From Octopus vulgaris (taxonomy: Eukaryota), in assembly GCA_951406725.2 (NCBI GenBank), contig OX597818.1, positions 117,490,001 through 117,554,000 of the forward strand: DNA of 64,000 bases. The letters are read 5' to 3'. The position numbers and the translations under genes were made by a program. This document shows positions 1 through 64,000 of the stretch, piece by piece (the stretch's first letter is position 1; each line of letters opens with the position of its first letter). Below the pieces are notes generated by a model that ran no database searches, had not been told where the DNA came from, and saw nothing but the letters and a program-made list of their open reading frames with translations.

Positions 1-49
1 CAATTAGTATGTATTGAAAAGAACGCGTTCGTAGACGATAGAGTGTAAA

Positions 50-57
50 TGTATATA

Positions 58-120
<63 letters not shown>

Positions 121-250
121 TTATATATATATATATAAATACGTAATATATGTATGTGTATGTATGTATATATATATATGTATGTATATATATGTTTATT
201 ATATATATTTATATATACACATATACTATATATATATATATACATATATA

Positions 251-313
<63 letters not shown>

Positions 314-570
314 CATACACACATAACATGAGCAACACACACAGACACACACATATATAAATATATCATGGCTATGTTGAAAAATGTAAGTGCGTATATA
401 CTTACATATATTTAAGTATATATATATATACATACATATATATTCATATATATATGTAAATACATATATATATACATACATATATATATATATACATATA
501 TATATATACATACATATATATATATACATACATATATACATATATATATACATACATATATATATACACA

Positions 571-611
<41 letters not shown>

Positions 612-703
612 ACATCATATATATATACATACACATATATATACATACATACATATATATATATACATACATATATATATACATACATATATATATACAT
701 ACA

Positions 704-738
<35 letters not shown>

Positions 739-751
739 GCATATATATATG

Positions 752-783
<32 letters not shown>

Positions 784-789
784 GATAGT

Positions 790-865
<76 letters not shown>

Positions 866-867
866 TA
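50..867. repeat. Compound microsatellite block: (AT)n, (CT)n, degenerate (ATAC/AT)n, then (GATA)n/(GACA)n
   Basis: Directly visible tandem di- and tetranucleotide repeats; source of the YI/IYLS ORFs. Confidence 0.97.
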
Positions 868-1310
868 ACCCTCTGTGTATACATAAATACCGAAAGAGGA
901 CAAGTATACATGCAGATTATGCAAGCTCATCACATCGTTCGAAGAAACTACTTTCTATAGCAGTTCTTTGGCATTAATTTGATTGTCCGTCCTACGCTCT
1001 TAGATGTTGCTTAGCTCACAAACATGCCTGATTAACCATATCTATATTCAAAGTCATTCCGAGCATAACTACTCTGCTGCGCTTCTGTCATCATTTTACT
1101 TGCTCTACATTGACCGATTACCCGTTAATTCTTGTGGGATTTTAAGACAAATTTGCGGTTAAATATAGCAGGTACTATCCCTAACTTATTTGTTGCTGTG
1201 TAACCATAGCATTGACTTTCCGTGTCTTCCTTCTGCTTTGCCTAAAAATCCAGTGTCTTGCGCAGCTTGCTTGGTTCATATACTTGTTCATATACTTGTT
1301 GGGTTTCATT

Positions 1311-1715
1311 AAGGCAGTGAATTAGCAGAACCGTTTGCGGCATTTCGTCTGACTTTATGCTCCGATTCCAAATGCGCCAAAGTCGACTTTGCTTTTGATC
1401 CCTTCGGGTTCCATAAAATAAGTACCAGCTGAGTAATGGAATCAATATATGTTTCTTTATTACCAACAAGGGGCTAAACATAGAGGAGACAAACAAGGAC
1501 AGACAAAGGAATTATGTCGATTACATCGACCCTAGTGCGTAACTGGTACTTTATTTATCGACTCCGAAAGGATGAAAGGCAAAGTCGACCTCGGCGGAAT
1601 TTGAACTCAGAACGTAACGGCAGACGAAATACGGCTACGCATTTCGCCTGGCGTGCTAACGGTTTTGCCAGCTCGCCGCCTTAATGGAATCAATATAATG
1701 AGCTTACCTTCTCTT
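1311..1715 (+). mobile_element. Old diverged copy of SINE family D, interrupted by a younger copy
   Basis: AAGGCAGTGAATTAGCAGAA...AGTCGACTTTGCTTTTGATCCCTTCGGGTTCCATAAAATAAGTACCAG matches the family D copies at 4828 and 27915; interrupted at a 16-bp duplication. Confidence 0.75.
1450..1681 (-). mobile_element. tRNA-derived SINE family D (head GGCGGCGAGCTGGCAGAA; central GCCTTTCATCCTTTCGGGGTCGATAAA..AAGTACCAG), full length with TSD
   Basis: A-box/B-box-like head (GAGTTCAAATTCC); near-identical to copies at 4828, 20530 and 27915; TSD TAATGGAATCAATATA at 1434-1449 and 1682-1697. Confidence 0.92.
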
Positions 1716-3659
1716 TCCGTACTAAACAATTTTGAACTAATATATCTCTACGAATATTGAAATTTATTATTAAAGGCTCCAGATATAGTCCCTAAACAAA
1801 TCGTGAGGTTAACATCTTTTTTATCGTTTGAAGCTAACACTTGGTGCTACACATGAGTCCGTTTGATATTTACTAATCCCGTTGTGGTTTTGATATCAGT
1901 AATGGTTTCGGTTTTCAAATATCATTCCAAATTGAATCTTTCCAGTTTTGATTGTCCCATATCTTGTGTTCGTTTTATTGGACTACAGTATGTGTTGTGT
2001 GTTTCATATTTTGTAATACATTGTACGGTTTCAGAAAGATATTAGCTGCAATCTCTAGCAAATTAAGCAACAGAATAGAGGTTTCCATCTTGGCTTATCC
2101 TTCAGTCTGTTGAACGAACAGACAATGCTATCATAAGGAGACTGTAGAACCAGGAAGCCTCTTCAACAGCAGCAGTAGCCGTTCAAGAATTTGGACCTGG
2201 AGACCTCCGTTTCCAGCGACTTCGAGGGCCGCCTCCCAGGAGTGTCGAGCGTCAATGAAGAGCCCTCGACTACAACAAGACGACCAAAGTTTTTTTAATT
2301 TCCAATGTCTGGGGTCTCCCGCACTTAATCCCAAGACCATCACCTTATCACTCTTACCCTCTTGTTGCTTAACAACAACAACAGCAGCAGCATTAAATAA
2401 TATAAATTACTTCAAGCTTCTTTAAAAACAGTACATTGTTGAATATAACTGGAAACATTCGTCAGAGAAAAAAGAGGCCGGGTGTTCCCCGTTTGAAATC
2501 CTTTATCATAGATCTGTTCGGACGGGAATGACCTAGGGCTAGAAAGGTAAGAAAACCCACTTGGTAGCACAAATCAACGACATATGGCACAAAGGTGACA
2601 AAACATGTGAGACGAGGATATGTAAATAAATTTCAGTGGATGTTTTATTCTATGAAAGTATATTTAATAAAGTAGCAATTACGTTAGACACCTAACACTA
2701 TTTATGTTGAAATTCTAAGCTGTCTTTCTTTTCTTTTCTTTATGTAGCACATTCCCTGCATTCTCGCTTTTGTTCTATGAAGTATACATACACCAAGAGA
2801 GTAATAGCACCTAGTTTCGCTGGAATTTTTGCTGAGGACTGTTTAGTTCAATTGCCGAATTCCTGACCTTATTTCCGGGTTAATGTTTGTCCTATTAGAT
2901 AATGTATTTTGTATAACTACTTCAGGTAAACGAATCACTTCCAGCTGACAAAGAAAACGACAGGTGGTGAATGACAAATAATACTGATAATGATAGAGTA
3001 TACGATTATGATGTTGGTGGTTATGGTTAGGATTATAAATATTCATAAGTGCACAAGTATTTCGAGAAATTTATCCATCTGTTAAATCGATCCAAATATA
3101 ATTACTGGTATATAATTTGCGGACCGCCGTATCAAATAAATTTGCTTAGAAATGAAACAAGGTTATGAAGGCAATATTTCAGAATGGTTTTGAAAAGAAA
3201 CAATTATGACAACAGCAAATGCACGGAATGTCTGTTTTGCCTTGTTACAGTTGCATTCAGATGTTGTCATATAAATATATCAACTTGTTTAGAATGGTTA
3301 CTATGATAAAAGAAAACAAAAACACAAAAAAAGAGAGAGAAAGATAAAGAAAGATAAAGAAAAGTATTACATGCACATAGAAACAATTTTTAATGGTTTA
3401 TGAGTATTAGCATTTCTCTTTTACTTTCAGATTTTACTACCTGGTGAAATGACATTATCTACAATTACTGCTCATCAACTTTTACATACAACTTGCACAA
3501 GACACTGGAGCACAGCAAAATCTGCTCTCTTGACAAAGAACTGTTGATCGCTTATTTGCTATGAACTTTTTTCTGCATTGACATTATTTTGAATGAACAC
3601 TTTTAAATAATTTCGTATTCTCTTTCTCTCCCTATATATATATATATATACACACACAT

Positions 3660-3880
3660 GTATTTTGCCATGATGGACCTCTGAAATCTACAAGATTTTG
3701 CTTCTCTTTCTCTCTCTCTCTCTCTCTCTCTGTTTATTTTCCCCGATTCATTTCCGTTGAAGAGCGTAGGCTCGAAACGTAACAGACTTTTTCATTTTTC
3801 CTGAGCGTCAATCTAATTCACTTGCTTGTTTCTCATACACCTGCCTTCGTCTTCTGTTTTTGTATATATTTCAACTACAT
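3660..3880 (+). mobile_element. PLE-like terminal fragment between (AT)n tracts with a hammerhead-like motif
   Basis: TTGAAGAGCGTAGGCTCGAAACGTA at about 3767-3781; homologous minus-strand copy at 62030-62207; flanked by AT microsatellites. PLE identity is inference. Confidence 0.65.
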
Positions 3881-3886
3881 ATATGT

Positions 3887-3946
<60 letters not shown>

Positions 3947-4827
3947 GCATTTCTGTTTATTTTCGGCCACTGTTTTTTATAGAGAGGGCAACTAGTGCAC
4001 CAACACTCGAAATCGAGTTGAGTCGTCAATTTACGGAGTTAAATTCACACCATAGCAACAGCATCTTCATGTGAGACGCTGAATTATGGTCCATTCGGCA
4101 GTTAGACATCATGTAATAGATTATCATAGATCTTTCTGGAACGTCCATGTACGATGGTTATAGTAGGCATGTTTTTAGTGCCAACATCGCAGAGTGTCGT
4201 ACACTAAAGGGTGAAACGTTGCCTTCATTCTTACGACGCTTTCTTGCACATGGATCAGCCGATTCATTGACTCGTAGCTTTAAACATTAGTTTCTATGTT
4301 TATGACTCAATCTAGCAGACAGTAGCCATAGTTCCATGACATAAACCTAGGTTGTATATTTTTTTTCTAACTTGGCAGCTTAATTATAGAGCCTGTTTAA
4401 TCAGCTGTTCGTGGAAGCCACACAATTATTCCTTCCAGTGTATCGAGGTTGCTGATGCAAGTTCTAAATTATAAACAATATGAAAATTTACTTCTTTGGT
4501 ATAATAAAAAATACTATTAATTGTTCGCGTGGTCTTTTATCATCATTTGCACACTGCCTCATACAAATTTCCTTGCGACATAGACACACGTATGAAATGT
4601 TGGAGAAGAAAACACTCGCATGCTATATATGATTATGGAATGTAGTATTTACTAAATTTAAAGGTTTCCTAAGAAAGGGATCTGTGATAAACACGAAGAC
4701 TTACGGATGCCAAACAATGTAAACTTGGAAACATTGTGAGTTCTTAGGTTCGTCAAAAGATTCTAATACGCCTGAATAGAACTGCTGTTTAATAATGGAA
4801 CGGGTGTTGCATTATTGTGCTCTAATC

Positions 4828-5092
4828 AAGGCGGTGGGCTGGCAGAAACGTTAGCATGCCGGGCGAAATGCTTAGCGGTATTTCGTCTGCCGTTGCGTTC
4901 TGAGTTCAAATTCCGCCGAGGTCGACTTCGCCTTTCATCCTTTCGGGGTCGATTAGATAGGTACCAGTTACGCACAGGGGTCGATATAATCGACTTAATC
5001 CGTTTGTCTGTCCTTGCTTGTCCTTTCTGTGTGTAGCCCCTTGTGGGTAGTAAAGAAATAGGTATTACCGTCTGCCGTTACGTTCTGAGTTT
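4828..5092 (+). mobile_element. SINE family D plus the start of a second tandem unit
   Basis: Full copy ending TAAAGAAATA (5060), then a restart GGTATTACCGTCTGCCGTTACGTTCTGAG as at 28147. Confidence 0.9.
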
Positions 5093-5193
5093 TCATACAA
5101 GTGCAAAAGGAGCAAACCGTCGGTTACGATGACGAAGATTCCAGCTCATACGATCAACAGAACAGCTGACAAATAAATACGCATACACATACA

Positions 5194-5226
<33 letters not shown>

Positions 5227-5229
5227 TAT

Positions 5230-5370
5230 TTTATTCTTTTATTCTTTTACTTGCTTCAGTCATTTGACTGCGGCCATGCTGGAGCACCGCCTTTAGTGGA
5301 ATCGAAACGACCCCATGACTTATTCTTTGTAAGCCTAGTACTTAATCTATCGGTCTCTTTTGCCGAACCG

Positions 5371-5373
<3 letters not shown>
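5230..5373 (-). mobile_element. SINE family A, 3' part only
   Basis: Reverse complement of ...GGCGGTGCTCCAGCATGGCCGCAGTCAAATGACTGAAGCAAGTAAAAG; truncated at an (AT)n tract. Confidence 0.9.
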
Positions 5374-5404
<31 letters not shown>

Positions 5405-5407
<3 letters not shown>

Positions 5408-5762
5408 CATGAGCGTTCAATAAGACTATACTTGTTCCCCATCCTCGCGTTGTTGTGTTTTCTCTTTGTTCATGTTTGGATTTATCTGTAAATATAATAT
5501 GTGACAAAATTATTCGATAGTCATGATAAAACTCCGAGTTTCGGATGTCGGGGCAGAAACTCACGCCGCCATCTCTTCAGTTCTCAGTCCATCGAAAAAA
5601 TGCCGAAAAAAGGCGGCGTGGGTTTCCGCCCTGGCATCCGAAACTCGGAGTTTTATCATGGCTACCGAATAATTGCTACATATTATATTTACAGATAAAT
5701 TCCTCTATTTACATAATATAGAGGTGTCTTTCATTCTTTTGTTGTCTTACCATTTCTATTAA
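5405..5762. mobile_element. PLE-like fold-back element inserted in (AT)n
   Basis: Inverted arms 5480-5580 and about 5603-5700; hammerhead core in the arms; (AT)n on both sides; end sequence recurs in reverse at about 50996-51040. Confidence 0.7.
5524..5586 (-). ncRNA. Minimal type I hammerhead ribozyme candidate
   Basis: Minus strand reads TGAGAA-CTGAAGA-GATG..CATC-C-GAAA-CTCGGAGT-T-TTATCA: intact core, stem II GATG/CATC, stem III ACTC/GAGT, stem I TGAGAA/TTATCA (1 mismatch). Confidence 0.7.
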
Positions 5763-6417
5763 TATATATATATATATAAATATATATTTGTGTGTGTATG
5801 TACGTGTGCGCGAGTGTGTGTATTTTCGTGTATATAAATCAAAGTGAATATTGTTCGCGCTACAGGTTGTAGACTGCGTATGCACATATATATTTAATTA
5901 GACAGAAATCAGATTTTCAAGCAGTTACTTTTCTTTACATGACATTAGTTGATGGCTTTGTCAGTCTCATCCTTTTTTTAGGTCAATCCGTGTGTATGTG
6001 TTTATGCGTGTGTATGAACCTATTTCGTGTGTATGTGAGTGTATGTATATCTATGCGTGTGTAAATTCAAAGAAACAGATAGAGATTGAAAGTATTAGGC
6101 CAACACTTACAAATACGAGAATCATTTTAATAGTTGACCTTAGTTGACCTTTAGTCTGAAAGAACATGGATTTGCGCTTCGTTGCTTTCATTCCCAGCTA
6201 CCTAGACATATTCCTTGATCTATATTCAATTTTTAAGTGGGTTCGACTATCATACACGCTGAACCAAGTCTAGGTGTCGGCGTATATTACTTAATTGTAA
6301 ATAGGTTTCTACAATAGTTGACCTTTCGATTTTACTTCTCTTTCAATAACGCGTCTGGCCTACCTCTGATAACTGGCCGTTATACATAGAATATATACTC
6401 AAATGACAAATACATAT

Positions 6418-6584
6418 AGGCGCAGGAGTGGCTGTGTGCTACGTAGCTTGCTTACCAACCACATGGTTCCGGGTTCAGTCCCACTGTGTGGCGCCTTGGG
6501 CGACTGTCTTCTACTATAGCTTCGGGCCGACCAAAGCCTTGTGAGTGGATATGGTTGATGGAAACTGAAAGAAGCCCGTCGTAT

Positions 6585-6623
<39 letters not shown>

Positions 6624-6786
6624 ACGGTGTGTGTGTGTACGTGTGTGTATGTATGTGTGTGTATGTGTGTGTGTGTGTTTGTGCGTCTGTGTTTGTCCCC
6701 CAGCATCGCTTGACAACCGATGCTGGTGTGTTTACGTTTCCGTAATTTAGCGGTTCGGCAAAAGATACCGATAGAATAAGTACTAG
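6418..6786 (+). mobile_element. SINE family A (tRNA head, CORE-like domain, central microsatellite), 3' truncated
   Basis: AGGCGCAGGAGTGGCTGTGTG...GGTTCCGGGTTCAGTCCC...CCTTGGGC..TGTCTTCT...GAAGCCCGTCG[CA/TA/TG]n...CATCGCTTGACAACCGATGCTGG; 13 copies in the window. Confidence 0.93.
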
Positions 6787-6789
6787 TAA

Positions 6790-6968
6790 CAAAAAGGACA
6801 TGTAACAAAAACATCTTTAAATGATTATTATGGAGCATATTCACCATCTACTTCAATTACTGCTTTCCATCTGCATGCGGACGGTCAGACTGTCATTTAA
6901 ATATTTTTTTGTTAAATACACTTTTTTTTTATGAGAAAAAGCCGCAATAATTATGCACCAACCCGACA
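6790..6968 (-). mobile_element. Internally deleted mariner remnant (TIR plus transposase C-terminus)
   Basis: TIR-like GCCGCAATAATTATGCACCAACCCGA resembles Hsmar1/Made1-type ends; minus-strand translation RWKAVIEVDGEYAP* resembles the mariner C-terminal RW..VI..NG.Y motif. Confidence 0.6.
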
Positions 6969-8138
6969 TACATACACATGCGCCATCCTACCATCACATA
7001 TATAAACAAATATATTATACACAAATATGATATAATGTAGAAATTGTTACTGTCATTGTTGAATCAATGCCGACTCTGATAGAACATTCCTATGGTCAAA
7101 GCTGTGCTACCTGTGTACAAAATATTGTTCATCTCTTGCTTCGAGGAATCTTGTACGAATACCTGGTCAGTGTATCGTTTTGATTTCGGTTGTTGTTTGA
7201 TGGAATGTCCAGTGAGAATATACCAATGGAAAGCAAATTTTACTGTGTGCAATTGGACACAAAAACACACACATACACACACACACACGCATACTTAGCA
7301 AGCAATTTTCAAATCTTCATTCGACTACCAGCTGCGTTCACTAATTTCATTATTCTTTTCGATTCAATATATTCACCAGGACGTTTTAGTAGATGTTTAG
7401 ACGTTACATCAGAAACATTCATTTTTGTTTTTTCAACTTTTACATTTCTATGGCATGATTTAATGCTTAAGAGATTGCTTTCACAATATGTTTGGTTAAA
7501 AGTCTAAAACAATGGGAAATTGGGACAAATGCATTCAACCGTATCACTGAAACAAACCTAGGAAGAGAAATTGTCAAACCTGATGATATTAACATTAATA
7601 TGACATAGATATCTATTTGCGATAAGTGAGCACAACTGCAAACAAACCTCTAAAATTGCCTGGGCATTATATAAAAAGATATCTTATACTAGAGTGATAC
7701 GAATATAATCTAAACGCAAACAGAAAAGAAAATTATATAAATATTTGGAATAATTATAGGCAGACGATTACGAGAGAATCTTCATGAACTCGCACAGTAA
7801 GCTGAGAAATTTATTACCGCGTCTATATGTCTAGTGGTAATGGCGAAGTTTTATGACGAGATTTAAAGGACTGAAAACAGATACTTATCTCTACGTCCAA
7901 GCTCCATTTTTCAAGTTCCATTTGAAAGGGAAAGTGAGGGTGGAGAGAGAATTCTGCCCTCATTCCCCTTTCCCTAGTATTTTTGTTGAAAGTTTTTTGT
8001 TAAATATAGATATTGTTTTTGTTGAATAAAATTTGTTGAAAAAAAGCCGTAATAATTATGCACCAAACCAATATGCATACACTTGCGCCATCCCACCACC
8101 ACATATATGCACAAATATGATATATTGGAGAAATTGTT

Positions 8139-8430
8139 ACATGGTTCCGGGTTTAGTCCCATTGCGTGGCGCCTTGGGCAAGCCTTGTGAGTGGATTTGG
8201 TAGATGGAAACTGAAAGAAGCTCGTCGTATATATGTATGTGTATATATGTATGTGTGTGTGTGTGTGTGTATATTTGTGTTTGTCACCCCCCCCCCCCAA
8301 ACATCACTTGACAACCGATGCTGGTGTGTTTAGGTCCCCGATAGAATAAGTACTAGTCGATTTGTTCGACTAAAAGGCGGTGCTCCAGCATGGCGACAGT
8401 CAAATGAGTGAAACAAGTAAAAGAGTAAAA
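8139..8430 (+). mobile_element. SINE family A, 5' truncated with internal deletions
   Basis: Matches family A from ACATGGTTCC to the ...GAAACAAGTAAAAGAGTAAAA tail. Confidence 0.9.
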
Positions 8431-8770
8431 AGGTGGGTGAACGTGTCGACGATGGCAGGTGTGAACGGGCCGACTCTGAATTTCCGCTTGTAAACCGGTG
8501 GAGTTGAGAAGGAGAGAGGCTCTTGCTGAGGTGCAACGCGCGGTCAAGATAACCAGGATGTGTGGGGTACCTCGGTTGTCCCTGTGGGGAACACCCAACA
8601 TTTTGGGGAATTTTATTGTGTAATCGTATTGTTAATCGTCATTGTCGTTTTATTGTATACTTGATTCTTGCATTAAACCTCACGTGTTCCTAGTTTGGGA
8701 TTGTCTGTATTATTTTGCTTAAGGCACTTGAGGCCAATAAAGAAACGATTACTACTACTACTACTACTAC
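8431..8770 (+). mobile_element. LINE 3' end (Tx1/L1-like): ORF2 terminus, 3' UTR, AATAAA, (ACT)n tail
   Basis: Reads RWVNVSTMAGVNGPTLNFRL*, then a GT-rich UTR, AATAAA at about 8736 and an (ACT)n tail. Clade assignment is from recollection only. Confidence 0.45.
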
Positions 8771-8828
8771 GATATTGCGGTGGGGCACAAAAACATAGAT
8801 GCACAATTAGATACGTACACGCATGCAC

Positions 8829-8883
<55 letters not shown>

Positions 8884-8884
8884 G

Positions 8885-9047
8885 GGAGGGCTTCTTTCAG
8901 TTTCCGTCTACCAAAATTACTCACAAGGCTTTGGTCGGCCCGAGGCTATAGCAGAAGATACCTGCCCAAAGCGCTATTCAGTGGGACTGAATCCGGAATC
9001 ATGTGGTTCGGAAGCAAGATTCTCATTATACCGTCACGCCTGCGCCT
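8885..9047 (-). mobile_element. SINE family A, 5' half
   Basis: Reverse complement of head and CORE-like region, ending in (AT)n. Confidence 0.88.
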
Positions 9048-9226
9048 TAGGCTAACTTTGTAGAATTGTACAGAACGTTATCGTCATTTCTCATTAACCT
9101 ATTCGTGCACAGAAATCTCCAGAATGTTTCGATGGTATGACAACAGAAAGGATATGTGAAGAAAAAAAGTTTATCAGCATTGTGTCTGCAGCTAAAAGAA
9201 TCTTGTTCCCCATTTAAAGTGGGGCG

Positions 9227-9593
9227 AAAGTAAAGCGCGTGCACACCATCAATCGGACGAAAATGGAACTTCCGGCGTTTTTAGTCTTTTTGAGAGCGGG
9301 AGGTGATGGGTGAGTGACATGGGGTAAGGGACCTGGAGTGTTTCTTTAAAGGAAATTAAAATTAAAAAAAAAATTTCTAGATTTTTAATCTCTTTATTTT
9401 TACACGTGTATTGAAAAAAATTCGAAACAAATAATTAAGAAAATGGTGGTAGTGTGTGGGATTAATTAAACTTTTGAAAACGTGATTTTTGAGCAAAACC
9501 GTATTCTTTTATTGAAAACATAGAAATCCGTAAAAAAATTGGAAGAAATTGAAAAAGCATCGGAAATGGGTGGTGTGCACGCGCTTTGCCTTT
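9227..9593. mobile_element. MITE with about 22-bp terminal inverted repeats
   Basis: AAAGTAAAGCGCGTGCACACCA (9227-9248) versus TGGTGTGCACGCGCTTTGCCTTT (9571-9593); AT-rich non-coding interior. Confidence 0.75.
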
Positions 9594-9610
9594 GACAGAA
9601 GTGTTTCTAG

Positions 9611-9922
9611 GTCGGGTGCGACGACAAGTGTTCCAGTTGACCCGCTCAACGGAACAACCAGCTCGTGGAATTAAGGTGCGAGTGGTAGAGCACTCCATAG
9701 ACACGTATGCCCTTCAAGTAGTTCTCAGGGAGCTTCAACGTAACAGAGAATCTGATAAGGTAAGGCTGGCCTTTTGAATCACGGGTACAACTCATTTTTG
9801 CCCTCTGAGTGAACTGGAGCAACGTGAAATAAAAAAGTCCTGCTCAAGGATATAATATGCCGACAGAAATCTAACTCTGGACCGGGAGCCGATTCTCTGA
9901 CCACTAAGTCTCACGCCTTCAC
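9611..9922 (-). mobile_element. SINE: head B (CORE-like) plus tail Y, diverged
   Basis: CTGGAGCAACGTGAAATAAA..TGCTCAAG shared with 12921/45646; tail shared with 40776 and 41569. Confidence 0.8.
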
Positions 9923-10050
9923 TGTTTCCAAATTTTTCTGGATAAGATGCGTTTTTCAAAATGGATGAATAATTCCAAACGTAACAACGCACACAGCTTC
10001 AAATATGAGAGGGTAGAAAATTCTTTGGCAGTTATTCTTTTATACTTTTG

Positions 10051-10255
10051 TTCTTTTACTTTTTTCAGTTACTTGATTGGTGTCATACTGGAGCACCTCA
10101 TTTTAGTCGAACAAATCGACCACTGGACTTATTCTTTGTATTTCTGTTTCTTGTTCTATCAGTCTCTTCTCCCGAATCACTAAGCTAACTTCGACGCAAA
10201 CAAAACCATCGGTTGTCAAGCGATGGGGTCGGGAGACCAACATAAGCACAAAGAC

Positions 10256-10305
<50 letters not shown>

Positions 10306-10306
10306 A

Positions 10307-10352
<46 letters not shown>

Positions 10353-10548
10353 GCTATCTATCTATATATATATATATATATACAAGACGGGATTCTCTCA
10401 ATTTCATTCTGCCAAATCAGCTAACAAGGCTTTGGTTAGCCAGGGGCTATAGTAGACGACAGCAGCCCAAGTTGCCACGCAGTGAGACTGAACCGGGAGC
10501 CATGTAGTTGGGAAGCAAGCTACTTGCCACACAGCCACCCCTGCGTCT
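10051..10548 (-). mobile_element. SINE family A, full length, diverged
   Basis: Head, central (CA)n(TATC)n(TA)n and tail all present. Confidence 0.88.
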
Positions 10549-11008
10549 CTACGAACAGTGAATATTAATATTACTAGTATTAATATTACTAGTATTAATA
10601 TTACTATTACTATTAGTATTAATATTAATATTACTATTATTAGTATCAATAACAACAACGACAAAGTCGGCGACTAAGACATAAACTCATACACCTACAT
10701 CCACACACACAAACTCTGTGAAACATTTATACAAAGAAATATTGCTGAAAGCGGTAATTTTACCCTCAATATTGGTTTAACACTGAAATTGGACAGAATT
10801 TCATTGAAGGAAAAACTAATAAAATGTCTGAATTTTACCATATGTATGCATTGCAGTAGTCCCAAGGACACAATTTTAAGGCCTATTGAATGATGGCGAA
10901 GCCTTTTAGCTGTCGTGAAAGGACCGTACGATTCATTTGGAACCTTTCTATATTTATGATGATTAAAAGTTGCAAAACAGATATATACACCCAGGTATTG
11001 CCATTCAT

Positions 11009-11044
<36 letters not shown>

Positions 11045-11186
11045 TCATACATATGTATATGCATGTGTGCATATGTAAATATATGTACGTATGTATATAC
11101 ATACATATTTTCATATACTATTTGTCATACGTAAGATACATACATGCATCATACTTATGTATACATACCTGATGCATTCATAATAA

Positions 11187-11258
<72 letters not shown>

Positions 11259-11328
11259 ACATATATATATTTATATACATATATATACAGATAAATATTC
11301 AGTTCAAATACAATGTCATAAATAATGT

Positions 11329-11361
<33 letters not shown>

Positions 11362-11846
11362 ACATACACACACACACGAACATTTATACATATATATATA
11401 TATATATTTCTCAGTGTGTTTATGTGTCACAGAGACAGAGAGAGAGACAGAGAGACAGAGACAGAGAGAGAGAGAGAAAAAAAAGAGAGACAAAGAGACA
11501 GATAGAAAAGGAAAGAGAGGAAGAGAGTAAGAGACCTATGCTAGCATGCTTACCAGCAGGTGTATATGTAAATCCGCAGTTGTACGTAGTTTTAACCCAG
11601 ATGACTCCATTGGATTCATTTCATTACTGAGAACTTCTACTGATTCGAGACATTTGATAAATTCTTGTAAAAGAATAATTACATACATTTCTACTGATTC
11701 CACTCACCAACATCACCAACCACAGGCGAGAGATGTATATATTTTCAAATATATTTATATTGGCATCGCCTTTATTTGTTCAATTTAATGTGTTGGTATC
11801 GAAATAGAAAATGTTTCTGCTTACAAAAATCAATCACCAGAATTGT

Positions 11847-11929
<83 letters not shown>

Positions 11930-11934
11930 CACAC

Positions 11935-11979
<45 letters not shown>

Positions 11980-12343
11980 CAGACGTGGACAAATATAGAA
12001 ATCCTGTTTGCTAAACGTATGTCTGTAAGTTGAGCTGTCCTCAAGATGTATGCTTCTAAAACTTGTGGTTTGAAGAAACTTCTCTCAGATTTATAGGATA
12101 AGCACACAAGAAAGTTAGACCATTTTAATATGTGATGTATACATACATGCACACAAACATAAATACACACACTCACATATGTTTGTATATATATATATAT
12201 AAAGAAATAAAATGAGACAACAAAACTAAGAAGTTATAGGACATTTATAAAGAGAAATGTAATCTTACAGCTGTTTCTGAGATAGTAGGAATATCTCTTT
12301 ATCAGAGACGATATGAGAGTTCTCATAACTAGAGGGAAATAAT

Positions 12344-12911
<568 letters not shown>

Positions 12912-12920
12912 ATGGTATAT

Positions 12921-13263
12921 GAAGGCGCATGGCTCAGTCGTTAGAGCGTCGAGCTTACGATCGTGAGGTTGTGAGCTCGAATCCCGGACCGGGCTGCGTG
13001 TTGTGTTCTTGAGCAAGACACTTTATTTCACGTTGCTCCAGTTCACTCAGCTGTAGAAATGAGTTGCGACGTCACAAGTGCCAAGCTGTATCGACCTTTG
13101 TCTTTCCCTTGGATAACACTGGTGGCGTGGAGAGGGGAGGCCGGTATGCATGGGCGACTACTGGTCTTCCATAAAACAACCTTGCCCAGACTTGTGCCTC
13201 AGAGGGTAACTCTCTAGGTGCAAACCCATGGTCACTCATGACCGAAGGGGGTCTTTACCCTTT
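12921..13263 (+). mobile_element. tRNA-derived CORE-type SINE (head B plus tail W), full length with TSD
   Basis: GGCGCATGGCTCAGTCGTTAGAGC (A box), GCTCGAATCCC (B-box-like), GTGTTCTTGAGCAAGACACTT (CORE-like); TSD TAATGGTATAT at 12910-12920 and 13264-13274. Confidence 0.93.
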
Positions 13264-13411
13264 TAATGGTATATTCTGTTAATTACAATATAAAGTTCGT
13301 CCACCTGTGCTATCCAGTAGTAGTATTATACGTACTTCAAAGTTTGCATTTGGGTTTCTGTCGTGTGTGAATAGAAAACTGAAACACATTGGAGTCAACA
13401 AGAAGGGGTAC

Positions 13412-14141
13412 GGTTGGACCTTTATTTTTTAATCACTACTATTGTTTCCACGCAACGTAGTTCCACGTGTTCAAGTACTTGATTATGTAACCGTTTACCT
13501 GCATTATGAAATTTAGTCCTGTTTACTCAGGTGATATGTAAATACTGTTTCCGTAAATATAAATCTGCGGCGTGAAGAACATTGTCTCTACCCGTCTGAC
13601 TTAGCCTGAATTTAGTAGTAGTCACTGGGTTTACCCAGGTGTGTTGTTGCCGAACGACTGTTGGAAAACTGCTTTGATTTTTTAGATGTAGTGGGATGGT
13701 GATTCTGTTATTGTCAAATGGTTTCTGTTTTAAAGGGATTGGCATTTCATTTCTTTGTACTGCTGAGTTGTTCTTCATTGTTGGTTTCCCATGTGATTGC
13801 CCTTAGCTGGCCTTTAAGATCCAACGCTCGGACACATACACACGCACATGCGCACACAAACACAAAGACACACACTTGTACATATATATATACATTCTTA
13901 TACACATACATAGTGACTACAAGCTCACTGAGTACTACGAAATTTCTGCCACGGCAACAGAGAGGATGCTCTTGAAGCCGAGGATTTAAAAAACTTACGG
14001 AGACAATATTTATATATCGCCTGACGATACACAACTAGATCTCATAATGCAGCGAAATAGTTCCGTAATCAAATACCTACACACCTGGAGAACTACTTTG
14101 CGTGGAAACAATTGTAGTGATTAAAAAGTAAATGTCCAACC
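13412..14141. repeat. Diverged inverted repeat, arms of about 215-230 bp (13412-13626 and 13912-14141), PLE-like
   Basis: GGTTGGAC..TTTTTAATCACTAC.ATTGTTTCCACGCAA.GTAGTTC and further blocks align in reverse; hammerhead-like motif at 14081-14119. Confidence 0.8.
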
Positions 14142-15008
14142 TTATTGTTTTTTTTTATCGTGTGCTCGTGTGAATGAATATATTCTTTCTTACACTCATG
14201 CACACACACATTCGTGCACGCACACACACACACACACACGGAGGCGCGCACATTCTTAAAGAAACTAAACTCAGGGAATTATTTTTAATAGACATCATTA
14301 TAGTTTTCATCAAGTTACCAGCGCTCAATCGACAACGGTAACCCAGTAGAATTCATGGTGTGTGTCCGCATGTTGAAGAGACGTTTGACAGGAACATAAA
14401 TAATATTTCAACGTTATCGAGAAAACAGAAAGAAAAAAACAACAACAACAAGAGCAACAGCAACAACAACAAGATACATCTATTTTATTATCATTGTTTC
14501 GATATATAACATTACATTGTAATATTACACACCTTCCTTATTCAAAAAGCTAAACTATCTAGAGACAGGAATGAATAACAACAATATAAAGATATGTAAT
14601 AAACGTTTTGGCGACAAAATTTAGCTCAAGGTATCTAGTAACGACACGTTACTGTTGTGGATCTCATAAATGACTCATGATAAACATCCAGACAGACGAG
14701 GACCGAGCAATCATATTTATTAAGATAATCAAATATTCAATAAACCAACAAATAAAATGTGGTTTTTGTGTAGATGAATGTTAATAATGTCATTGCCGTT
14801 GACTTTACGTGTCACGATAATGTAAACTGGTGTATTTTGATATCAGTTCCTTATTCTTTCTCTCTCTCTCCCCCTCTCTCTCACTTCTCTCGCTCTGTCT
14901 CACGCACGTCGTATTTTTCACTCCTCTATATACACCTCACTCCTACCCGTATATGATTGATATACATACATAACAAAACATAAAATATAATATAATATGA
15001 TATGTATG

Positions 15009-15043
<35 letters not shown>

Positions 15044-15047
<4 letters not shown>

Positions 15048-15432
15048 GCAGGAGTGACTGTGTGGTAAGTAGTTCCAGGTTCAGTCCCACAGCGTGGCAC
15101 CTTGGGCAGATGTTTTCTACTATAGCCTCGGGCCGACCAAAGCCATGCGAGGGGATTTGGTAGAAGGAAACTGAAAAGAAGCCCGTCGTATATATATATA
15201 TATATATATATATGCGTGTGTGTGTGTGTGTGTATGTATATATATATGTTTGTGTGTCCGTGTTTGTCCCCCCAACATCGCTTGACAACCGTTGCTGGTG
15301 TGTTTACGTCCCCGTCACTTAGCGGTTCGCCAAGAGAGTCCGATAAAATAAGTACTAGGCTTACAAAGAATAGGTTCTATTTCGATTTGCCCGACTAAAG
15401 GCGGTGCTCCAGCATGGCCGCAGTCAAATGAC
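15044..15432 (+). mobile_element. SINE family A, nearly full length
   Basis: Matches family A; tail cut at CAAATGAC where it fuses with an opposite-strand family E element. Confidence 0.92.
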
Positions 15433-15497
15433 TTGGGGAAATTTCGAACCTGGGTTCTCATTCCTACATAATTTTTTGCTGTTATTATCATTATTAA

Positions 15498-15529
<32 letters not shown>

Positions 15530-15611
15530 TCACTACTAGTATTCGAACTCGGAATCTTGGTGTTAGTAGCCCACGCTCTTAACCGCTACGTCATATGCCC
15601 ATGAGCATATG
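15433..15611 (-). mobile_element. SINE family E (tRNA head plus (AAT)n), 3' truncated
   Basis: Reverse complement aligns with 35990-36313: GGGCATATG.CG.AG.GGTTAAGAGCG...CCGAGTTCGA...ACCTGAA[microsatellite]TAGGAATGA.AACCC.GGTTCGAAATTTCCCCAAG. Confidence 0.88.
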
Positions 15612-15940
15612 AAGTTTGCCTGAGTAACCCATTTGGATCTTCTCTGTGTGTCCATACGAACCCATAGCCACGGAAAAAAATGCTATTATTGTAGAAGTCT
15701 ATCAACTGTGATTTTGCATATCTGATGGATCTCACTGCATTAATTTAACTAAGATCATTGCTACTGTCATGTTGCTATGATTTTCATCTTAAATTGATAT
15801 ATCTATTTACTTTATTTACTTCTATTTACTTTAGCTTTTTACTCATTTCTCTGTCAACAATAGGCCTATAGTTCCATTCCGTCTTACATCATAAGCGCTC
15901 AACTTCTGTGCTCGTCTACTCTCTAGTGTACTTTTCACAC

Positions 15941-16198
15941 TTTTTTACTTTTTTATTTGTTTCAGTCATCTGACTGTGGCCATGCTGGAGCATCGCCTTT
16001 AGTCGAGCAAATCAAACCCAGAACTTATTCTTTGTAAGCCTAGTACTTATTCTATCGGTCTCTTTTGCCGAACTGCTAAGTTACAGGGCCGTAAACACCC
16101 CAGCATTGGTTGTCAAGCGATGTTGGGGTGGGGACAAATACAGACACACAAACATACATATACACATACACACACAATGACACACACACACACACACC

Positions 16199-16241
<43 letters not shown>

Positions 16242-16407
16242 GTGCGACGGGCTTCTTTCAGTTTTCGTCTACCAAATCTACTCGCAAAGCTTTGGGTGGC
16301 CCGAAGCTATAGTAGAAGACACTTGCCCAAGGTGCCACGCTGTGGGTTGAACCCGGAACCATGTGGTTCGTAAGCAAGCTACTTACCACACAGCCACTCC
16401 TTCACCT
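15941..16407 (-). mobile_element. SINE family A, full length
   Basis: All modules present with central (CA)n(TA)n. Confidence 0.93.
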
Positions 16408-17329
16408 ATAGGATCTAAACAAAATACTATGAAGGTATGGTGTCAACCATGTATGCTCAATTGAGACTTTTATTTCCTTTATGTAAGTATCATTGTTTTA
16501 TTATGTCATTTGCTTCCAATTTATTTTCCACCGGACGGTCTTCATGTCATCAACCGCCTTACAGAATGAAGTAAACATATTCTATCATGTCAGCAACACA
16601 TGCGAGGAGTTTCACAGGGAAATAAAGTTATCTCCAGGGCAATAGATAAACAGAAAAGTTTACCTACCAAGCTTATATTTTATAATCTAATAAAACAACG
16701 GCAGTTGGAACTAAGTTAACATGAGAGACTGAGAAATGGCAGCTGGGATTATGTTGTGGCGGATAGGAGTGCTGAGCGGCCGGGCAGTTTACATCATTGT
16801 TTATTTATAATATATTGATAAATAGACAATGGTATCCGTTGTATTAATAGAATCTCTGTCAAATCGAACATTGCGTGTCAGGCACAGTCAGATATTTATA
16901 GTAAAAATAATTACACACAGTTAATATAGAGATGAATGGGAGAAATATTAAGGAAGATGATAATGATGATGATAACAGCAACCAAAGAACAAGGTAAAAA
17001 ACATCAACAACGGCATAATCAGCAACAGCAAATAATATTCCTTTCGACTACAGGCACAAGATCTAAAATTTCGCGGGAAGAAGGAAGGCACTTGCATCAA
17101 CTCGTGTGCATAACTGGTACAAATTTTATTGGCTACGAAAGGATAACGGGCTAAGTCAACCTCGGTGGTATTTGAACTCGCAATGTAAAGACGGACGAAA
17201 TGGTAATGAGCTTGTTGGCCGACGTACAAATGATTCAGCTAGCAGCTCCCCTTTCTGACTATTACTACTACTACTACTACTACTACGACTACTACTACTA
17301 CGACTACGACTACTACTACTACTACTACT

Positions 17330-17522
17330 ACAATAGGCACCAGGCTTTAAATTTTGGAGGAGGAGACCAGTCGATCACATCGTCCCCAGTACGCAACTGG
17401 TACTTAATTTATCGACCCGAAGAGGATGAAAGGCAATGTCGCCCCCGGCAGAACGTAGCGGCAAATGAAATACGCTAAGCATTTCGCCCGGCGTGCTTAC
17501 GATTCTCCCAGCTCGCCGCCTT
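17330..17522 (-). mobile_element. SINE family D variant (an older relative lies at about 17050-17235)
   Basis: ACTGGTACTTAATTTATCGACCC..AGGATGAAAGGC...GCATTTCGCCCGGCGTGCT...CCAGCTCGCCGCCTT. Confidence 0.85.
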
Positions 17523-17566
17523 AATAATAATAATTATGATGATGATGATAATAATAAATAATAATG

Positions 17567-17631
<65 letters not shown>

Positions 17632-17632
<1 letters not shown>

Positions 17633-18185
17633 CCCTGATGCAGTACCAGGCAGTGACTCTCATGGCTTCTGATCTTAACTGATTGGAAGTGTTATCACGT
17701 ACATTGTTTTGTCTTGGTATAAAAGATGGGCTACAGCAAATATTCTGCTCAATACCACAGATTTGCTTGTCAGTTGTTTGACCTTAACCAGTTGAGCATG
17801 TCCCTTAGTGGCTGACGATATGTGCATCTCTGATCACGAGCAGAAGTAGTGGGGGAGCATCATAGCCATGTGTTGAGAGGGATTCTTTGGGGTTTGAATA
17901 ATTCACCTCTGGAAACATGGGTGGTTCTTTCAACATCCTTAAACAACCCTTATTCAGGGACCGTTTGAGCGGGATGGGCTACTCAACCTGGAGAAAATTC
18001 TAACTGGACCCCACCTGCAAGGTCATGTGCTGTTTATCTTGATATGAGATCACTATGTCGCGCACATATGGTTGTGATGCATGTGCCTGGTGTACCCTTA
18101 TCAGACGGGTAGTCATGATGGGTATATTGGGCTTCGTATATTTTACCCCAGTGTCACTTTGATGGCATGAACTGCTCTCTCACTC
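17632..18185 (+). mobile_element. 554-bp non-coding interspersed element embedded in (AAT)n
   Basis: Flanked by (AAT)n on both sides; inverted full copy at 18618-19172 and partial copy at 60109-60304. Strand is nominal. Confidence 0.88.
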
Positions 18186-18251
18186 AATAATAATAATAAT
18201 AATAATAATAAAAAATAATAATAATAATAAATATTATTATTATTATTATTA

Positions 18252-18530
18252 GGACGCATGGCGTAGTTGCTAGGGTGTTTCACTCAGGTTCGTGAGATCG
18301 TGGTTTCAATTCATTGACCGGGTGGTGCAGTGAATTCTTGAGCAAAACACATCATCTCACGTTGCTTTGCGATCACTTCCACTCCTGACACATGGTACAC
18401 CGTGCACCTGTTCAGCCAACGCCGATTTGATGGAGAGGGGGTGAGCTAAAGTACATCACATACATTTGGTCACTATACACAAATCATTTGTACAGGTCGT
18501 TCGGGAAAAGAAGCTTCGACAGGAGAATCC
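18252..18530 (+). mobile_element. Diverged tRNA/CORE-type SINE (head B with another tail)
   Basis: GGACGCATGGCGTAGTTGCTAG...GGTTTCAATTC...TTCTTGAGCAAAACACATCATCTCACGTTGCT. Confidence 0.75.
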
Positions 18531-18531
18531 A

Positions 18532-18616
<85 letters not shown>

Positions 18617-18617
18617 G

Positions 18618-19172
18618 TAGTGAGAGAGCAGTGCATGCCATCAAAGTGACACTGGGGTAAAATATATGAAGCCCAGTATACTCATCATGACTACCCGCCT
18701 GATAAGGGTGCACCAGGCACATGCATCACCACCATATATACACGACATGGTGATCTCATATCAAGATAAACAGCACATGACCTTGCAGGTGGGGCCCAGT
18801 TAGAATTTTCTTCAGGTTGAGTAGCCCATCCTGCTCAAAAGGCCCCTGAATAAGGGTTGTTTAAGTATGTTGAACGAAACACTCATGTCTCTAAGGATGC
18901 TTTATTCAAACCCCAAAGAATTCCTCTCAACACATGGCTATGATGCTCCCCCACTACTTCCGCTCGTGATCAGAGATGCACATATCCTCAGCCACTAAGG
19001 GATATGCTCAACTGCTCATGGTTAAACAACTGACAAGCAAATCTGTGGTATTGAGCAGAATATTTGCTGTAGTCTATCTTTTATACCAAGACAAAACAAT
19101 GTACAGGATAGCACTTCCAATCAGTTAAGATCACAAGCCATGAGAGTCACTGCCTGGTACTGCACTATGGGT
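18618..19172 (-). mobile_element. Second copy of the 554-bp (AAT)n-embedded element
   Basis: Reverse complement of 17632-18185 over its full length with scattered substitutions; (ATT)n on both sides. Confidence 0.9.
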
Positions 19173-19178
19173 ATTTAA

Positions 19179-19211
<33 letters not shown>

Positions 19212-20529
19212 CATTATTATATACCATAGCAGCGGCTCTGGGTCTACTTATAAAGCAAAAGTTCATGTTATGATCTCAGAGTCGCATATACCGCATAATC
19301 TCGTTTAAATGGAGGGAAAATGTTTTGTGAGATTCAGTTTGAAATTTTCTAGGGGAAATGCTATCTTATAAATAGAGTCTAGTGTTGAGAATAAATATTC
19401 TTTAAGGTATTCTGAAAAATATAATTTCGGGTCATAAACCGAAGGTAAACTGCATCTTTGATTACTACCGTATGAAATTGACAGAAACTATTGATATTTA
19501 ATCAATGATGTATCTATTTATTCCCAACACGTTCTAGCATGCTATTCGCTGTTGCATTTTTTCCTTCTAGGAACAACCCCCTTTAGACAATGATCATTGA
19601 CATTCTCAATGTCACTGAAACCAGTTCAGTCAGCATACAACGTCTAAAGGGTAAAAGTGTTCCCCTCGAAGGCTCTTGAAGGTTTATGCAACAAGGAACA
19701 ACTTATTGAAGTTGAAATCTCTTGGAACGTGTTAAGAATGAGTATATGTGTATATTCGTTTTGACTCGCAAACGTGCGTGTTCACAATAATTTAATATTA
19801 ATATTTATTTCTGATGCTGCTATTTTAAGACTGCATTAACGAATATATATTTGCCTCACACACGCTAGTTTTCAGCTGGAAATAATTTCTTTTTCTAAAA
19901 AAAGACTGGGCGTGTTTTGTTGTATTTTATTTTTAGAACGAGTTCATACGGTAATTAGTCAATGCATTGTTTTAAATGGTTCGCTCATGCAATTTCTAAT
20001 TCCGTTTTCAATAAGGGTCAAGGCATAATAATAGAGATTAGAATAAGGAGAAAACCGAACATTTTAATAAGCGAGTAGCCGTATTCAAAGAGAATATACG
20101 GAATGAATACGTGTACGAGTGCCATTCACATGTTTTTTTAAAACGATTTTGTGGAGGGCAGGTTATGTAGACACTTTGGTAAACATAAAACAAGGTCTTG
20201 ATGTGCTTCGAATTGGTTCGTACATTTCGAATACACACACACACAAACACAGACAAGCACATACACACGCGTGCACACACGCATACATACGCATACAAGA
20301 CAAGCCAGGGTCTTTCACATTTCTGTCGGATTTTTAGGGGTGCCGTCGTGACATACGCCATGTATTAAGCAGTTTAAATCTCTCCGCGCCCATCAGTTTG
20401 GAAGACTGACTATAGTCGAATTCTTCCAGAAATTTAGAAATAAAAGAGGACACAGACTGAACGGAAGCGTTTCAAACAACATCGACTCCAGCACAGAAAT
20501 GGTGCACAGAAACCAACCTTTCAGTTACT

Positions 20530-20761
20530 TATTTCTTTACTACCCGCAAAGGGCTAAACATAGAAGGGACAAACAAGGACAGACAAAGGGATCAGATCGA
20601 TTAGATCGACCCCAATGCGTAACCGTACTTTATTTATTGCCCCCGAAAGGATGAAAGGCAAAGTCGACCTCGGCGGGATTTGAACTCAGAATGTAACGGC
20701 AGACGAAATATCCGTAAGCATTTCGCCCGGCGTGCTAACGTTTCTGCCAGCTCGCCGCCTT
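20530..20761 (-). mobile_element. SINE family D, full length
   Basis: Highly similar to 1450-1681. Confidence 0.92.
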
Positions 20762-21289
20762 ATACATATATATATACATATATACATACGCATACACATA
20801 TACACATACATATATACTATTCATTTAGTTCATCATGTACAGATACGTGTGTATACATCATTATTTATTCAATTTTAGAAAAATGTGAAACATGTCTCTG
20901 ACAGTTTCAGAGAGTGTTGAACTTATGTTGTGCGAGACTTTTGGCCCATCCTCTGTCTCTCACTATTCTCCCTCTCTCTTCTTTCTCCCCCTTCTCTCTC
21001 TCTCTCTCTTTATATATATCAGAGAAAGAGAGAAAGAGAAAGAAAACTATAGATATATAGATACACCTTTCCTATCCAAGGCGCACCCTACATATAACGT
21101 TTGAATAAAGACGTTAATAATACAACAATATTTGATGACGATGAAACGCTGTAGTGAGCGAGTATCTGTGGTTCTCTAGTCTTGATATTTCAGAACACAA
21201 AATTACCAAATTTTATTTAAGGAGAGCAAAGTATGTATGTATGCTGTGTGTGTGTGTGTGTGTGTGTATGTGTTTGTCTATACACACAC

Positions 21290-21344
<55 letters not shown>

Positions 21345-21346
<2 letters not shown>

Positions 21347-21589
21347 TAATAATAAATATTAGGGAATAAATCCAAACTTACAGGGAAAAATCAGATTTAG
21401 GATTGAATCCAATTTTATAGTAAAATATTATATTATATTAAATTAGAGATAAAACTACTATTAGGCAAATCATACATCGTAGTGTTATATTAATTATATT
21501 TTTTTAATAATTTTGTTATATATTTAAATCTTATGTATTGCCTTAAGTTTTTCATTGTATGATTTGCCTAATAGTGGTCTTATATCTAA

Positions 21590-21598
<9 letters not shown>
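21345..21598. mobile_element. AT-rich repeat inside (AT)n with an internal inverted repeat
   Basis: Arms 21434-21476 and 21556-21598; TCCAAACTTACAGGGAAAAA also at about 63794. Confidence 0.6.
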
Positions 21599-21649
<51 letters not shown>

Positions 21650-22394
21650 TAGGGCGTGAATGGTAATGATACGTGACGATAACCATCCAGGAAGTTTATT
21701 CAAGATACACCTTCCTGAGACAGTTTATTACTGGTTTACCTTATTACTATTTCACTATTTCTTGTTGTTGTCGTTGTTGTTGATATTGTTGTTGTTAATA
21801 CTCTCGTAGTGTGAGGATACATTTTTTTCATCCTTCATTTAAAAATTGTTTCAGCAGTGCCAACTAAAAATTTCTTTGAAGTAATTGGAAAATGACATAT
21901 AATGGCCTGAGGAGCTGCTGAACTCGATATCAGTTACTAGGCAGCATAAAAAAAAATGAGATATATTTTGCAAATATTTAAAAGTTTATTTACAATTTTT
22001 CTGTTCAAAATAGCCTGACACAAATAACTATGCTACATAGAAAAATATCGAAGTAGTATTTAAAAACCCACACCATCAATTCACATTATTGAATATAAAA
22101 GGCAAAGAGGAAAATGAACGATTTAGTGATCGTTCAGAAGATATATATATACCCCCAAAATACTCAAATAATGTTTTGAGGATCACGGTGTCAATATCAA
22201 CAATAATAACAGTACCAACTCCGTCTTTGGTAAGTTCATTTGCAACTGTGTGAAAAGAAACCTCCACTCAACACTAATTAGGCAAATGTTTGAAACTATT
22301 ATAACTGCTTGACAAAAACCGGTGTTAAAATTTTGTAAAATTCAACCGAATTTCTTTGTCACAAGAACTGATACAAGAGAAGAAGATACGTTCG

Positions 22395-22431
<37 letters not shown>

Positions 22432-24432
22432 TGATGATAAAGGTCCAGTATTACAAATATTGTATATGCATACATTTATGATACTTATGTTCGTGTGTGT
22501 GTGTTTGCGTGTGTCTCTATATATGTATATTAGACTGTAAGGCGTAATGTAATCATTAATGAAAATGGGACTCCTATTCAATATCTGTTCATAAAATGCT
22601 CATAAAATACGGTCTTCTAAGCTATATAGAAATTAAAGGTTAAATAATTTCAGGTTTGACAAGTATCGCTTTGAAAATGACCTCGAACTAACTTGTACTT
22701 GACGCTATTATTACATCTTGAAGTACATTGATTAGTGTCTGTACTTTAAATTTTGAGACGTAAAATCGAGCAAAATTGCCTGTACATAATTATTATTTTT
22801 TAAAAATTAAGAATAAAAGCAAATGCTATTAATATGTATTTGGTATATGTAGTTTGTGCTAACTCTGTGTAGGAGGGAAGTGTTTCTGTAATTAATTATA
22901 AAAATGTTTAGCTTCGGTTGTTGGAATGTTTCAGTTAACGGGTGGATTATACTAATTCACAAATCTCTTTCCAGAAATTGTGGGTGTTAGACACAGCTTT
23001 TACAATCTGCTTCGTTGTAATAGTCGAGTGATCCATTAAAAACCCGTTCATTCGAAGATAAAGTAGATTGTCATAAGGAAATATTTTAACAAAATTGTTA
23101 ATAGTATTTTAGGGTGGTTACATGATTAATAAAAGTATTTTTTACTTTTCATTTTATTGTGGTTGCTATTTTTGTAGGGTGCATATTGCGAGATAAGTAG
23201 CTTTACATTGACGTCAAGAACATTAACTATATTTAAATGAGCTTCCATTGCTTCAGAAAAACGAATTTTTGAAGAAGTTATGACAGTTCTTAAGTAAACT
23301 ATCAGTAGCTTAGTGGTTGACGTTAAGCAGTCAAAACTACTCACTTTCCCTCGTACCATAGAACAACAAATTTTTGCGGACATTACGACCAGGAACACCA
23401 ATGAAAATATTTTGATCCCATACTTCGCTGGGGACTGTGTACTACTTCTTGATTATATAAAACTATAATTTATTTTTGGCATATAAACTAAAGCAATTAT
23501 TCGTATAAAATTGAATATAATATCATAGTCTGTGTTCTGATTAATGTCATAGATTTTGCATGTTTACATAAGCTTCAAGAATATGTTGAAATTAAACCAG
23601 TATAATGCTATCAATGTAAGACGCGAAGAATTGGCATTTGTTTCTTTATCCTTAATAGAATTCAACAATTTTGTAAATGGGCCAGTGTTATTTCGAACGA
23701 ATACGTGTGATTTGAGCATCATTTTTGGAAAAGGAATCTAACAGGTTTCCATTAATGATACTTAAATCGGTTTAAGAAGAGTTAATGCTTGTTGTTGAAG
23801 GAGAGCTAATAAAATGAAATTTGTGAGACTAAAACGTAAAAAAATGTAGTGGTACTTGTCTTATGCGTATAGATATTGACAAGAATATATATACACGCTA
23901 TTGTGCGCGTCAATCCAATTTTCATTCTCTTTCTTACATACAATAACTTACACATATGTATGTATATGCATACATACACATATACACATATGCTCATAAG
24001 CATAGGTGCACATACAAAGACTCAGGCACGAAAACAAACACGTAAATATCTGAAACACACACAAGTGTGTGTGTGTGTTTATGTGTGTGTATGAATGAGT
24101 GTGTGTGTCTTTAGAACATATACACATACACATATGTTGAGGCGTTCACGTGGATGTGAAGTACATTGCGTTTTGTTGTTTGAGACAAGAATGATATAAA
24201 GCTACAAAAAATCTTTGCGAAGCCATAACATTTATTTCGATGAATAAGCTTTCTTGCTTCTCTGTTCTTACATAAGAAATTGATTCTGAGGATCGAAAGG
24301 GAAGACTAAGATTTCCCGTGGGAACCCGCCGTGTATATCCATAATGAATTCATAGCAATGGGAAAGAAAACACATTATGCGTATTTAATAAATCACATAT
24401 AGATTTAATATACATACATATACATACATCTT

Positions 24433-24477
<45 letters not shown>

Positions 24478-25104
24478 GCACATATATATAAGTATGAATA
24501 TACACATATATAGTTTAGTAACAATGAACATGTAAACAGACATATTTACTTATCTACTTCCTCACTATATTTCTTACGTATTGTGTATTTATTTATTTAT
24601 ATATTTGTGTATTTATTTATTTATTTTTTTTTATTTATTATCGCGGCTCATTTGTTGCTCTGCTGTTAAGAATTTTGCTTTAAATGGCCTAGTTATATTA
24701 TTAACCCTATAGCCCAACAGTTTCTAGAAGCAAGTTCTATCATCCATAGCAAGCATTCTCAAAATGTAGGCCTCCGTCGGAAGACCTGTACTTGTGTTCG
24801 TGTGGTATAAGTATTTCATGGTACAGCTGAAGGCTGTCACGCAAGTATATTATATAAGTATCGAATCTTTTTGAACCATAGCGCAAAAATCTACCTTGTC
24901 GTTTGAAGTGTTAGAAATCTTAATCAGTTATTCTGAATTTACACATTACTGTCTCCACAAAAGTAAAGTTTTACACGATAATGTAACTCTAAATAATATC
25001 CGTTCCAATAATATACGAGATGGTTACTATTGCGCAATGTTTTATCATAAATCAGCTGACACAGATTTGAAATGCGCCTGAATAATAACTCGAAAAGACA
25101 TACA

Positions 25105-25488
25105 CTTTACTCTCTTTTACTTGTTTCAGTCATTTGACAGTGGTCATGCTGGAGCACCGCCTTTAGTCGAGCAAATCGACCCTAGGATTTATTCTTTGTA
25201 AGCCTAGTACTTATTCTATCGGTCCCTTTTGCAGAACCGCTAGGTTACGGGGACGTAAACATACCAGCATCGGTTATCAAGCGATGTCGGGGGAATAAAC
25301 ACAGACACACAAACATACATATATACGAAGGGCTTCTTTCAGTTTCCCTCTACCAATCCACTCACAAGGCTTTGGTCGGCTCGAGTTTATAGTAGAAGAC
25401 AATTGCCTAAGATGCTACGCAGTGGGATTGAACCCGGAACCATGTAGTTCGTATGCATGTAACTTACCACACAGCCACTCCTACACCT
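25105..25488 (-). mobile_element. SINE family A, full length with short central repeat
   Basis: All modules present. Confidence 0.93.
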
Positions 25489-25491
25489 ATT

Positions 25492-25860
25492 GATAATTTG
25501 GAAATTCACAATGTAAGGTGCTAAAGGTCTCAACATAGCCATTAAGACAGAGGAGCAGATACTACAACAGTTTCAATTTCGAGGGCCCCCACAGCTCTTT
25601 AGTAGTCTACGAGATATGCATAGGGTGGATGTAAGAATCTTCAAAACGAAACTTAATCTCCTTCTGTCAAGAGTTCCGGATGAACCTACCTGGCGGTAGG
25701 AAACACCAAGTGAGGGCAGCAACATCAAACTCCCTCATTTACCAAATGCCACATCTCAGAAGAGGTTTCATGTAATGAACGTGTAGCAAAGCTAACGGCT
25801 GTGCACCAGCATGGCCACAGCCCACGAGATGAAACTAGTAACAGCGTATAAAAAGAGAGT
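25492..25860 (+). mobile_element. Decayed 3' end of a CR1/L2-group LINE (ORF2 C-terminus plus 3' UTR)
   Basis: Frameshifted translation YYNSF..GPQLFSSLRDMHRVDVRIFKTKLNLLLSRVPDEPT..RAATSNSL; homologous to 48221-48622; ends GCACCAGCATGGCCACAG...TGAAACTAGTAA. Confidence 0.8.
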
Positions 25861-26840
25861 AAAATAGTAAAAGAGAGATTTTTCTTTCTTCATATCTGAA
25901 TTAAGCTAAAAAATGTTCTTGTTGATTCCTTGGTGAACAGAAATTTACCTGAATACCACCTGTCTGAATGTACACTGAATCATTCTACATTCCAGCTCTG
26001 TTAGTGTTGATATTTTATACAGAAATGAAAGTAAAGTACATAAACAAACAAGCACAACTCAAGCATGCGTAGTAAGCTATACGTACGCAAACATATAAAA
26101 CAGAAATAAATAAATAAATGAATAAATAAATAATTACCTTATAACTTAAAGACATTTTTTTCAACTATAGTACATTTTATCTGATCAGGTATTCTTTTTT
26201 TGGCTGATAATGTTTTCTTATTGCATATTTTTTAAATATTTATTTATTTTTATTCTTATCCTAGATCATTTTAAAGGAATGTGCCGCGCTCGACCCCTGT
26301 ATGTTACTTCACTCAGAAGTATTTTGTTTTCTACCTGTGCACGGATATTCACGTTCATCTGTATGTATGTATGTATCTATGTATGTATGTATGTATGTAT
26401 GTATGTATGTATGTATGTATGTATGTATGTATGTATGTATATGTTTATATACATACATACATACATACATACATACATACATACATACATACATACATAC
26501 ATGAATACAGACAGGCACACAAGTGAGGAACCATGCATTATTTGCATATTTGAAATTTTGAGATAAGTACACGAGTGCTCAATACACGCGTTGGAGAACA
26601 AGAAATTCCTACTTGTTTGCGTGTGTGTATGTGTATATGTTTATGTTTTGCGTGCACGTGTATTTGTGTGCTGTGTTATAGCTATTATCACAAATGAAAT
26701 GATTCACAGAATTGTATCCTAAAATGTTCATACTTCTATGTGGATTGACGCGGAAATTCTGTCAGCTATCAGAAAATCAGTAAAAGAAACCTGTCGGTAT
26801 TTCTCTGTACTTCACATTGTAAATTTAATACACTGGAACA

Positions 26841-26877
<37 letters not shown>

Positions 26878-26920
26878 TTTCTCATATGTGTACATCTCTA
26901 TCTATCTATCTATCTATCTG

Positions 26921-27005
<85 letters not shown>

Positions 27006-27006
27006 T

Positions 27007-27043
<37 letters not shown>

Positions 27044-27914
27044 GTCTCTGTCTGTCTGTCCGTCTTTCTATTTATCTGTCAACTCATCTCCATCAATTTA
27101 TCCGTCTATCGATCTATTAATTTCTGTCTCTCACTATATATAAAGATAGAGATATATATGTATATATTAGGGATCGTACATACACGTGCGCACGTACACA
27201 CCCACTCACTAACTCACTCATTCATTCACTCACTCACACACTCGCACACTCACTCACCCCCACCCCCCCAACTCACTCACAATTACACATATTTGCACAA
27301 AGTTACACAAAGATGCACACAAAATATTTTGAGAATAGAAAAGAAAAGATTTCGGAAATTGTGAGAAAGAGGGAAAAAGTACGCAATGAAGAGAAAGCGA
27401 GAGAGAGAGAGAGAGAGAGAGAGATGCAGACAGGCACACTGGTAGAGAGATAGAGAGAGAAAGAATTCGATAAAGTATTGTGAAAATGAGTCCATTCTTC
27501 CTTCAATAATAAATGAAGCTTGTTATTTGCTTATTGCCTTCTCTCTAAGTAAAAGGATGGGTTGCCGCGGATCACATCCTGTCCGCTGATTAGAGTTGGC
27601 TTTTTCAATTCAGTCATTCGATAGACAAACTAGCTCTAGATATTTCGTTTGTTTGTTCCAACTACCGCAATATACTTATAATTGTTCCCCTAGCAAGACT
27701 GCAAACATTACTTTGATGACCTTATGGCCGCCTTGTAAACAGCTCGAAATTCAGCATTGAGCCACTACCGTTGTCTCCTGAGAAGACCCCCACCCCCACC
27801 CCGCGAAGAGATTCCCATAATGCCAATACGCAGCACTATAATTGTCATGGTGATATATGAAGCGAAAGACCCCCAGACATAGCCGCGTATCTTTTCTATT
27901 TTCACATCAACGAA

Positions 27915-28330
27915 ACAGCAGCGAGCTGGCAGAAACATTAGCACGCCGGGCGAAATGCTTAGCGATATTTCGTCTGCCACCACGTCCTGAGTTCAATTTT
28001 CGCCGAGGTCGACTTTGCCTTTCATCTTTTCGGGGTCGATAAATTAAGTACCAGTTACGCACTGGGTCGATATAATCGACTTGATCCGTTTGACTGTCCT
28101 TGTTTGTCCTCTCTGTGTTTGACCCCTTGTGGGTAGTAAAGAAATAGGTATTTCGTCTGCCGTTACGTTCTGAGTTCATATTCCGCCGAGGTCGACTTTG
28201 CCTTTCATCCTTTAGGGGTCCATAAATTAAGTACCAGTTACGCACTGGGGTTGATGTAATCGACTTAATCCGTTTGTCTGTCCTTCTTTGTCCTCTCTGT
28301 GTTTAGCCCTTTGTGAGCAATAAAGAAATA
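27915..28330 (+). mobile_element. SINE family D with tandem duplication of its 3' ~183 bp
   Basis: Unit 27964-28146 repeated at 28147-28330. Confidence 0.92.
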
Positions 28331-30009
28331 AGAAACTGAAACACTATGGATACGCACAGAAAGATGTAATGACGAGAGAAACAATGATTTAAAGCATAGG
28401 CGTTCCAGCCGTAGCCATTCTCTCGATTATTAGTTATCTAGAAACGCAATACCAATCGTTTCTTACTTTTTAACATTATGTGTGTAAGTGTGTGGGGGTG
28501 ATCTTAGAATGAATCAGTTTCTAATTCATGAGAATCGATCAGTCAGGTGAAGAATCTTCCGTTTCATTCCTAATTCTATTCCGGTTTATCGGTGAACTGT
28601 GGGTGTTGAGTGATTCCAAGGCTAATAAAAACAACGCACTTGAAACGCAAAGACAGGCACTATTAATTTATGTAGCTTGGTCTATTTCACATAATCTCTG
28701 CTGTTACAAGCTGGATTAACGCCTCCGCTAAAATAAATAAACGGAACTAGAAATAAACGGAACTCTTCATAAAACATCAAGACTTTATTGTAGCATTCAA
28801 AGTGCACTATCGCATAAAATTTATCGAAAACAACCTCCGAAAAAAGCCATTTTTATATGAAAACAAGTATTAATAACATCACTAATCTGCAAAGCATACA
28901 TTTCATATATAATTTATATTTTAATCTTGCTCAACAGCTGTTTCAATAAACTAAGAATGTCATCATCTATATAATTCCACCATTACTGCAAATAGTTAAT
29001 ATATTTGAAAGTTGACGTGTATCTATTTCTTCAAGTGTGAAACAGCGTTTAAGCAGTTATGATTTTTTAAAGTGAACTATATTATTTTCTGCTTTTTATT
29101 GTAAATATGTTACTCTAAACTATCGTGTTAGCTGATACTAATAAATTGGTTTTTGGTGATAATTTATGTACCAAGGATATATTTCATGATGATCAATCCA
29201 GTTTATAGGGAACTCCCCTGATGGTAAATATTGCATTCATAATATGTACCACACGAAAGAAAAAAGTCGGATGAGAAATTGTATCAAACGTTACAACGCA
29301 CAAGTATGTCAGAGCGTTGCGGAAAATTAGACAAAATATAAGATAGTTGTAGTGACACATTGGAACTAATATATCGATGTTGTTTTTAATCATATGGGAA
29401 CAAAAAATAACGAAGATAAGGCCAGTGAGTCTTTAGAACATATCTGTAAATGTCATGTACATTTTCAAGCTATCAACGAATGAAAGTTAATAATCAGTTA
29501 ATGAGAATTCATTTTGTCATTACCGATCAAAATGTTTCTCTTTCGGACAAAATATTTCTCTTTCGCGGTCCAACTTAGATTAGATAACGTTTTACTAAAC
29601 TAAATGCAATATTCTGATATTATTGATATATAATAAGAAAACACAACGTGATACGAGCAGATATATTCTCGATTTCTAGTTCCTAGTAAAGAAATATAAA
29701 GTGATTCAGATAAGCTGTGTAAGAGACAAAGTGTTTGTACTGCATACTTGAACATTAAGACAAGTTATTTACTATCATTTTGTGTGTAAAGATTTATACT
29801 TGTATACGGAAGTCTATAAGAGTGGAAAAGTCGTAAATTGGAGATTAAGTTTCATTTTCAAATACTTTTAAATCCCCAAAATCGCAGTTTTAAAATTTAA
29901 AGTTAAAAGTTTTACCTATATTTTAGAATTTTATTGCTACGATTATTCCCCCTTTAAGTATCTGCTGCTTGCGAGAAAAATCTATCAATCTATCAATCTG
30001 CCTGCCTGC

Positions 30010-30087
<78 letters not shown>

Positions 30088-30267
30088 GTCTATCTGTCTG
30101 TCTGTCTGCCTGTCTATCTATCTATCTTTCTGTTTGTCTGTTTGTATATCTTTCTCTCTGTCTATCTGTCTGTCTGTCAGCTTGTCAGTCTGTCTATGTA
30201 TGTGCGTATGTATGTATTATGAATGTATGTATCTATCTGACTGTCTGTCTATTTGTCTATCTGTCTG

Positions 30268-30308
<41 letters not shown>

Positions 30309-31097
30309 TTATATATCTATCTATTAATATATCTATCTATCTTTCTCCCTCTATCCATCTGTCTATCTAGCTAACTTCTCTGCTTATCTCTCTATCTATC
30401 TATCTATTTATATATTTATCTATCTTTCTCCCTTTATCCATCTGTCTATCTAGCTGGCTTCTCTGCCTCTCTCTCTCTCTCTCTCTCTCCCTATATGTAT
30501 AAATATATATATATATAACATCATCATCATCACCATCCACCATCATCATCAACATCATCATCATCATCATCAACACCAACAACAGAAACAACAACCAGAA
30601 TGTCTCCATCATCATTAACATCATCATCATTATCATCCTCACTATTAACATTACCATCCCCGTCATGGCAGTCGTCGTTATCAGGATCCGTATCATTTCA
30701 TTTGCGTATCGATTTATTTACCTCTCACATGTGTAAGATGGGTTTCTGAAACAAGGGTATGCTACACTAAAACGATTATCTTAGAAAGACAGAAGAAGGA
30801 AATGTTTATCTTATTTGGCGTAACGTAGTCCCATCAGAGACAACACGATGCCAATGATTTATATCTTGCAAATTTATATTCTAACTTGATTATGTGGATG
30901 GCTCTGTATATGCGAGTGTGTGCGTGTGTGTTTGTATGTGTATTTGCGCATTGACGCCTATGTGGATGATATAAATATTACAGCGGTTCGTGCGTGGTTA
31001 TTTCTATAAAAATAATAGACTAGCGACATCTATCATGGCGTCCTCATTGCTAATACTTGTTATATTTTTTTCATGGTTAATAGCAGTCATATGTGTA

Positions 31098-31163
<66 letters not shown>

Positions 31164-31328
31164 TTTCCCCCTCGTTATCGAGTATGGCCATTGCACGAAG
31201 CTTAACTATTATTAGTGCTGTGATCGAATGTGACATTTTAGCCCAGCTAAAGATCTACAATGTCTTGTACAGAATTGGCAGCTAAAAACTTTACCGGTAA
31301 TAGCCGGCTGTAGTTGTAACTGGGCGTA

Positions 31329-31361
<33 letters not shown>

Positions 31362-31761
31362 AATGTAGGATCCAGGTATCGAGGTGTAGGAAGTAAGTTA
31401 GGTTCGAGTAATCCGTAGTAAATATATATATAAAAAAAACTTTCAGAAAAAAACAGTGGGTTATTGAGACGGAAGGTTGCGGATTATTTTTGTTTATCGA
31501 AGAACGATGAGCAGAAAATGTTCTTTTTTATAATCAACGGTAGGCGACCTGTATTGTCGAGCGTGCGAAAAAGAATACAAGAGTTGCGGAGTGGAGTAGG
31601 AAAAAAATCCGGCCATAGCGAAGGAACCTCAGAAGTGGTAAAATCCATAAAGGTCTGTACCGTCGGTGACTCTTCAGGTCTAGGATACCTTAATTAGGTT
31701 TAGGATATACATTGCCGCAAGAATATACCTGTTATCGCAAATAAGGCATACATGCACACAG

Positions 31762-31804
<43 letters not shown>

Positions 31805-31843
31805 CATACATGCATACATACATATGTATGTATATATATTTAG

Positions 31844-31876
<33 letters not shown>

Positions 31877-32021
31877 CATATACATATATACATATACATA
31901 TATATACATATACATATATATATACATATATATATATACATATATATATATACATATATACATACATATATATACATATATATATATACATATACATATA
32001 TACATATACATACATATATAT

Positions 32022-32071
<50 letters not shown>

Positions 32072-32456
32072 TGTATATATGTTTCTGTATGTATAATCAG
32101 TCGTTGATATTCGCTGTTGCTGTTGTTGCTTTCATCTGGTTTGGTTAATGTTTTCGTAGCTATTGTTGACAAACAATGATTAATTGCCGTATTTACGACT
32201 ATGTAATTGTTATCGAGATAATTCATGCAAACCCGCATGAATAGGAACACGCGTAATCACAGAAAAAACTGTAAGGAAATAAAAACAAAAACAAACAAAA
32301 AAACAAAAGAAAGAGTAAAACACTCATTTACGATTTCACAAATACTTTCGTATTTAATTATCAGAGCAGTGTGTGCATGTATTTCTATATATGAATATAT
32401 ATGTATATATGCATATGTGTGTATTCTATGTGGCTCTCTCTGACTCTGTCACTATT

Positions 32457-32493
<37 letters not shown>

Positions 32494-32554
32494 ATATATA
32501 TATATATATATATATCCATGTATCTAAACATATATATATATGTATCTAAATATA

Positions 32555-32596
<42 letters not shown>

Positions 32597-32620
32597 TATA
32601 TATACGTATATATATATATG

Positions 32621-32673
<53 letters not shown>

Positions 32674-33337
32674 ACTGGCTCCAATATACAAACATAAATA
32701 TTTGTTTGCCTCGGTATATATGTGTGCATATGTATGTGTTGTTTTTATCTGTATGTTCCTCATAGGCTGGAAATGTGACATGATAACACGTCATAGCAAA
32801 TGGTATGGTGTGTATGTCAGACATTCCTAAGATATGCGCTGGTTGTAGATATCTGACGGTAGAGGTGTTCGTGGCTTGGCTAAAACTGCTTGGCATTTGC
32901 AAGGTGTGAGAAAATGTGAGATGTGAGTGAAATAGAAGAATGAAAGAGGAGGAGACGGTAGGTGAAAATGCTAATGGAAAATAAGATGAAAGTGCAGAAT
33001 GATAAGAATGAGAACAAATGAAATCTATAAAGCCAAAAAGAAAACAGAAAATGTTCTAGAAAACTTCTGAAATATAAGGAGAGAATTGATGAGTAGCAGG
33101 TGAGAAAGAGTAGTCAGCATAACAGGTTGACTGGACTTCAACTGTTATGTTGGCAAGCACTGAGCGACGGTTTGTTTTCTTGGCAGGTGTAACTGCTGTT
33201 GTTGCTCAGTCTTAGGTCATGTCTGAGAAATGAGACATTTGATCAAATAAATTCTATACATGACCATCACATTTCTTTCTTTTTTTTTTTGGTATCATTA
33301 TATCAACTTTATCTATTCTGTCCGATTTGATTTTATA

Positions 33338-33558
33338 CAGGGTGGCCTAAACGTAGGTTTACAGTTATCAGGTAGGCAATTTGAATTTCTTTTAAACCAT
33401 TTTATTACATTTAAATTTCTGTTTTACAATTATCTCAATTACCATAGAATAATGGATTCACGTTTTTGTTTTGTTTTTACAATTAAGATCTAAACTGTTA
33501 ATATATGAATGCGAAAGAGATAGTTGAATAACTGTAAGCCTACTTTTGGGTCACCCTT
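33338..33558. mobile_element. Tc1/mariner-type MITE
   Basis: TA|CAGGGTGGCCTAAACGTAGGTTTACAGTTAT versus ATAACTGTAAGCCTACTTTTGGGTCACCCT; about 30-bp TIRs, TA at left end. Confidence 0.82.
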
Positions 33559-33936
33559 CATAGAAGTGTTGTAGTTTAGCTTCAGTGTGAAGCATGTTAA
33601 ATGATCGCGTGGAGGAAGGATACATAATCTCCCTTTCTAATGGAACTCTTTTAAGTTTTATTTCTGTCATCCGCATCGATTAGGTGTAATTCATTTATAA
33701 ACAAAAATGAAACTTTTGACATAAACAGTAATCCAAAATCCATTTTATGATCGACGGCAGAGAAACACACTACACTAGCTATTTGAAGAATATCCCAGCC
33801 CAGTCGACACCGTTTCAATGCTGGCCCTTGGTCAGACTTTTATAAGAGGGTGCTCCTTGTGGCTTCCTGGTTGTTATCTTGGATTGGTTGATAAATACAT
33901 ATGTCTACGCATCCAATATTATTGTTACGAGTATGA

Positions 33937-34130
33937 AGCAGGTGAGCGAGCTGAATCAGTAGCATACCGGAAAAAAATGCATCCGGATTTGCGGTGTGGG
34001 TTCAAATTCCACCAAGGTCGACTTTAATCCCTTTGGAGTCGATAAGATAATTACCATTCAAGATCTGTGGTGTGATTAAATGAGCATCCCCATCCCCCAA
34101 ACTTTGGAGTCTTGTACCTATGGTAGAAAT
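33937..34130 (+). mobile_element. Old diverged SINE family D copy
   Basis: GAGCTGAATCAGTAGCA...GGGTTCAAATTCCACCAAGGTCGACTTT..CTTTGGAGTCGATAAGATAATTACCA. Confidence 0.65.
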
Positions 34131-34738
34131 TATTCTTACGATTTTTTTCTACTTTCAGCTCAGAGCTGATGCACCGCCGTTGTACGATTGTATATATAAC
34201 ATGAAAATTAAGGACAATTTTATCCTCTAAGCAAAGTTTAAGCACCAATCTACATGATTGCAACCACGAGGATTATGCCCCACCATCTCCCGCTCGTTAT
34301 CTGGAAAGAACGGTGACAAAGGTAAGCATTCCTGGGTCCCAAAAGAGTGAGATCTCTAGTGGATATTCGTACATTTGTTGGAATAGAACAAAACTTTATT
34401 GAATGTGAAAAGAACGAAGAAGGAAAACTTGTTTGTGACCATGCTGGAGTTTCTTCTCAATATTTAGCTTCAGCATCTGTAAAGGATTCCAGACATCTAG
34501 ATGCCAAATGGGGTAGAATTAAAAGTAATTGTGGAGGGCAGGTGACCCAGATGCTGCTTGTGTAGAATGGAACAACTTGTAATTTGAGAGCTCATTATTG
34601 CACATCGTACAAAACAGGGAACGGGAAAGGAGGCCTCCACTGCTGCCGACACCATCGCTGCAACTGTAACAGTGTGCAACAACAGAAGCATAGCAACAAT
34701 AGCAGCAAAAAAGAAAAAGAAAACTTATATAGAATAAC

Positions 34739-35049
34739 GTGGAGGCGCAATGGCCCAGTGGTTAGGGCAGCGGACTCGCGGTCGTAGGATGGCCGTTTCG
34801 ATTCCCAGACCGGGCGTTGTGAGTGTTTATTGAGCGAAAACACCTAAAGCTCCACGAGGCTCCGGCAGGGGGTGGTGGCGATCCCTGCTGTACTCTTTCG
34901 CCACAACTTTCTCTCACTCTTTCTTCTGTTGGTCTGCTCGCTTAGCCAGCGGGGTGGCGTCATTTGAAGGCTAAAACAATGCGTAGCGCATTGTGACCAG
35001 CGATGTGTAGCAACATCTGATAACCTGGTCGGTCACGGTGATCACGGTG
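34739..35049 (+). mobile_element. tRNA-derived SINE (head C plus tail X), full length with TSD
   Basis: GGCGCAATGGCCCAGTGGTTAGGGC (A box), GTTTCGATTCCC (B box); tail ends (TCACGGTGA)2; TSD ATATAGAATAAC at 34727-34738 and 35050-35061. Confidence 0.93.
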
Positions 35050-35376
35050 ATATAGAATAACATAGTCTGGGCCAATATTAACAATACTAACAACAACAAC
35101 ATCAACAAAGACGACGGGATCATCCTCAGAAGGATTGTGGAAATTGTAACAGCAATAGCACCAACAATGTCAACATCAAACACGTTAGCGATAACAAGAG
35201 TGGTGGCAAATAATAAGATAATCGCCAGTCAGGAGATATGTTAGCCCTGCACTTTTTCCACCCTTGACCTTAATCCATCCCTGCTCACATGCATATATAC
35301 ACAACACACAGGAATGTGTGACCTTTCCCCAATTTGAGTCGATGTTTGAGTCGATTATTATTCTTATTCTTATTAT

Positions 35377-35663
<287 letters not shown>

Positions 35664-35987
35664 GCCGTCGAATAGATTGCATTCTGTCGTTTCTTTCGAC
35701 TCTTTCTTTTCTTAGTTCAAACTCAACCCAGGTAAACTTTACCTGTGATCCTTTTGGATTAGTTAGAATGAAGAACCACTGAAGCATCACTAATCATTTC
35801 GCATGCAAAGAAAAAACTACTACACTTAGGCTAATATTAGAAACGTTTAAATAAGCGACGAACTTGAGAATCCTTAGGGAATCAGAACAAATGAACTGAT
35901 CCCCCCCCTTAATTACATTCTGAGTTCTAATTCCACCGAAAGTAATTATCCTTTTCATCGTCCAGGGTCAGAAAAAATAAACTAATT

Positions 35988-36166
35988 TACATGCCCACGG
36001 GCATATGGCGGAGTGGTTAAGAGCGCGGTCTACTAACCCCAAAATTCCGAGTTCGATTCCAAGCAATAACCTGAACACTACTGCTACTACTACTACTACT
36101 GCTGCTGCTGCTACTACTACTACTACCACTAATACTAATAATAATAATGAGAAGAAGAAGAAGAAA

Positions 36167-36197
<31 letters not shown>

Positions 36198-36444
36198 AGA
36201 AGAAGAAGAAGAAGAAGAAGAAGAAGAAGAAGAAGAAGAAGAAGAAGAAGAAGAAGAAGAAGAAGATCGAAAAATGCCTTAGGAATGATAACCCTGGTTC
36301 GAAATTTCCCCAAGACACCTGACGAAGGCTGGAAGGTATATCAGACGAAACGTGTTAAAAACGAACAAGATGAGGACAAATATCCGTCGAATGTAAATAA
36401 TGTAAATAATGTACATAATTCCTCATCTCTTAAATATAGAACTG
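35988..36444 (+). mobile_element. SINE family E: 5' hairpin, tRNA head, trinucleotide array, hammerhead-bearing tail, with TSD
   Basis: TGGCGGAGTGG (A box), GAGTTCGATTCC (B box), (ACT/GCT/AAT/GAA)n, CTGACGA..GAAAC at 36319-36351; TSD AATAAACTAATT (35976-35987) and AATGAACTAATT (36445-36456). Confidence 0.85.
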
Positions 36445-37762
36445 AATGAACTAATTGTTTGACACTTGAGTTGAAGCTCTCTACTCTCTACTAGCCTTGC
36501 GCTTAAATCAGAAACGGCTATATTTGTTCATGTTATTCATGTCTAACCTCGGAATTAGCCACGAATCCAGCACAGTTATGACCACAGGCGTTCCAGAACT
36601 GACCAACCATCCAACAACTTTGCATATGATAAAGTACGTACGTCCTTTTTTCTTTCATTACAATGGCGGCTGTAGTGTTTTGTAAGATATTTTCCTGCCA
36701 TATTGTGGCAGATCAAACGAATCGAATGTCTAGAGTCTGCTCTAGTCAATTATTTAATTATTCCGTTCTTTGATTCTTAGATGAGATGTTCTGTTTATGA
36801 GTCTATTCAATTCTTCTCGACATAGTAAATGACAATTTTGTTTGATCTTTGACTGATCTCCTAACGTTGCATGTAATTGTGTTTTATTTTTTTCCATTAT
36901 CGATCACTGAAGTATTTGATAATTTGATTAGTTAACTAGTAACTTTTATTCTCGTTGAAGTAATTGCAGTTACAACTACTCCCGTTGATGTGGTTATTAT
37001 AGTTTAATAGTGCCAATTAGCTGTTATTGACGAAATATTCCGTCAAACATTTGCGAATAAGTCTAACAGCCATTACTTTCCATATTCATTTTATATTTGT
37101 CCTCTCTCGGTTTCATTTACTGGACAGTAGTCAGTCTGAGGCACTGCTTTCAAGTGAATTTTATTGATATTACCGCGGCCAATATTTTTTATCAACACAT
37201 ACACAATATTCTTCGTAACGTTCGAAATGGAAAGTTGACAATGTCGGAAGGGAAGATTATTCAAATGGATATGAAATGAATGATGATAGTATTATTTGAA
37301 TGTCACTATTTTCGTGTCAGAAAAATAAAAAACCTTCGCATAATGTCTCTCGCTAACAAACGAGCCGTGACGGCATTTTCAATATAAAACGCAGACATTC
37401 TCAGATTTATTTCTAACCTTTTCTGCTTATTGTGCTGTCTGTCTCTCTGTCTCTCTCTACCTCTCCCCCTCCCTCTTATGATATAAGTTGGAGGTATTAG
37501 AAGCATCTAAGGGAGAGATGTATCCAGAGGCACTCCTGGTAATTACCTCAGTATGAATGGTCCTTGTTATAAGGTATACGGTAGTAGGTAATTTAAAAGG
37601 TAAAACATGGTTTAATGTATAAAAAACGATAAGAAAATGGGGAAATAAGTATCAAAGAGAAGTGGATCTTTGGTGTTAATTATTTAAATAATCACTTTAT
37701 AAAAGCAAAAGTCCACTTTCCTTGTTAGTTTTTTCTCCATCTTCTAATCTATATATATATAT

Positions 37763-38072
37763 ATATTCTATAATTATAAACATAATTATAATCAGTGTTC
37801 CGCTAATTGCTTCGCCACGCACCGAATTTAGAAATAGGTGTTAAATGCCTTTTCTACTTCCATAAAGATCTTCCAGGCAGTAACAATCTTTTTTACATAG
37901 GCAAAAAGAAAAAATAACGAATCCACACGACACAGATTAGCTACAGTGTGTTACTGTCTGGGAGATCTTTTATGGTAGTAGAAAAGGCATTTAACTCCTA
38001 TTTCTAAATTCGCTGCGTGGCGAAGCAATTAGCTGACCCCTGATTGTAATTATGTTTATAATTATAGAATAT
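37763..38072. repeat. Fold-back element with arms of about 123 bp
   Basis: Arms 37763-37885 and 37949-38072 are reverse complements with few mismatches; abuts (AT)n. Confidence 0.88.
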
Positions 38073-38448
38073 TTGTATAGTTTTACCTATAAAGGTTATT
38101 TTAATGCACCGAACTACTTGGTAAAATTATTAATTATTAATTAATTAATTGATTAATTAATTAATTAATTATTCCCACTTAATATTATTGAAATTATATA
38201 TATACATATCTTTTTATTTAGGATGATAATGTGTATTTTGAAGGATTTATAGCCCATCATGATATCTACCAAGGTGTTCTGCAGGATTCAGCAGGTATAA
38301 TGGGAGAAATTTTGCCCGACCATAATTTTGCAGATTCGAAGATTAGAAAGGGGTTTCCTAATGGTAAACTAATAAACATTTACACCACTCATTAGTTATA
38401 TAAACATTAAGTTAAACTGAGTAGTAATACGTTTCCTTTGAATTCTAA

Positions 38449-39100
<652 letters not shown>

Positions 39101-39352
39101 GAAGGTATAAACATATATACTTTCATATATAAGCATATAAATATGTGAATACATGTTCGGCCTTATTTGTCTACAGAAAAAACATATATAATACACAAAA
39201 CATTTATGCATTATATCCTAAAGATAACTACATTCGTTTAATATATCGAAAATCACATGTGGAGACTCTACCAATCCTTACATTTGAATTGTGCTTTGCC
39301 TATTAAGCAAATATTTAATCAACTTGACAAACTAGATAATAAGTGTATGACA

Positions 39353-39392
<40 letters not shown>

Positions 39393-39468
39393 ATACACAC
39401 ACACCATTGATACATCTCTTTCATGTATTTTTGCTTGTGTGTGAGCGCGTATGTGTATATGTGTGACT

Positions 39469-39508
<40 letters not shown>

Positions 39509-40775
39509 TTGTAATTCTGTTGTGACTATACACGGATGTATGAGTTTGTGCAATCAATCAACTTATCAATATTTACACGTCCCACGCATGCGTGGTTTAT
39601 AACGTAAATTCTTCGACATTTTTATAACGAACGACATCCATCATTGAATGATTACCTCGATTCAATTGAAAGGAAATGAGAAACTGTAGTTGGAACATTA
39701 TGTTATTCCCCCACTCCCTAGGCTATATGTTTACACTGACACACAGACACAAACACATACATACACGCACACGCACCAAACACACACAAACACACTCACA
39801 GATATTACCGTATTTTATACATATATATACGCATTAATATTAGTGTTTAAGTTTGACGCCATTACTCTGAAAATTGCAGATAAGTGAATACGAAAGAAAA
39901 AGAAAAGAATTATAGACAAAATTTTTTCTTTGTATTTCCATAACTTGGGGTGAAAAGTCCTTAGGGACAATACATAGGGGACAATATATCTTTGTTTTGT
40001 AAATATCTGACTACATAAAATCCAGAAAGATTGAAGTTATTTCCTCAGAATTTATCGATAAGCTCTGAAGCTATGGTACGAACTAGATTCGTAGTATTAA
40101 ATAAATCAGTTATAACTTCGTTCCTGTTTGTGGTTAATTAACGATTTAGTTTATTAATCAAGATGGTTTCATTTATCTTTCAATTGCTGATTTTCGAATC
40201 TGATTTTTCAAATACAGACAACTATATCCTGTTGTGACGCGTTCCCTGAAGATATTTTGATGTGAATTTATTTGTATATATGTACCCATTCATGTAGGTT
40301 TGTAGTTGAATAGAAAAAGTGCTGCCGATATAAGCTCTATCTTATTTGTTACCAATTATTTTCTATTCAATTAGGCGTGTCTTTACAATATTAGATGGTT
40401 TAGTTGGCTTATGTGCTTCTAGTGCTGCTGTTTCCCAAACCAGAATTCTCCGATAGAGGGCACCAGACCGGGCCAGTTGTATATTTAATCCATTGCTATC
40501 TTTTACGACATATTTCCACAAACTCGTTTCATTAAATCTGTATACGTACGTATATACTTATAATTGCTGTGAACATTCATTTCTAAATTTATTCTTCTTC
40601 TCACATATATTTAATAATTTGGGAATTAATATATTAGTAACACAACCAATTTTGTAGTTGTAACATTACGTTATATAGAATCTGGTTTTTCTCTTAGAAG
40701 TATCCTTTACTTCTCATCCGCAAAATACTGGGCATTTACAGATACAGTTACACACATATACGTGCATAGATATAA

Positions 40776-41067
40776 GAGCACTCCGTCAGTTCCGACGACG
40801 AGGGTTCCAGTTCATCCGATTAACGAAATAGACTGCTCTTTAAATTAGCGAGCACTCTACAGACACGTATATCTCAGGTCGATTCAACATGATGCAGAAT
40901 GCAAGAAGCTTGGCCCTTTGAGTTACAGACACAACCAATTGTTGCCAACTGAGTGGAATGTGAAATAAAACTCCTTGCTCAATGACACAACACGCTGTCG
41001 GGAATCGAACTCACGACCTTAGAATCTGTGAACCGAATGCCTCAACCACTAAAGCACACGCCTTCAC
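40776..41067 (-). mobile_element. SINE head B plus tail Y
   Basis: GAGCACTCCGTCAGTTCCGACGACGAGGGTTCCAG tail; GGGAATCGAACTC (B box, reverse); ends CGCCTTCAC. Confidence 0.82.
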
Positions 41068-41134
41068 TGCAAGGATAGACTGAAGGATGGATACATATAT
41101 GCATGCTTTCACATATACAAGTTTAAATTAACAC

Positions 41135-41460
41135 TTATAGAAACCTCTCCTGGCCCTACGATCAATAAATCATATTTCGAAGACTTTGGAACAAAAGAAC
41201 TGGAAACAGCTACAAAATACCTGTTAACAAGAGAAAGAGAAATTCATAAAGATCTCTCCATTGTGATACAAAATGTAAATTGTATCATAAGAATGTGACT
41301 GATACCATCAGCTGCCCCAAAACGTCTGCAAGATATTGCCCTTCAACGAGACATGACTCGATAATAGCCTGATATGCCCTATGCAAGGAGTGTCTGACGG
41401 CTCATACTAAAGGCACACCAGAATCAAAAGCTACCGATACTATCAAAAATATGCACACCG
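41135..41460 (+). pseudogene. Decayed R4/NeSL-type LINE ORF fragment (zinc knuckle and RHD region)
   Basis: Frameshifted translation ..KELETATKYLLTRER..CDTKCKLYHKNVTDTISCPKTSARYCPSTRHDSII resembles the C..C..H..C plus RHD motif preceding the restriction-like endonuclease. Confidence 0.65.
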
Positions 41461-41568
41461 TTGGAACAGCTCTGAGCACAAAAGGCCAAATATTGTTGTA
41501 CAGAAGACATGCGATCTCTTCGTATCTAATTAGATTAGAACCAATACTGCAATATCCGAAGGAAATAT

Positions 41569-41957
41569 GAAGGAAGGAAGCACTCCGTCGGTAACGACGA
41601 CGAGGGTTCCGGTTGATCCGATCAACGGAACAGCCTGCTCGTGAAATTAACATGTAAGTGGCTGAGCACTCCAAAGACACGTGTACCCTTAACGTAGTTC
41701 TCGGGGATATTCAGCGTGACACGGAGAGTGACAATGCCGGCCTTTTGAAATACAGGTACAACAGAAACAGGAAGTAAGAGTGAGAGAAAGTTGTGGTGAA
41801 AGAGTACAGCAGGGATCACCACCATCCCTGCCGGAGCCTCGTGGAGCTTTAGGTGTTTTCGCTCAATAAACACTCACAACGCCCGGTCTGGAAATCGAAA
41901 CCGCGATCCTACGACTGCAAGTCCGCTGCCCTAACAACTGGGCCATTGCGCCTCCAC
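41569..41957 (-). mobile_element. SINE head C plus tail Y, full length with TSD
   Basis: Head near-identical to 34739; tail as in 40776/9611; TSD CCGAAGGAAATAT at 41556-41568 and 41958-41970. Confidence 0.93.
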
Positions 41958-41975
41958 CCGAAGGAAATATATATT

Positions 41976-42198
41976 AATAATGGTATTTATATAAGCCTAA
42001 AGCTTATAGCGATCATCGTGCAATGACTACGGAATATAGTCTAATAATGGGGCAGAAAAAGTAAGCTTTCCTACCCCAGGCGGGTAGAAAACCCTACTTG
42101 TTTCTTTTGAGGGATTGTATGCCCTTTAATTAGACAATTTTTCTTAGTCATTGCACGGTGATCGCTATAATCTTCAGGCTTATATAAATATCATTATT
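41976..42198. repeat. Hairpin/MITE-like element with arms of about 70 bp
   Basis: AATAATGGTATTTATATAAGCCT.AAG.TTATAGCGATCA.CGTGCAATGACTA mirrored at 42129-42198; central small hairpin CTACCC/GGGTAG. Confidence 0.82.
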
Positions 42199-42447
42199 AT
42201 TATTTACAAGATTGTAAAACCCTGCATCGTATAACAAAACCATTTGCACGGAAATATATATGTATACACCCTACAACTCGATAAAATAAGGTGAAACCTG
42301 TGGTCAATATGTGATCAATTTACTTCATCCCTTAAAATTTCTAGCCTTGTAACAAAATGTAATATCATTACTAACCTTAACCGTAATAGTATTTAGTTCT
42401 TCCCAATATATGCTACGCTTGTATCCATTACGTAATATTATACATAT

Positions 42448-42800
42448 AGGCGCAGGAGTTGCTTATAGGCGCAGGAGTGGCTGTGTGGTAAGCGGCTTGC
42501 TCACCAACCACATGGTTCCAAGTTCAGTCCCACTGCATGACACCTTGGGCAAGTGTCTTCCTCTCTAGTCTCGGGCCGACCAAAGTCTTGTGACAATTTT
42601 TAAATATGAACAAATGACCGAAAAATGATGAGCTAACCTCAGGCTGAATCGAACTCACAAATCGACGCTTTCATGGCTCCTTGCGAATCGGATTGGCCAA
42701 ACTCTCACCCATCAGTTTCAGTCAACTTTAGTTAATATATACTCCGTAAGTCGCAAAGCCTACCGGGTTTGATTATAAAAATATTATTCATGCAGTTATG

Positions 42801-42832
<32 letters not shown>

Positions 42833-43100
42833 TGTATGTATGTATGTATGTATGTATGTATGTATGTATGTATGTATGCATGTATGTATGTATGTTTGTG
42901 TGTCTGTGTTTGTCACGCCACCATCGCTTGACATCCGATGTTGGTGGGTTTACGTACCCATAAATTAGCAGTTCCGCAAAAGAGACCGATAAAATACAAC
43001 ATAGGGTTACAAAGAATAAGTACTGGGGTCGATTTCTTCGACTAAAGGCGGTGCTCCGGCATGGCCGCGCTCAAACGACTAAAGCAAATAAAAGAATTAA
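42448..43100 (+). mobile_element. SINE family A with duplicated 5' end, interrupted by about 200 bp of unrelated sequence
   Basis: ATAGGCGCAGGAGT twice; 5' half to 42592; 3' half resumes after (TATG)n at about 42895. Confidence 0.85.
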
Positions 43101-43635
43101 AAGTATATATATATATATATATATATATTCGTGTGAGAGTATATGTATATGTGTATATGCGCGGTTTTCTGTGTGTATGCCTATGTTTTTGCTTGTGTAT
43201 ACGTGTGCGATTCTGTGTTTATATGTGTTCATATATATACACGAAATTTGTATACTGCGCTCTTTGTAATATTTCTTTCAAGTCGTAGACGTGTGAGAAT
43301 GAGGATGTTGTGTAGTTCAGGTTTTCTTTTCTTTTTTTTTTGCTTAGTATATCTCTTTTATAATCACAAATTGTGTAAATGGCATGACTGAGAAGTTAAA
43401 AAGCCATCATCCAAGACATTGTCTGTTCTCTGTGAACTTCTTGGCCATATTTGTAGTTTCCATAACAAACACACAAATACACACATATTTACATGAACGT
43501 ATATCACAGAGACAAGCCAACATACAAAGGAACATTTTCATACACGTCTGGCACTCACACACTCATCGCTTATACTTACGGATATATTAGAAAAGACTAA
43601 ATAAGACATACACATTTCGAAAGATACATTCTTGC

Positions 43636-43971
<336 letters not shown>

Positions 43972-44522
43972 ACGTACCAATACGTACTTACAAGCGTATA
44001 ACCTCTCCTTCACGCAATCATGCAAATACATCTACAAATGTTTTTATGCGTGGGTAGGGTCATATTCCTGTCGTTCATTCGTCACGTTTAAGGGTACATT
44101 TCGTTATTGCTCTCTACACATCATTGTTAAAGAGTTCCTACTTCTGATGCGTCTGTTTGTGCTTTTTTACTTAATTCTGGCTCCATACTCTCGCAACCTT
44201 CCTCTTACTGCTACTTTCGGGGTCCTTCTCCTCCTTCTCCTTCGTCTGTTGAATGTTGGCGGTGCTGACGTAGTAGGAAGCGGTGTTGTTATTTTGCTCA
44301 GAAACAATGGATTGACGATATTATCTACTCTACATTCTTTTATATAAATACATATCTTCCATTCCTATTTTCTTCCTCATTCTGTTTTATTTTTTTTTTA
44401 TTTTTTCGTGGTTTTTAATATATAATGATTAATTGTTTACCGTATCCTTTGTTTAATACACATAAATGTATATGTACCTATTAAATTATCTTTCTATCTA
44501 TCTATATATCTATCTCACCCTC

Positions 44523-44602
<80 letters not shown>

Positions 44603-45645
44603 CATATATATATATACATATTTATATGTGTGTGTATATCTATCTAACTATCTATGTGCATATGCATACAAACATACATACATGCATACGTACCAACATA
44701 CCTACGTACACACACACATATTGTGAGAAAGAGAAGCGAGAAATTACTTATAGGAAGGCGTGGGTGGTTGGTGTGGGGATATATTTTTTGTATTTGGGTG
44801 TGGACTGATTCTTGTAAACAAGTTTTTATGAAGTGATACGAAATTTTTCCACAGCTCACGCACACATTCCCTCTGTCTTTTTCTATTTATGTAACTGTCT
44901 CTTTCTATACTTATCGTTCTATCCTTTGTATATATGTTCGGAACCTTATAAGGTTCTGTATACGCATACAGATATACACATATTCACACACATATCATAC
45001 ATACATATAAACACATCTATGAATTTTACATGTGCATGCTTATGTGAAGTAAAGGATGTATGCGTTTGTGTGTTCAAGCGTGTGTGCTTTTTAAGCTATG
45101 TCTGCTTTTGAAAATGTATGCTTATCTGTGAGAGGAACCTTGTCTGATTATATGCATTCACCACTCTCATGCACATGCATACACATATATAAACTCACGT
45201 ATGCATATATTGAAATCTCTCTTTCTTTCTCTGTCTGTCTATGTGTCTCTTTCTCTCACACTCTCATTCAAACATCTACGTACAAACACCGATAAAATAG
45301 ATATAGTATTATATACCATCTTGTGCAAAGCCCAATGTCTAACTATTCGCACTTGTTTACATATATCACCACCTAACTGGAAATTACCGGAAGCAAATTG
45401 TCATTACTTAACAAGCTCTGAATTCATTGTTAGAAACCATCGTCTCAAAAAATGATAAATGTGAAAGAAGTTCCCAACATAATGTCCATTGTAATTTTGT
45501 TACCAAATACTCTGCATGGTAGTTTGTACGTTTCGCAAACATTAATACAGATTCTACGAAACAATGAATCTATCGATAGGATTTGAAAGTGTAGTTAAAC
45601 TTTGTCGAAAATTACGTAAGTCAAAATTGAATTACGCAAGACAAA

Positions 45646-45983
45646 TTCTGAGACGCCCTTCGGTCATGACTGACCGTGGGATTGCACCTAGAAAGTTACT
45701 CTCCCAGGCAAAAGTCCGGGCAAGGTTGTTTATAGAAGACCAGCAGTCACCCATGCATACCGGCCTACCCTCTCCACACCACTGATGTTATCCAAGGGAA
45801 AGGGAAAGGCCGATACAGCTTGGCAGTAATGATGTCGCAACTCATTTCTACAGCTGAGGGAACTGGAGCAACGTGAAATAAAGTGTCTTGCTCATGAACA
45901 CAGCACGCAACTCGGTCTAGGATTCGAGCTCACAACCTCACTATCGTAAGCTCGCCGCTCTAACCACTGAGCCAAGCGCCTTC
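45646..45983 (-). mobile_element. SINE head B plus tail W, full length with TSD
   Basis: Reverse-complement homologue of 12921-13263; TSD ACGCAAGACAAA at 45634-45645 and 45984-45995. Confidence 0.92.
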
Positions 45984-46143
45984 ACGCAAGACAAAGAGTA
46001 AGTCAATATTGAATTATATAGTCACGGATCCATTGTTTAAAGGACAATGTAATCTTAGATATATTATATTTTAATATAAGATGGCATTTTTGTCGTTGAA
46101 ACATTTTTGTGGATATACTGTATCAAAATTTTAATTATTACTA

Positions 46144-46537
46144 TTTTACTCTTTTACTTGTTTCAGTCATTTGACAGTGGCCATGATGGAGCACCGCCAT
46201 TCGTCGAGCAAATCGACCCCAGTACTTATTCTATCGGTGTCTTTTGCCGAACCGCTAAGTTACGGTGACGTAAACACACTAGCATCGGTTGTCAAGCGAT
46301 GTTGGGGGGACAAACACACACACACACAAACATGCACACAAACACACACACATACACATATATATATATGTACATATATACGACGGGCTTTTTTCAGTTT
46401 CCGTCTACCAAATCCACTCACAAGGCTTTGGTCGGCCCTAGGCTACAGTAGAAGACAGTCTCCCGAGGTGCCACGTAGTGGGACTGAATCCGGAACCATG
46501 TGGCTGGTAAGCAAGCTACTTACCACACAGCCACTCC
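46144..46537 (-). mobile_element. SINE family A
   Basis: Tail, central (CA)n and head present; small internal deletion. Confidence 0.92.
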
Positions 46538-46829
46538 TACTGAATAAAAAGGAATTTAGGAACGCCATTGTAAATAACCATGAGGTATTGCAATGAATTA
46601 TGTAATGTGAATTGCGATATACAACAACAGGAACCTGTGATAATATACCTCGGCCTCTAGTTTGGCAGCTTAAAAGGACTATTGGTACTGGGTTTCAAAT
46701 TCATCGATTCATCAGAGAAATCCACCCTCTTCAGGCTGGTTTGAATGGTGACCGCGAGTTGAAGGGAATTCACGTTGTTGGTGAGTTCCTTCCTATATCT
46801 ATGTCTGTCTATCTATCTATCTATCTATA

Positions 46830-46904
<75 letters not shown>

Positions 46905-46905
46905 A

Positions 46906-46942
<37 letters not shown>

Positions 46943-46956
46943 CTCTCTCTCTCTCA

Positions 46957-47000
<44 letters not shown>

Positions 47001-47807
47001 ATATATATATATATATATATGTAAGCATATATATATATGTATGTATATATATATATATATATATAATGTTTCTGTGTGTGTGCATGTTTATTATCAACAA
47101 AAACACGCAGGCGGAAAATAGAAATACTTGTTGCATACGTTCTTTTTCTTTTCGTTATCACAGCTACTTAGTTCCTTGTAATTGGTATAGAGGATTCACC
47201 ACACCCAGTGGGAGGAAAGTTTTATACACGCACATATTTATATCTATATATATATATACAATCATATATATATATATATATATATGACTTAGGCAGCGTG
47301 ATACAAATAGTCTGGTGAGAAAGCTCAATATACATATGCATCAGGAACTAAGTGTTAGTCGCTACAGTGCCTAACAAGATGCAATTCACTCGTAGTTGAA
47401 TGTATGACATTATATCTTGAACGGAACCGTGGTCCGTGGCAGTGTGTCCCATGTAGTGGTAAGACGACTGGAGCAACGGGATATGAATTTTTTAGCTGAA
47501 GAACTCAACATACCTCCTAAGTCAGTGATATTTTGAAATGTTTTAACTGAGGAAGGCATCAAGGATGTGTTATAGATGCATTTCCTACTATATATTACAC
47601 AAACATAAAAGCTACGCATTAAGTGATTGCTAAATATAAAATTTTTGCCTTCATTATAACTTATACGGCTGAACTTCAGTGCAAAATATCCGGTCCAAAC
47701 TACACATACGTAGAGGCTTTAACAGTGATTTGGAGCAGTTTGTCACAATCAACTCGAATCGAAAATACTAGTGCTATGCACCGCTGTTAAGCGTAGCAAG
47801 ATATATG

Positions 47808-47937
<130 letters not shown>

Positions 47938-48220
47938 TGTATATCGTTACTATTATGCGAAGTGTCATAAGTTCGAAACGTTGCTTTTTCAGAAAACGAA
48001 AAAATATTTTGACCATTCCATTTCTTTTTACATTAGCAAAACCGTTGTACTATGGCAACTTTTATATCCTGGCATCTCAAGCTGCTGGAGATACGATAGT
48101 TTGACCAAAAGAACCGGCTCTTGCAGGGAAAAATTAATATTGAAGAAAAAACGCATTTGGCCAAATGTGAACATGCGACAGTTTATCATAATAGCAACGG
48201 TATATATATATATATATTTT

Positions 48221-48622
48221 TTTAGTTTCAGCTCAGAGCTATGGCCATGCTGGAGCACCGCTATCTTGCTACACTGTTATTACTGAGAGCCTCCCCTAAT
48301 ATGTGTCCCTTTGTAAAGAATGGAGTTTGATGTAGCTACCCTCATTTGTACCTCTTGCCGTAAAGTAGGTTAATCCGGGACTCTCAACAGGAAGACATCC
48401 AGACTTGATTTTAAAACGCCTACAACTACTTTCTACAGGTTCCTCTGGCTCTTTGGAAGAATACTGAAAAGCTGTGGGCCCCTGAAACCCAGGATGTTGC
48501 GGTAACTGTTCCTGAAGCATTTTGACATTGCTGGGATCTTTGGCTCTATACAATGTCAACCCGTTCTAGCATTGGTGTAACCTTCAATGCTAAAATTTGG
48601 CACAATTCCTTCCAAGATCTTA
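48221..48622 (-). mobile_element. 3' end of a CR1/L2-group LINE
   Basis: Minus-strand translation [60 protein letters not shown], then 3' UTR ending GCGGTGCTCCAGCATGGCCATAGCTCTGAGCTGAAACTAAA. Confidence 0.85.
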
Positions 48623-48663
48623 CACACACACACAGATACAGACACACACACACACACACACAT

Positions 48664-48733
<70 letters not shown>

Positions 48734-48971
48734 ATGTGTGTGTGTGTGTATATACATATATACATACATATATATTTTTTGAGTCTATGATGTAAGTTAT
48801 AGAATGAAGTTCGACAAATTCAACCCTATCTTTTATAAATGGAGATTTTGAGATAGGGGTTGTAAATGCAACCCTCCATGGGATAACATACATCCAATGT
48901 GATTGAGTATTATCTGGTAATTGATATTTGATTTCGATGTATTTCTCCATTTTCTTATTTTGTATATATAC

Positions 48972-49100
<129 letters not shown>

Positions 49101-49857
49101 CATATATATACATACATATATATATCTATATATATGTAAATACACATACATACACTCTCACTGCATACATAAATATACAAATATATTAGTATAATATAAA
49201 TGCAATCATTCTATCATATTACCTGTGTATCTAATGTCTGCAATCGCATGCATTGGCAAGAAAAGAAGACGAAATATGCAAGAATATTTTTTCCAAAGTA
49301 ACCTAAACGATTAACAGTATTACATGTCGATTCATTATGAATATTGGCATTATGTTACATCATAATAGATTCGGATCACTACCTGTTTGCGTAATCTCAA
49401 TTGGTCACCGCGATATACAAAAAGTTAACCCACACAATTTTAGCTATGTATTAAGGACGTGATGCTTGAACGTATCCTATCATTTCTGCTAAACACCCAC
49501 TAACTACTATTTGAATCCGCTTCAATGTAAAGCAACCGGCCTAACGTGTAAACAATTAAGTACATGTCTATCTGAAATTAAATTTCCTGTTCGAAAAGAT
49601 GAAACATCTGGTTGACGAGGGGAAAAACTAATATAACTATTGACCTTTATTGACCAGAGTCCATTATCAATGAATCCTACACGATTTACGAGAATGCATA
49701 TAAGTGTGTGTGTGAGTTACTGTGTGCTAATGCGCACGCAAACACAAACTCACACACACATATGTATTATATAAGCATATATATATATATGTATATATAT
49801 ATATTTATATATATATATATGTATATATATGTATATATATATATGTATATATATATG

Positions 49858-49889
<32 letters not shown>

Positions 49890-49959
49890 CATATGTATAT
49901 ATATATATGTATATATATATATGTGTATATATATTTATATGTATATATGTATATATATT

Positions 49960-49994
<35 letters not shown>

Positions 49995-50034
49995 ACATAT
50001 TTATATATATATATATGTATACATATTTATATAT

Positions 50035-50068
<34 letters not shown>

Positions 50069-51064
50069 ATACATATATATATACATATATATATAGATAT
50101 ATATATATATATATATATATATCTAAATATATATGTACTTAGTAATTAAATATATAAATGAGTGGTAATAAATATTACCTGTTCATTGGTGAAGTTAATT
50201 GAATTCTGTACCGGTACATCTGACATGCAAACATCTGATGTGTGCAGTAAATATATGTGCGACATCTAAAAGCAATATAGTATATCTAGTTTGCATCCTT
50301 TGTTTGCTGGTATATGAATGAATTCTATATCTAATAAAGAATATCCACACGATACTTTGTCCTTTATGATTAATAAATATAGCAAATGTTTTTTTTGTTA
50401 TTTTTACATTTTGAAATTTTTTTTATTTACTTTTGCTGATTGAGAAAACAGAGAATATTTTTTATGGTGTCTCCATACTGCAGGTGGATTATTTTTGTCA
50501 TCTCAGATTTATGCATGAGTCTATTAACGGAGACTGTGTTTGTTATGTAGGCATGATCTTCTAAATCATTATTCTCTGCAGTTATCCAATGAAGTGACAA
50601 TTCATACGCATCCTCGTCGATACAGGCAAGACACAAAGGCGTTGTGCTCGCTGAATCATTTCAGTGTCGGACAAAATGTGCTGCGCCATTTATTGCGACT
50701 ATACAATCTGAGTTCAAGTACAGCCCCTTGTTCTAAGCCTGGTACTTATTCTACCGTCCTTTTCATTGATCTACTAGATTATAAGAACATAATTAAATCC
50801 GAACCGTCGTCAAACGGTCGCGAAGAAAAAGCCCTGACACAAAGACATTCCTGTCTGCCTGCCTCTCAGTCTGTCTGTCTGTCTGTCTGTCTGTCTGCCT
50901 GCCTGTCTCTCTGTCTCTCTGTCTGTCCGTGTATATATGTATCTTTCTATCTACCTATACATATATACATATATATATACATACATATATAGATATATTG
51001 ATAAAAACGGTAAGATAACGAAAGAAAGAAAGAGACGAACGTACGTATATGCATTATTTTTTTG

Positions 51065-51362
51065 TTCCTTCTCGAGCCACGCCTAGATCATAAGGGCCGG
51101 TTTCCCGGTTCCCTCGGCGTATAGGTTTCCCCACCTGGACGGGACGCCGGTCCGTTGCAGGTGAGCTACAAGATGCAGGAGGAAAGAGTGAGAGAAAGTT
51201 GTGGCGAATGAGTCTGCAGAAGTTCGCCATTACCTTCTGCCGGATCCACGTGGAGCTTAGGTGCTTCGCTCATAATCACACACATCGCCCGGTCTGAAAT
51301 TCGAACCCGCGATCCCTCGACCGCGAGTCCGCTGCCCTAACCACTACGCCATGTGCCTCCAC
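51065..51362 (-). mobile_element. SINE head C-related plus tail Z
   Basis: Head ...GAGTCCGCTGCCCTAACCACT..GCCATGTGCCTCCAC as in family C; tail CCGGTTTCCCGGTT...CTGGACGGGACGCC shared with 56048. Confidence 0.88.
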
Positions 51363-52841
51363 TATATGTATCATTGGCTGAGATAAATATATTCTCTAAT
51401 TGAGAGCCGAATCTTGGGTTGTTCTCGGAAGCAAGAAAACTTACTGATATCATATATGTATGGCCTTTTGTGGAAGCATGTATTATTTTAGACCGACATT
51501 TGAATATCATAATAACATTGTTTCAAATGCATACTATTTAAAAATACGAATGATTTCTTACTAACCCGGAAATTAATTTATTCACCGATTTTCAATTTAT
51601 ATAAATTATATTGCGTGTTCTGTTTCGTAAATGAAGTAATTACGAATATTGCTTTTTCTTTTTGTTCAAGAAATCGAATCTTTGATGGAATTTACTTTAT
51701 TGTGTGATGATGCTAAATATATATATACCTAACAAACGCTTTCTTATGCGAGCTTCTGGAAATATGGGAGATGTTACGAGAAAATGTTTTATTTTGTAAT
51801 AGTATATTTTGGAATTAAATCTGAAAATGATTAATTTTCAATTTTTGTTTAACAACAGGTTGAAATGTATGTACAAGAATGATTTCAAGTGAGAAATGAA
51901 TTTTTAATAACAAATCAATGCTGATTGGGTGAGCAAATATGAGTATGAGCATTTTAAATAAGGCTGAATGGCAAATTAATCATCGTGGAATGATTTTGTA
52001 TAATAATTTTAAAGAAGAGTTACTGCACGTAAACATGATCATTCTTCACAACAGAAAGGTGAAAAAAATAGAAGAAATGTGAAATTCAATGCAAAGAGGG
52101 AACAAAGGGGAAAACCACGGAAGATTAATGTAACAGTAGAAACAAATAAACCAGTCAGCAAGCAATAAATTTGAAAAAAGTGATAATACACATTTAGGAA
52201 AACAAAGAATAATGGCTGAAGTGGAGAAAAACATGGCACAGCAAATGGAAAGAAAGTAAAGAAAGGTAATAGGTAATTTAACGAAGAAAATGAAAAATAA
52301 AGAAAAAGTATCATGAGGAAATAAAAGAAACTGAAAATATAAAATTTAATAAAAACTGAAAACGGGGAAGCCGGACTTGGTTCATGGAAATTACGCGGAA
52401 AACGTGTGGGAGTTGTGAAAAAAAAAGACGTGACGACGAATGCTTTTGAGAATATTTTTAAAGAAAAAATACGAAGGAAGAAAAACATGAAAAACATATA
52501 CAAAGAAAAGAAATACAAAAAGAGAATATTCGTCGTGTGAAAATAAGAAAGCCTGAGACATATTCAATTGTTGTCGGGGAATGAACAGGATGGATATACA
52601 AGATGTTAAATGATGTGTATGCTGTTTTCTTTTTTGTGCATATAAGTTCGGATTGTTGGCAGTATGTTTTACAATCAATGGCTCAGAGAACAGAACAGTG
52701 GTTACAAAAACGTTCAATGACAAAGCTCAGTTAGAATTTCTGGTCACAGGATAATATTTTTCTGCACAATCTCTTGTTCACTCAATGTCTTTTGATGTAT
52801 AAATATACATAAACTCACATTACTAGCTTACATACTTATAT

Positions 52842-52883
<42 letters not shown>

Positions 52884-52904
52884 AACATGCATATATACAT
52901 ACAT

Positions 52905-53155
52905 ATATGGGTACAGGACACCAAAAATTCGTCGAACACAATGAGAAACGAAAACAAACACAAATCCAAGGAAATGGACATTTTTCTTAAACAACGAAAA
53001 AAAATATGAAAAAAATAGAGTACAAGACATACAACACAAGGAAAATTCACCTTCCTCAGCCGCCTCTGCTTCAACTACTCCGCGTTTCGAAGGTAAAGGC
53101 GAGATACGACTTCGTTGAAACAGTCTTTCCCGCGAAAGCAGAATAAATCAAATTT
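52905..53155 (-). mobile_element. PLE-like terminal repeat carrying the permuted hammerhead
   Basis: Homologous to 62598-62830 (GTACAGGACA...AACGAAAA...AGAGTACAAGACA..CAA.ACAAGGAA); abuts an AT/AC microsatellite. Confidence 0.7.
53046..53123 (-). ncRNA. Non-circularly permuted hammerhead ribozyme candidate, copy 1
   Basis: Minus strand: CTGTTTCAAC-GAAGT-CGTAT-C-TCGCCT-TTA-CCTTC-GAA-ACGCG-GAGTA-GTTGAAGCAG-AGGCGG-CTGAGGA-AGGTGAA; stems covary with copy 2. Confidence 0.65.
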
Positions 53156-53259
53156 TCGATTTTTTATTTATTAATTATATATTTATTAATTTGTTATTAT
53201 ATGACGGAACGCACGCATCCATTTCTAAGTAAGTTTTATCTTAATATACATATACATAC

Positions 53260-53690
<431 letters not shown>

Positions 53691-54720
53691 ATACATATAT
53701 ATATATGACACATATCTAAAAGAAAAGGTATGTATTTATATGTACACACACACACATGCTGTTAACACATCGCTAAACCCCAAAATATTTTGACGGTATA
53801 GACTTCCACATATATACAGAATCAGCTAAAACCATCGTTGAGACCAACATATCTAGAACACTGAACAACAAGAAAGAGTAAATTCTGCACATATTTTGCA
53901 ATATATTTTTTCGACAGCCTTGTTATGAAGTCGATTTATATTATTACGCAATTAACGTACCTAATTTTTAATTAAAAGAGTGATGGTTTACTCATCTCGT
54001 GGTTGTCTTGTAAACGTTAATTAACCTAGAACGCATTTGCCAGTGAGTCTAATTTTTCTTTTTACAGCGATAACTGAAAAAAAATTGTGTTAACAGTATT
54101 AGGGGTTTTATCTCGTTTTGAAAGGATGAACACTGAATTAGGTTACAAGTTAAGAATATAATTTATGTAGTGTTGTTTTTAATTTTCATTTCCGCTGGAT
54201 TATTTGTATTGTATTATAAAATTTAGTTTGTAGAGTCACCGCTTTCCTTGCTGACATTATTTAATATGTGTTTAAGAGGAGTGTTTGCCAGCCTTGCTTA
54301 AATGTATTCAGGCGATTCAAAACTGTTCACTTTTGATCTCTCTCTTTAGCTGTTAATGGCTTTAACATATTTTCCTCCGTAGCGAACGTTAATTTTTTCG
54401 TAATTTGGTTTTTTTAATTATGGATTCGCTCCATTATTATAAAAATACATAAATCTTTCTCGTCAGGTTTCCTTTTCGTTGATGCTCTCGCTTGTTTTTT
54501 CTCGTTCTGATTCTTATTGTTTCCTACACAGGCGTCCTGCTAAAGTGGACCTATGTTCAACATGTTCCAGGCGTGACCATCCCGAGCATTCTCTTTTAGA
54601 AGTAAAATGTATACGGGACCTAGAAATAGAATACATCATTGCCTGTCATTTTCCTTTTCTCATAACCAACAATACTTACATTTAACTTTTACGATGTGTT
54701 CCTTCTTTTTCTTCGATACC

Positions 54721-54921
54721 CTCTTTTACTTGTTTTAGTCATTTGACAGTGGCCATGCTGGAGCACCGCCTTTAGTCGAGCAAATCGACCCCAGAACTTA
54801 TTCTTTGTAAGCCTAGTACTTATTCTATCGGTCTCTTTTGCCGAACCGCTAGGTTACGGGGACGTAAACATACCAGCATCGGTTGTCAAGCGATGTTGGG
54901 GAGACAAACACAAACATACAA

Positions 54922-54961
<40 letters not shown>

Positions 54962-55249
54962 ACATACATATACATATATACTACGGACTACTTTCAGTTT
55001 CCGTCTACCCAATCTAGTCACAAGGCTTTGGTCGACCCGAGGCTATAGTAAAAGACAGTTACCCAAGGTGCCACGCAGTTGGACTGAACCCGGAACCACG
55101 TGGCTGGTAAGCAAGCTTCTTGCCACACAGCCACTCCTGCATCTATTGGCTATAATAGAAGACAGTTGGCCAAAGTGCAACGCAGTGGGACTGAACCCGG
55201 AACCATGCGGTTGGTAAGCAAGATACTTACCACACACCCTCTCCTACGC
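54721..55249 (-). mobile_element. SINE family A with a tandem second head (about 55150-55249)
   Basis: Full copy 54721-55140, then a repeated GCTATA.TAGAAGACAGTT..CAA.GTGC.ACGCAGT.GGACTGAACCCGGAACCA segment. Confidence 0.92.
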
Positions 55250-56047
55250 CGATGTCAATTTTCTCAAACCAAAATATTTTCAATTACAACTTTTACATCT
55301 TTTATCTGACATAATGTATCTAAGATTGCACCAAATTACCAACTACAATATACGGGGTTTCTGACAGTAAATGGTAAGAACGTAGCTGAACTATATTAAA
55401 GAAATTTGTTGCCGAATTCACTAAATTTACCTCAAAGCCTCTACCAGCTTAGTAAAAAGAAAATAACTAATGTCGTTTCGTGTGTACTTATCACGTGTTA
55501 AAGATAGGGTGGCTACGGTTAGAATGTCTGAACAGGGGGATGCTCCATTGTAGTTGACCAGTAGTTGCACGTTCTTTAGTCAAATGTCAAGAGTTATTAT
55601 TTTGGAGGAAGTGGGTAGGAATAAATGAAACACCAGAAATATATAAATGTGCCAGATGATTAAAGTATATGCTTTCACACATTAATCTCGGTTTTGTACT
55701 GTTGACAGGAGTCAATACATATGAAAAATATACACAGACTTAAATTCATTTCAAGCAAGCAAAAGGACAGCTCTGATGTCAATTTACCTGCTATGATGAG
55801 CAGCAGATTTATTATTCATTCAAAATATGCTATTTGAAAACACAAAGTATATGTTTTAGAAAATGTAGTGTATATCAGAGGATGCCTTCGAAACAGACGT
55901 TACGACAGTTTTGATTATTACATTGGCTGAAGAAAATGGTCGAGGGGTTAGATATAGCAATATAGACCTCGATACATTGTGCGTCAGTATGAGGCGTATA
56001 GGCAGAAAATAGCTTGAGATGTTAGATATATGAAAAAAATAATAAAT

Positions 56048-56287
56048 GCGCCCTTTTTAAAGCCTAACCAGCCTCATGGGCCCGGTTTCCCGGTTTCTAT
56101 GTTCCCCAGCTGGACGGAACACCAGTCCATCGCATCGTTACTCATTTTTGCCAGCTGAGTGGACTGGAGCAACGTGAAATGAAGTGTTTTGCTCAAGAAC
56201 ACAACGCGTCGCTCGGTTCAGGAATCGAAACCACAATCTTACGATCATGATGCTGTCACCCTAATCACTAGGCCACGCGCCTCCACC
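56048..56287 (-). mobile_element. SINE head B plus tail Z
   Basis: CTGGAGCAACGTGAAATGAAGTGTTTTGCTCAAGAACACAACG (CORE-like, reverse); tail as in 51065. Confidence 0.88.
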
Positions 56288-58577
56288 GATATAAAAATAT
56301 TGTAATAGATATCTTGTGCGTTAAAATGAGCGTCTTAGTTATAGCTGAGCGTTTTCGATTGACAGTCAACTCAATGCGTAACAAGAGACTAAAACCAACA
56401 GCAACAACCACAACAAGAATAAGAAAGTGTACACATTACACACCACAAATACTTCAGTTTTAGCTCATGTACAAGTAGAATACTTTGTATATCATAACAA
56501 CCCACTTTACGGTATCGATTCTTTAGAAATTGATATACGAATGTTCAACCGTTCGGTATAATTGGAATCTTTTAAGGAATACAACTGCAAAAATATACCA
56601 AACCAAAGAATCAATGAAGTAAAAAAAAAAAGAGTGGAGAAAAATTGGGAAAGTTGTGATGTACCAAATATATACATGGTATTGAAATAGAAATTACGAG
56701 GTGACTGCAACGTAAATAGTAGTTAAAATATCTAAACTCAAAGATACGTAGAAAGTTTTTCTCTTTATTTTTTAATTAGAATTTAGTTTTTGAAAAAAAT
56801 TGTTACTAAATATATCGTTGCACTATTTAAATGTATATAATCAGCAGAAATAAATTTAGTAGACTTTAAATATCTCTTTAAATAATTAAAATGATAAATT
56901 ACACGGTGTGCGTAGGTGCGTGTATGTTTGTGCGCGCGCGCAGGTGTAAATAAAAATATATTCATGCTTTTATGACGTTCTATATACATGTGCAGACACG
57001 AACACAAACACACACATATGCAAGTAAGGATGTGTATGTGTGTGTAGGTGTGTGAGTGAGTATGCGTAATTGTGAGTGGATATGTCGACGTCTGAGTGTG
57101 CAAACATGTATATGTGTGCATAGATTTATCATCCCGATATTGGTCACCCGTACATTTATATTGTTTACTATACTGATTCGTACAAATATAGAGTGAAAAA
57201 CAAATCAATACTAAAATTACATACAAACATATATTATATATAGATATATATACCATGTGTATATGCATATTTTCATACATATATACGCACATACACAGAC
57301 AGCAATGGAACGGAGCCTTTTTCTCGATTGTCTCGAATCTGAAGTCAATATAATGAGATGTAAGTATGCTTCGATGCTAAATATAAACTCGTTCAATGTA
57401 ACATAACTTTTTTATTTATTTCTTTACCACTGAATATTAATCAGAGAACATCCAAATTATAAAATCTATTCAGTAGATCGAAAATGCATAAATTATAACT
57501 CAAACCTGAATTAGCATAATAAATGCGCACATTTAGGGGAGAATAGAGAAGGCAAAATTACATACAAAATATTCTTAGGGATATTTTGTGGAGTGTTTAT
57601 GCGGCCACTGTAAATCTTTAGGTGATCCCTATTGATGACCTGAGGAGTGGCAGGTCTGGGGGAGATCATTTCTAATTTATGCTGTGGTTTATTGTCAGTA
57701 AATCAATTACTATATGGTCTAGTGTATTAATTTGCTTGGAAGCCTATAATGCTAACAATGCCCTGCCTATGGATAACTTGGAGTAAATTGTCCAAAGTAC
57801 CATCCCCAATTTAACTCGGCAAACATTGATTAAGTGATATAAGTGATTCGTTGAAGAGATAACGTCATCAAAAGTTCAATACACAATAATGTTTTACAGC
57901 AATAATGTGTACAATGGTACATAGGGCCAATACTAGGAGGTTGATTGAAACAAAGTTTACATCAAGCGTATACAAATTATGCACAAACTTCAAACACAAC
58001 GTGTTTCTGGCAGTGAAAGTCTACGACCACTGAAAGCTCTGGTCAAATTTTCTGCAAGGAACATCATAAACGCATATTCTTCGCATTTTTGTTTCCACAA
58101 TTATTGATATATTATTATCTCTTTATAACAGGTTTTGTTGGAGCTCCAGGAGTTTTGAATGCGTCGCATGCTATTCATTCTTTTCAACTATCTAATACTT
58201 TCCGGATTATTATAAAAGTTCTACTGGGCACTGTGTTTCACTCTTGATCCGTCATTCAATTAGCGTTCAGCTTGTCTCCTTATACCACCTCCTTTGCTAC
58301 TGTTTTTTTTTTTTTGTACAAACAATCTCTGGATAGCAATATGACCTGCACTGCTCGACCACAGAGCACCTGCAGAGCGAAAGGTTCTCACCTTCGTTTC
58401 CAGCGTCATTAACACCGTTATTTGATACATTCCTATTATACATTTTCACACAATATCGAGGCATGTGTTTTAAGGTTAGGCACCAATCGGTATTTTTACT
58501 GAGACGCTATCTCTAGTGAAATTGTCAACCAAGACAGCGGAGTTCTTACTACCCATAAGTCGGGTCTGTTCCCTTTG

Positions 58578-58718
58578 CATAACAACAACAGCAACAGCAA
58601 CAACAACAACTATTATTATTATTATTATTATTATTGTTGTTATTATTATTATTATTATTATTGTTGTTGTTGTTGTTATTATTGCTGCTGTTGTTGTTGT
58701 TATTATTATTATTATTGC

Positions 58719-58796
<78 letters not shown>

Positions 58797-58810
58797 CATT
58801 ATTATTATTA
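58578..58810. repeat. Mixed trinucleotide microsatellite (AAC/ATT/GTT)n
   Basis: Directly visible. Confidence 0.95.
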
Positions 58811-59196
58811 GCAAACACACCTGTCCTTTGGACATTTTAAGTTGATTTGGTGGAATTTTTTTTCACCATATAATTGAACTACCGAAAAAATTTATGAGTA
58901 GCAAAGAAATATAGATTTCCCATTAACCTAGGAACGGAAAAATGAAATTGAAGGCTTGTTATTGTGGAGGTCATTGCACTTTAATGATCATGGTACATAA
59001 AAGTTTGCAAGCGATGCAAATTAGTGGTACTGAAGTGTTTTGGGAGTAGATTACTGATCATGACTACGAAATGTATTTGTTTGACATGAAAGTGAAATTT
59101 CTAGTCAGAAACAGCCATATAAATGGTATAACTACATTGAAGGAGCTACATGAAACTAACATTTGCCGGACAATGATGGTGATGCTGCGGCTGCTG

Positions 59197-59228
<32 letters not shown>

Positions 59229-59247
59229 GATGATGATGATAATAATA

Positions 59248-60108
59248 TCAGGTCATCCCATAAGTTCTGTCCGATTTTACTTTTTTTTAAAAATTGAATG
59301 AAATTTAATAGTATTTTAGAATGTCTAATGGAATTAAAATTATTTTTATGCATTTGTGTACATTTAAAGTAATTATATATTATTTTACGGAATAAGAGAA
59401 TTAAAATTGATTAAAACCATTTCTAACATGGAAATATCCAAAGAGCATTTGAGGCACATAATGATTTATGAGTACAAAAAAGGAAACTCTGCAGCCGAAG
59501 CGACTGGAAACATACATTCAGTTTATGGGAAAGAATGCTTGAATGAAAGAACTTGCAGGAGATGGTTTGCAAAATTCAGAAGTAGAGATTTCAGCCTTGA
59601 AGATGAAGATCAAACAGCACGTCCAGTTGAGTTTGATGATAAGCTCCTTGAGGCATTACTTGAAGAAAATCTTGCATTATCAGTTGAAGAATTGGCAATA
59701 AAGCTTTGTTCAAACCATGCAACTGTTCATCGTCATCTTCAACAACTTGGAGAGTTTTCTAAACTTGGGAAATGGGTGCCTCATGAATCGTCCGAAAGCA
59801 ACCGCAAATCCCGAGTTGACATCTGCTCTTCTCTCCATTTTCACGAACTCATTTCACCCTTTTTGGATAGACTTGAGACTGGTGACGAAAAATGGATATT
59901 CTATCGAAATGTTAAACGTCGTAAACAGTGGCTTGGTAAAAAGGAAAAAAGCTCATCCATAACCGAGAAGGGACCTTCATGGGCAAAAGGTTCCTCACTC
60001 TATCTGGTGGGATTGCAAAAGTGTAATTCACTTTGAATTGTTACCACCTAATGCAGCAATCAATGCTCAAGTCTACTGTCAACAATTAGAGCGTTTGAAC
60101 CAAGCTTT
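59248..60108 (+). mobile_element. Mariner DNA transposon, 5' TIR present, 3' truncated
   Basis: TA|TCAGGTCATCCCATAAGTTCTGTCCGATT left end, AT-rich 5' UTR, transposase from ATG 59428; no right TIR seen. Confidence 0.9.
59428..60108 (+). pseudogene. Mariner (Mos1/Hsmar1-like) transposase pseudogene
   Basis: MEISKEHLRHIMIYEYKKGNSAAEA..RTCRRWFAKFRS.DFSLED (HTH), WVPHE, TGDEKWIFY (first catalytic D); frameshift in an A-run near 59950, then WWDCKSVIHFELLP..INAQVYCQQLERL; truncated before the other catalytic aspartates. Confidence 0.93.
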
Positions 60109-60304
60109 TTTATTCGACCTTTTGAGCGGGTTGTGCTACTCAACCTGAAAAAAATTCTAACTGATCCCCAATGTCATGCGATGTTTGTCTTCATATGAAA
60201 TCACCATGTCGCGCTGATGTGGCTGTGAATCATGTGACGGGTAGTTATGATGTTTGTATTGGGCTTCTACTGCTATCTTCTTATCATGCGCTGCACTCTC
60301 ACTC
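60109..60304 (+). mobile_element. Partial, diverged third copy of the 554-bp (AAT)n element
   Basis: TTTGAGCGGG..G.GCTACTCAACCTG.A.AAAATTCTAACTG...ATCACCATGTCGCGC...CTCTCACTCAATAATAAT aligns to 17950-18190. Confidence 0.82.
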
Positions 60305-60453
60305 AATAATAATATAATTGCTCTCGATACAGGAGGGTTTACTTAAATATATTTTCCCTCAAGATATAACTGTTACTGCATTTCATCCAGAAGGAAAGAA
60401 AGCAATGAACGTTACGTGTTGGGAGAAATACAGAAGACATAATTTTCAAAGAC

Positions 60454-60476
60454 CTACTGCTGCTGCTGCTGCTGCA

Positions 60477-60552
<76 letters not shown>

Positions 60553-60922
60553 ATACTGCTGCTGCTGCAACTTCTACTATTATTACTGGTGCTGCTACTA
60601 CTATTAATGCTGCTAATACTACTACCACCACGACGACCACCACTACCACTACTACTACAGCTACCATCACCACCACCACCACTACTACTGTCACTGCTAC
60701 TGCTACTACTACTACTACTAATACTACAACTAGTACTACTACTATTACTACTACTATTAATACTACCGCTGCTACTACTACAACCACCACCGCCACTACT
60801 ACTACTACTATCACCTCCACCACCACCACCACCACTATTACTATTACTACTACTACCACTACTACTATAAATGACAATAACAACAAGAGAAACAACGATA
60901 CTACTACTACTACTACTACTAC

Positions 60923-60954
<32 letters not shown>

Positions 60955-60960
60955 ATAACA
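60454..60960. repeat. Mosaic trinucleotide array (ACT/ACC/GCT/AAT)n
   Basis: About 500 bp of in-phase trinucleotide variants. Confidence 0.95.
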
Positions 60961-61294
60961 GCGGCAATCAATTGCTGAAGTCATTGGAACATTAATGTCT
61001 GGTATAAATGATTAAGGCTGCGAATTCAATTTATTCCAGGCTCACGTAATACTGCTTTGTTTTGTTATATTTTAGCAGGAGATTGATCTATCGATTTTGC
61101 TGATCGATACATGGAACAAAGAAAAGATGAACTGTGATGCACAAAATTATAGATAGATAAACAGATAGGCATGCCTTTAAGTAGGCAGGCCAGTAAGTTA
61201 GACAGCGTGTCGTATGCATGCATATATATATATGTGTGTATGTATGGGTGCATGCGAGGTGTGTGTATGTATACACACATATATAAGCTGTTTG

Positions 61295-61339
<45 letters not shown>

Positions 61340-61381
61340 CTGTCTGTCTATATATATTTTTACGTGTGTGTATATATGTCT

Positions 61382-61418
<37 letters not shown>

Positions 61419-61585
61419 TGTATATATATATATACAAACAATATATATATGTATATATGTATATATATATATATGCACATGTATATATATATGCATATAT
61501 ATATATACATGTGAATACACAGATACATATATATGTGTGTGTATGTGTATATACATACAATGTATATATATACATATATATATAC

Positions 61586-61636
<51 letters not shown>

Positions 61637-61826
61637 ACACAGAGTTTGATCGAATCCCGTCATAATAGAGAGCATTGAGTTAGGTATCTCGGTAGCTACA
61701 TAGGCAGTTCGCTAAGGAGATCCTTAGATAAATAGATATATAGGTGTTAACCTCTAAGTAGATACTGAGGTAGCAACATATATATATACATGCATATATA
61801 GAGGCTCAGAATTACAAATATACATA

Positions 61827-62025
61827 TTCTTTTATTCTTTTACTGGTTTCGCTTATTTGACCGCGGCCATTTTTGATCACCGCCTTGCCGGGCTTTAGTT
61901 GAACAAATCGACTCCGCGTTTGGCATCTTAAGCCTAGCATGCATTCTATTGCCTCTCTTATAGAACCGCTAAGTTACGGGAAAGTAAACACACCATCACA
62001 GGTTGTCGAACGGTCATTGGTGACA
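61827..62025 (-). mobile_element. Diverged SINE family A, 3' half
   Basis: TTCTTTTACTGGTTTC...GCGGCCAT...CACCGCC...AAATCGAC...GAACCGCTAAGTTACGGG. Confidence 0.78.
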
Positions 62026-62029
62026 AATA

Positions 62030-62207
62030 TAGGTGTATGAACAACAAGCAAGTACATTAGTTTGACGCTCGAGAAAATTAGAATGTCTTTTACGTTTCGA
62101 GCCTACGCTCTCAAAAAAAAAAGTATTAAATAAAATAAAGGAATAAGTGAAATAAATAGGGAGAACGGAAAACGTTATAGATTTCAGCGGTCCAGCATGG
62201 CAAAAAT
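62030..62207 (-). mobile_element. Second copy of the 3660-3880 PLE-like fragment
   Basis: Plus strand TTACGTTTCGAGCCTACGCTC and AGATTTCAG.GGTCCA.CATGGCAAAA mirror the first copy. Confidence 0.75.
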
Positions 62208-62212
62208 CATAT

Positions 62213-62285
<73 letters not shown>

Positions 62286-62289
62286 TGAT

Positions 62290-62321
<32 letters not shown>

Positions 62322-62508
62322 CAATAATAAATCTCTGAACGAGATGTAAACAGTAACCGCTCGACAATGTAAAGTATAATAGCCATCTCAATATGGCTAA
62401 CCACAAACGGTGGGTGTCACTGTAGCTTTTAGCCCCAGGAGATCATCGTCTCCATCTGGCTTTAGGCACAATATCTGTGCCCTTATGGTATTTGCAAATA
62501 TAGATATA

Positions 62509-63383
62509 TAATTTAATAAATAAAATATATGCATACATACATACATATATGTACGTACCTACATCTACATGTATCTATACATGCATATATATATATATGA
62601 GTACAGGACAACACAAATAGACGTAGAACTCAACGAGAACGAAAACGTAAAAACAAACATGGAAACGGACTTTTTTTAACAACGAAAAAACAGAGTACAA
62701 GACAAACAATACAAGGAATATTCCCCTCCATCAGCTGTCCCTAGTTCGACTCCAAGCGTGTTTCGAAGGTAAGGACAGAACACGACCCGTCGAACCAGCC
62801 CTTCCTGCGAAAGAATTAAATAAAATTCCTTTGCAGAGGGGTAAAAGCAAGGAGAAAATGTGACAAGAACTGGACGTAAAAGCCATACGAATTAAAATAC
62901 AAAAAAAAAACAAATACAAAATAAAAATACAAATACAAAAAAATACAGTACAAATAAAGAATAAAATCGGGACAAAAAACCAACATCGAGGGCCTATTTT
63001 TAGCCTAGACGAGGAAAATTCAAGAGCTCAGGAAAAAAGCATGTTCACTTGTAGAAGGCCGCCGGCGAAAGTAAGTGGTCGACTCGGCTGTGAGAGAGAT
63101 GGGGAGGAGTGGGAGAGAGAGATAGAGAGGGAAGGAAACCAGAAGGGATGAAAAATAAGGAGAGAGACAGGCAAAGAGGAAGACAGACAGGAAGGAAGGG
63201 AAGGTCAAGCAAAAGGTTACAGAGTTTCGCGTCATAATTATATATAAAAACTTACTTGGAAAATAGAAAAGAAACGAAACGACGCGAGGGCGCTCAGTCA
63301 TGTAATAATTTAATAAATAAAATACATGCATACATACATATATGTACGTACCTATATCTACATGTATATATATATACCTGCAT
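62509..63383 (-). mobile_element. PLE-like element bounded by direct repeats of about 78 bp
   Basis: TAATTTAATAAATAAAATA.ATGCATACATAC..ATATATGTACGTACCTA.ATCTACATGTAT at 62509-62586 and 63306-63383; contains the permuted hammerhead. Confidence 0.6.
62721..62798 (-). ncRNA. Non-circularly permuted hammerhead ribozyme candidate, copy 2
   Basis: Minus strand: CTGGTTCGAC-GGGT-CGTGT-T-CTGTCC-TTA-CCTTC-GAA-ACACG-CTTGGA-GTCGAACTAG-GGACAG-CTGATGG-AGGGGAA. Confidence 0.65.
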
Positions 63384-63619
63384 GAATACAAAGTCTAGTT
63401 GTACTGAGAATGTTGGTGGGAAATATTGCTAGGTTTGTAGGTTTGTAACGAACAAGATCAATTTATGTACTCATCGCTGTGCATGACTGTGGAAGCATAC
63501 AGAATGATGAATAAATTACCCAGAAATCATTTTGTTTAAATTGCTGCAAACGAAAGAAATACAAACTGGTTCGATTCAATTCTCAATTTGTATTACCCTG
63601 CACACACACACACACACAC

Positions 63620-63666
<47 letters not shown>

Positions 63667-63748
63667 GTGTGTGTATGTGTATCTAAATTCAGGGTGTAGA
63701 ACAAGTAAAATGTGTGTTCGTTTGTAGGTATATATAATAATAATAATA

Positions 63749-63790
<42 letters not shown>

Positions 63791-63897
63791 TATTCCAAAC
63801 TTACAGGGAAAAATTCAATCTTTCTATAATATGTAATTTTCTGGATGGTGTAATTTAATTTTTCATTATTGAAGTGATAAAAGGTGGCTTTTTTCTA

Positions 63898-63950
<53 letters not shown>

Positions 63951-64000
63951 CTGCACTACAATATGCATATTTTATCCTTAAATTGAAGTTTGTTTTCTTG

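Follow-up and report, generated by a model that had tools for sequence, protein, structure and literature searches.

A probable decayed copy of a predicted hammerhead ribozyme with a four-way junction between A9 and G10.1 in a high-copy Penelope-like repeat of Octopus vulgaris

Introduction

The published scheme of hammerhead ribozymes comprises six permutations according to the accessible text of Eckert 2023 (PMC10085705); six are allowed because the CUGANGA block of the core is assumed to be indivisible. A candidate hammerhead on the minus strand of a 64,000-nt stretch of Octopus vulgaris DNA, hereafter the window, raises the question whether a hammerhead can also be opened inside that block. 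A first-pass annotation had placed the second of two permuted copies (copy 2) at 62721..62798 and implied a stem II partner just 3' of the core. The locus therefore poses three questions: which strand completes stem II, whether the RNA is likely to cleave itself, and what kind of element carries it. Comparison of the locus with other genomic copies and with published elements indicated that it is probably a decayed copy of a predicted self-cleaving hammerhead with a four-way junction between A9 and G10.1, situated close to the 3' terminus of a non-coding Penelope-like repeat, which is present in high copy number and likely represents a non-autonomous derivative of Naiads.

Elements of the candidate ribozyme in the window

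Inspection of the sequence revealed that the minus strand carries every element of copy 2. Stem III, U17, stem I, the outer helix, the CCTTC-GAAA segment and the core CTGATGG are all present (Table 1), and the permuted hammerhead was borne out in a non-circularly permuted form. The annotated span proved too short, the structure running from 62841 to 62723. Sequence and covariation give the strand order P0a, hairpin, stem II 5' strand, outer helix 5' strand, S, G, outer helix 3' strand, stem I 3' strand with CUGANGA, and P0b. A descriptor for this strand order found copy 2 as its sole exact match in the window, added copy 1 when one mismatch was allowed, and gave 0 matches in 150 dinucleotide shuffles of the window on both strands, while an Rfam scan of the window at the gathering score gave no match.

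All helices are intact in the window copy. Its outer helix consists of nine Watson-Crick pairs and one G-U pair, P0 has a stacking energy of -12.0 kcal/mol, and the inserted hairpin, which is present in the minimum free energy fold, abuts P0 and G10.1 directly with 0 unpaired bases on either side. Since AGGGG pairs with CCCCT and the hairpin lies between them, the direct connection of A9 to G10.1 is predicted to give way to a four-way junction. Stacking of stem II on the A9-G12 pair would be mediated by the unbroken strand C11.1-G12; the other two junction arms, P0 and the hairpin, would stack on each other and keep A9 and G10.1 together. Judged by its sequence, the layout is the SGC/CSG non-circular ring with a new opening, placed between A9 and G10.1.

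Table 1. Positions in the window of the candidate ribozyme, its repeat unit and copy 1
Feature	Position	Strand	Remarks
5' partial tandem of the unit's 3' end, including tail	63250..63388	-	pseudo-LTR-like arrangement
Candidate intron	63088..63255	-	spans pseudo-LTR/body boundary; GTAAGT donor, pyrimidine tract, CAG acceptor
Repeat unit body	62508..63249	-	carries the ribozyme; without the last ~65 nt of tail
P0 5' strand CCCCT	62837..62841	-	partner is the strand directly after core position 9; closes the domain
Inserted hairpin CTGC...GCAG	62805..62836	-	fourth arm of the predicted junction
Stem II 5' strand GAAGG	62800..62804	-	G10.1 = 62804; upstream of the remaining core
Outer (stem I-II interaction) helix, 5' strand	62789..62798	-	partner 62750-62741
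Block S	62773..62784	-	stem III 3' strand, U17 and stem I 5' strand
Stem III 3' strand CGTGT	62784-62780	-	pairs with ACACG 62761-62757
U17 (GUU triplet)	62779	-	predicted cut between 62779 and 62778
Stem I 5' strand CTGTCC	62778-62773	-	pairs with GGACAG 62740-62735
Block G	62757..62769	-	stem II 3' strand CCTTC, G12-A13-A14, stem III 5' strand ACACG
CCTTC; GAAA	62769-62765; 62764-62761	-	within block G
Outer helix, 3' strand	62741..62750	-	from the covariation alignment
Stem I 3' strand GGACAG and core CUGAUG(G)	62728..62740	-	core CTGATGG = 62734-62728
P0 3' strand AGGGG	62723..62727	-	directly after position 9
Palindrome GGAATATTCC	62715..62724	-	perfect form not conserved
Copy 1	53040..53140 (stretch 53040-53240)	-	other subfamily, 72% identical; 5'-truncated at an inversion junction

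In copy 1 the P0 5' strand is absent, as is one half of the inserted hairpin, and stems II and III contain mismatches; this copy is likely dead.

At the family level the core C3-U4-G5-A6-N7-G8-A9 is kept: A9 was found in 28/30 and 30/30 copies of the two subfamilies, and the remaining core positions in 28-30 of 30. Among the nearest copies, G12 is present in 28/30 and A13-A15.1 in 30/30, and residue 17 is not G. The window copy departs from this pattern at position 9 (62728), where it alone of the 30 nearest copies has G, 28 having A and one T. The first-pass annotation had called this A9G change probably inactivating, and a private, probably damaging change is what the comparison indicates. 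A9 and the general base, G12, form a sheared pair (PMC11300833), and core mutations are described as generally reducing hammerhead activity in the accessible text of PMC9901934 and PMC3088659. For A9U, Eckert 2023 (PMC10085705) cites a loss of at least 20-fold, yet also functional natural A9U cases; no activity figure for A9G was found in the literature on core mutations. From the A9G change, the window copy is likely slow or dead, and the change itself likely reflects decay of a single copy.

The annotation had further proposed that a palindrome downstream of the core, GGAATATTCC, could compete for the stem II strand as a possible conformational switch. This idea found little footing, as the perfect palindrome occurs in only 6/30 and 1/30 copies of the two subfamilies, and its weak hairpin (-1.8 kcal/mol) would rival the closing helix P0 rather than stem II. 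Pairing of P0a with the stem II 5' strand may be a better switch candidate. On the minus strand from 62841 to 62799 this pairing extends the hairpin and possibly forms an inactive co-transcriptional fold. Nested minimum free energy folds favour such alternatives, and z-scores of nested folds for six sequences ranged from -2.6 to +0.7, a kind of folding that cannot represent the pseudoknotted structure.

Repeat unit and copy number

The candidate ribozyme sits near the 3' end of a non-coding repeat unit of about 800 nt. The segment 63375-63239 matches the 3' end of other copies, which is the basis of the pseudo-LTR-like tandem listed in Table 1. The motifs of the candidate intron recur in other copies as well, and the intron recalls the 5' UTR intron of Penelope and Chlamys-3 (Craig 2021, PMC8557442, accessible text). 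Contigs from four presumed RNA sequencing runs cover the family, and no spliced junction was observed in them.

The genome searched consists of 227 contigs that total 2.8 Gb. First-look candidates numbered 3417 with copy 2 as query and 3619 with copy 1, and 40 were scored in each case. An exact two-part core pattern of the window family matched 1230 times and a pattern downstream of the core 2297 times, with 0 matches for the reversed control of either pattern. The descriptor scan also brought up a homologous sister of the window repeat, family D (loci L311-L400), with 2349 exact core matches and 0 in the reversed control.

Copies of the window family occur as partial head-to-tail tandems resembling pseudo-LTRs. 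Inverted 5' pieces are also seen, one end bears a tail, and the flanks are (TA)n, i.e. microsatellite targets. Such anatomy is given for Penelope-like elements, Naiads among them, in the accessible text of Craig 2021 (PMC8557442). No shared ORF was found upstream of the window-family copies examined.

A different abundant dispersed repeat of about 400 nt is also present in the window, at 54721-55155 and in about ten similar stretches which are 70-85% identical.

5' ends of insertions around the predicted cut

If the RNA cleaves itself in vivo, it would do so after residue 17 once P0b has been transcribed, and the 3' product, starting at stem I, would often serve as template for reverse transcription. 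Use of this product as template would explain many insertions that start 0-21 nt 3' of the site. The 5' junctions of the window family were mapped as the end of family similarity in the first 100 listed of the 2297 matches anchored 3' of the core. Thirty-four of the 100 lay at +21 to -1 of the predicted cut, an interval picked after seeing the data, as compared with 2 at -2 to -24 and 8 at +48 to +22. The corresponding rates were 2.0%, 0.15% and 0.31% per base, a ratio of 13 across the predicted cut. A free two-change-point fit gave +21 and -1, and a change point at +6 fitted nearly as well, 1.4 log units behind. Few junctions lie exactly at the site, most being 6-21 nt 3' of it; they cluster at A/T-rich steps, which would fit microhomology to (TA)n targets, and some of them are internal deletions or inversions.

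The first pass on family D, with the first 70 listed of 1375, did not replicate the pile-up (11 versus 7, p = 0.43), because simple-repeat (TA) flanks were aligned into the A/T-rich site. When simple repeats were masked and scoring was made stricter, a post hoc procedure applied to both families, the counts were 16 versus 0 (of 70) for family D and 33 versus 2 for the window family. The excess over the downstream zone remained weak in family D (p = 0.06), and the raised junction zone there covers much of the 3' half of the structure.

The junction pile-up may be read as an indirect sign of cleavage in vivo. Another explanation is that the fold is real and acts as a structural signal, for instance in binding or priming of the reverse transcriptase, with little or no cleavage, the pile-up being caused by the enzyme stalling in the knot. 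The position of most junctions 3' of the site rather than at it, the wide raised zone of family D and the lack of a tested precedent for a broken A9-G10.1 link in the accessible literature are what one would expect from such a signal. It accounts less readily for the roughly tenfold fall of the junction rate upstream of the predicted cut, for the low rate that the window family shows at the stronger outer helix and stem I strands, which the enzyme meets first, and for the retention across phyla of the catalytic nucleotides, the U16.1-A15.1 pair and a non-G residue 17 although the helices have diverged. We therefore regard a purely structural role as unlikely, and prefer the self-cleaving hammerhead.

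About 25 base pairs would still hold the two cleavage products of this hammerhead together, possibly permitting religation or read-through of the nick; in tandem units, release or circularisation of monomers may be imagined.

The strand that forms stem II

An ordinary type-SGC hammerhead, with the stem II strand taken from directly after CUGANGA and the upstream pairings as accessories, was the arrangement implied by the first-pass annotation. It has some appeal, since the order S-G-C, the 3-nt linker and the interaction helix all fit, and four of the five positions of the downstream strand can pair in the window family, two of them as G-U. Both partners were compared in three alignments.

The first alignment held 32 copies from the window and 90 loci, picked for reaching the upstream helix, which excluded truncated copies; the 3' half of one row is offset by a single column. 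Fourteen of 38 pairs were changed on both sides, and 93% of cells were paired as against 37-48% in slid controls. Two-sided changes were found in 4/6 pairs of stem I, 3/5 of stem III, 5/10 of the outer helix and 2/7 of the inserted hairpin. The upstream stem II, with the canonical G10.1-C11.1 pair, was paired in 98% of cells, P0 in 93%, and the U16.1-A15.1 pair was present in 31/32 rows. Neither stem II nor P0 had a compensatory change in the window family, both being nearly invariant, and for this reason the first alignment cannot by itself choose between the two folds. In addition, G8-A9-A-G-G also complements CCTTC in the window family, and the control slid by -2 was 91% paired.

Addition of the sister family changed the picture. 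The second alignment combined 12 rows of the window family with 4 of family D. In it, the upstream stem II was paired in 97.5% of cells with two-sided changes in 3/5 pairs, and P0 was changed on both sides in 3/6 pairs; the compensatory changes stem from one lineage split and are not independent events. The downstream alternative was 65% paired in the same rows, with 0 compensatory changes. Of 20 further family D loci inspected by eye, those reaching far enough have the upstream strand and P0, and the inserted hairpin of this family differs in sequence from that of the window family.

The third alignment held 23 rows of Naiad-type copies, picked from 34 loci. Here the upstream stem II was 91-92% paired and the downstream alternative 40%; P0 was weaker, with 81% of cells paired and one position mismatched in 15/23 rows. 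Compensatory changes in P0 were detected both in family D and in the Naiad-type copies. As the covariation overall stems from few lineage splits, the cells of these alignments are not independent events.

The stem II strands are GAAGG/CCTTC in the window family, GAGCA/TGCTC in family D, GGCTG/CAGCC in family C and GACACC/GGTGTC in the Naiad-type copies. Family C, for which 9 copies were listed and inspected by eye, thus has a third stem II sequence, again upstream. Four families have four stem II sequences, and in each family the upstream strand yields the canonical G10.1-C11.1 pair, which the downstream strand yields in 0/32, 0/23 and 0/16 rows. The stacking energy likewise favours the upstream partner (-8.7 versus -5.9 kcal/mol). 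With the upstream strand, stems I, II and III surround the core and covary. By the pairing predicted for them, families D and C and the Naiad-type copies decide the stem II question in favour of the upstream strand, and an ordinary type-SGC fold appears highly improbable.

That the ribozyme forms in trans between two units, dimeric or neighbouring in tandem, and so avoids intramolecular pseudoknots is hardly credible: tandem and inverted unit pairs are common, and Eckert 2023 (PMC10085705, accessible text) cites dimer-cleaving hammerheads in Penelope-like elements, yet one unit closes all helices with short linkers and full-length stems, and monomeric SGC and CSG RNAs cleaved in vitro according to the same text.

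Family C is a further high-copy family (L016:850-1010, L052, L093, L110, L245) with the same ribozyme layout. It has an AUC triplet, and U-U mismatches occur in P0 beside the junction.

Relation to Naiad elements

In the accessible part of Craig 2021 (PMC8557442), Naiads are described as having no canonical hammerheads, and eight of them, including Naiad_Ovul, are flagged 'HHR_half_core'. We asked whether the layout of the octopus repeat is also present at Naiad 3' ends, and read by eye the ends of 25 of the 54 published consensus sequences, a choice biased to the flagged ones; the last 400-600 nt were read for 24 and a shorter end for one more. Record names were matched to the header order up to Naiad-1_Dst, and the order of the cephalopod records was assumed from the table.

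The full layout, that is P0a, hairpin, upstream stem II, outer helix, S, G, CUGANGA and P0b, was recognised in six of the 25 ends, as far as these consensus records extend: Naiad_Bfor, Naiad-3_Chem, Naiad_Amil, Naiad-2_Movir, Naiad_Obim and Naiad_Ovul. These span a ctenophore, a hydrozoan, a coral, a box jellyfish and two octopuses, and their helix sequences are unrelated except between the two octopuses. Part of the layout was seen in Naiad_Esco. Type CSG was recognised in five nematode ends (Parc, 2_Nbra, 3_Nbra, Hpol and Asuum), that of Naiad_Asuum having one extra U between A9 and G10.1. In the remaining 13 ends neither form was seen by eye in the stretch read.

Bivalve and hemichordate Naiad ends (the records before Naiad_Sglo, Naiad_Pmar and Naiad-2_Pfla) carry another conserved, GC-rich motif, which has no hammerhead core and is possibly another ribozyme.

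Motifs taken from the published Naiad_Ovul consensus have exact matches in the octopus genome, where a 16-nt motif of the Naiad-type copies gave 449 exact matches. Locus L217 has, in this order, an N-terminal GIY-YIG fragment, reverse transcriptase motifs and the Naiad-type ribozyme, and in locus L219 an endonuclease piece is joined directly to the 3' end. The ORF of autonomous Naiads, with N-terminal GIY-YIG and C-terminal reverse transcriptase, was found only in this sister Naiad-type family, e.g. in L217. The window family shares the RNA layout of the Naiad_Ovul and Naiad_Obim ends, as far as these records extend. Unlike Naiad_Ovul-type loci, it has no ORF, and no BLAST similarity to the Naiad-type loci was detected; its link to Naiads consequently rests on RNA architecture and insertion pattern. 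From these two features the window repeat is likely a non-autonomous Naiad derivative, and its layout is likely the ribozyme that Naiads were thought to lack.

No autonomous partner of the window family was found among 30 GIY-YIG loci and 14 Naiad-endonuclease loci. The top GIY-YIG loci are mostly elements with a C-terminal endonuclease and a different 3' motif, window-family matches near GIY-YIG loci are opposite-strand insertions, and the 14 Naiad-type endonuclease loci led only to Naiad-type ends.

We propose with moderate confidence that animal Naiads carry working, non-circularly permuted hammerheads. Type CSG would be used in nematodes, and a seventh topology, in which a four-way junction bridges a core interrupted between A9 and G10.1, would extend from ctenophores and cnidarians to octopus, cut in vivo and set the 5' end of many reverse-transcribed RNAs.

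Comparison with known hammerheads and significance

The layout resembles type SGC, represented by HRIMA-1 and its variants in the accessible text of Eckert 2023 (PMC10085705), in the order S, G and then CUGANGA, in the 3-nt linker and in a helix that connects the far ends of stems I and II. It differs in that the block C of type SGC (stem I strand, CUGANGA and stem II strand) was assumed to be uninterrupted, whereas in octopus this block is interrupted, stem II receives its strand from upstream and the A9-G10.1 link is replaced by two additional helices. Type CSG, of which that text reports two natural sequences, both cleaved in vitro, has the same ring order, and the run of stem II strand, interaction strand, S and G is identical. 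Type CSG is opened between G and C, in contrast to the octopus form, which opens inside block C. Type SGC was found in metatranscriptomes and metagenomes (Eckert 2023, PMC10085705, same text), and the words 'octopus', 'metazoa' and 'Naiad' do not occur in the text of the supplement of that paper.

Two other groups were considered. In the PK hammerhead, as given in the accessible text of Zhan 2024 (PMC11300833), helix II is likewise supplied to the core through a pseudoknot; there, C3-A9 continues into G10.1 with pistol-like connectivity and the pseudoknot involves the helix IV loop, and the octopus element has neither feature. Non-LTR retrozymes (bioRxiv 10.64898/2026.07.22.740005) are, like the window family, non-coding hammerhead units derived from Penelope-like pseudo-LTRs that occur as monomers or tandems. 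Unlike it, according to the accessible text, they carry type I hammerheads and were sought with type I models only; tandem units do occur in the window family, but its hammerhead is not type I.

In our literature search, which was largely non-subscription, no paper on this layout or on permuted hammerheads in Naiads was found, nor any precedent at the A9-G10.1 step, and the type names SGC and CSG occurred in one paper only (PMC10085705). A core insertion in a natural hammerhead is known from a viroid. In the chrysanthemum viroid hammerhead, an additional A separates A9 from G10.1. The presence of an extra A within the core of this hammerhead is described in PMC3705267.

If the proposed structure is correct, the assumption of an indivisible block would break, and the catalytic core would tolerate strand exchange at A9-G10.1. 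Non-circular permutations, so far represented by a few hundred environmental sequences, would then be present in animal genomes in thousands of copies. Naiads, which rank with the most abundant Penelope-like elements, would no longer stand out as oddly devoid of hammerheads. The pattern of 5' junctions would offer a testable answer on the role of ribozymes in Penelope-like elements, and the open junction could serve as a handle for engineered switches.

Three pattern matches were obtained in viral contigs; none had the helices when inspected by eye, and they were taken as chance. A young Penelope-like family of the octopus genome (G000, e.g. L129 and L134) has a C-terminal GIY-YIG and many intact 781-aa frames, and its 3' end carries a minimal hammerhead-like motif in which TTGATAA replaces CTGATGA.
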